Source: Nitrosopumilales archaeon
GTDB taxonomy: Archaea > Thermoproteota > Nitrososphaeria > Nitrososphaerales > Nitrosopumilaceae
DNA length: 32,000 nucleotides
Assembly (NCBI GenBank): GCA_007280335.1
Contig: QYQE01000046.1
Span: 1-32,000, forward strand
Direction: 5' to 3'
Part shown: positions 1 through 32,000 of the stretch, piece by piece
Layout of the letters: the number at the start of each line of letters is the position of its first letter
Numbering within the stretch: the stretch's first letter is position 1
Notes under the pieces: model-generated
Told to the model about the DNA's origin: nothing
The model's input: the letters and a program-made list of their open reading frames with translations, nothing else
Databases searched by the model: none
Translations under genes and position numbers: made by a program

Positions 1-134
1 CTAAAGTAGAAACTAAAGTAGAAGAGAAACCAAAAACAAAGAAAGAAGAAGAAAAAGTAGAAGAAAAACTAACAGCGAAGAAAGAAGAGAAACCTAAGGA
101 ATCAAAGTCTGATAAAAAGACAAAGAAAGATTAA
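1..134 (+). CDS. 3' end of a CDS entering from upstream of the window; Lys/Glu-rich low-complexity C-terminal tail
   Basis: Frame 3 is open from the window edge to TAA at 132..134 and reads KVETKVEEKPKTKKEEEKVEEKLTAKKEEKPKESKSDKKTKKD*. The repeated aaagtagaa units are coding. The body of the protein is outside the window, so identity is unknown. Confidence 0.35.
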   Translation, partial: KVETKVEEKPKTKKEEEKVEEKLTAKKEEKPKESKSDKKTKKD

Positions 135-136
135 TT

Positions 137-1090
137 CTATTCTATCTGTGTCAAGTTAAGATCTAATTTTATACTACATTCTGGTTCATCCCAGTCCAAC
201 ATGTTATGTTTTGGGATGAATCCGAGCGGATCGTATTTGTCAAACCTTGTCTCTCCATCTATCGACGTCAACAAAACAACTTTAGAACTTTCACCTGCCA
301 TGACCGAAAGACTTACTCTAGTGCTATCGTCATTGAAAATGCCGCTGATTGTATTTACCATGGAATTTAGCGTTCCTACGGAAACCTTGTTTCCACCCAT
401 TATGTACAACATTGTACTTTTGACACTGTTGGGCGGTGCATCCTCGTAAAGCATCTTGATAGAGTCTCTTAGGGATGTCTGTATGTCTTGGCCTTCTTTA
501 CTTGTAGAAAGAATGTTTGTTCTTAGTGGGAAGGATGTAGACTTTAACGATGAAACGACTTCAAGTAGGGCTGCATTTGTTATGGTATGGCATGTATCAG
601 GAGTAAGATCCGGGTTGCTGTCAAGTAAAGCATCATTATCTACTATTATGGTGCAGTCAGAGTTTGCCTTCAATCTCTTCAAAGATACACCTGAAAAGAA
701 GATTCTATCTTTTTCGAATTTGAATGGCATTATAGCAAAAGAAAGGACGCTCTTACCCATCTCTTTTGCAACCTGCGAGAGAATGGGTGCTAATGCAGCT
801 CCAGATTTTCCTGCCAAGTTTGCCATTATGACAATAGTGGAATAACCATCAATCTTTTCTCTAATACTATCAAGGGCACCAAATGACATGCCTCGTATTA
901 GATACGAAGATGGATTAAGAATCGGACTGGTATTAATCAAAATTTTAGAATTGCCAGAATTGAGGTCTTTTGGGTCATGGCTAATTAGAATACATTCTGA
1001 ACCAAGTGTCTCTTTGGCGTTTATTGCTAATTTGCATCCTGCTCCGCCTAATCCTACAACTAGGATAGGCTCCTTTATCTCAAATTCCAT
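137..1090 (-). CDS. ftsZ: Divergent FtsZ/tubulin-superfamily protein (thaumarchaeal FtsZ-like) with a degenerate GTP-binding signature
   Basis: 317 aa. The N-terminal strand plus T1 loop 'ILVVGLGGAGCKLA' resembles FtsZ 'GvGGgGgNA'. 'TIIVDNDALL' resembles FtsZ 'viPNdkL'. Where FtsZ has GGGTGTG the ORF has 'ANLAGKSGAALAPIL', and where FtsZ has NxDFAD it appears to have 'ITNAALLEV'. Confidence 0.7.
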   Translation of the reverse strand: MEFEIKEPILVVGLGGAGCKLAINAKETLGSECILISHDPKDLNSGNSKILINTSPILNPSSYLIRGMSFGALDSIREKIDGYSTIVIMANLAGKSGAALAPILSQVAKEMGKSVLSFAIMPFKFEKDRIFFSGVSLKRLKANSDCTIIVDNDALLDSNPDLTPDTCHTITNAALLEVVSSLKSTSFPLRTNILSTSKEGQDIQTSLRDSIKMLYEDAPPNSVKSTMLYIMGGNKVSVGTLNSMVNTISGIFNDDSTRVSLSVMAGESSKVVLLTSIDGETRFDKYDPLGFIPKHNMLDWDEPECSIKLDLNLTQIE

Positions 1091-1165
1091 GACTCTCTTT
1101 TGCTTACAAAATTAGTTAAAAAACTTTGTTGATTAGTTTTGATCCAAGCTTCGATCTAAATAATT

Positions 1166-2434
1166 TTAGCTTATGGCTTTACCATAAAGACCATGTTTTG
1201 TTGCTTTTGTGATCTCGACTTTGATTTTTTGTCCGATTTTTATGGCTTCATCAATAACTACGGGCTTGTAGGCAAAGTTTCTTCCTTTGGTGATACCATC
1301 AGCAATTTCATCAAACAAAACATCACCCCGCCAACCAACCCATTCCAGATTTCTCTCATGTATTATCTTATTTGTTAATTCAAAAATGATCTTACTTCGT
1401 CTTTTTACGTCAGAAACATCAATTTGATCCATTTTTGCAGCGTCTGTTCCTGGCCTAGCACTATATCTTGAGAGATTTGTTACATCAGGCCTTGTTTCTT
1501 CAATGAGATTTATTGTCTGTGCAAAGTCTTCCTCACTTTCAGATGGAAATCCTACTATGATATCTGTAGAAATGGTAAACCTTTCAAATTTTTTCCTAAA
1601 TGCATCATTTGTATCCCTAAACACATTTGCCGTATGGCCGCGTTTCATCTCTTTTAGAATCCGGTTACTTCCATTTTGTACTGGAATGTGAAGGAATTTG
1701 AAGACTTTGTCATTTTCAAAGGCTTCCAAGAGATCCTGCTTAATCCTTGTCATATACATAGGATTCATCATGCCTACTCTAATCATAAAATCATGTTTTA
1801 TCTCAGATACATTCTCAATAAGAGTAGGTAGGTTAGTTCCTATGTCAAAACCATAACAACCATTATCTGTTGATGTAAGCCATATTTCACTACACCCATC
1901 TTCAACATCGTGTTTTACCTGCCTTACAATATCTCCAATCCTATAGCTGTGTAACTCTCCTTTAGATAATTTGGTTTGACAAAAAGTACATTCGCTCATA
2001 CAGCCACTTGAAATTTCAACTATTCCTATCGCCGAATTCAATCTGACCTTTGGTAAACCAACTTTAGATACATCAGAGTCTGTAATCTCTATTCTCTTTA
2101 TTCCTTTTAGGGTAGAACTTATGACATCAAGAGTTTTTCCTAAAGAATTTGGACCAAGTAAACTAGCTTTTGGACTGAATCTTTCAACAGTGGATTGTTC
2201 TGCTTTAGGCAAACAACCAGCTACAACAAGTGGTTTTGTTTTCATTTTTTTAATTCTATGTATCATTTTGTGTGCAGTTACGTCTTTTACTGAACAAGTA
2301 ACAATAAGATTCAAGTCTGAATCCGATGAGCTCTGGGCAAGTGTATGACCCCCATTTAGAATCAAACCAGAAATCATTTCAGAGTCTGCAAAGCTTGCTG
2401 AACATCCATGAGCTTCAACCCAAATCTTTGCCAT
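1166..2434 (-). CDS. Radical-SAM methylthiotransferase, archaeal MiaB-like / MtaB (CDKAL1-type) tRNA-modifying enzyme
   Basis: 422 aa. N-terminal MTTase domain ('VEAHGCSASFADSE'), radical-SAM cluster motif 'CMSECTFC' (CxxxCxxC) and a C-terminal TRAM-like beta segment ('IKIGQKIKVEITKATKHGLYGKAI'). Confidence 0.85.
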   Translation of the reverse strand: MAKIWVEAHGCSASFADSEMISGLILNGGHTLAQSSSDSDLNLIVTCSVKDVTAHKMIHRIKKMKTKPLVVAGCLPKAEQSTVERFSPKASLLGPNSLGKTLDVISSTLKGIKRIEITDSDVSKVGLPKVRLNSAIGIVEISSGCMSECTFCQTKLSKGELHSYRIGDIVRQVKHDVEDGCSEIWLTSTDNGCYGFDIGTNLPTLIENVSEIKHDFMIRVGMMNPMYMTRIKQDLLEAFENDKVFKFLHIPVQNGSNRILKEMKRGHTANVFRDTNDAFRKKFERFTISTDIIVGFPSESEEDFAQTINLIEETRPDVTNLSRYSARPGTDAAKMDQIDVSDVKRRSKIIFELTNKIIHERNLEWVGWRGDVLFDEIADGITKGRNFAYKPVVIDEAIKIGQKIKVEITKATKHGLYGKAIS

Positions 2435-2436
2435 TT

Positions 2437-3831
2437 TTATCCCAAGAATGACTTTACTTCTTTTTCACTCATCAATCCTTTTGATATTACTAACTGTCTG
2501 ATGGTCTTGCCAGTTTTCAGAGATTCTTTGTATAGATCAGCAGATGTTTGATAGCCAAGTTTAGGTGAGAGTAGTGTTACTATTACTGGACTGTTCTCAA
2601 TATATTGTTGAAGCTTTTCTTTGTTTGCAGATAATCCATCAATCAAATTATGAGAATAAATGGGAACAAAATTTCTTAGCATATCCGTTGAATCTAAGAC
2701 AGACTTTAGCATTACAGGAAGCATTACGTTTAGCTCAAACTGTCCTGCTTGGGCTGCAAGTGCAACAGTAGAATCATTTCCAATTATACTAAAACAAATC
2801 ATGTTCATGCATTCTGCAAGCGATGGATTTACTTTGCCTGGCATTATGGAAGAACCTGCATGTACTGCAGGAATGCCAATTTCTGATAAGCCAGCAACTG
2901 GACCAGATGCCATCAACCTAATGTCGTTTGAAATTCTGCCAAGTTCAACTGCCAAATTTCTAAGGGTGGAAGACAGATTTGCCACTGCAAATTTGCTTTG
3001 TAATGAATACTGCATGTCCTGCTGAGGTTTTAATGATAATCTTGTAATCTTTGCAAGCTCTGCAATGACAATATTTCTATAACCTTTTGGAGTATTTGCA
3101 CCTGTTCCAACAGCGGTTCCACCTAATGCAACAAATTCAAGTTCTTTTTTTGCTGTAACCATTGTATCACGGGCTTTTGCAATTGCGGTTGCATATGCAG
3201 CAAACTCGCTACCCAAACTAACGGGTAGTGCATCCATAAGATGTGTTCTGCCGATTTTTTTATAACTGGAAAACTCTTTTGCTTTTTTTATCAGAATTTT
3301 TATCAATTCATCTAGTACCGGAATGACTTGATTAATGTTAAACAAAATTGAAACATGCATTGCAGTTGGGAATGTATCGTTACTTGACTGTGACATGTTT
3401 ACATGATCATTTGGATGTATTACTTCATAATTCCCTTTTTTCTTTCCAAATATTTCTAATGCAACATTTGCAATTACTTCATTGGTATTCATGTTAAATG
3501 CAGTTCCTGCACCAGAGTTTATTGCTTCAACGACAAACTGATCAAGATGTTTTCCTGAAAAAATTTTATCACAGGCTTTCACAATCGCATTTCCTTTCTT
3601 GGTATCCAAAGCTTTAGTTTTCATGTTAGCAACAGCAGCTGATCTTTTGATCATTACAAATGCCATGATCAAATAGGGATGAGCCCTCTGACCAGTCACA
3701 TGATATTGTTTGATAGCTCTAGCTGTAAAAGCTCCATAATATGCATCTGCGGGAATCTGAACTTCGCCTAAAGAATCTCTATCAGTTCTAAACCTCACGT
3801 GAGAGCTAGAATTAATTTTCCTAATATTCAT
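2437..3831 (-). CDS. Class II fumarase / aspartate ammonia-lyase family lyase (N-terminus looks more aspartase-like)
   Basis: 464 aa. Lyase_1 signature 'GSSIMPGKVNPS', N-terminal 'DSLGEVQIPADAYYGAFTARA', and 'TGANTPKGY'. I cannot separate fumarase from aspartase by eye. Confidence 0.85.
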   Translation of the reverse strand: MNIRKINSSSHVRFRTDRDSLGEVQIPADAYYGAFTARAIKQYHVTGQRAHPYLIMAFVMIKRSAAVANMKTKALDTKKGNAIVKACDKIFSGKHLDQFVVEAINSGAGTAFNMNTNEVIANVALEIFGKKKGNYEVIHPNDHVNMSQSSNDTFPTAMHVSILFNINQVIPVLDELIKILIKKAKEFSSYKKIGRTHLMDALPVSLGSEFAAYATAIAKARDTMVTAKKELEFVALGGTAVGTGANTPKGYRNIVIAELAKITRLSLKPQQDMQYSLQSKFAVANLSSTLRNLAVELGRISNDIRLMASGPVAGLSEIGIPAVHAGSSIMPGKVNPSLAECMNMICFSIIGNDSTVALAAQAGQFELNVMLPVMLKSVLDSTDMLRNFVPIYSHNLIDGLSANKEKLQQYIENSPVIVTLLSPKLGYQTSADLYKESLKTGKTIRQLVISKGLMSEKEVKSFLG

Positions 3832-3907
3832 TCGCTTTTCAAAAATTACAAAAATTAATACAATATTTCAAATAAGTTGAGTTGTTTTCTATCCATTTCC
3901 CAATAGG

Positions 3908-3915
3908 TTAATATA
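3908..3915 (+). promoter_or_regulatory. Candidate archaeal TATA box for the NirK-like gene
   Basis: 'ttaatata' lies 24-31 bp upstream of the ATG at 3939. This spacing is typical of leaderless or very short-leader archaeal mRNAs. Confidence 0.4.
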
Positions 3916-3938
3916 CTTAAAATAGAACATTCGAGACG

Positions 3939-5273
3939 ATGAACAGACGATACAGTATACTCTCTATTGCCGCAGTTGTGGCAGTAGCAGGAATATTGTT
4001 CGCTAGTACGTATTCACAGTCAGAAATGACTGCAACAAAATACAGAGTTTCTACAGTACAGGATAATTTGGTCCAAAAAATCAATGATATGGGCGGAATT
4101 GCATTACAAATGCCAACTGCATTTGCTCAAATCCCTCTAGATCAAATTGATTCAATGGTACAACAGGGACGTCATGTAGTGGAAGTCCAATTGACAGCAC
4201 AAAGTGTTGACTTGCCCATAATGGGCGGTGGAAAATACCACGCAATGACCTTTAACGGTCAAGTCCCAGCTCCAACAGTAAGAGCTACACAAGGAGACAT
4301 TATCAAAATGACTCTCACTGTGCCATCAACCGAATTAACTGCACATGGAAACGATATGCACACATCTCAAATATCTGCAACAAACTTTGGTGCAGTTAAA
4401 CCAGGAGAATCCAAAACATTTGCTTATGTTGCCGAAGTACCTGGTACATTCAAGTACCACTGCTCAGGTGTCAATGTAGCTGCAATGGATCAACACGTCC
4501 TTTCAGGAATGTATGGATTAGCAATCGTTGATCCACTGAATGGATACCACAATCTCTTGGTTACAAAGACCAAAGTAGTTAATGGCCAAGTAGTGTTAGA
4601 CAGACAAATTGTTCCGGCAGATGCTAAAGAATTTGTGTTAGAGTACAACCAATTGTACTTGACCGCAGATGGTAGCTATGACCAACAAGCAATGTTTGAT
4701 CACAAAACAACACAAACTGTTGTTAACGGATTCGCATTTGGATATACTCCAAACGGAGACATTAACAAATTGGTCAAAGGCGACGCAAAACAGAACATCT
4801 TTGTAGCACAGCCTTGGAATGATGCATCACTAAAACAATATCAAGGACACCCGTTGTTTGTTGATACAGGTGTTCACTACAGAATCTTTGTTGAGAACCA
4901 GGGTAACATGCCCGTATTCTTCCACATAGTCGGTGAAATACTCGACCGTGTAACACAAGGAAATGTAGTACAAGCTCAGGGAACTGAAACTTGGAACATT
5001 GGTGGCTCACAAGGTGCAATAGTAGATATCGTATTTGACAATCCAGGTGCATATGTTGCGGTTAATCATGACTATGCAGCAATCTTCAGTGGCGCAGCAA
5101 CAGTATTTGTTGCAGGTGACCCATTCAAATTGGGATACGGTCCAGGCGATATGCCAAACCCATCTGATGCGGTTCCTCCATTAGGCAAGAATAGCATTCC
5201 ACAAAAGGAAGTTGTTCACTGTCTATGTACTGACGATCAAGCAGCAACTATAGCAAAACAAATCGGTGGTTAA
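3939..5273 (+). CDS. nirK: NirK-like copper-containing nitrite reductase / two-domain multicopper protein with N-terminal membrane anchor or signal
   Basis: 444 aa. N-terminal hydrophobic segment 'ILSIAAVVAVAGILFAS'. Copper-ligand motifs in NirK order: 'AHGNDMH' (HNxDFH-like), 'YHCSGVNVAAMDQHVLSGMYG' (HC...H....M) and a second-domain 'VNHDYAA'. A C-terminal extension contains 'HCLC'. Confidence 0.75.
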   Translation: MNRRYSILSIAAVVAVAGILFASTYSQSEMTATKYRVSTVQDNLVQKINDMGGIALQMPTAFAQIPLDQIDSMVQQGRHVVEVQLTAQSVDLPIMGGGKYHAMTFNGQVPAPTVRATQGDIIKMTLTVPSTELTAHGNDMHTSQISATNFGAVKPGESKTFAYVAEVPGTFKYHCSGVNVAAMDQHVLSGMYGLAIVDPLNGYHNLLVTKTKVVNGQVVLDRQIVPADAKEFVLEYNQLYLTADGSYDQQAMFDHKTTQTVVNGFAFGYTPNGDINKLVKGDAKQNIFVAQPWNDASLKQYQGHPLFVDTGVHYRIFVENQGNMPVFFHIVGEILDRVTQGNVVQAQGTETWNIGGSQGAIVDIVFDNPGAYVAVNHDYAAIFSGAATVFVAGDPFKLGYGPGDMPNPSDAVPPLGKNSIPQKEVVHCLCTDDQAATIAKQIGG

Positions 5274-5284
5274 AACCCCAAAAT

Positions 5285-5304
5285 CTTCTTTTTTGTTTTT
5301 ATTT
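5285..5304 (+). terminator. Oligo-T tract, candidate archaeal terminator downstream of the NirK-like gene
   Basis: 'cttcttttttgtttttattt' begins 12 bp after the stop codon. Archaeal RNAP terminates at oligo-T runs. Confidence 0.3.
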
Positions 5305-5312
5305 CACACAAT

Positions 5313-5320
5313 GATTATAT
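5313..5320 (+). promoter_or_regulatory. Candidate TATA box for the SerA-like gene
   Basis: 'gattatat' lies 24-31 bp upstream of the ATG at 5344. Confidence 0.35.
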
Positions 5321-5343
5321 TCTGTACTTGATGGTTTTCTTGC

Positions 5344-6276
5344 ATGTCTATGAATCAATCCGTACTAATTTGTGATCAGGTTGCACCAATTTTAAATAAT
5401 ATCTTACAAAAAAATGGTCTGCAAATCACATACGAGCCTGAAATTACTCCAGATCAAATCAAAGAAAAGATTAGTAACTTTGACATTGTTGTAGTCAGAA
5501 GCAGAACCAAGATTACAAAAGAAATGATTGATAGAGCAAACAAATGTAAAATAATTGCACGAGTAGGCGTAGGACTTGATAACATCGATGTAGATGCAGC
5601 AAAGACAAAGGGAATTCGCGTCATCAATGCAGTAGAAGGTGCAATGAATGCAGTAGCAGAACTTGTTTTAGGATTAATGCTTTCACTAGCTAGAGAAATT
5701 CCAAGAGCTGACAGAGAAATTCGAAATGGAAAGTGGTTAAAAAAAGAACTAATGGGAACTGAGCTTTCTGGAAAATATCTTGGAATTGTTGGACTTGGGA
5801 ACATAGGAAAAAAACTTGCCAAACATGCAAGAGCGCTAAATATGAATATCATTGGATATGATGTAATTCCAATATCTGATGATTTTTCGCGCGAAGTAGG
5901 ACTAATAAAAGCAGATCTTGATACCCTAATTTCAAGTGCAGATTACATTTCTTTTCATGTTCCATTTACAGAAAGCACGCATCATCTAGTAAACTCACAA
6001 CTACTTGCAAAGATGAAAAAGAATGCATGTCTTATCAACACATCTAGGGGAGAAATAATAGATGAGAATGCATTGTATGATGCACTAAAAGAAGGAAAAA
6101 TTGCAGGTGCTGCCTTGGATGTTTTTGAATCTGAACCTGCCACTGGAAATAAACTTGCAACACTGCCAAATGTAATCTGTACTCCTCACATAGGATCTCA
6201 GACAAAGGAAGCTCAGGCTTTAGCTGCAAATGTTATAGCAGAAAAGATAATAATGATTCTTCGTGGCGTTATATAG
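5344..6276 (+). CDS. serA: D-3-phosphoglycerate dehydrogenase-like D-isomer-specific 2-hydroxyacid dehydrogenase (short form, no ACT domain)
   Basis: 310 aa. Rossmann motif 'GIVGLGNIGKKLA'. 'RVGVGLDNIDVDAA', 'INTSRGEIIDENALYDALKEGKIAGAALDVFESEP' and 'TPHIGSQTKEAQ' are collinear with PGDH sequences. Confidence 0.75.
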   Translation: MSMNQSVLICDQVAPILNNILQKNGLQITYEPEITPDQIKEKISNFDIVVVRSRTKITKEMIDRANKCKIIARVGVGLDNIDVDAAKTKGIRVINAVEGAMNAVAELVLGLMLSLAREIPRADREIRNGKWLKKELMGTELSGKYLGIVGLGNIGKKLAKHARALNMNIIGYDVIPISDDFSREVGLIKADLDTLISSADYISFHVPFTESTHHLVNSQLLAKMKKNACLINTSRGEIIDENALYDALKEGKIAGAALDVFESEPATGNKLATLPNVICTPHIGSQTKEAQALAANVIAEKIIMILRGVI

Positions 6277-6278
6277 AA

Positions 6279-7022
6279 TTGGCATACTTGAAATTATTTC
6301 TGCCGGTATTTTTTCTACTAGGCTTATCTTTTGTTTCGGTGTTTGGTGATACTGGTAGTACCACTGTTGTATCTGGTAAATCATTTCAAATCAACTATGA
6401 CGCAAATTATGTTCAGGTTCTTAGTGCACAAGCAAATACGCAAGATCAAGGACTGATTTTTTCAATTCAAGTTACTAATCCTACATCTACATTGGAGTTA
6501 ACGCTTCCTAGGGAACTAATTGATGCTACGAAAAAAGATGGCAGTGATGATAGTTTTATTGTACTATCTGATGGAGCATTTACTTCGTATGTGGAAAAAA
6601 GCTCAGATAAAACAAGTAGAACAATTCTGATTCAACTTGCCCCTGAAAACAAAGAACTAGAGATTATTGGAACTAGTCTTGCAAGCTCAGGTAATGGTGG
6701 TGCTGGTACAACACAAACTCCATCTTCACCTACGCAAACTCCAATTCCAAGCCCTACTCAACAACAACCAAATCAAACTTCACAACAACAAAATCAGACT
6801 TCTATTCCTGCACAAAAACCAACTGCAAATGCACCTGCACAAAACCTATCTGTACAAGAACTTCTTTCAAAGATATTTCATTTCACGTTACCAAATTTAC
6901 CTTTCAATGTTGCTGATAAACAGATGATAGAATATTTGGTAATAGCGGCTGCAATTTTAATTCTAATTATAGTGATTGCATCATCAAAGAAATCAAAAAC
7001 AAAAAAACAAATTCGTAAATAG
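6279..7022 (+). CDS. Exported surface protein: signal peptide, beta-rich module, Pro/Thr/Gln-rich linker, C-terminal TM anchor with Lys-rich tail
   Basis: 247 aa with a TTG start. Signal-like 'LKLFLPVFFLLGLSFVSVFG', linker 'TTQTPSSPTQTPIPSPTQQQPNQTSQQQNQTS' with N-x-S/T sequons, and C-terminal 'YLVIAAAILILIIVIASSKKSKTKKQIRK'. Confidence 0.6.
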   Translation: MAYLKLFLPVFFLLGLSFVSVFGDTGSTTVVSGKSFQINYDANYVQVLSAQANTQDQGLIFSIQVTNPTSTLELTLPRELIDATKKDGSDDSFIVLSDGAFTSYVEKSSDKTSRTILIQLAPENKELEIIGTSLASSGNGGAGTTQTPSSPTQTPIPSPTQQQPNQTSQQQNQTSIPAQKPTANAPAQNLSVQELLSKIFHFTLPNLPFNVADKQMIEYLVIAAAILILIIVIASSKKSKTKKQIRK

Positions 7023-7026
7023 AAAA

Positions 7027-7659
7027 TCAGACTGTCATAATTTTAGCTTTAATGAGGTATTGTATTGCTAATCCGAAATCATTATCTGAGATAAGATCAT
7101 CTGACCACCACTTTGAATTATTTTTGAACCAAGTTGGTATGTGTATTAAATTTGTTGTCTGATCATGGTAGTTTGTAACTTTGATTATATCGGTATGTAT
7201 CAATTCACGAATCAAACCTGCATAGTCATTATCTGTCGCACTTCCTTGTAACCATGTTTTTACTAGTATCTTGTATTCTGTTGGAATTGCAATTTTGTCT
7301 GAATCTATCAGATCGAAATAAACACTGGCTTTGATGCCAGAGTACTCTGCATCTATGCTATATTTTCCAGGACTATAATTTGTCTTGTAAAAGGGATATG
7401 GTGAAGTTATAGTGTAATTTAATTTGTTTATTTGAATATTGATTGGCACACTAGTCTTTCCAGAACCATCCACAACGTGGATAATTATTGGTTGGCCAGT
7501 TAATTCTGATACTCTAAATGTGATAGAAAGAAAGTCTCCATATTCGTAAGTCTGTTTGCTTGTAGAAATTGCTAGAGATGATGTTGCAAAACTATGTTGC
7601 AAACCAATAACCAATAATCCTAATGAAACAATCAAAATGATCTTTCCAAACCATGCCAT
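7027..7659 (-). CDS. Exported protein of unknown function with a tandem C-terminal ~37-aa 'IPTW..K.WW...ISDNDF...IQYLIK' motif
   Basis: 210 aa. N-terminal signal or anchor 'GKIILIVSLGLLVIGLQHSFA', followed by two C-terminal repeats (residues 125-161 and 174-210). Confidence 0.6.
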   Translation of the reverse strand: MAWFGKIILIVSLGLLVIGLQHSFATSSLAISTSKQTYEYGDFLSITFRVSELTGQPIIIHVVDGSGKTSVPINIQINKLNYTITSPYPFYKTNYSPGKYSIDAEYSGIKASVYFDLIDSDKIAIPTEYKILVKTWLQGSATDNDYAGLIRELIHTDIIKVTNYHDQTTNLIHIPTWFKNNSKWWSDDLISDNDFGLAIQYLIKAKIMTV

Positions 7660-7731
7660 AAGGAGTAAAAAAAACCATTTTCATAAATAGGCTTCTTTGA
7701 GGTTTAATGTTCAACACTAGGTTTCTAACAG

Positions 7732-7739
7732 AATATTAA
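7732..7739 (+). promoter_or_regulatory. Candidate TATA box for rpl15e
   Basis: 'aatattaa' lies 23-30 bp upstream of the ATG at 7762. This suggests the true start is ATG 7762 rather than GTG 7753. Confidence 0.35.
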
Positions 7740-7752
7740 GGGGAATTTAGTA

Positions 7753-8220
7753 GTGCCGTTTATGATTAGCCATCAGGATCAAACTTGGTTGAAGATGTGG
7801 CAGGAAAACTCTCCTGAACTGAGAGCAAAAGCAGTAGAATGGAGAAAACAAAATGCACTTACTAGAATAGATCGACCAAGCAGGATACAAAAGGCAAGAA
7901 GACTTGGATACAAGGCAAAACAAGGCATAGTTGTTGTAAGAATGCGCGTAGGTAGAGGAAACATGCGCAAGAAAAGACCAGTAGCAGGAAGAAGACCAAA
8001 GCACCTTGGTGTTACAAGAATAAAACCAGATGTTTCCATGCAACAAGTTGCAGAACGTCGTGTACTTGAAAGATTTCCAAACATGAGACTTCTTGGCTCA
8101 TACTATCTCTATAAAGATGGAATTTATCTTTGGTATGAAATAATTATGGCAGACCCATCACATCCGAGAATTTCTAAAGATAAGGAAATGCGCGGTAAGA
8201 TTGCCGGTTTGAAGAATTGA
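7753..8220 (+). CDS. rpl15e: 50S ribosomal protein L15e (start possibly ATG at 7762)
   Basis: 155 aa. 'RIQKARRLGYKAKQGIVVVRMRVGRGNMRKKRPVAGRRPKHLGV' is the characteristic L15e basic core. Confidence 0.9.
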   Translation: MPFMISHQDQTWLKMWQENSPELRAKAVEWRKQNALTRIDRPSRIQKARRLGYKAKQGIVVVRMRVGRGNMRKKRPVAGRRPKHLGVTRIKPDVSMQQVAERRVLERFPNMRLLGSYYLYKDGIYLWYEIIMADPSHPRISKDKEMRGKIAGLKN

Positions 8221-8696
8221 AGATAAAAATTATCATATTTTGTATCATGATACTAGGATTGTTATCTGCACCAGCTTTTGCGGACATTAATCATCCTGGA
8301 ATAAAATGGGAATGGAAAATAAAAGCGGCAAACTACACTTACATTGTTACTACAGTCTCAAACTATGATATGAAAAATGTTATTCTAAATTCAGATAACA
8401 AGGAATTGATTTTTACCGGCAACAGTACTCACACTGATAATATTGCTGAAATAGAAATACCACATAACCTCATTGGGGGTAGTCTTACTGTTACACAAGA
8501 TGGAAAATCGATTTCACCAATTGTAATCAATGGTACTGACAGTTCCACTATAACGCTCAAATTCAATCAGACAGGCACAACTACTACGAATGTTTTGGGA
8601 ACAACATATCTTCCAGAATTTGGGGGAATTACCACACTTGTAATGGTAATCTCAATTGGAATGGTAATATTTACACTAAAAACTCGAAAGTTCTAG
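8217..8696 (+). CDS. Exported protein with PEFG-type C-terminal sorting/anchor signal
   Basis: 159 aa. TTG start overlaps the rpl15e stop (TTGA). Signal peptide 'MKIKIIIFCIMILGLLSAPAFA'. Tripartite C-terminus 'YLPEFGGITTLVMVISIGMVIFTLKTRKF' (motif, TM helix, basic tail). Confidence 0.7.
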   Translation: MKIKIIIFCIMILGLLSAPAFADINHPGIKWEWKIKAANYTYIVTTVSNYDMKNVILNSDNKELIFTGNSTHTDNIAEIEIPHNLIGGSLTVTQDGKSISPIVINGTDSSTITLKFNQTGTTTTNVLGTTYLPEFGGITTLVMVISIGMVIFTLKTRKF

Positions 8697-9445
8697 TAAC
8701 CACTTGCATAGTCTTCCCACATGTTAGAATGTGTTGTAAGCTTGTTCATTTGATAGAATATTCCACCCACAATTCCTGCTTGATAGAATGCATAAAGGTA
8801 GACCTGAGAGTGTGTTGGGTCACCATGGGTAAGTGTTATGGATATCATGGAAAAGAAGATGAATGTTCCAACAAATATGAAGATCTTGCTTAGAAATCCT
8901 TCCATTCCTATAATTCGTTTTGTAGCAGCTGCCATTATTGTAATACTGGATATGATTAGAAATGTTAGACCGCCGTTAACCTGAACAAATTCTGTTGCCC
9001 ATGGAATTAATCCGTCTGTAAAAATTGATTTGTGAACTGGACTAGCTCCTCCATGCAATGCAAAAGATACTGACGTAAAAAGAGCACCCATCATAAACAA
9101 AAACAAAAATAATTTTACAATTGCGCGTTTTATTGGACTCCTTGTTTCAGATGGCTTCATAACCCGGTCTGTCATTCTAAGGCCATAAAGAAAACCTATA
9201 CCAAAAGAAGGTGCAAACATTAAATCAATTAAGATTGGTGACTGCTTAATCGCTCTATCTATATCAGGACCAAGAATCAAATATGAAATTAATGCAGACG
9301 CTGCAGCTCCTACAAAAATACTGATATCAACCCAGCTTCGGTTATGCCTAAGATCGTAGATATCTGGTCCCCATTCGTCCATTAGATTTGTACTTGAAAA
9401 AAGCATTAAAGAAATGAATCCAAATTCTTTTGCCCATTTTATCAA
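8693..9445 (-). CDS. Polytopic membrane protein of unknown function
   Basis: 250 aa with a TTG start and about 6 hydrophobic helices. I recognised no family motif. The sequence contains no Cys. Confidence 0.55.
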   Translation of the reverse strand: MIKWAKEFGFISLMLFSSTNLMDEWGPDIYDLRHNRSWVDISIFVGAAASALISYLILGPDIDRAIKQSPILIDLMFAPSFGIGFLYGLRMTDRVMKPSETRSPIKRAIVKLFLFLFMMGALFTSVSFALHGGASPVHKSIFTDGLIPWATEFVQVNGGLTFLIISSITIMAAATKRIIGMEGFLSKIFIFVGTFIFFSMISITLTHGDPTHSQVYLYAFYQAGIVGGIFYQMNKLTTHSNMWEDYASGY

Positions 9446-9486
9446 CTCTCTTTACCTTTTATTGACTATTGTGCTTAAGTTAACTA

Positions 9487-9708
9487 ATGAAAATTGGGAA
9501 ACCGATATCTGGAATTGGAATAGTTGTTATAATTTTTGGAATAGTGTTTTTTCTTCAAGGGCAATCTCTAGTTGGCCCAAAATCATCATTCATGTATTCA
9601 AATCCCCAATGGGTAATTAACGGACAATGGATTATAATTTTAGGAATAATTATTTTTGTAGCGGGATTGTTAATATTGAGAATTAATTCACAATTCCCAA
9701 AGTCATAG
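9487..9708 (+). CDS. Small two-TM membrane protein, unknown function
   Basis: 73 aa with two hydrophobic helices ('ISGIGIVVIIFGIVFFL', 'WIIILGIIIFVAGLLIL'). A T/A-rich box 'cttttatt' lies ~25-30 bp upstream. The 3' end overlaps the convergent gene by 26 bp. Confidence 0.45.
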   Translation: MKIGKPISGIGIVVIIFGIVFFLQGQSLVGPKSSFMYSNPQWVINGQWIIILGIIIFVAGLLILRINSQFPKS

Positions 9709-9913
9709 TTGATCTTACTTTGTCTAGTTTACGAATTTTTTTTGTTATTATGCTATCCATCTGTGCTTCGGTTTCAGTTTCTACTTCTACGACTATGTCA
9801 TAATCTCCATATACAATTCTCGCATCTTTGACTCTGTCCATTTTTGAAAGCTTAGACACAATATCATTTTCAGCTCCAAGTTCACAGCCTATGAGGACAT
9901 ATGCTTTTTCCAT
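9683..9913 (-). CDS. Stand-alone Lrp/AsnC ligand-binding (RAM) domain protein, no HTH
   Basis: 76 aa. 'AYVLIGCELGAENDIVSKLSKMDRVKDARIVYGDYDIVVEVETE' matches the beta-alpha-beta-beta-alpha-beta RAM-domain pattern of AsnC-family C-termini. Confidence 0.6.
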   Translation of the reverse strand: MEKAYVLIGCELGAENDIVSKLSKMDRVKDARIVYGDYDIVVEVETETEAQMDSIITKKIRKLDKVRSTMTLGIVN

Positions 9914-10074
9914 AATATTCTACTAGAGTACGATCTTAAATCTTTATTCTGTTTATTTTCTGTCCGTCTTAGTTGTAGGATATTTTAGGTTATATACATA
10001 TTTCAGGTACTTGATAGCAGTAAGCTTTGTGTAGAATATGATGAATATGTCTCGAGCATGGCAATTGTGAAAGT

Positions 10075-11274
10075 TTAGAAACCTGCAGCAATAGGATCTG
10101 ACGGTTTCATTATCTCACGTAATAGAATAGTTGCATATGATCCCCGAGATAACGTAAAACTTACAAATGGCTCCGTTATGGAAAAACTTTCACATTTTAT
10201 TGTTGCTTGTCTGAATCCGCCTTCATCACTTACTTCTTGCATTTCTTTTGAAAAGAAATTTCTTGCATGAATTTGTTCTTTTTCTAAAACTTTGGAAATT
10301 TGATAGTCAAATCTATTTTTTTTAGAATAAGAATATCCTACTAGGGGTATTGCTAGTCTTTGGTCTGGATCATTTTGGTATCTTCCAAGATTATTTTTCT
10401 TATCAAAACAAACGTCTCCTTCTTTTGGTAAAAATAATTCTTCACCTTGCTCAAAAGCTTGACTCACAGCACAATTGAATACGTAAGACTGAAAGGCTTG
10501 AACAAAAAATCTTCTCAGGGAAAGAGGAATTGCTCTTATGGCTTTGATGGCATCTCCATGTTGCACCATTTCATCGAGCACCATGCTTTCAATATCCATT
10601 TGATGAGGGATTTCTTGCAAAGCTTTTGAATAATTTGACTTGTCTTCAAGCATTTTTCTTATTTTATTATTTTCCACTGAATCATATTCTGAGCTAAAAG
10701 AAAGAAGCAGATGAACTGCTAGTTCAAAATCATTTTGTAAAATGGCTTTTCCTATGAGATGAGAGACTGGTCTTTTACTGCCAAATCTTTGATATCCAAA
10801 AAAGTTTAGAATTTTCTCACATTCCTTAAAATTGTCAATTTTTGTAAAATCGGCATCTTGGATTTTTATCTTAAAATGATTTCCAATCATGTCTTTTTTT
10901 GTAAGTGGTTTTGCAACAAACCCTATTCGTATAAGTTCATATCTGTTGGTGGAGAATTTCTCAGGTGATTTCGAGGTATTTGTATCACACACAAATTGTT
11001 CGGTTATAGCACTGGCGTCCTTGAGTCCTAATGCCTTTAATCTTAAACCATGAATTTTAAAAATTTCAGAAAGGGCGTGATTTGTATCAATTCCGTGTTT
11101 TTTTAACTTGTATACTGCATAACTTCCCATCTGGGAGATTTTAGATAATGTTCTCTGATCTAAAATTTCAGATACAAAAAAATCATCTTGATTTGATCGT
11201 ATCTTTCCGCCAATGCCTTCAAAGTTTGTACTGTATACAAAGATCCCTATGCTGTGATCAATCTTTGGAATCAC
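10075..11274 (-). CDS. truD: tRNA pseudouridine synthase D (TruD/Pus7 family)
   Basis: 399 aa with a GTG start. 'GIGGKIRSNQDDFFVSEI', catalytic-Asp motif 'LGLKDASAITEQ', and 'FGYQRFG'. Confidence 0.85.
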   Translation of the reverse strand: MIPKIDHSIGIFVYSTNFEGIGGKIRSNQDDFFVSEILDQRTLSKISQMGSYAVYKLKKHGIDTNHALSEIFKIHGLRLKALGLKDASAITEQFVCDTNTSKSPEKFSTNRYELIRIGFVAKPLTKKDMIGNHFKIKIQDADFTKIDNFKECEKILNFFGYQRFGSKRPVSHLIGKAILQNDFELAVHLLLSFSSEYDSVENNKIRKMLEDKSNYSKALQEIPHQMDIESMVLDEMVQHGDAIKAIRAIPLSLRRFFVQAFQSYVFNCAVSQAFEQGEELFLPKEGDVCFDKKNNLGRYQNDPDQRLAIPLVGYSYSKKNRFDYQISKVLEKEQIHARNFFSKEMQEVSDEGGFRQATIKCESFSITEPFVSFTLSRGSYATILLREIMKPSDPIAAGF

Positions 11275-11277
11275 TTC

Positions 11278-12837
11278 TTATTTTATGGTGACTGTCACAT
11301 ACTTTGATATTGTAACTTCATGATATCTTGCGCCAATTAGAACTTTGTATGTTCCTGTAAGTGCAAAATTATCTGCAGAAATATTTATTGAAATAGTCTT
11401 TGGCTGATTTGTCATGGTGACTTGATGATTACCAGAAACAATAATATCGTTAGTATTTGCAGTATTTGACGTAACTAAAGTAACAGGATCAACGATTTGT
11501 TCATTTGGGATTATTGTAAATGATATAGTTGAATTATCACCTCTGTGACTGATAATATCAGTTGGAGTTACACTTACATCCATTGCAAGTGATGCATTTG
11601 GATCAAGAACGCCAATGTTATTTTCAACCCACTCTGTAAACCACACTTTATCATCACTTGTTGTAAAATCAAGCACTTGAGCTACTCCACAATCATGCAT
11701 GTATCCACAGTCAGACCAGTTTGGATTTTTAGAAGGAACGAGATATTCTACAAGAGAACCTTTTACAGGATCAAAAACACCTATACTGTTTGCCACCTGT
11801 TCATTAAACCACATTCTGCCTTTGTCATCGATCTGACTCCAATATAGTCTTGAAATCGGTGTCTTGATCAATCCTGACGCATTACCATATGTAGACTCTG
11901 GAGGCATTGAAGTGATAAATTTTGTAAATTGTTGTGATTGTTGATCAAAACTAAAAAAGATACTACTTGCGGTATCGGTAATCCATATTTTACCATCTTT
12001 TTCTACTGATATTCCATTTGGAGCTAAAATTCCTAGAGGAAGAATAAATTGAGTTTTGTTGCCTGTTTGGGGATCGTATCTTACCAGATTTCCTCCTTGT
12101 TGATATGTCCAAACCGTATACCAGATTTTTCCATTAGAATCAACTGTCATATCGCTAGTAAAATTATAGTTTCCAGGAGAATGTATTGTTGAATAATCTA
12201 TGGTAGAACCAACCTGATCTACATTAAAAGATGTTATTTTTCTTCCTACAAAATCATTTATTAAAATTTCTTTACCGTTTATGACAATCATTTGAGGAAA
12301 TGATTCGCTTTGACCAGGTGTTGTTGGATAATTGAAATTAGCGTATTTTTTATCAGTAGGAGAGAATTTCCAAATTAGATTGTGTCCAGAATCTGTATAC
12401 CATATGTTTCCATCAGGTGCATGACCAATTCCCCACATCATTGATTTTTCATGTGATTGCCATAATGGATTTGCATATTCTGTAAAGTTTTTAGTGGAAG
12501 GATCAAACTTGGCAATATTTCCTGTATTTGATTCGGTAAACCAGACATTTCCATCGGAGTCTGTTGTTATGCCTAATGGCTGTGTACATGCAGTAGGGAT
12601 CTTGAATTCTGTTATGTATTTGTTAGATTTTGCATCACTAGTTTCACAAAATATTGGACGGTCTTTGTCTTTGTAATTGTCTGCAGGCGTGTGCGTTATT
12701 GTAGTATCAGTGGTTTGAGCTGTATTTTTTGGATTACCAAAACCGCCAAATAACGCCACGGTTGAACTTCCTACCATTATTGCTCCAAACGCGACAGCCA
12801 TTATAATCATTAGAATTTTTTTGTTTTTCTTCTTCAC
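11278..12837 (-). CDS. Exported/anchored beta-propeller repeat protein (streptogramin-lyase/Vgb-like repeats) with C-terminal Ig-like domain
   Basis: 519 aa. N-terminal 'KKKNKKILMIIMAVAFGAIMVGSS'. At least six blades are marked by 'GNVWFTE', 'GNIWYTD', 'GKIWYTV', 'GKIWITD', 'GRMWFNE' and 'DKVWFTE'. The last ~100 aa are beta-rich. Confidence 0.7.
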   Translation of the reverse strand: MKKKNKKILMIIMAVAFGAIMVGSSTVALFGGFGNPKNTAQTTDTTITHTPADNYKDKDRPIFCETSDAKSNKYITEFKIPTACTQPLGITTDSDGNVWFTESNTGNIAKFDPSTKNFTEYANPLWQSHEKSMMWGIGHAPDGNIWYTDSGHNLIWKFSPTDKKYANFNYPTTPGQSESFPQMIVINGKEILINDFVGRKITSFNVDQVGSTIDYSTIHSPGNYNFTSDMTVDSNGKIWYTVWTYQQGGNLVRYDPQTGNKTQFILPLGILAPNGISVEKDGKIWITDTASSIFFSFDQQSQQFTKFITSMPPESTYGNASGLIKTPISRLYWSQIDDKGRMWFNEQVANSIGVFDPVKGSLVEYLVPSKNPNWSDCGYMHDCGVAQVLDFTTSDDKVWFTEWVENNIGVLDPNASLAMDVSVTPTDIISHRGDNSTISFTIIPNEQIVDPVTLVTSNTANTNDIIVSGNHQVTMTNQPKTISINISADNFALTGTYKVLIGARYHEVTISKYVTVTIK

Positions 12838-12879
12838 AAAAGACGAACAAATATTCCTTGTTATATCTTATTCTAAGAA

Positions 12880-13425
12880 TTACCTTTTCTTTATAGCGAG
12901 GGTTTTTTGTACCTCGTTCATACTACTGATGAATTTCTGCTTTGCTTCATATTCATCTGATACTTTGACGACAATTTCAGATGACGAAAACATGACATCC
13001 TTGACTAAGATTGGAGCGCTTAGTCCTAGCAGCTCGCTCAATATATCAAATATGTTGTTAAACTTGGTTCCGTTCTTGTACCTGAAGATTGTATTACCTT
13101 CGGATAATTTTGGGGGTAATTCTAACGGGATCACCAACTCTGAAGAAATAACCTCTGTAACAAAAGTATTGGTGTCATTTTTTATCATCTCACCTAATTT
13201 TTCTTTTTCAGACACAAGCTCATTTTTTATCTTTTCAAGTTCGCCTAATTCATCATGATATTGTTCTCCTACCATCTTTGCAAAGGTAGATTCGGTGACA
13301 CTCTTTAGTGGTACTTCGTGGATTCTAAAATTAACTCTGGCAAGCTCAGCTTCTACATTGGTTAATTGTTGTCTGTTGGATTTTATCCTCCCAGCTACCT
13401 CTTCAAGATACTGAAAATCAACCAT
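12880..13425 (-). CDS. Uncharacterised 181-aa protein tightly linked to the tubulin-like gene; N-terminal coiled-coil/helical hairpin, mixed C-terminal half
   Basis: ATG lies 10 bp downstream of the tubulin-like stop. Heptad-like charged helices 'LEEVAGRIKSNRQQLTNVEAELARVNFRI' and 'HDELGELEKIKNELVSEKEKLGEMIKN'. I recognised no family motif. Confidence 0.6.
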   Translation of the reverse strand: MVDFQYLEEVAGRIKSNRQQLTNVEAELARVNFRIHEVPLKSVTESTFAKMVGEQYHDELGELEKIKNELVSEKEKLGEMIKNDTNTFVTEVISSELVIPLELPPKLSEGNTIFRYKNGTKFNNIFDILSELLGLSAPILVKDVMFSSSEIVVKVSDEYEAKQKFISSMNEVQKTLAIKKR

Positions 13426-13435
13426 CTTTCAATAC

Positions 13436-14824
13436 CTAACTAAACTGATGAACTACGTCCATCAGACTCTGCTTGAATTCTTCTGTAGTCAAACCCCATC
13501 TGCCATATTCCTCCTTGTAAGCATCCCATGAGACTTCTGCTTCACTAGCAATTTCAAGTATTTTTGGTCCTATTGCCTTTGTGTTGACTAGAATTGTGAT
13601 GTTTGCCTGTTCACTTTCAAGTATTGGTATCTTGACAAAAATCATTCTAGAGTCTTCAATGTTAAATCTGTCTTTGATGATTGCCTTGAGAGCATCTCTT
13701 TCTTTTACATCAAATTCTCCGCTAACTTTGACTAGTGCACAACAAGAGTCCTTTGGACCGCCCTTGTCTCGAACATCATTTTCATCAATATCAAACAAAA
13801 GTGCATCTTCTTTTTTATGAATGTGCTCAACAATTCTTTCCATGGTGTTACTTTTTCCTTTTGACATTAGATCTGTGCTCCATATTTTTTCCTCAGATAT
13901 GATTGGGATGACCCATGGGATGGCAAATTTTGGACGTTTTGTTGCAAGCCATGTTCTATAGTTTGACATGTCCCACTCTGTTTCTCTTGCAAATGATGAA
14001 ACAAACATCGAAATGGCACTTGCTGCAATCAGATTCATACCGCGATAATCCTTCCAACCTATTTCTTGTTCTTTTGGAAGATCATCAATTATTGATGGAA
14101 TCTTGTCCAACTTTTTTTCAAATTTATGAGCTAACAGTCTTAGAGTTTTATTTGAAAAGATAATTGAACAATCACTATATTTTATCTGATATTCTAAATT
14201 CATTACGATGTTTATTGCAGCGGCTTCAAAAATTATAGGATCCCAGCCAAACTCTGGTAAAAGCCCCAATGTTGCAATGGTTGCATGTTCCTTAGTGTCT
14301 TTTTTTATGTATTGAATAAATGCACTTGCAAAAGAACTACCAGTTCCACCTCCCATTGCAAACGGTACACAGAATCCCCTTACTGGTTCTGGTGAAAGAG
14401 CTGCAATTTGTTTTTGCATATCGAATTTGGAGCTTACCTCTTTTATGAAACGCGTTCTGCCCTCTGCCCAATTTCTTGCTGCTCCACCTGAACCATGAAT
14501 GACATGTTTGTCCCTTAAAGCAAAAAGATCAGGATATGATTGTAAAATGAGATTGGCAGCTCTTGGATCCAAGTCGATTAGTAATGCTCTTGGGATAAGT
14601 GGTATCTCACCACTTCCATATGATGGTGGAAATCTTAGAATGGTACTGCCATACCTTTTGAGTACTCTTGATTCTTCTTTTTCGCCTTTAAGTGTAGGTT
14701 TGAGCGGGTTTGCCCCCACATCAAGCAGTAATCTTCTGTATGCCTCTGCACCTAATCCTATGCCACAATGACCAAAACATGTCATTAGCACCGGGGCTGG
14801 TGGTAGTGGATCAAACTTGGACAA
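13436..14824 (-). CDS. Tubulin-like GTPase (artubulin-type archaeal tubulin homologue)
   Basis: 462 aa with a TTG start preceded by SD-like GGTGA. Tubulin-style motifs occur in order: 'CFGHCGIGLG' (GQCGNQIG), 'IPRALLIDLDP' (VPRAxLVDLEP), 'HGSGGAARNWAEG' (GxSGAGNNWAKG), 'AMGGGTGSS' (GGGTGSG) and 'YRGMNLIAASAISMFVSSFAR' ([21 protein letters not shown]). Confidence 0.85.
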   Translation of the reverse strand: MSKFDPLPPAPVLMTCFGHCGIGLGAEAYRRLLLDVGANPLKPTLKGEKEESRVLKRYGSTILRFPPSYGSGEIPLIPRALLIDLDPRAANLILQSYPDLFALRDKHVIHGSGGAARNWAEGRTRFIKEVSSKFDMQKQIAALSPEPVRGFCVPFAMGGGTGSSFASAFIQYIKKDTKEHATIATLGLLPEFGWDPIIFEAAAINIVMNLEYQIKYSDCSIIFSNKTLRLLAHKFEKKLDKIPSIIDDLPKEQEIGWKDYRGMNLIAASAISMFVSSFARETEWDMSNYRTWLATKRPKFAIPWVIPIISEEKIWSTDLMSKGKSNTMERIVEHIHKKEDALLFDIDENDVRDKGGPKDSCCALVKVSGEFDVKERDALKAIIKDRFNIEDSRMIFVKIPILESEQANITILVNTKAIGPKILEIASEAEVSWDAYKEEYGRWGLTTEEFKQSLMDVVHQFS

Positions 14825-15006
14825 TATTACTCACCATTATACAGAATCATTTGTCTCTTTAACCAACAAGTGCAAGAATGTAAAGTGTCAACTTGACTGT
14901 TATAGACATTAAACTGTGATAATAGCAATATTTGTCAGCCTATGACAGTCTTGGTGTGATTACATTTAAGATTTAAGGAGAAAAGATTCATCTAAAACAA
15001 AATTCA

Positions 15007-15375
15007 TTAGGTTTCTTTTAGTACTTTCTTTAACTCTTGGAATTCTTCAATGGTGATCTCTCCAGCGGCAAGTCGATTTTTTAGAATTTTAATAGCACTG
15101 CTTCCTTTTGATTGAACTTTTTCTGATTTTTTACTTGTTTCTGATTTTTTATTTTGTCCTTTGGTGTTTTTTGATTTGATTTCTTTTTCAGACTTGGTTT
15201 GTTCTTGTTCCTCTAGAGTTTTAATTAGACTTTCTACATATTTGTAATCTGACAAGTATAGGGGTGTTCCATGTTTTAGTACATTGAAAATCTCATGTAG
15301 TCTATTACTGTCTCCTTTCCCAGAATCAATTAGTTTTTGAACTGTTTTTATTAAATTATCAGACAATTTTTTCAC
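15007..15375 (-). CDS. Small protein: conserved N-terminal 'LIDxGxGDxxRLH' domain, K/E/S-rich linker, C-terminal SHOCT-like helix
   Basis: 122 aa. The GTG start directly abuts the TPR gene stop. C-terminal 'LKNRLAAGEITIEEFQELKKVL' fits the SHOCT pattern. The N-terminus is paralogous to that of ORF 23134..23913. Confidence 0.6.
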   Translation of the reverse strand: MKKLSDNLIKTVQKLIDSGKGDSNRLHEIFNVLKHGTPLYLSDYKYVESLIKTLEEQEQTKSEKEIKSKNTKGQNKKSETSKKSEKVQSKGSSAIKILKNRLAAGEITIEEFQELKKVLKET

Positions 15376-16197
15376 CTATTTTACCAGTGTCCTAAATCGC
15401 AAGTCATCTTTTATACTCTTAAATGATTTGTCCTTTATTGCCCATTTTTTAATAGTTTTACCATAATATGATATAGCTTCTGCAAGTAGGATCAATGAAT
15501 CATTAATTTCACCAATCTCTGCCTTGCTGCGGGATTTGGCATATATCACATTGCCATTTTTTGGATGTTCTTTTAAGACTAGATCAAACGCTGAAATGGC
15601 ATCTAAATGCCTGCCAAGCTCGGCTAGTTCGGTTCCTCTGTAAAATGATACCTCATTATGTTGAGGATCTATCTTGAGTACACTATCAAAACAGGCAAGT
15701 GCTCCCTCATGTTTTTTCTGTTTACCAAGCACCAATCCTTTGTAAAACAACGCATCGATGTTTTGTGGTTCTAATTCCAGACAATGATCAAGACAAGATA
15801 TTGCTTCTTCGTATAGACCAAGTTTATTTTTTGCAATTGCTTTATTGTAAAAGGATGCAGCGTAATCTGGTTTGATTTTCAATGCTTTGTCATATGATGC
15901 TATGGCCTGTTCATAATGATCTAGTTCTGCAAGTGCATTTCCTATGTTGTTAAGAGCGGCAACATGTTTTGGATCTACTTCTAAAATTTTTTCAAAGCAT
16001 GATATTGCATCCCTGTTTTTATCAAGATTAGTCAGTGCAAGTCCCTTGTGGTACAAGGCATCGACATTTTGAGGATCTGTTTTTAGAACCTTGTCAAAAA
16101 ATGAAATCGCATCCTTGTGTTTGCTAAGCTTGGCAAGTGAGATTCCTTCAGAAATTAACACGTCAATGCCCTTTGCCGGTTCAAAAAACTTCATCAA
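15376..16197 (-). CDS. Tetratricopeptide (TPR) repeat protein (start probably ATG at 16194)
   Basis: 273 aa with about 7 tandem 34-aa units, each with the 'A...Y.kAL..dP....A....G.al' pattern (e.g. 'DAISFFDKVLKTDPQNVDALYHKGLAL'). Confidence 0.85.
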   Translation of the reverse strand: MMKFFEPAKGIDVLISEGISLAKLSKHKDAISFFDKVLKTDPQNVDALYHKGLALTNLDKNRDAISCFEKILEVDPKHVAALNNIGNALAELDHYEQAIASYDKALKIKPDYAASFYNKAIAKNKLGLYEEAISCLDHCLELEPQNIDALFYKGLVLGKQKKHEGALACFDSVLKIDPQHNEVSFYRGTELAELGRHLDAISAFDLVLKEHPKNGNVIYAKSRSKAEIGEINDSLILLAEAISYYGKTIKKWAIKDKSFKSIKDDLRFRTLVK

Positions 16198-16245
16198 AAT
16201 TACTTTATCTTATGTTTGAGATTAATATTGCGATATTTCTTTTGA

Positions 16246-17550
16246 TTATGCCTTTTCTTCTGCCATATTGTCTGGAAATGCTTTTTTGATGTAACTTGAT
16301 AGTGCTGGAAACTGAATTATCAAAGATGCTAGGACCACACCGAAAGTTATTGTTTGCAGAGTATCCTTAAACTCGCTTTCTGGAAGTGTTGCAACCAATG
16401 CTACTGACAACGCCCCTCTCATACCGCCAATCCATACAACATTTCGCCATGTTCTAGGAATGTTTTCTTTAGTAAATTTGTTAGTTAAGCGGAGTATTGG
16501 ATAAGTGGATACAGCTCTTGCAGCCAATACAAAAATAAATGCTAATATTATCAGAGGGAGATTTTGACCAATCCTTAGCAAGTCCATACTTAATCCTAAA
16601 TAAAGGAAAGCTAACGAATTGGCAAAAAATGCTAGCATCTCCCAAAAATTGGAAGTATATGTTCTTACTTTGGGGCTGATGATTTTCTCACTTTTCATTG
16701 TTATATTTCCAAAGTATAGTCCTGCAACAGCTGCTGCTATTAGGCCAGACATACCTAATGAATTTGCAACTACAACTGAGCCAAACATTACTGCAACTGA
16801 AAGGGCTGTCTCCGAAAATGGATCATCTAGTAACTTGTGCAATCTATGTGCTGCTGCAGAAATAGCTAATCCAACAGCTATTCCTCCAAAAAATACTAGT
16901 GCAAAATGTTCTAATTCGTCGACGATGTTTAAATTTATTCCCGCATTGACCTCAGTTGTTCCTAGTGTTGATCCTTGTGCTACTGCTATTGCAATTATTG
17001 ATGAAAATATTATAACACCAGTCGCATCGTTGAAACTTGCTTCAGATTCCATTAGGGTAGAAAGTAATTTTGGTACTCTGACTTTTTTGAATACCTCTAT
17101 TACAATGGCGGCATCTGTTGGCGCAATTAAAGCTGCAAACGCAAAAGATACGATGTATGGTAAACCTGCAAAATATACTAGCAGGAATCCACCAACCAAG
17201 GTTGCAAGAAGGACTCCGACAGTAGATAACAAAAGTGATGATATCTGTACTTGTTTGAATTCCTCATGTTTAATTTTCATCATTGCTTCAAAAATTAATG
17301 GTGGAACTATGAAAACCAAAATTAATTTTGGGTCTACCTTGAACTGGGCTATATTAGCAAAATTAAGTCCTGTAAAGTGAAATAAGGAAATTGTAACTCC
17401 TACTCCAACAAGAACCATTGTATAAGGAATTTTTATCTTCGAGGAGATCAATGATGCAATAAATATTGTAACTAGAAACAATGGAATCAAATATTCTGTA
17501 CTTAAAAACTGTGTTAAAATTGCACTAGCCATGTTGATTATGTTCCTCAA
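16246..17550 (-). CDS. Na+/H+ (cation/proton) antiporter, CPA1/NhaP-type
   Basis: 434 aa with ~11-12 TM helices. 'LIAPTDAAIVIEVFKK' matches the conserved CPA1 'PTD' helix, and 'GGMRGALSVALV' is typical of NhaP exchangers. Confidence 0.75.
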   Translation of the reverse strand: MRNIINMASAILTQFLSTEYLIPLFLVTIFIASLISSKIKIPYTMVLVGVGVTISLFHFTGLNFANIAQFKVDPKLILVFIVPPLIFEAMMKIKHEEFKQVQISSLLLSTVGVLLATLVGGFLLVYFAGLPYIVSFAFAALIAPTDAAIVIEVFKKVRVPKLLSTLMESEASFNDATGVIIFSSIIAIAVAQGSTLGTTEVNAGINLNIVDELEHFALVFFGGIAVGLAISAAAHRLHKLLDDPFSETALSVAVMFGSVVVANSLGMSGLIAAAVAGLYFGNITMKSEKIISPKVRTYTSNFWEMLAFFANSLAFLYLGLSMDLLRIGQNLPLIILAFIFVLAARAVSTYPILRLTNKFTKENIPRTWRNVVWIGGMRGALSVALVATLPESEFKDTLQTITFGVVLASLIIQFPALSSYIKKAFPDNMAEEKA

Positions 17551-17628
17551 GTTTCCAAATTATAAAAAGAGTTCCAAGAACCTTTTTTTCTATATTGGCA
17601 ACAAATCTATTAGAAATTATCTAAAAAT

Positions 17629-20118
17629 CTAAGTACCAAATTCTTGTTGCATGGTTTTTAGAAAATTAGAATTAATTCTAATTCGCTCTAAAGTTTGGGC
17701 AAGCTTCATTTCAGTTCCCGGTGTTTTGTGTTTTTTGAAGAAATATTTTACCTCTTGCTCTTTTTTGATATTAGATTCTATAGCCAAAGTGCCTATGATT
17801 CTGTTCAACAATGGATTGCCTACTCCAAATCTTACTACTATTTTGTTCCAATTCTTTTTTATCCATGGCCAGATCAGTTCTTTTCCGTAAGGATTGGCAG
17901 CCATTTTAGAAATAGGTAAAAACAAGTTTTGAGAACGAACCTCCTTTGATAAAGTAAACTGTAATGATTTGGAAAGCAGTTTTTTATTTTGAAAATTAGA
18001 TAGGGCCCCAAGTAATCTTATTTTCTCTTCTTGGGTTGGAGCCTTTCTGTACATTTTTCTTAAAAGTTGGTATGTTTTCTTATCACCGTTCCAAGCTACA
18101 AGAGAATATACTGCACTGCGCAAATCCGGATTAAGTGAGTTGGATTTTAAGAAACTAGAAAATCTTCTTTTAGATTCCTCTAAAATTTCATCATCGCCAA
18201 GCTTACCAAGAGAACTAATTACAGAGTTTCTAAGAAGAGCGTCCGTTGGTTTTTCTCCCTTTTTCTGTTCCCATCCCAACCTTTCAAATATTCTTCTAAA
18301 GCATTCCTTGTTGAATTCTTTGATCTCCTCCCCAAACCTCTCCTTAGATAACGAACCGTAAATGAAATTCAGGTTACTTACTATGTCTGCTAAGACAAGG
18401 TAATCATCTTCTTCAATGTAGCACTTTACAAACTCAAGATACTTTTTCAATGATATCTGATTGGAAATACACAGGGCAAACAGATCGTGTTGAAGACTCC
18501 AACGGTCTACATTACTCAATATTTTTTCTTGTACTAGTTCCCCTAGGCGCTCTAGTGTTTCATCATCATATTTTACCCTGTAGAAACCCTTCTGGCCTGA
18601 ATTTATCTTAAACCAACCAAACTTACTATCAATTGGAATTGTAATAGGATTGGTCATCAACTTTGAAACAAGATTGTTACCTGTTTTTACAGAAACGGGT
18701 ATTATCCAATTTCCCTTCTTTGACTTTCCATTCTCAAGCAAGAACCTTTTTTGTTGCAGTTTTATTTTGGAATCATTGACAGTTGCTTCGATTAACGGAT
18801 ATCCTACTTGCTTCACCCAACTATTCATCATCTGCCTTACAGGCTTCTTTGACACAGATGCTAGAGAATTCCAGAGATCTTCACCTTTGGCATTGCTATA
18901 CTTGTGTTTTAAAAGATAATTGTGTAATCCAACACGAAAGTTTTTTTCTCCAAGAAAATCTTCCAACATCATAAGTACGCATCCTCCTTTGTTGTAGCTT
19001 ATCTCATCAAAAATTTGTCTTACATCAGATGGGCTTTTTACTTTGACATCTATTGGATGAGATGTTTTAAGTGAATCAAGACTCAAGCCTCCAGTCATCT
19101 CTGATATTAGAAATTGGTCCCAGAAATCCCATTCTGGATAAAATTTGTCTACTGCTTTTGTAGCCATAAATGTGGCAAAGCTTTCATTGAGCCATAGGTC
19201 ATTCCACCACTTCATAGTAACAAGATTGCCAAACCACTGGTGTGCAATTTCATGAGATATTACCTCTGCAATATGCTGTTTAGTTTCAGTTGAGGATGTT
19301 TTTGGATCATAAAGCAGTACTGTCTCTCTAAATGTTATGGCTCCCCAGTTTTCCATGGCACCTGATGCAAAGTCTGGAATTGCTATCATGTCTAATTTTG
19401 GAAGAGGATATTTTATTTGAAAATAATCTTGATAAAATGAAAGAAATTGTTTTGTAAATTCAAGGGAAGCCTTGCCCAACATTTTCTTGCCTTTTGTTGT
19501 AATGATTCTAATCTGTGTCTTGCCAAGCCGTCCCTCTAAAAACTCGAATTCGCCAACACCAAGATACAAAAGATATGTTGACATTATTGGTGATCGTGCA
19601 AACTTGAATACTGTTTTCTTTCCAATTTTCTTTTTGGATGTTACAGGCATGTTAGAAATTGCCGTTAAATTGCTATCCACAATAAGAGTAACATCAAAAG
19701 TTGCCTTTGCATCCGGCTCATCCCAGCATGGAAAAGCACGTCTTGCATCTGCAGCCTCAAATTGGGTAGTGGCAAGAAGTTTTTCTTTACCTTTGTATTC
19801 GTATTTGCTCCTGTAAAAGCCTACAAGTTTGTCATTTAAGGTGCCTTCAAAATCAATCAACAATACAGCTTTTCCTGAAATTTTTTCTGGTAACGAAAGA
19901 ACTAGTTCCTCATTTTTGGCATCAAGTCTTATCTTGGGTCTAATGGTCTTTTTATTTAGTATGATCTGGCAGTCTTTAATCTCCAATTCTGCAGAGTTTA
20001 GAACTATCTGCCGTGTGGCTCTTGCTTGTATGGTGATCTTCTCTCTTCCTTTGAACTTGAATTTATTAAAATCCGGTTCAAATTCCAGATCATAACTAAT
20101 TGGAAAAACTGTTTTCAC
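17629..20118 (-). CDS. M1-family zinc aminopeptidase (aminopeptidase N / tricorn-interacting factor F3-like)
   Basis: 829 aa. Exopeptidase motif 'GAMENWG', zinc site 'HEIAHQWFGN' plus 'WLNESFA', and a long C-terminal ERAP1-like helical domain. Confidence 0.9.
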   Translation of the reverse strand: MKTVFPISYDLEFEPDFNKFKFKGREKITIQARATRQIVLNSAELEIKDCQIILNKKTIRPKIRLDAKNEELVLSLPEKISGKAVLLIDFEGTLNDKLVGFYRSKYEYKGKEKLLATTQFEAADARRAFPCWDEPDAKATFDVTLIVDSNLTAISNMPVTSKKKIGKKTVFKFARSPIMSTYLLYLGVGEFEFLEGRLGKTQIRIITTKGKKMLGKASLEFTKQFLSFYQDYFQIKYPLPKLDMIAIPDFASGAMENWGAITFRETVLLYDPKTSSTETKQHIAEVISHEIAHQWFGNLVTMKWWNDLWLNESFATFMATKAVDKFYPEWDFWDQFLISEMTGGLSLDSLKTSHPIDVKVKSPSDVRQIFDEISYNKGGCVLMMLEDFLGEKNFRVGLHNYLLKHKYSNAKGEDLWNSLASVSKKPVRQMMNSWVKQVGYPLIEATVNDSKIKLQQKRFLLENGKSKKGNWIIPVSVKTGNNLVSKLMTNPITIPIDSKFGWFKINSGQKGFYRVKYDDETLERLGELVQEKILSNVDRWSLQHDLFALCISNQISLKKYLEFVKCYIEEDDYLVLADIVSNLNFIYGSLSKERFGEEIKEFNKECFRRIFERLGWEQKKGEKPTDALLRNSVISSLGKLGDDEILEESKRRFSSFLKSNSLNPDLRSAVYSLVAWNGDKKTYQLLRKMYRKAPTQEEKIRLLGALSNFQNKKLLSKSLQFTLSKEVRSQNLFLPISKMAANPYGKELIWPWIKKNWNKIVVRFGVGNPLLNRIIGTLAIESNIKKEQEVKYFFKKHKTPGTEMKLAQTLERIRINSNFLKTMQQEFGT

Positions 20119-20158
20119 GATATTCTGGTTCTAAAAAAACGAGTAATATATCTTTGAT

Positions 20159-20653
20159 CTAATGTAAAAAGGTAACAAGCCACTGTGTGAAATGAAAGCT
20201 AAGGAATACTATTGCTACTGCTTTTACTGTCTTGCCAGTTGTCATCATAATTGTATATCTTACAATATTGTATTTTTTAGTACCAGCTACGATAGATACA
20301 ACATCTCCAATTATGGGAATCCATGGAGAGAAGAAAATTATTGTAGCCCAACCATACTTGGTCATAATGCTTACGCTTTTTTGTTCATATTTTTGAGGAG
20401 TTTTTCGAAGTTTTCTTAGTAACCTTCCATTGTATCCAATATAGTATGCAATATAGCCGCCAATTATGGAACTGATGGTTAACACTAAAAAAACATCTAT
20501 TGGATTTGCTCCACCCAAAAGTAATGCAGAGATGGTTGCCTCTGTTGGAATTGGAATAAAACTTGAAAACATTCCATTAAAAAACAATCCCAAGAGACCA
20601 TATTTTATGAATAACGTATTGTGTAATATGGAATTAATGGCGTCGCCTAACAT
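20159..20653 (-). CDS. DedA/YqaA-like (SNARE-associated, VTT-domain) small membrane protein
   Basis: 164 aa with 4 TM helices. 'FFNGMFSSFIPIPTEATISALLLGG' resembles the YqaA/DedA re-entrant motif. Confidence 0.5.
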   Translation of the reverse strand: MLGDAINSILHNTLFIKYGLLGLFFNGMFSSFIPIPTEATISALLLGGANPIDVFLVLTISSIIGGYIAYYIGYNGRLLRKLRKTPQKYEQKSVSIMTKYGWATIIFFSPWIPIIGDVVSIVAGTKKYNIVRYTIMMTTGKTVKAVAIVFLSFHFTQWLVTFLH

Positions 20654-20668
20654 TGCCTGACATCCTTT

Positions 20669-20902
20669 TTAGCTTGTTTTAAATGAATTGCCAAATTTTT
20701 CGTCGTAATCATAAATTGTAATGGCAATCTGAGATAACAATTTCATTTTTGATTTTTGCGCTTTGGGATTGTTGCTATAGTCTTTTTGTTCTACAAGAAT
20801 TTGGAGACGTTCTAACTGTACGCGTGCAAGACCCTTTACACCTCTCTGTGCTACAACATCTAAAAGTTGTAATCGTTCAAGATCGTCATTAGAATCAGAC
20901 AT
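20669..20902 (-). CDS. Small helical hypothetical protein
   Basis: 77-aa ORF of normal composition in an otherwise unassigned gap. No recognisable motif. Confidence 0.4.
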   Translation of the reverse strand: MSDSNDDLERLQLLDVVAQRGVKGLARVQLERLQILVEQKDYSNNPKAQKSKMKLLSQIAITIYDYDEKFGNSFKTS

Positions 20903-20922
20903 TGTGATAGATAGAAAACAAG

Positions 20923-21168
20923 TTGTTTAATATTTATCTTATATCCAGATTGATTGTGATTTACAAAGTCTCTGTTACATTTCATAAGGATTTCATCGAA
21001 GTCAACAATGATGAGATATCTGTAGGAATAAAATCAAAACCAGAAAAAGGCAAAGCTAACAGAGAGCTGATTAAAAAACTCTCAAAACACTTCAATGTGT
21101 CACAATCTCAGGTGAAAATTACATCTGGGGAAAAACCTAGAAAAAAATTAATTCAGATAATAACATAA
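20923..21168 (+). CDS. DUF167/YggU-family protein (true start probably TTG 20950 or GTG 20956)
   Basis: 'ISVGIKSKPEKGKANRELIKKLSKHFNVSQSQVKITSGEKPRKKLIQI' matches the DUF167 'GkAN..li.fLs......v.i..G..sr.K.v.i' pattern. The tracked N-terminus overlaps a TATA-like 'tttaatattta'. Confidence 0.6.
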   Translation: MFNIYLISRLIVIYKVSVTFHKDFIEVNNDEISVGIKSKPEKGKANRELIKKLSKHFNVSQSQVKITSGEKPRKKLIQIIT

Positions 21169-21223
21169 AATTTCTAGAGTTTTCAAAACCCTAAAAAGTG
21201 ACACGTTATTATGATGATATTAA

Positions 21224-21631
21224 ATGAAATCAATGATGTTTTTGATGACCGTGTCCGTACTTACAGTTCTCCTGGTACCAATAATACACGATGCTTTTGC
21301 TATTCAAGGAGATGTCTCTTCTGCCGCTCTAAAAAATGGAACTTGGGAAACCAAAGTAAACAAACAAGTTCAGATAACATCTGATATAACAAACAATCAG
21401 GATAGGACTCAACCTTTTGCATATTTGGTACAAATCCAAAATCATGATGGGGTGGTAGTCTCATTATCGTGGCTTACAGGTTCATTAGATTCCGGTCAAT
21501 CCTTGAATCCTTCTCAATCATGGACACCTGTATCACCGGGAACTTATAGCGCCCAAATATTTGTGTGGGCAGGCATAAACAATCCAGATGCATTGTCTGT
21601 ACCATTAAACATGATGATTACGGTAACCTAA
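21224..21631 (+). CDS. Small secreted beta-rich protein, unknown function
   Basis: 135 aa. Signal peptide 'MKSMMFLMTVSVLTVLLVPIIHDAFA', followed by a beta-rich domain. Confidence 0.55.
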   Translation: MKSMMFLMTVSVLTVLLVPIIHDAFAIQGDVSSAALKNGTWETKVNKQVQITSDITNNQDRTQPFAYLVQIQNHDGVVVSLSWLTGSLDSGQSLNPSQSWTPVSPGTYSAQIFVWAGINNPDALSVPLNMMITVT

Positions 21632-21674
21632 ACTTACACCATTTTCAATAATATCAAAACTTGTAATTATTATT

Positions 21675-22091
21675 TTATTTTTGTGACTCGGCAAGAAAAG
21701 TACTCATGTTATTGTGTACTAGTGGAATTACTTTTTTTATTATAGTTTCATGGAAGTTTGGAGTATCCGCATCAAAAGATAGCAAAAGAACGTAAGATAG
21801 TCTGCTGTTTTCATCAGCAATTGGAATTGTTGCTCGTGTTATTTTGGAATAATGAGAGCTTGCATACAATATTCTGCCTAAGAGATATTCCCACCTTAGC
21901 CTGGTGTATTGACGTGTTGCTGCAGTTATTGCGTATTGTGCGCGTTCTTCTGGAGTGAGTAATGCTTCCAAACCTTTTCGTTCCGAAGTAGCCTCTAACT
22001 TTCCATCTTCATCTGCTATTCCTGCAAAGCGAATTGATGGATCTAGTGCTATTACTTTATCACAAAATTCCTGAAAGAACTTTTTCATCAA
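21675..22091 (-). CDS. Hypothetical cytoplasmic alpha/beta protein (weak Roadblock/LC7-like impression only)
   Basis: 138 aa. 'IRFAGIADEDGKLEATS' and 'SYVLLLSFDAD' look like strands flanking a long helix. There is no motif-level support. Confidence 0.45.
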   Translation of the reverse strand: MMKKFFQEFCDKVIALDPSIRFAGIADEDGKLEATSERKGLEALLTPEERAQYAITAATRQYTRLRWEYLLGRILYASSHYSKITRATIPIADENSRLSYVLLLSFDADTPNFHETIIKKVIPLVHNNMSTFLAESQK

Positions 22092-22188
22092 TTAGTGTAT
22101 TTTGTGGAGGTATATTTATCATTACAGATCTTAATACCATTTCATGAATTTTAGGTAAACACAATCATGAAAATAATCAAAACACCAT

Positions 22189-22455
22189 TTATTTATCATG
22201 AGCTATTTGCTTTGGTCTAAATGCTTGAAATAGATAGTTGCAAAATAACATTAACCCAATCCAGATGGCTAACATTAGAATTGGTGTCCAATAACCTATG
22301 CAATCATGACAAAGAAACCGGTTCACCAAAAAAACCACCAGCCCTCCAACAAAAACTCCTACGGAATAATCTAAAAGCCTCCACCAAAAATACTTCATTA
22401 GCTTTGTATAGTATGACCAAAATATAAAATTGTGACAATACTGTATAATAGACAT
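22189..22455 (-). CDS. Small two-TM membrane protein with a CHDC motif
   Basis: 88 aa with hydrophobic helices 'VGVFVGGLVVFLV' and 'ILMLAIWIGLMLF' and an intervening 'CHDC'. Confidence 0.4.
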   Translation of the reverse strand: MSIIQYCHNFIFWSYYTKLMKYFWWRLLDYSVGVFVGGLVVFLVNRFLCHDCIGYWTPILMLAIWIGLMLFCNYLFQAFRPKQIAHDK

Positions 22456-22605
22456 AATTGAACGAAACTACTGAACATTCAGTTCATTGCGGGTATCGTA
22501 ACCGTAATGGATATCGCCATGATTTCTGTGCATGCTGGTGTCACAAAGAAGTGAAGCAAAAGAATCAAAAATAAAGTTCCGCTTATTAAGGAGAATTGAA
22601 TAGAA

Positions 22606-23082
22606 ATGGTTCTGAAACCAAAAAGTCCAAACGAATCAAAGGCTGAGATGACAGTCAGAATGTTTCCATCTGATGCAAATCCCAACGGTAACGTCTTTGG
22701 AGGTGAGATTTTAAAACAAATTGATCTTATTGCGGGTCTAGTGGCACAAAGACATGCAAGAATGAATACGGTAACAGCTAGTATAGACAGAGTTAATTTC
22801 CTTAAACCTGTTTTTGTTGGAAATGCTATCATACTTAATGCTAGAGTAAACTATGTTCATAGATCATCAATGGAAATTGAAATCAAAGTTGAGGCTGAAG
22901 ATTTGATGAACGGAAATATAACACTTACAAATACTGCATTTGTCACAGCAGTCGCACTTGGGTCTGATGGTAAAACAAGAGAAGTTCCTCCACTACTTTT
23001 AGAAACTGAAGGAGAAAAGAAAAGATTTGTGGAAGGAGAGGCAAGGATGAATCGAAGACTAAAGGAACGTGCTACAAAATAA
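22606..23082 (+). CDS. Acyl-CoA thioesterase, hotdog fold (YciA/BFIT-like)
   Basis: 158 aa. 'VRMFPSDANPNGNVFGGEILKQIDLIAGLVAQRHA' is the typical acyl-CoA hydrolase N-terminal motif. An SD-like 'aaggag' lies 14 nt upstream of the ATG. Confidence 0.8.
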   Translation: MVLKPKSPNESKAEMTVRMFPSDANPNGNVFGGEILKQIDLIAGLVAQRHARMNTVTASIDRVNFLKPVFVGNAIILNARVNYVHRSSMEIEIKVEAEDLMNGNITLTNTAFVTAVALGSDGKTREVPPLLLETEGEKKRFVEGEARMNRRLKERATK

Positions 23083-23133
23083 AATCAGTATTACAAATTT
23101 TTTTCTAAGAAGTTGATTTTAATATGAACTACA

Positions 23134-23913
23134 TTAACATTGGTAGCCACCGGGAGGGCCATTTTTTACAACGTCTGCAAATTCCGTACCAGAGTAACCT
23201 TTGTTAATTGTAAATGGAATGATGCCAAAAATTGGTGCATTAAGTTTTGTTATAACTTGTGCATCAGTTGCATTAAAGACAGAACCTAGGTTTACAACTT
23301 CAGACAGCGCTTGCTTGTCTATAGTAAACGTTCCGTCTAAAAGTGTGGACGATTTTGGAGAAATGGTACTACCAATAATTGAAGCAGTCTCAAGAACTCT
23401 GGATTTGTAAACTGCACTTATCTCATAACTATGAAAACTAGCAGGAAAGTAAGATGGGTTGCAAGCCTGAGCTTGAATATGCATCACCGTTTCAGAAATT
23501 GCATATTGATTACCCTGATGCGGCTTTATCTGCAAAGAATTTACCGCATATGCATCAGCTGTTATGTAGCTGAAGAATATGGCTACAACAACAAGACCAG
23601 CTATTGCAATTTTTTTTCTGTTACTTTTTGGTGTTTTTGAGACTATATTTGCTTCAGAAATATTGCTAGAATTGGGTTTGTTATCTGACTCTGTGGTAGA
23701 ATTTTCAACTGACAATGATTCTTCATTCTTAGGTTCGTTAGTTTCTGAAAAGCTTTCAATGTATTGCTGGTCAGATGATTCAATAGGATTTCCATTTTGA
23801 AGAGAATTTAAAATATTATGTAATCTTTCAATATCGCCACTTCCTTTATCAATTAATTCTTGTATTTTCTTGGCTGTCTCTTCAGACACGCTTTTGCCAT
23901 ATTTCAACTGCAT
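23134..23913 (-). CDS. Single-pass membrane protein: N-terminal 'LIDxGxGDxxRLH' domain, low-complexity linker, TM helix, extracellular beta-rich domain
   Basis: 259 aa. The N-terminus is paralogous to ORF 15007..15375. TM helix 'IAIAGLVVVAIFFSYITADAYAV'. The C-terminal ~140 aa are beta-rich (possibly LEA-2/HIN1-like, unverified). Confidence 0.6.
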   Translation of the reverse strand: MQLKYGKSVSEETAKKIQELIDKGSGDIERLHNILNSLQNGNPIESSDQQYIESFSETNEPKNEESLSVENSTTESDNKPNSSNISEANIVSKTPKSNRKKIAIAGLVVVAIFFSYITADAYAVNSLQIKPHQGNQYAISETVMHIQAQACNPSYFPASFHSYEISAVYKSRVLETASIIGSTISPKSSTLLDGTFTIDKQALSEVVNLGSVFNATDAQVITKLNAPIFGIIPFTINKGYSGTEFADVVKNGPPGGYQC

Positions 23914-23995
23914 TTAAAGCCACCTAAAAATACAAAAATCAAAATTGCATTAATTCAATTCAAAGCCATATTTAACGGAGTGTACATAATACAAC

Positions 23996-24154
23996 ATGTT
24001 AAAGATCAAAACTGTTGTAAAGGTAATAGTGATGATAATCAGTGGAATTGCAATAGTTGTAGTAGGGGGATTTATGATGGGTGCTATTGCAAGGCTGTGG
24101 ACAGGTAAAGAGACAAAAAATTCTAAAGACCAAAAACAAAATTCAGATATCTAA
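23996..24154 (+). CDS. Candidate unannotated 52-aa single-TM peptide
   Basis: Hand translation of ATG 23996 to TAA 24152..24154 gives MLKIKTVVKVIVMIISGIAIVVVGGFMMGAIARLWTGKETKNSKDQKQNSDI. It is too short for the ORF track. TATA-like 'atatttaa' (23968..23975) lies 21-28 bp upstream. Confidence 0.35.
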   Translation: MLKIKTVVKVIVMIISGIAIVVVGGFMMGAIARLWTGKETKNSKDQKQNSDI

Positions 24155-24369
24155 TTTATCCATAGAACTTAAGTATTTGATCTCAAAAATGTATGTTATG
24201 TGTGAAATGATTGATGAGATAGAAATTGAACATCTAAGAATGGCATTAGCACGAGCAAGAAAAGAAACAAGCCCTCAACTAGAAGAGGAAAATCCAATTA
24301 CCGTCGTTGCACAATAAAATTATCAAACACAACTAGTATTCTGCTAACACAAAGTATGGCTAATTGAAA

Positions 24370-24993
24370 TTATGATGCTACTCGAAGAAACCTTTCTTCA
24401 ACCTCAGTCCAGTTGACTACATTCCACCAAGCTTGTATGTAATCAGCTCGCCTGTTTTGATACTTGAGATAATACGCATGCTCCCATACATCTAATCCTA
24501 ATAACGGAATAGCACTTTGTGTATAAGGACTAGTCTGGTTTTCTGTTGTTCTAAATTCTATTCTAGAAAAGGTTTGATTGTAAACTAGCCAACCCCAACC
24601 ACTTCCCTGTATTGCAGATGTGCCAGCAGAAAATTTTTCTTTAAACTCTTTGAAGCTTCCAAAGTAAATCTTTATCTCATCAGCAAGTCTGCCTCCTGGC
24701 TCTCCTCCACCATTTGGTTTCATGCTCTCCCAGAACAATTTGTGATTTTCAAATCCACCGCCGTAAAAATTAATTGCGTTTCTTATGTTTTCAGGAACGG
24801 AACTTAGATCTGATAAAATTCCAACAATATAGTTTTTGTGAGTTAGAGCGTTAATGCTTTGTAACGCTGCGTTTAGACCATCTGCATAAGCTTGGTGGTG
24901 CTTGGCATGATGTATCTCCATCGTCTTTGTATCTATGTGTGGTTCTAAGGCATCGTATGAATATGGCAATGGTGGCACAACATATGTTCCCAT
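24370..24993 (-). CDS. sod: Fe/Mn-family superoxide dismutase
   Basis: 207 aa. 'LPYSYDALEPHIDTKTMEIHHAKHHQAY' and the metal-ligand motif 'DVWEHAYYLKYQNRRADYI'. Confidence 0.95.
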   Translation of the reverse strand: MGTYVVPPLPYSYDALEPHIDTKTMEIHHAKHHQAYADGLNAALQSINALTHKNYIVGILSDLSSVPENIRNAINFYGGGFENHKLFWESMKPNGGGEPGGRLADEIKIYFGSFKEFKEKFSAGTSAIQGSGWGWLVYNQTFSRIEFRTTENQTSPYTQSAIPLLGLDVWEHAYYLKYQNRRADYIQAWWNVVNWTEVEERFLRVAS

Positions 24994-25077
24994 GATTTTT
25001 CTTTGAAAAATTCGTCTTATATCCTAACTGGCCAAATCTGCCTAAAGTATTAATCATAATCATGGACAACAACTATT

Positions 25078-25776
25078 GTGAAAATAGAACAAAAAATAGA
25101 ACCTGACATTCAAAAGCCGCTAATTATTGCGGCCATGCAAGACATGGGAGATGTTGGCAGTATTGTGATTGATTTTATTAACAAAAGCCTTGACACATAT
25201 CCATTTAGAGAAATCGCTTCATCGCTTCCAGGATATGTAATTGACAATGGAGGTTTCATAGAATTGCCAGAGGAAACATGGGAGTATAGGTATACTAAAG
25301 ATACGATTGTCTTTGGTGGCGGCGCAGGACAACCGCAAACAAACGAAGAGCTAAACGAGTTGTGTCAGGATGTGATTGGTATTGCAAAAAAATATTCTGC
25401 TAGATTCATCTATACTGTAGGGGGATTTCATACCCCACGTGATTTTGGGAAAGAACCAAAAACCTTTGTTACAACAACATCTGCAAGCCTTGCAGATAGA
25501 GTAAGAAAGTTAGGTGTAGAAACTACCCCGGAACAATCTATTATCACTGGTTTTAATGGCCTTATTCTTGGTTTTGCAAAACTAAACAACATTGAAGGTA
25601 TTGGACTGTATGGCGAGCTAAATGACCCAAAGGTCCCTCAATACCGCTCATCTAAAAGCATCATTAAGACATTGGAGAAATTAACGTACCAGAAATTTGA
25701 TGACACTGCAGAACTTGATGTGATGGCAGATGCAGTTGAAGACAAGGTGCGCACCAGAGGATCTCTTGATATCTGA
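25078..25776 (+). CDS. PAC2-family (proteasome assembly chaperone-like) protein
   Basis: 232 aa with a GTG start. 'PLIIAAMQDMGDVGSIVIDFI' and 'ITGFNGLILGFAKLNNIEGIGLYGE' fit the PAC2 pattern. There is no C-terminal HbYX motif (ends ...GSLDI). Confidence 0.5.
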   Translation: MKIEQKIEPDIQKPLIIAAMQDMGDVGSIVIDFINKSLDTYPFREIASSLPGYVIDNGGFIELPEETWEYRYTKDTIVFGGGAGQPQTNEELNELCQDVIGIAKKYSARFIYTVGGFHTPRDFGKEPKTFVTTTSASLADRVRKLGVETTPEQSIITGFNGLILGFAKLNNIEGIGLYGELNDPKVPQYRSSKSIIKTLEKLTYQKFDDTAELDVMADAVEDKVRTRGSLDI

Positions 25777-25868
25777 TTTTTTTTATTAAATTATTGTACT
25801 GTCGCTGATAAAATTCATAGCTAGAAAATTCTTTTTTAATTAGCAGTATAGGTGAATTATGAATACAT

Positions 25869-26591
25869 ATGAAAGATTATGATTTTGAAGGTAAGGTAGT
25901 CTTGATCACTGGAGGAACTGGGTCATTAGGCAGAGCAGTCTGCTTGGCATTTCTAAAATCAAACGCGGTTGCAGCAATAACACATGTTACGGATAAAGAA
26001 ATTCCAAAACTTGAATCCACACTTGGGGATTTAATGAAGAAAGTCATACTGCTCAAAGCAGACATTGGTGATGAACAACAGGTAAAAAATCTGGTATCTG
26101 ATGTTGTGAAAAAATATGGCCTCATTGATATTTTGATCAATGTGGTTGGCGGATATATTGGTGGGAAAAAAGTAACAGAGATGACTGAAAAAGAATGGGA
26201 CTTGATGATGAATCTGAATTTGAAAACAGCCTTTTTGATTAGTAAACACGTGGTAGAACAAATGGTGAGGCAAGGTTCTGGTAAAGTTGTTCATGTTGCA
26301 GCCAGGTTGGGACTAAAAGGAATTGGCGGCAACTCTGCTTATGGAGCATCAAAATCAGGTCTCATCAGACTTGTTGAATCTCTGTCAGATGAAGTCAAGG
26401 ACAAAAACATCAATGTGAATTGCATAATGCCAAGCATCATAGATACTGACGCAAACAGAAAAGACATGCCAAACGCAGATTTTTCAAAGTGGGTTAAACC
26501 GTCAGAAATTGCTAGAGTTATGCTTTTTCTTGCATCTGAGGATTCAAGACAGATTCACGGTGCGGCTATACCAGTTTATGGCCTAGTCTAA
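25869..26591 (+). CDS. Short-chain dehydrogenase/reductase (FabG-like SDR)
   Basis: 240 aa. Cofactor motif 'TGGTGSLG', 'INVVGG', and catalytic 'YGASK' (YxxxK). Confidence 0.85.
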   Translation: MKDYDFEGKVVLITGGTGSLGRAVCLAFLKSNAVAAITHVTDKEIPKLESTLGDLMKKVILLKADIGDEQQVKNLVSDVVKKYGLIDILINVVGGYIGGKKVTEMTEKEWDLMMNLNLKTAFLISKHVVEQMVRQGSGKVVHVAARLGLKGIGGNSAYGASKSGLIRLVESLSDEVKDKNINVNCIMPSIIDTDANRKDMPNADFSKWVKPSEIARVMLFLASEDSRQIHGAAIPVYGLV

Positions 26592-27366
26592 ATCTTGCAA
26601 CTATTATTGTTGCAATTATGGAAACAACCAAAATCATTCCTGCTATTGGGCCAAATTCTGGAACAACAGCGCTGCCAACAACACTAACTTGCTCTGTTAA
26701 TGAAGAGATAGGTATTGTTACAACACTAATGCCAATCTGAGATTCTACTGTGAAATTTTTTATAAACTGACCATCAACTTGTACTCCAAGAAATGGTGCA
26801 CTTACTAATCTGGTTGGAAGATTGAGTACTAGAATACTGTCAGAATCTACTTTGCCTACTAGAGTAAAAGTAACTGATTTGTCTTTTGGATCGATTACTG
26901 CGCTAATGATATCTTTTGGTGATGCATATTGCACATTGAATGTCGTCTTACCATCGCCTGCACCTGCACCAACATCATTTATTATTTTGTAACCTGTTTG
27001 GGTAGCTTGGACATTTAATGTGCCAGTCATCCATGGATATGTCTTATCGTAGAAATGAATGACTCCAATATCTGTAGTCTTTAATGTGTAGCTAAAATAT
27101 TGCCCGAGTTCCATTGGACCGCTGTCAAACCTCCCGTCTGGATTACCCGGGGTACCAGAAGTAACTGAATGAGTAACCTGGTCTCCATTGCTCCATTGTA
27201 CTGTTTCTCCGACTAACGCATTAGTAGATGGTGGAGAAAAAGTGCGGCTTACCTGCTGATCCGCTGCACCTCTCATGATTATGATCTGGACAGTATCTGC
27301 AAATGATGAAGAAACTAGTGGAATCAGTAAAACAAGAATTGCCAAAGATATTATGATTTTACGCAC
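26566..27366 (-). CDS. Exported cupredoxin-like protein lacking the canonical Cys/His copper ligands, with beta-rich module and PEFG-type C-terminal anchor
   Basis: 266 aa. Signal 'IIISLAILVLLIPLVSSSFA'. Plastocyanin-like 'VGETVQWSNGDQVTHSV...FDSGPMELGQYFSYTL...IHFYDKTYPWMTGTLNV'. C-terminus 'VVPEFGPIAGMILVVSIIATIIVARFR'. Confidence 0.7.
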   Translation of the reverse strand: MRKIIISLAILVLLIPLVSSSFADTVQIIIMRGAADQQVSRTFSPPSTNALVGETVQWSNGDQVTHSVTSGTPGNPDGRFDSGPMELGQYFSYTLKTTDIGVIHFYDKTYPWMTGTLNVQATQTGYKIINDVGAGAGDGKTTFNVQYASPKDIISAVIDPKDKSVTFTLVGKVDSDSILVLNLPTRLVSAPFLGVQVDGQFIKNFTVESQIGISVVTIPISSLTEQVSVVGSAVVPEFGPIAGMILVVSIIATIIVARFRLGHKLV

Positions 27367-27461
27367 GTCACAATCTAGAATTATTAGTTAATAGATTTTA
27401 CTGGTGAAAAATTCTTTACTTAATGCATTTTTGGAACAAAGAATGATGTGTTAATTTTGTA

Positions 27462-28118
27462 TTATTTGCGCTTTAATATTCTGGTTATGGATTGCGTGAT
27501 TTTCTCGACTTTTTTTGTGGCACCTATGAATAGAAAAGATACTCCAACACCAAGTAGTATTCCGCCTACAACATCCAAAGGATAGTGTCCGCCAACATAT
27601 ACTCTTGAAATGCACACAAGTGCAGCTTCTGCAGTCAAAGCTAGAGATATTGCCAGTTTTCTTTTTGAATCTCGAAATAATGCTAAGGCGATGGCTGCAC
27701 CAGCAGAAACTATCGTTGCATGACCGGATGGATAAGAATACTCTGAATCTTGGGCTAGTAAAAAGTCAGATTCTGGAATTGTTGGGTGCGGTCTTTGTAC
27801 TATCTCTTTTGCGGCAAAACCTATTGGTATTAGAACAATGAATGCTAGTACCAAAACCACTGCAGTCTTTTTACCAGACATGCCACCAAATATGAACAAA
27901 AGAATTACCGTCATTATCCAGAATGCTTCTCTACCATATTCTGTTAGCCAAACCATAATCTTGTTGAGAAAATTAACGTGAGAATTGTTCACTTTTAAAA
28001 ATGCTGATGTATCCTTAGAAACTATACTGTGATTGTTGTTTGCTAGTGGTGAAACTAGTATGGCTAAAACTACAAACAATGCAAGAATGATAATTGAAGA
28101 TATGTGATATCTGCTCAA
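27462..28118 (-). CDS. PAP2-family membrane phosphatase (phosphatidic acid / undecaprenyl-PP phosphatase-like)
   Basis: 218 aa. All three PAP2 motifs are present: 'KEIVQRPHP' (KxxxxxxRP), 'PSGH', and 'SRVYVGGHYPLD' (SRxxxxxHxxxD). Confidence 0.85.
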   Translation of the reverse strand: MSRYHISSIIILALFVVLAILVSPLANNNHSIVSKDTSAFLKVNNSHVNFLNKIMVWLTEYGREAFWIMTVILLFIFGGMSGKKTAVVLVLAFIVLIPIGFAAKEIVQRPHPTIPESDFLLAQDSEYSYPSGHATIVSAGAAIALALFRDSKRKLAISLALTAEAALVCISRVYVGGHYPLDVVGGILLGVGVSFLFIGATKKVEKITQSITRILKRK

Positions 28119-28132
28119 ATCAATTAATTCTC

Positions 28133-29437
28133 CTAGATGCTGGCAGAAAAACGATTTGATGCATCAATAAGATCTTTTACGTCTGATTGTGAATGTGAGT
28201 AAGAAAATGCCCCAAGTTTGCCTGGTAGGAAAAATATTCCGTCTTTTGCTATCATCTCAAAATGATATTTGTGAAGCATGTCAGTATCACACATGGCAGC
28301 ATCTGTGGCATTTCTGATTTGAGTGATTCCGTTTGATGCAAAATGTGTCATAAAAAGCGAACCCATTCCAGTTGTAATTACCTTGCCATCAAAGACTTTG
28401 TCTAATTTTTTTCTTGCCAGATTTCCTAGATTTCCAATTTTAGAATAAACTGAATTATTTTTTTTAAGAAATGAAAGCATGGCACGACCAGATGTCATTG
28501 TGATTGGATTTGCAGAAAACGTTCCTCCACCAATGTAAGAACGGTCTAGTTTTTTGTGTGATCGTGTATTTGATATTTCCATAATCTCATCTTTTCCACA
28601 AATTACTCCGATTGGAAATCCCCCACCTACAATTTTTCCTAGCGTGGCAATGTCTGGATCAAGATTCATTGTTTTGTAATGACACCCAAACGAAAATCTA
28701 AACCCAGTAACAATTTCATCAAGTAAAAATAACGCATTATTTTTGTGCACAAACTCTTGAATTCCTAAAAGATATTCTTTTGTTGCAGGAATGCATCCAC
28801 CGCCTCCAAGCATAGGTTCTATAATTACTCCTGCAAGATCATTTTTTACACGGTTCAAAATTTCAAGAGATTTTTCCAAGTCATTGTATGGAATTGAAAC
28901 AATGTATTTTTCATCAACCAATCCAGCACTTTCAGTTTCATTAAACGGATAGTTGACTGATTTTAAAAGATCTGAGGTATAGCCATGCCAGCCACCGTCA
29001 ATTTTTGCAATTATTTTTTTCCCAGTTGTCGAACGCGCAATTCTTACTGCATACATTGTTGCCTCAGTGCCACTGGAGACATAACGAATCTTTTCTGCAA
29101 CTGGTACTGCCTTTTGAATTATTTCTGAAAATGATATTGTCATCTCATTTACTGTTCCATGCATCCAACAAGACGGCAACTGTTTTTTTACCAAATTTGC
29201 AACCGAAGGAGCTGCATGGCCCAAAATCAAACTCCAGTGACCCATCCAATAATCGGTGTACTTGTTCCCATCCACATCGTAGACGTACTTGCCCTTTGCT
29301 GATTTGGTTACAAAGGGATAAGGATCAAAGAACCTGATGTTATGCGATACTCCGTTTACATGAAATTTCTTGGACTTTGCAAAAAGCAGTCTTGACTTTT
29401 TGGTTTTCTTTTTGTATATCTCTAAAGCGCTTAGCAA
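28133..29437 (-). CDS. Class-III PLP aminotransferase, glutamate-1-semialdehyde 2,1-aminomutase-like
   Basis: 434 aa with a TTG start. '[21 protein letters not shown]', '[14 protein letters not shown]', 'DEIVTGFR', and PLP-lysine context '[14 protein letters not shown]'. The N-terminus diverges from canonical HemL. Confidence 0.75.
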
Positions 29438-29458
29438 TAACCAAACTATCTGACAGAA

Positions 29459-29466
29459 TAATATTT
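29459..29466 (-). promoter_or_regulatory. Candidate TATA box for the aminotransferase gene
   Basis: Minus-strand 'aaatatta' lies 22-29 bp upstream of the TTG start at 29437. Confidence 0.3.
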
Positions 29467-29509
29467 AGTGATCGCAAGATACTGGAAAAAATTTCCATTT
29501 TAGGCATGG

Positions 29510-29518
29510 TTTATATTA
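29510..29518 (+). promoter_or_regulatory. Candidate rRNA operon TATA box
   Basis: 'tttatatta' lies ~205 bp upstream of the mature 16S 5' end. It is the strongest TATA-like element in the 286-bp divergent spacer. Confidence 0.4.
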
Positions 29519-29723
29519 TTTCGGTTTGATCCACTTTTTGCATACGTAACAGCAAGGCGGCGCTTGTGATGATTGTGTTGGTAATGTACCATTTTGTGAT
29601 TCACAGGCCTCCAGTTGCGCATACAAGATGTGGATTCGACCTAAACAGTCTTATCTGAAATTCGAAGAAATGTGCATTCCGACCAATTCCCAATAAAATA
29701 TACTTCTAATAATACGATAAATG

Positions 29724-31194
<1,471 letters not shown>

Positions 31195-31348
31195 AAACAT
31201 AATTGGGTTGTGTGGGTTGCCCACACTTTTCTTCAACAAAAAAGATGCAACTGGACAAGAAATTGTTCGGTGAAGGACGTAGCTGGTACCCGTAACCTGG
31301 GACTAGCGATGATCGTCGTGTATAGTCGTGTAATATTATGACTGAATA
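31195..31348 (+). other. 16S-23S internal transcribed spacer without tRNA
   Basis: About 150 nt lie between the 16S 3' end and the inferred 23S 5' end, and no cloverleaf-capable segment is present. It contains the hairpin GTGTGGG-ttg-CCCACAC at 31210..31226. Confidence 0.7.
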
Positions 31349-32000
31349 TGCTGATGTGCCGACGCCAATAGAGGGATGGCTTGGCTTGAGAAGAGATGAA
31401 GGACGTGGCAAGCTGCGATAAGCTTAGGGTAGGTGCAGGCGACCTATGATCCTGAGATGTCCGAATAGGAATCCAATGCGTTAAGCATACTCAATTACAA
31501 TGGTAGTTGAGATCGAACCGTGGGAAGTGAAGCATCTGAGTACCACGTGGAAAAGAAATCAACAGAGATTTCCCAAGTAGCGGCGAGCGAAAAGGAAAGA
31601 GCCCAAACTGAATCTGCCATGGTAACATGGTAGAGATGTGGTGTTGTTATGATATTACGATCCTCAAATCAGAGCTTAAGTGGCCTGGAAAGGCCTGGCG
31701 AAGAAGGTGAAACCCCCGTGAGCGAAGGAAGAGAGGATCTTATCATAACGCGAGTAGTTGTCCTTGGTAGTGGGCAATGAATATAGGTGAAAGTAGCATC
31801 TAAGGCTAAATATTTCTCAAGACCGATAGCGGAGTAGTACCGTGAGGGAAAGCTGAAAAGTACCCCGGAAGGGGGGTGAAAAGTGCCTGAAATCTATTGG
31901 TTACAGACGTGCATGGCATGAAAGGAGTTTTTGTCAGATTGGAGGTTCTAGCAATAGGGCTGAAGGTCTGGCGTTCATAGCTCCAGTGTCATGCGTTCCG
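31349..32000 (+). rRNA. rrl: 23S (LSU) ribosomal RNA, 5' portion, continues beyond the window (5' boundary approximate)
   Basis: 'GGATGGCTTGGCTTGAGAAGAGATGAAGGACGTGGCAAGCTGCGATAAGC' aligns with the conserved 23S 5' domain (E. coli ~26-75). It also contains 'GTAGCGGCGAGCGAA' and 'GTACCGTGAGGGAAAG'. Confidence 0.9.

What the first reader, a model, noticed from the sequence alone, without database searches (positions are those of the whole stretch)
12880..13425. Uncharacterised 181-aa coiled-coil protein apparently translationally coupled to the tubulin-like gene
The ATG lies 10 bp after the tubulin-like stop codon. The N-terminal ~85 residues form two heptad-like charged helices ('LEEVAGRIKSNRQQLTNVEAELARVNFRI' and 'HDELGELEKIKNELVSEKEKLGEMIKN'). 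The C-terminal half ('TFVTEVISSELVIPLELPPKLSEGNTIFRYKNGTKF...ILVKDVMFSSSEIVVKVSDEYEAKQKF') looks mixed beta/alpha. I recognise no family. Dedicated partners of prokaryotic tubulin-superfamily filaments are usually encoded adjacently, for example TubR/TubY with TubZ, BtubC with BtubA/B, and ZapA/SepF-type modulators with FtsZ. My uncertain recollection is that the original comparative-genomics description of artubulins noted a neighbouring Snf7/ESCRT-III-like gene. A helical-hairpin N-terminus would be compatible with that, but I cannot establish it by eye.
Basis: partly seen in the sequence, partly recalled or inferred. Interest (0 to 1): 0.65.

Follow-up and report, generated by a model that had tools for sequence, protein, structure and literature searches.

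The report
Conserved unknown partner gene of archaeal artubulin

Summary
A 181-aa ORF (12880-13425, minus strand) starts 10 nt after the stop of a 462-aa Tubulin-family (artubulin) gene. AlphaFold2 gives a confident model: a helical hairpin followed by a small alpha/beta domain.

The gene is real (about 290 homologs, median dN/dS 0.07). Linkage to artubulin is near-absolute in both directions. Of 67 genome loci found through the partner that have enough upstream DNA, 66 have artubulin directly upstream. All 76 metagenome loci found through artubulin that have room carry the partner downstream. The spacing is -4 to +17 nt (mode 2), with one -22 outlier. The pair keeps together in at least seven unrelated neighbourhoods and down to 27-34% partner identity.

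The Snf7 idea is refuted. No Snf7 profile matches, hhalign probability is 1.3%, and the C-terminal half contains beta strands. The genuine Snf7 of Nitrosarchaeum is a different gene, upstream of artubulin, present in only 6 of 126 loci.

No Pfam, NCBIfam, PHROGs, PDB-sequence or Foldseek match is significant. Very distant relatives (Bathyarchaeota, winged-helix fusions, short forms) occur without a tubulin next to them.

Best reading: a dedicated, co-expressed artubulin-binding accessory protein. Binding itself is inferred, not shown.

The parts
12880..13425 (-). Partner gene, 181 aa (20.6 kDa, pI 5.3): the finding itself. Second gene of the two-gene artubulin cassette.
   Evidence: ORF and translation. 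292 homologs. dN/dS 0.07. No known family.
13150..13416 (-). Residues 4-92: antiparallel helical hairpin (helices 4-37 and 59-92) with a short helix and loop at the tip. The arms are the least conserved part (mean column identity 0.55-0.64).
   Evidence: AlphaFold2 model, pLDDT above 90 in both arms. Per-region conservation.
13252..13314 (-). Residues 38-58: hairpin tip motif PLKSxTESTFAKMIGxxYxD. E45, F48, G53 and D58 are invariant in 131 of 131 paired copies. It has the lowest model confidence (64-79), as expected for a segment that orders on binding. Candidate contact site.
   Evidence: An E-x-x-F-A-x-x-x-G core persists in distant members.
12883..13152 (-). Residues 92-181: compact alpha/beta domain (beta-beta-alpha-beta-beta-beta-alpha) with the signature LSELLGLSxPxxVKDV and a conserved C-terminal helix ending IKKR. 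No fold relative was found.
   Evidence: Domain-only model, pLDDT 88.8. Foldseek against PDB: best E=0.048, TM at most 0.40. Conservation 0.74-0.80. G134 and P138 invariant.
13426..13435 (-). 10-nt spacer between the artubulin stop (TAG) and the partner ATG. No room for a promoter. The homologous spacer is -4 to +17 nt in about 140 loci, mode 2 nt (TAGAAATG), with one -22 outlier that is probably a start misassigned by the script.
13436..14824 (-). Artubulin gene, 462 aa, Tubulin/FtsZ GTPase domain: first gene of the cassette and the presumed binding target.
   Evidence: PF00091 at E=1.8e-15. Best PDB relatives are Asgard, gamma- and alpha-tubulins. hhalign against alpha-tubulin gives probability 97% over 382 columns.

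Best explanation
The gene encodes the dedicated accessory protein of artubulin. The two genes form a bicistronic cassette that is transcribed together and probably translated in a coupled, near-stoichiometric way. The protein has two conserved ends separated by a variable stalk, an antiparallel coiled-coil hairpin whose length I estimate at about 5 nm. One end is the invariant loop at the hairpin tip (E45, F48, G53, D58). The other is a small alpha/beta head carrying the LSELLGLSxP..KDV motif. I propose that one conserved end binds artubulin, as a subunit or as a filament. The other end would then self-associate or bind a second cellular target. On this view the protein acts as a filament-bound modulator or adaptor (stabilising, bundling or anchoring). 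That is the role BtubC plays for BtubA/B, TubR/TubY for TubZ, and ZapA/SepF for FtsZ, although the fold is unrelated to any of them. Shown here: gene reality, purifying selection, obligate genomic linkage, co-inheritance, the architecture, and the absence of any known family or fold. Inferred: physical binding, which end binds what, and the effect on filaments.
For: Linkage found through the partner: 71 genome loci. 66 have artubulin directly upstream on the same strand, 4 are cut by the contig end, and 1 is an orphan. Linkage found through artubulin: 80 metagenome loci. 76 have the partner directly downstream, 4 have fewer than 65 bp of room, and none lacks it with room available. Spacing is -4 to +17 nt, mode 2 nt, plus one -22 outlier. 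The pair stays together in at least seven unrelated neighbourhoods: the window type, L072/73, Nitrosotenuis L074/75, L076/77, L078/79, Nitrosarchaeum L160 and Nitrosomirales L166. It also holds at low partner identity: 55, 51, 34 and 30%, and 27% in L083, where an artubulin C-terminus lies 57 bp upstream. Pairwise divergences of the two proteins correlate at r=0.94. The partner evolves about twice as fast, and both are under strong purifying selection (dN/dS 0.07 and 0.05). Conservation concentrates at the tip and in the head, not in the arms. The one orphan (L044) is from a lineage whose artubulin is followed 10 nt later by a paired copy (HMM E=1.5e-86).
Against: Distant relatives at 20-26% identity exist with no tubulin adjacent: Bathyarchaeota BA1, tandem winged-helix-fused paralogs and 135-aa short forms. 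So the fold is not intrinsically tubulin-specific. No membrane-targeting, DNA-binding or enzymatic feature was found that would say what the second end does. Operon linkage can also reflect a shared pathway without direct contact.
Confidence: 0.6

Rival explanations
1. It is a divergent ESCRT-III/Snf7 (CdvB-like) protein that couples artubulin to the Cdv division machinery.
For: It has an N-terminal helical hairpin. The original artubulin paper reported an adjacent Snf7 gene in Nitrosoarchaeum (PMC3349469).
Against: No Snf7 Pfam hit at E<=1 for the protein or for any of 20 diverse members. The family profile finds no ESCRT-III chain in the PDB at E<=10. hhalign against a genuine thaumarchaeal Snf7 gives 1.3% probability. 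The C-terminal 90 residues form a beta-containing domain. No ESCRT-III appears among the top Foldseek hits. The real Snf7 is a separate 207-aa gene upstream of artubulin. It is present in only 6 of 126 loci and absent in Nitrosotenuis (PMC3835317).
Confidence: 0.02
2. It is an assembly cofactor or chaperone for artubulin, functionally like tubulin cofactor A or prefoldin. It would hold the newly made monomer through its coiled-coil arm, rather than being a component of the mature filament.
For: The tight spacing suits equimolar co-translation. Sub-threshold Prefoldin_2 hits occur in 3 of 20 family members, best E=0.0022, and in the L082 paralog. Human cofactor A (1h7c) appears among the hairpin matches with TM 0.60 normalised to the target.
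Against: All these matches are below threshold and typical of any coiled-coil hairpin (1h7c E=0.95; Prefoldin_2 scores below the 27.6-bit cutoff). Prefoldin places a beta hairpin between its two helices, whereas this protein has a helical loop there and a separate alpha/beta head. From general knowledge, bacterial BtubA/B fold without dedicated cofactors.
Confidence: 0.15
3. It is the cargo adaptor of a tubulin-based segregation module, like TubR/TubY with TubZ, inherited from a mobile element. It would link artubulin filaments to DNA or another cargo.
For: The cassette sits in at least seven different chromosomal contexts, which suggests mobility. A transposase fragment lies near it in L072. 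Distant family members carry C-terminal winged-helix-like extensions (TFIIE_alpha 8e-4, Z-alpha 2e-3) and sit beside DUF4145. An orphan, probably transferred, copy exists in L044.
Against: The artubulin-linked subfamily has no DNA-binding domain. No PHROGs match for the partner or for artubulin. The flanking genes are ordinary housekeeping genes such as TruD, UvrAB and ribosomal protein L16, with no integrase or replication genes. No centromere-like repeat array was looked for.
Confidence: 0.1
4. The adjacency reflects only co-regulation or chance synteny. The protein has a function unrelated to artubulin.
For: Distant relatives occur without a tubulin. No interaction has been demonstrated.
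Against: 0 of 76 artubulin loci with room lack it, and 66 of 67 partner loci have artubulin. Every other neighbouring gene changes between the seven contexts while this pair, its order, its strand and its 2-17 nt spacing persist. By contrast the TPR/SHOCT and Snf7 neighbours are clade-specific.
Confidence: 0.08

Closest known systems
BtubC (Bklc), the third gene of the Prosthecobacter btubAB operon
   Same: A small non-tubulin protein encoded immediately downstream of prokaryotic tubulin genes and co-inherited with them. From general knowledge it binds BtubA/B stoichiometrically and stabilises the mini-microtubules. That is the same genomic logic as here.
   Different: BtubC is an all-helical TPR protein. 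This partner is a coiled-coil hairpin plus an alpha/beta head with no TPR signal. The TPR protein in this window (15376-16197) lies two genes upstream and is linked in only one of the seven neighbourhoods.
TubR and TubY, partners of plasmid and phage TubZ
   Same: Operon-encoded accessory proteins of a tubulin-superfamily filament. TubY combines a DNA-binding domain with a coiled coil. Distant members of the present family also combine the coiled-coil core with a winged-helix-like domain.
   Different: The artubulin-linked subfamily lacks any HTH. No sequence or fold similarity was detected. No mobile-element hallmarks are present.
FtsZ modulators ZapA and SepF
   Same: Small soluble proteins that bind filaments of the same superfamily and bundle or anchor them. 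ZapA likewise has a globular head plus a coiled coil.
   Different: No significant match to either in Pfam, in PDB sequences or among the listed Foldseek hits. The domain order is reversed relative to ZapA. They are not usually encoded 2-17 nt downstream of ftsZ.
ESCRT-III / Snf7 (CdvB)
   Same: An N-terminal helical hairpin of similar length. A true Snf7 gene neighbours artubulin in Nitrosarchaeum.
   Different: The Snf7 is a separate gene. No profile similarity (1.3% hhalign probability), and a beta-containing C-terminal domain in place of helices alpha3 to alpha5.
Tubulin cofactor A, prefoldin beta and stathmin (helical tubulin binders)
   Same: Elongated helical or coiled-coil elements that contact tubulin. 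There are weak hairpin-level overlaps.
   Different: None is statistically supported. None has the alpha/beta head. These are eukaryotic or general chaperone systems and are not operon partners.

Membership tests
ESCRT-III / Snf7 (Pfam PF03357) | Significant match to the Snf7 profile | tested here: not met
   No hit at E<=1 for the protein or for any of 20 diverse family members. As a positive control, the Nitrosarchaeum upstream gene scores 36 bits at E=6.9e-9.
ESCRT-III / Snf7 (Pfam PF03357) | All-helical core: an alpha1-alpha2 hairpin followed by helices alpha3 to alpha5 | tested here: not met
   A hairpin is present, but residues 93-157 form five short beta strands and one helix.
ESCRT-III / Snf7 (Pfam PF03357) | Profile-profile or structural similarity to a bona fide member | tested here: not met
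   hhalign of A1 against the L160 Snf7 gives probability 1.3%. The partner HMM gives no hit on it at E<=10. No ESCRT-III chain in a PDB profile search at E<=10 or in the top 50 Foldseek hits.
Operon-encoded accessory proteins of prokaryotic tubulin-superfamily filaments (a functional class: TubR/TubY, BtubC) | Encoded adjacent to, co-oriented with and co-inherited with the tubulin-family gene across genomes | tested here: met
   66 of 67 and 76 of 76 loci. Spacing -4 to +17 nt apart from one -22 outlier. Seven neighbourhoods.
Operon-encoded accessory proteins of prokaryotic tubulin-superfamily filaments (a functional class: TubR/TubY, BtubC) | Direct physical binding to the tubulin-like protein or its filament | not testable with these tools
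This needs AlphaFold-Multimer or biochemistry.
Prefoldin (PF01920 / PF02996) | Profile match above threshold, and a coiled coil with beta hairpin(s) between the two helices | tested here: not met
   Prefoldin_2 appears in only 3 of 20 members, best E=0.0022, below the 27.6-bit cutoff. The tip is a short helix and loop, not a beta hairpin.
BtubC / TPR proteins | Tetratricopeptide repeats | tested here: not met
   No TPR family hit. The model is not a TPR solenoid.
SepF / ZapA | Match to the family profile or fold | tested here: not met
   No Pfam or NCBIfam hit. Neither appears among the PDB sequence hits at E<=10 or the listed Foldseek hits for the whole protein or the head domain.

The most novel reading that the evidence does not exclude
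Artubulin may not be a self-sufficient cytomotive filament but an obligate two-protein system. In all 131 artubulins examined, the position of alpha-tubulin's catalytic Glu254 (T7/H8) is Asn288, while Asp251 is kept as Asp285. The partner presents invariant acidic and aromatic residues (E45, F48, D58) on the tip of a rigid hairpin. The most novel reading not excluded is that the partner supplies in trans a function the tubulin has lost. It could complete or gate the GTPase site at the longitudinal interface, or cap and template filament ends. That would be a new kind of tubulin regulator with a new fold, in the prokaryotic tubulin that several phylogenies place nearest to eukaryotic and Asgard tubulins.
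Probability: 0.07. Interest if true: 0.9.

Novelty: new variant of a known kind. Interest (0 to 1): 0.62.

Why it matters
Artubulin has been cited since 2012 in the debate on the archaeal origin of tubulin. The papers I could search report no biochemistry or cell biology for it, and one (2014) explicitly calls for structural analysis and polymerisation assays. The only partner discussed so far, Snf7, turns out to be a clade-specific neighbour (6 of 126 loci). This protein is the universal neighbour. That changes the experiment to do: co-express artubulin with its 181-aa partner. It also gives a concrete handle, in the form of two conserved surfaces to mutate, for finding out what artubulin filaments do in ammonia-oxidising archaea. 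In addition it adds a family with no detectable fold relative to the small list of accessory proteins of prokaryotic tubulins.

Tried and rejected
1. Known-family assignment. Pfam, NCBIfam, PHROGs, and PDB searches by sequence and by profile gave only sub-threshold coiled-coil noise (KIF21A_4th E=0.21, WXG100 E=0.1, C-type lectin neck repeats E=0.009, MmoB E=0.11). The MmoB lead was not echoed by Foldseek on either model and was dropped.

2. Fold assignment. Foldseek of the full model against PDB and BFVD, and of the head domain against PDB, gave nothing with E<0.04. TM-scores normalised to the query were at most 0.42.

3. Snf7 identity: rejected.

4. The idea that this window is the Nitrosoarchaeum neighbourhood of Yutin and Koonin: rejected. 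The window has an M1 peptidase, a Na+/H+ exchanger, SOD and PAC2, not TBP, a deaminase or a polymerase. The real equivalent is L160.

5. Complex prediction.

6. A third cassette component. The SHOCT and TPR genes upstream are confined to one neighbourhood type and were rejected as parts. The shared 50-residue N-terminus between the SHOCT protein and the divergent Zn-ribbon gene of L072 (E=0.002) was not followed up.

7. Two exhaustive-search hits were discarded as spurious: P0264 (a low-complexity repeat) and P0273 (a eukaryotic link-domain proteoglycan).

8. Phage or defence origin. PHROGs was negative. PADLOC was not run.

Full report
**1. The observation**

The window has an ATG-initiated ORF of 181 codons at 12880-13425 on the minus strand. 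Immediately upstream on the same strand lies a 462-codon ORF (13436-14824). Its product matches Pfam Tubulin/FtsZ PF00091 (E=1.8e-15). By profile search its closest solved relatives are Asgard, gamma- and alpha-tubulins, so it is an 'artubulin'. The artubulin stop codon (13436-13438) and the partner ATG (13425-13423) are separated by exactly 10 nt.

An AlphaFold2 model built on 31 homologs is confident (mean pLDDT 87.3, pTM 0.73). It shows helices 4-37 and 59-92 joined by a short helix and loop, then a beta-beta-alpha-beta-beta-beta-alpha unit.

**2. It is a real, constrained gene**

The word-indexed search found 292 homologs (E<=1e-3), nearly all 181-183 aa and all from Thaumarchaeota (Nitrosotalea, Nitrosopumilaceae, 'Nitrososphaerales archaeon'), with no Pfam annotation. 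The alignment has no internal indels. It carries invariant motifs at the hairpin tip (E45, F48, G53, D58) and in the C-terminal domain (LSELLGLSxP..KDV). Median pairwise dN/dS is 0.07, against 0.05 for artubulin.

**3. Linkage to artubulin, tested in both directions**

*Starting from the partner.* A scan of one genome per GTDB species returned 71 loci. By tblastn, 66 have an artubulin gene directly upstream on the same strand. Four are cut by the contig end. One (L044, a Nitrosomirales MAG) has no artubulin nearby.

*Starting from artubulin.* A scan of metagenome contigs with an artubulin alignment returned 80 loci. Of these, 76 have the partner directly downstream. The other four have fewer than 65 bp of downstream DNA. 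None lacks the partner when there is room.

*Spacing.* Across about 140 loci the distance from the artubulin stop to the partner start is -4 to +17 nt, most often 2 nt (TAGAAATG). One -22 value is probably a start misassigned by my script.

*Different surroundings.* The pair persists while everything around it changes. I found seven distinct neighbourhoods:
- The window type: TPR, SHOCT, artubulin, partner, NHL propeller, TruD.
- L072/73: a Zn-ribbon gene and an ion channel.
- Nitrosotenuis (L074/75): UvrAB, a PNPOx gene and an exosortase.
- L076/77: a VWA gene.
- L078/79: an ABC transporter and a pyridine-nucleotide oxidoreductase.
- Nitrosarchaeum (L160): dCMP deaminase, Snf7 and an MFS transporter.
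- Nitrosomirales (L166): an MG2-domain gene and an amino-acid kinase.

*Low identity.* The linkage also holds when the partner has diverged to 55, 51, 34 and 30% identity. It holds at 27% in L083, where the C-terminus of an artubulin ends 57 bp upstream.

*Co-inheritance.* The divergences of the two proteins are correlated (r=0.94), with the partner changing about twice as fast.

*The single exception dissolves.* The Nitrosomirales artubulin (P0414) is followed 10 nt later by a 187-aa partner (HMM E=1.5e-86). Its longest contig has the same length (142,036 bp) as the contig that carries L044. So L044 is most likely an extra copy in a genome that also has the canonical pair. That copy is 62% identical to the paired one and lacks an ATG at the conserved start.

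**4. What it is not**

That report exists (PMC3349469). Later papers say the 'potential Snf7' is upstream of artubulin in N. koreensis (PMC9871819) and is absent near the Nitrosotenuis artubulin (PMC3835317).

I recovered a Nitrosarchaeum locus (L160; identified through cluster names). Its gene order is dCMP deaminase, a 207-aa gene, artubulin, the 181-aa partner, and an MFS transporter. This matches the published neighbourhood. The 207-aa gene is a genuine Snf7 (PF03357, 36 bits, above the 27.3-bit cutoff). The partner, 53% identical to the window's, lies on the other side of artubulin.

The partner HMM does not detect this Snf7, and hhalign gives 1.3% probability. No Snf7 hit appears in any of 20 diverse family members. 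The C-terminal half contains beta strands. Snf7 lies upstream of artubulin in only 6 of 126 loci with enough upstream DNA. The partner may be the item listed as 'conserved hypothetical protein' in the legend of their Fig. 2B. I could not check this because figures are not held.

*No other known family fits.* Pfam, NCBIfam, PHROGs, and PDB sequence and profile searches give only sub-threshold coiled-coil noise. Foldseek finds nothing below E=0.04 with the full model against PDB (best E=0.075) or the viral BFVD library (best E=0.13), or with a separately modelled head domain (pLDDT 88.8; best E=0.048, TM at most 0.40). The overlaps with tubulin cofactor A (E=0.95) and Prefoldin_2 (3 of 20 members, below threshold) are what any helical hairpin would give.

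**5. The wider family**

An exhaustive HMM search of 1.84 billion representative proteins found only 43 hits. Besides the artubulin-linked forms there are four other kinds:
- High-GC versions of about 190 aa. The one whose context I could retrieve (P0255, in L083) is also artubulin-linked.
- Proteins of 230-240 aa, one of them (P0280) from Bathyarchaeota BA1, with no tubulin within 5 kb.
- Proteins of about 300 aa whose C-terminal extension resembles a winged helix (TFIIE_alpha 8e-4, Z-alpha 2e-3). In L082 these occur as two tandem paralogs beside a DUF4145 gene.
- Forms of about 135 aa that lack the first helix and the tip.

So the coiled-coil-plus-head module is older than its association with artubulin and has been combined with other partners. 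The clade to which the window's protein belongs is strictly tubulin-linked.

**6. How it most likely works**

*Shown.* The two genes form a unit with no room for an internal promoter. The unit is inherited and probably transferred as a block, and both genes are under strong constraint. The partner's conservation is concentrated at two ends (tip 0.78; head 0.74-0.80) that are separated by more variable arms (0.55-0.64).

*Inferred.* The protein is made together with artubulin in similar amounts and binds it through one conserved end. The tip is the better candidate because it is invariant yet modelled with the lowest confidence, as expected for a segment that orders on binding. The other end would dimerise or bind a second target, giving a filament modulator or adaptor.

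I put 0.6 on 'dedicated physical partner of artubulin'. The alternatives are an assembly cofactor (0.15), a TubR-like cargo adaptor (0.10), linkage without direct contact (0.08) and ESCRT-III (0.02).

**7. A side observation that bears on mechanism**

hhalign of the artubulin alignment against human alpha-tubulin gives 97% probability over 382 columns. The alignment pairs the invariant artubulin segment ETEWDMSNYRTWL (281-293) with ALNVDLTEFQTNL (247-259).

The position of the catalytic Glu254 is Asn288 in 131 of 131 artubulins, and Asp251 is retained as Asp285. From established knowledge of tubulin and FtsZ, this residue activates hydrolysis of the GTP bound to the neighbouring subunit. Beta-tubulin has Lys at this position, which is why the GTP bound to alpha-tubulin at the intradimer interface is not hydrolysed.

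This raises the speculative possibility that artubulin needs help in trans. That possibility is the basis of the 'novel case' (probability 0.07).

**8. Novelty and verdict**

A dedicated partner of a prokaryotic tubulin is a known kind of thing (BtubC, TubR/TubY). This family is unrelated to those and has no detectable fold relative. I found no description of it in the 14 papers that mention artubulin. The finding is real and its central interpretation is well supported genomically. Its Snf7 suggestion is wrong, and the biochemical mechanism remains to be tested.

Noticed in passing
window 137-1090 (-): A second Tubulin/FtsZ-family gene (317 aa, PF00091 E=2.3e-18, matching only profile positions 96-188) lies about 12 kb from artubulin. 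It is presumably the divergent thaumarchaeal FtsZ-like protein.
   Followed up: no
window 13946-13984 (-), artubulin residues 281-293: The invariant artubulin segment ETEWDMSNYRTWL aligns with the alpha-tubulin T7/H8 segment ALNVDLTEFQTNL.
   Followed up: partly
window 15007-15375 (-) and 15376-16197 (-): A 122-aa protein (N-terminal domain, K/E/S-rich linker, SHOCT domain) and a 273-aa TPR protein lie upstream of artubulin on the same strand. They are conserved only in the Nitrosotalea-type neighbourhood. The first 50 residues of the SHOCT protein weakly match (36% identity, E=0.002) the divergently oriented Zn-ribbon gene upstream of artubulin in L072/L073.
   Followed up: partly
L160 2147-2770 (+): A genuine Snf7/ESCRT-III gene (PF03357, 36 bits) sits directly upstream of artubulin in Nitrosarchaeum-type loci only: 6 of 126 loci (L157-L160, L162, L163). 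This is the 'Snf7 neighbour' of the literature.
   Followed up: yes
L044 6001-6543; L015 6001-6543; L064 6001-6544: L044 is an orphan partner copy in a Nitrosomirales MAG, with no artubulin adjacent and no ATG at the conserved start. L015 has an in-frame stop and L064 a frameshift. These may be decaying copies or assembly errors.
   Followed up: partly
L082 1015-1962 and 1946-2872 (+): Two overlapping tandem paralogs (315 and 308 aa) of the wider family sit next to a DUF4145 gene on a 3.3-kb contig. The 308-aa one (P0267) is an HMM hit to the family, and its relatives P0256 and P0275 gave the weak winged-helix Pfam matches. The 315-aa one was judged a paralog by eye from its sequence. No tubulin is present on the contig.
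   Followed up: partly
L166 2163-2705 and 2705-3934 (+): In Nitrosomirales the artubulin-partner pair is preceded on the same strand by a 180-aa protein with weak winged-helix matches and a 409-aa coiled-coil/MG2-domain protein, which may extend the operon in that lineage.
   Followed up: no
window 11278-12837 (-): A 519-aa secreted NHL/SGL beta-propeller protein (Vgb_lyase family, E=2.3e-26) starts 42 nt after the partner's stop. It is syntenic in many loci but not in all.
   Followed up: no

Follow-up and report, generated by a model that had tools for sequence, protein, structure and literature searches.

An artubulin gene of the tubulin type and its accompanying partner gene in a Nitrosopumilales archaeon

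The window analysed here is a stretch of 32,000 nucleotides of contig QYQE01000046.1 from a Nitrosopumilales archaeon. It contains an artubulin gene at 13436..14824 (-), which encodes 462 aa and has a TTG start and a TAG stop. A preliminary description of the same DNA had delimited this open reading frame and quoted from it the motifs CFGHCGIGLG, IPRALLIDLDP, HGSGGAARNWAEG, AMGGGTGSS, YRGMNLIAASAISMFVSSFAR and WDMSN, and all of these are present. The codon pattern across 80 loci, with positions 1 and 2 invariant and position 3 saturated, is that of a real gene. Beyond its stop codon, at a distance of 10 nt, lies a gene for a protein of 181 aa, here called p181 (12880..13425, (-)). On the other side, 182 nt upstream, is a gene for a SHOCT-domain protein of 122 aa (15007..15375, (-); Pfam SHOCT, 2.1e-08), and two genes upstream is a TPR gene (15376-16197). 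The window also holds a divergent thaumarchaeal FtsZ-like gene (137-1090), which serves as an internal FtsZ control.

The best matches of the artubulin are eukaryotic and Asgard tubulins and its distribution among archaea is narrow. Both could point to a gene that is foreign to this genome, whether as contamination from a eukaryote or an Asgard archaeon, through a chimeric contig, or by very recent transfer. We regard this as extremely improbable. Eight genes, from an M1 aminopeptidase to TruD, recur in identical order on the complete chromosome of Ca. Nitrosotalea devanaterra and in dozens of MAGs. Since the block is common to that chromosome, the contig is neither chimeric nor contamination. 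Thus, the contamination that the preliminary description had argued against, and the chimerism that it had named as a danger, are already refuted. The flanking genes are ordinary archaeal ones, and the archaeal rRNA operon that had been placed at 15 kb is indeed there, with the SSU rRNA beginning at 29724, 14.9 kb from the artubulin gene. In addition, the family splits into three deep clades, all of them Nitrososphaerota (52-55% identity in the deep clades), and the protein is only 16-23% identical to any tubulin. Against a recent transfer, no donor of >50% identity was found outside Nitrososphaerota among 1.84 billion representatives. An ancient transfer into an ancestor of these archaea may still have taken place, which is a matter of origin, not of authenticity.

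On comparative codon evidence from 80 loci, the artubulin starts at the TTG (14822..14824, (-)) and not at the ATG at 14785. The preliminary description had weighed the two against each other, TTG 14824 being preceded by a Shine-Dalgarno-like GGTGA (14831..14835, (-)) with a spacer of 6 nt. In codons -9 to -1 upstream of the internal ATG, positions 1 and 2 are invariant and position 3 is saturated, and the sole start candidates sit 13-14 codons upstream of it. The start is an ATG in Nitrosotenuis and other lineages and a TTG in this window. The GGTGA is complementary to the 3' end of the window's own 16S rRNA, GGATCACCTCCT, and (G/A)GTGA(T) is retained at this position in most artubulin loci. 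The N-terminus defined by the TTG is MSKFDPLPPAPVLM..., and having it settled bears on the design of expression constructs.

Artubulin was named in 2012 from Candidatus Nitrosoarchaeum (Yutin and Koonin 2012, PMC3349469), and a second named member is from Ca. Nitrosotenuis uzonensis (PMC3835317). Sequence comparison shows that our gene is an ortholog of these. Its correspondence to the Nitrosoarchaeum protein, proposed in the preliminary description, amounts to 315 identical residues out of 390 aligned (81%); the reference is GI 340345009 from Additional file 1 of PMC3349469, with 390 residues in that alignment. The Ca. Nitrosotenuis loci are 79-81% identical to the present protein. These two named artubulins have the same N-terminus, loops and C-terminal ...MDVVHQFS; they come from the same host family and are likewise encoded on thaumarchaeal chromosomes, but start with ATG instead of TTG. 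Artubulins belong to ammonia-oxidising archaea; at least 128 species genomes carry one, and there are at least 160 homologous clusters. Each retrieved assembly has one copy, the 80 kept loci coming from 80 different assemblies. In public annotation, artubulin genes are called 'cell division protein FtsZ', which is misleading. The family is not new, having been named, reviewed and placed in phylogenies since 2012, with near-identical sequences public. What is new here is the settled start codon, the missing catalytic residue and the constantly accompanying partner gene. We found no experiments on artubulins in the literature from 2013 to 2026 (PMC3835317, PMC9871819, PMC13394414), in agreement with the preliminary description.

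The upstream neighbours are less constant. In 51 of 72 loci, a SHOCT homolog lies <= 400 nt upstream of artubulin; 6 of these do not keep the remaining upstream block. No SHOCT homolog was found upstream in the retrieved Nitrosotenuis loci. The SHOCT-domain gene is thus a possible lineage-restricted associate of artubulin. The TPR gene is upstream of artubulin in the Nitrosotalea-type gene block only. A Snf7/ESCRT-III gene adjacent to the Nitrosoarchaeum artubulin was noted in 2012 and was the basis of a functional prediction for that protein (PMC3349469). The N. uzonensis artubulin has no adjoining Snf7 (PMC3835317), and Snf7/CdvB had no match among the 30 window ORFs of >= 100 aa that were scanned. 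The Snf7 neighbour is peculiar to Nitrosoarchaeum.

The gene product had been read by eye as a tubulin-like GTPase. Profile, fold and nearest-neighbour tests concur and support a protein of the tubulin type, not FtsZ. Several computed alignments match T1, the PRA..DL.P block, T3 and T4 with their tubulin counterparts: AMGGGTGSS, GHCGIG and GGAARNWAEG align to tubulin GGGTGSG, GQCGNQ and GAGNNWA. H7 is aligned to tubulin in both the MAFFT and the profile-profile alignment, so that the by-eye correspondences all survive computation. The H1-S2 region (residues 36-72) can be aligned to tubulin only with gaps. In hhalign, the artubulin profile matches a tubulin profile built from 32 sequences with a probability of 99.9% and an E of 1.3e-32 over 403 columns (residues 5-456), a match that spans the intermediate domain, the C-terminal domain and H11-H12. 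A PDB sequence search returned tubulins exclusively, including Asgard AtubB (4e-17), gamma-tubulin (4e-12), OdinTubulin and BtubA, and FtsZ is absent from the 60 best matches. Among single sequences, the best profile match is gamma-tubulin (98.1%, E 8.5e-14). The single-sequence comparators for alpha-tubulin, gamma-tubulin and E. coli FtsZ did not come from a database, and the conclusions were re-derived with sequences that did. The Pfam profiles that the preliminary description had named gave a divided result. The GTPase domain PF00091 is matched at 1.8e-15 (58 bits, cutoff 33), but Tubulin_C (PF03953) has no match at E up to 1. The C-terminal tubulin domain is visible solely by profile-profile and fold comparison.

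The predicted structure is in line with the sequence. The AF2 model has a pTM of 0.84, and its helices 416-441 and 447-461, with pLDDT around 90, occupy the H11/H12 place of tubulin and are aligned to the tubulin C-terminus. In Foldseek, eukaryotic tubulin chains, most of them beta, make up the whole of the best 50 matches of the model, at TM 0.65-0.72 (up to 0.72/0.79), identity 16-18% and E about 1e-20. Superposition, which had been suggested as a check, gives a match to beta-tubulin with TM 0.72/0.78 over ~470 columns. The model thus shows a complete tubulin fold with a GTPase domain, H7, an intermediate domain and two C-terminal helices. The protein ends in ...MDVVHQFS, without a Glu/Asp-rich tail.

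Could the artubulin nevertheless be a fast-evolving offshoot of FtsZ, CetZ or TubZ, whose tubulin-like features arose by convergence or reflect a long-branch artefact? Findeisen et al. 2014 take this view. If they were right, it would be misleading to call the protein an artubulin and to link it to the origin of eukaryotic tubulin. A published phylogeny put artubulins together with TubZ (PMC4202323), and the latest analysis leaves them on a very long branch without a resolved position (PMC13394414). The undetected Tubulin_C domain also fits this view, as does the drop in score from 709 bits within the artubulin family to the 93 bits of the full-length relative that comes next. However, the tubulin match runs over the full length, including the C-terminal domain, whereas the similarity to FtsZ is confined to the T4 region and covers 22-63 columns. 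Its hhalign probability is 4% for E. coli FtsZ and 9.8% for the window's FtsZ-like protein. What the artubulin has in common with FtsZ is the GTPase domain of the superfamily (PF00091), and the NCBIfam ftsZ profile (TIGR00065) has no match in it. The window's own FtsZ-like protein matches FtsZ structures only, together with NCBIfam ftsZ, and this genome retains a separate FtsZ-like gene. Among the 83 nearest long relatives, drawn from the same 1.84 billion representatives, Tubulin_C is detected in 59 and FtsZ_C in 0. Phage PhuZ and FtsZ/tubulin-like models, which stand for the TubZ/PhuZ group here, match the artubulin model with TM 0.38-0.48, identity 9-12% and E 3e-9 to 4e-4, far weaker than the tubulins. 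Santana-Molina et al. 2023 likewise came down against such an offshoot, on the basis of shared indels (PMC9871819). We consider the offshoot view improbable, and we continue with a protein of the tubulin type.

The nucleotide-contacting loops of the artubulin are all intact. The T4 signature GGGTGS (residues 158-163; 14336..14353, (-)) aligns to tubulin GGGTGSG, and M157-G162 are invariant across 45 family members while S163 is variable. G18, G21, N118, G158-G162, N205, N225, Y260 and N264 are invariant at the nucleotide site, most of them at columns that are >= 90% conserved across tubulins. The longest conserved run of the protein is the T7 loop with H8, RETEWDMSNYRTWL (residues 280-293; 13946..13987, (-)), which aligns to alpha-tubulin G246-L259 and has 13 of 14 positions invariant. 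The T3 and T5 top-surface loops equal T7 in conservation. The least conserved segment (0.40) is the M-loop-like region for lateral contacts (residues 308-330), with deletions in one clade.

In tubulins and FtsZ, GTP hydrolysis is activated in trans by a residue that is Glu254 in alpha-tubulin and Asp212 in E. coli FtsZ. An acidic residue at this position, at the start of H8, is required for a self-hydrolysing homopolymer but is not universal in tubulins. In the artubulin, the codon AAC (13961..13963, (-)) places Asn288 opposite alpha-tubulin Glu254 and beta-tubulin Lys254, and this Asn is invariant throughout the family. The preliminary description had aligned WDMSN with VDLTE and ADLRK by eye, and this register is reproduced both by MAFFT with 82 relatives and by the profile-profile alignment, two of the three that were computed. 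The third, hhalign of the family profile against one alpha-tubulin sequence, is off by one and gives Tyr289. We set the Tyr289 register aside, as Asn288 is favoured by the two other alignments and by the model, in which H8 begins at residue 286; neither residue is acidic. Because pLDDT in the AF2 model is < 50 in the T7 loop (281-286), as it is in the M-loop region (314-322), the catalytic register rests on the sequence alignments. Since beta- and gamma-tubulin likewise have no acidic trans-activating residue, an Asn at this position is compatible with membership of the tubulins. The invariant E281, E283 and D285 of the T7 loop could provide a catalytic carboxylate.

The p181 gene is the constant companion of artubulin. 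It lies downstream, within 40 nt, in 75 of the 75 species loci with room for it, and also in two deep clades, at 28-30% p181 identity. Seen from the p181 side, an artubulin is 2-15 nt upstream in 73 of 76 metagenome loci. The remaining 3 of 76 have none, so the gene order is not absolutely obligate. These counts show that artubulin and p181 form a tight, universally conserved two-gene unit. The nearest tubulin-like proteins that are not artubulins (P0248, P0258 and P0260) have no p181-sized gene after them on their short contigs. p181 diverges much faster than artubulin, with deep-clade identities of 28-30% against 52-55%. No Pfam, NCBIfam or PHROG family matched it. Its structure is predicted, with a pLDDT of 89, to be a long helical hairpin with a small alpha/beta domain, and the best 50 Foldseek matches of this model include no solved fold that fits (best E 0.08). 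We rejected a Snf7/ESCRT-III identity: Snf7 is matched in 0 of 28 homologs at E up to 1, and no ESCRT-III chain is among the 50 best Foldseek matches. A resemblance to methane monooxygenase protein B (profile E 0.026) was dropped since the fold search does not support it, and sub-threshold Pfam matches to Dam1, KIF21A, HMMR and Mis12 are coiled-coil noise. p181 is neither named nor discussed in the artubulin literature that we found, though coiled-coil genes of unknown nature are mentioned near archaeal tubulin-like genes (PMC9871819).

Our favoured reading, which we hold with moderate confidence on the strength of these sequence patterns, is that the artubulin would be a GTP-binding homopolymer with weak intrinsic GTPase that works with a dedicated p181. 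The protein would bind GTP and assemble head to tail into protofilaments of a single subunit type. Subunits would touch through the canonical longitudinal contact, with the T7-H8 surface of each artubulin facing the nucleotide of the next. We propose this because T7-H8 is the most conserved surface and has no known role within the monomer. Since the trans-activating position is an invariant Asn, intrinsic GTP turnover may be slow, or may depend on another residue or factor. The M-loop-like segment is the least conserved and is partly deleted in one clade, so a microtubule-type lattice appears disfavoured. p181 most likely binds the artubulin as a regulator or adaptor. A more specific version is that the two proteins form an obligate system in which artubulin would have lost its own trans-activating carboxylate and p181 would control hydrolysis and hence the turnover or capping of filaments. 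We put this forward tentatively, as a rather unlikely idea in its full form.

Alternatively, the artubulin may form no filaments, and a stable artubulin-p181 complex may act either as a switch that depends on GTP or, like gamma-tubulin, as a cap or nucleator. The conserved T7-H8 surface would then dock p181 and not another artubulin. Such a role suits the Asn at the trans-activating position, given that gamma-tubulin too is without the acidic residue and is the strongest single-sequence profile match. It also suits the strict co-inheritance of p181 and the poorly conserved M-loop-like region. The equal conservation of T3, T5 and T7 argues in the other direction: T3 and T5 face the next subunit in all known polymers of tubulin or FtsZ, and the pattern fits an interface that is two-sided and self-complementary. 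Almost all families of the superfamily that have been characterised are known to polymerise. The rapid evolution of p181 is a further difficulty, since slower change would be expected in a partner under which the most invariant surface lies buried. We judge a non-filamentous artubulin to be unlikely, and prefer a homopolymer that works with p181.

Known systems resemble this one in part. Eukaryotic and Asgard tubulins (AtubA/B, OdinTubulin) share with the artubulin the full-length fold with its pair of C-terminal helices, the loops T1 to T6, the guanine contacts made by Tyr and Asn of H7, and the motifs PRA..DL.P, G.GGA..NWA.G and GGGTGS. They differ from it in the catalytic Glu of alpha-tubulin, where artubulin has Asn288, and in the M-loop-like region, which in artubulin is variable and partly deleted. 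Artubulin is also a single gene in each retrieved assembly, with no alpha/beta-like pair. In Prosthecobacter, a prokaryotic operon encodes two tubulin-family paralogs near alpha/beta-tubulin, BtubA and BtubB, and with them BtubC, a TPR protein that serves as their dedicated non-tubulin accessory. By analogy, artubulin may likewise be paired with a non-tubulin partner, though there is one tubulin gene here and p181 has no TPR. The AtubA and AtubB genes of Asgard archaea are in tandem (PMC13394414). As a working analogy, TubZ/PhuZ may offer the model of a lone self-polymerising tubulin-superfamily protein alongside a small co-encoded adaptor. Their structural similarity to artubulin is, however, far weaker than that of tubulins, the artubulin gene is chromosomal and vertically conserved and not on a mobile element, and p181 has no signature of a DNA-binding family.

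Very few proteins of the tubulin family occur beyond eukaryotes, Asgard archaea and Prosthecobacter. Artubulins belong to these few, and how they relate to the origin of tubulin is still debated. An invariant Asn within the most conserved surface predicts polymers that would be stable or regulated by a partner. Since every genome with an artubulin, where the locus leaves room, has p181 directly downstream, the two proteins should be studied jointly. If p181 does control the hydrolysis of artubulin, the two would be a tubulin-cofactor pair that is independent of the eukaryotic cofactors, stathmin, and the TubR or BtubC adaptors, and p181 would be a dedicated partner with a fold unseen among solved structures.

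The artubulin gene (13436-14824, minus strand; TTG start, 462 residues) is real, and the motifs quoted for it in the preliminary description are all found in the order claimed. That description left the start ambiguous between TTG 14824 and ATG 14785, and the codon pattern across 80 loci settles it as TTG. In these loci, the nine codons 5' of the internal ATG (14785) encode an invariant PLPPAPV(L/I), with codon positions 1 and 2 invariant and position 3 saturated. Comparison of loci gives start candidates only 13-14 codons 5' of this ATG. Nitrosotenuis and several other lineages have ATG as the upstream start, Nitrosotalea-like lineages have TTG, and a stop codon often lies two or three codons further 5'. 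Six bases before the TTG is the Shine-Dalgarno-like GGTGA noticed earlier (14835-14831, minus strand), which pairs with the 16S 3' end GGATCACCTCCT of the window's own rRNA. Because of the codon conservation, the sole upstream start candidates and this pairing, the start, judged from sequence, is TTG 14824, not ATG 14785. Many public gene calls of artubulin orthologs begin at the internal ATG (447-450 aa), and these remove the conserved N-terminal PLPPAPV segment.

Artubulin is flanked by genes for TruD, a secreted NHL propeller protein, a TPR protein, a Na+/H+ exchanger, an M1 aminopeptidase and a VTT protein, and the remaining genes of the window are ordinary too. The archaeal rRNA operon is on the same contig as claimed, with the SSU gene beginning at 29724 and the LSU gene following. 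An eight-gene order is common to the complete Nitrosotalea devanaterra chromosome and dozens of MAGs. Thus, the contig is neither chimeric nor contaminated, in agreement with the earlier reading of ordinary flanks and no eukaryotic contamination. A SHOCT-domain protein gene (15007-15375, minus strand) lies 182 nt upstream of artubulin and may be a third, lineage-restricted component. Of 72 species loci, 51 have a SHOCT homolog no more than 400 nt upstream of artubulin, six of them without the rest of the upstream block.

The window gene is already known, since the family was named in 2012, has since been found in other genomes and reviewed, and served as outgroup in studies from 2023 and 2026 (PMC9871819, PMC13394414). 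No experiments on artubulin are reported in these two studies or in the 2013 genome paper. Yutin and Koonin included the two Nitrosoarchaeum artubulins in their supplementary alignment (PMC3349469), and the proposed match to Nitrosoarchaeum artubulin holds at 81% identity (315 of 390 aligned residues). At least 128 species-representative genomes have a relative, among them Ca. Nitrosotalea devanaterra, many Nitrosotalea and Nitrosotenuis MAGs and other Nitrosopumilaceae. A soil MAG has the closest one (98% identity). Public names of orthologs (P0001, P0009, P0054, P0081 and others) are "cell division protein FtsZ" at NCBI and "tubulin gamma" at JGI. An artubulin gene and its downstream neighbour p181 (81% and 56% identity) are also present at locus L063 (BMAH01000059.1), in an assembly titled "Gammaproteobacteria bacterium BBSC-SA02". 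This contig is most likely mis-binned thaumarchaeal DNA.

The tubulin identity proposed earlier is borne out by profile comparison. A 45-sequence artubulin profile aligns with a 32-sequence tubulin profile, made from database matches, over 403 columns (residues 5-456; 99.9% probability, E 1.3e-32), as against 22 columns (4% probability) with E. coli FtsZ, a comparator sequence that may be approximate. The in-window FtsZ control, a 317-aa ORF of the tubulin/FtsZ superfamily (137-1090, minus strand), gives only 63 columns (9.8%). This control is a divergent FtsZ-like protein, probably of the known thaumarchaeal type. All of its 49 PDB sequence matches are FtsZ, and it matches NCBIfam ftsZ at 61 bits, well under the cutoff of 295. 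Its T1 is retained (GLGGAGCKLA) and its T4 is degenerate, with MANLAGKSGAALAP in place of GGGTGTG. Artubulin has no match in NCBIfam, which includes the ftsZ model. In Pfam, the shared Tubulin/FtsZ GTPase domain PF00091 is the sole match (1.8e-15, residues 14-229), and Tubulin_C, also named in the preliminary description, gave none.

In the PDB sequence search, the best 60 of 173 matches are all tubulins. Matches include the Asgard AtubB (4e-17) and AtubA (4e-15), gamma-tubulin (4e-12), OdinTubulin, alpha, beta and BtubA, and the family profile scores higher than the single sequence. In a profile search of 1.84 billion cluster representatives, the whole family is one full-length representative (709 bits), and the score falls to 93 bits at the next full-length protein. 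Tubulin_C is present in 59 of the 83 long proteins among the next matches, and FtsZ_C in 0 of 83. The family stands well apart, and tubulins are its nearest neighbours. The nearest non-artubulin matches also include three divergent tubulin-like proteins from prokaryotes (P0248, P0258, P0260; loci L085-L088; 422-503 aa) that lack Tubulin_C, one having no Pfam match whatever. Two align across most of the artubulin profile, and a (V/M)IP...P motif after H8 is common to artubulin and all three. The catalytic column has Glu in P0248 and Asn in P0258, and no p181-sized gene was seen after these tubulin-like genes on their short contigs.

The AlphaFold2 model from the family alignment (pLDDT 77.7, pTM 0.84) has two long C-terminal helices (416-441 and 447-461), with low confidence in the T7 loop (281-286) and 314-322. 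In Foldseek, the best 50 PDB matches consist entirely of tubulin chains from eukaryotes, most of them beta (E about 1e-20, TM up to 0.72/0.79, ~470 columns aligned), as against TM 0.38-0.48 and 9-12% identity with phage PhuZ and FtsZ/tubulin-like models. The view that artubulin is an FtsZ/TubZ derivative (PMC4202323) is poorly supported, since the profile, fold and nearest-relative tests count against it.

Nucleotide-contacting positions invariant in the family are G18, G21, N118, G158-G162, N205, N225, Y260 and N264, and most such residues are at columns at least 90% conserved across tubulins. The longest conserved run is RETEWDMSNYRTWL (residues 280-293, T7 loop and H8; 13 of 14 positions invariant). 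In this superfamily the T7-H8 surface is known to work only in trans, on the nucleotide bound by the adjoining subunit, so its conservation is our best indirect sign that a longitudinal interface exists. MAFFT with 82 relatives and profile-profile alignment place D285 at alpha-tubulin D251 and N288 at alpha Glu254/beta Lys254, as the by-eye alignment had it; one alignment is off by one residue, with Tyr289 at the catalytic position. The trans-activating position thus reads as non-acidic in either register. Residues 278-323 (T7, H8, S7) and a further stretch at ~331-350 are missing from the 2012 alignment (PMC3349469, Additional file 1), so the catalytic-site position falls outside it. Conservation is lowest (0.40) in the M-loop-like segment (308-330), which has a ~15-residue deletion in one clade.

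The p181 gene (12880-13425, minus strand; 181 aa) starts 10 nt past the artubulin stop. In 75 of 75 species loci with room, a homolog begins no more than 40 nt downstream of artubulin, and p181 is constant while other neighbours vary by lineage. Two deep clades retain it, with artubulin 52-55% and p181 28-30% identical. Viewed from p181, artubulin is 2-15 nt upstream in 73 of 76 metagenome loci and absent there in three. Full-length p181 homologs without artubulin upstream are found at L118, L150 and L159; opposite-strand neighbours at L118 and L159 encode 161 aa and 279 aa. An 11.9-kb metagenome contig (L089, Ga0105164_10002301) encodes a p181 100% identical to that of the window, which indicates essentially the same organism in that public sample. 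The p181 family has no match in Pfam, NCBIfam or PHROG. Its predicted structure (pLDDT 89) has two ~34-residue helices, a small beta-rich domain and a C-terminal helix, and no solved fold matches (best E 0.08). A Snf7 neighbour of artubulin was reported in 2012 and is absent in N. uzonensis (PMC3835317) and in our window; it is specific to Nitrosoarchaeum. We ruled out p181 as Snf7. PMC9871819 mentions unknown coiled-coil genes in the vicinity of tubulin-like genes of archaea. None of the published artubulin accounts that we found gives the settled start, the invariant Asn or the universal partner.

The main rival explanation is an artubulin-p181 complex that does not polymerise. The data establish only identity, fold, operon and conserved residues; we favour assembly, and infer it together with hydrolysis and contact with p181. 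Artubulin, with one copy per genome, would bind GTP and assemble head-to-tail, probably giving no microtubule lattice. Because of Asn288, it would hydrolyse GTP weakly or under external control, and p181 would act as a bound regulator or adaptor.
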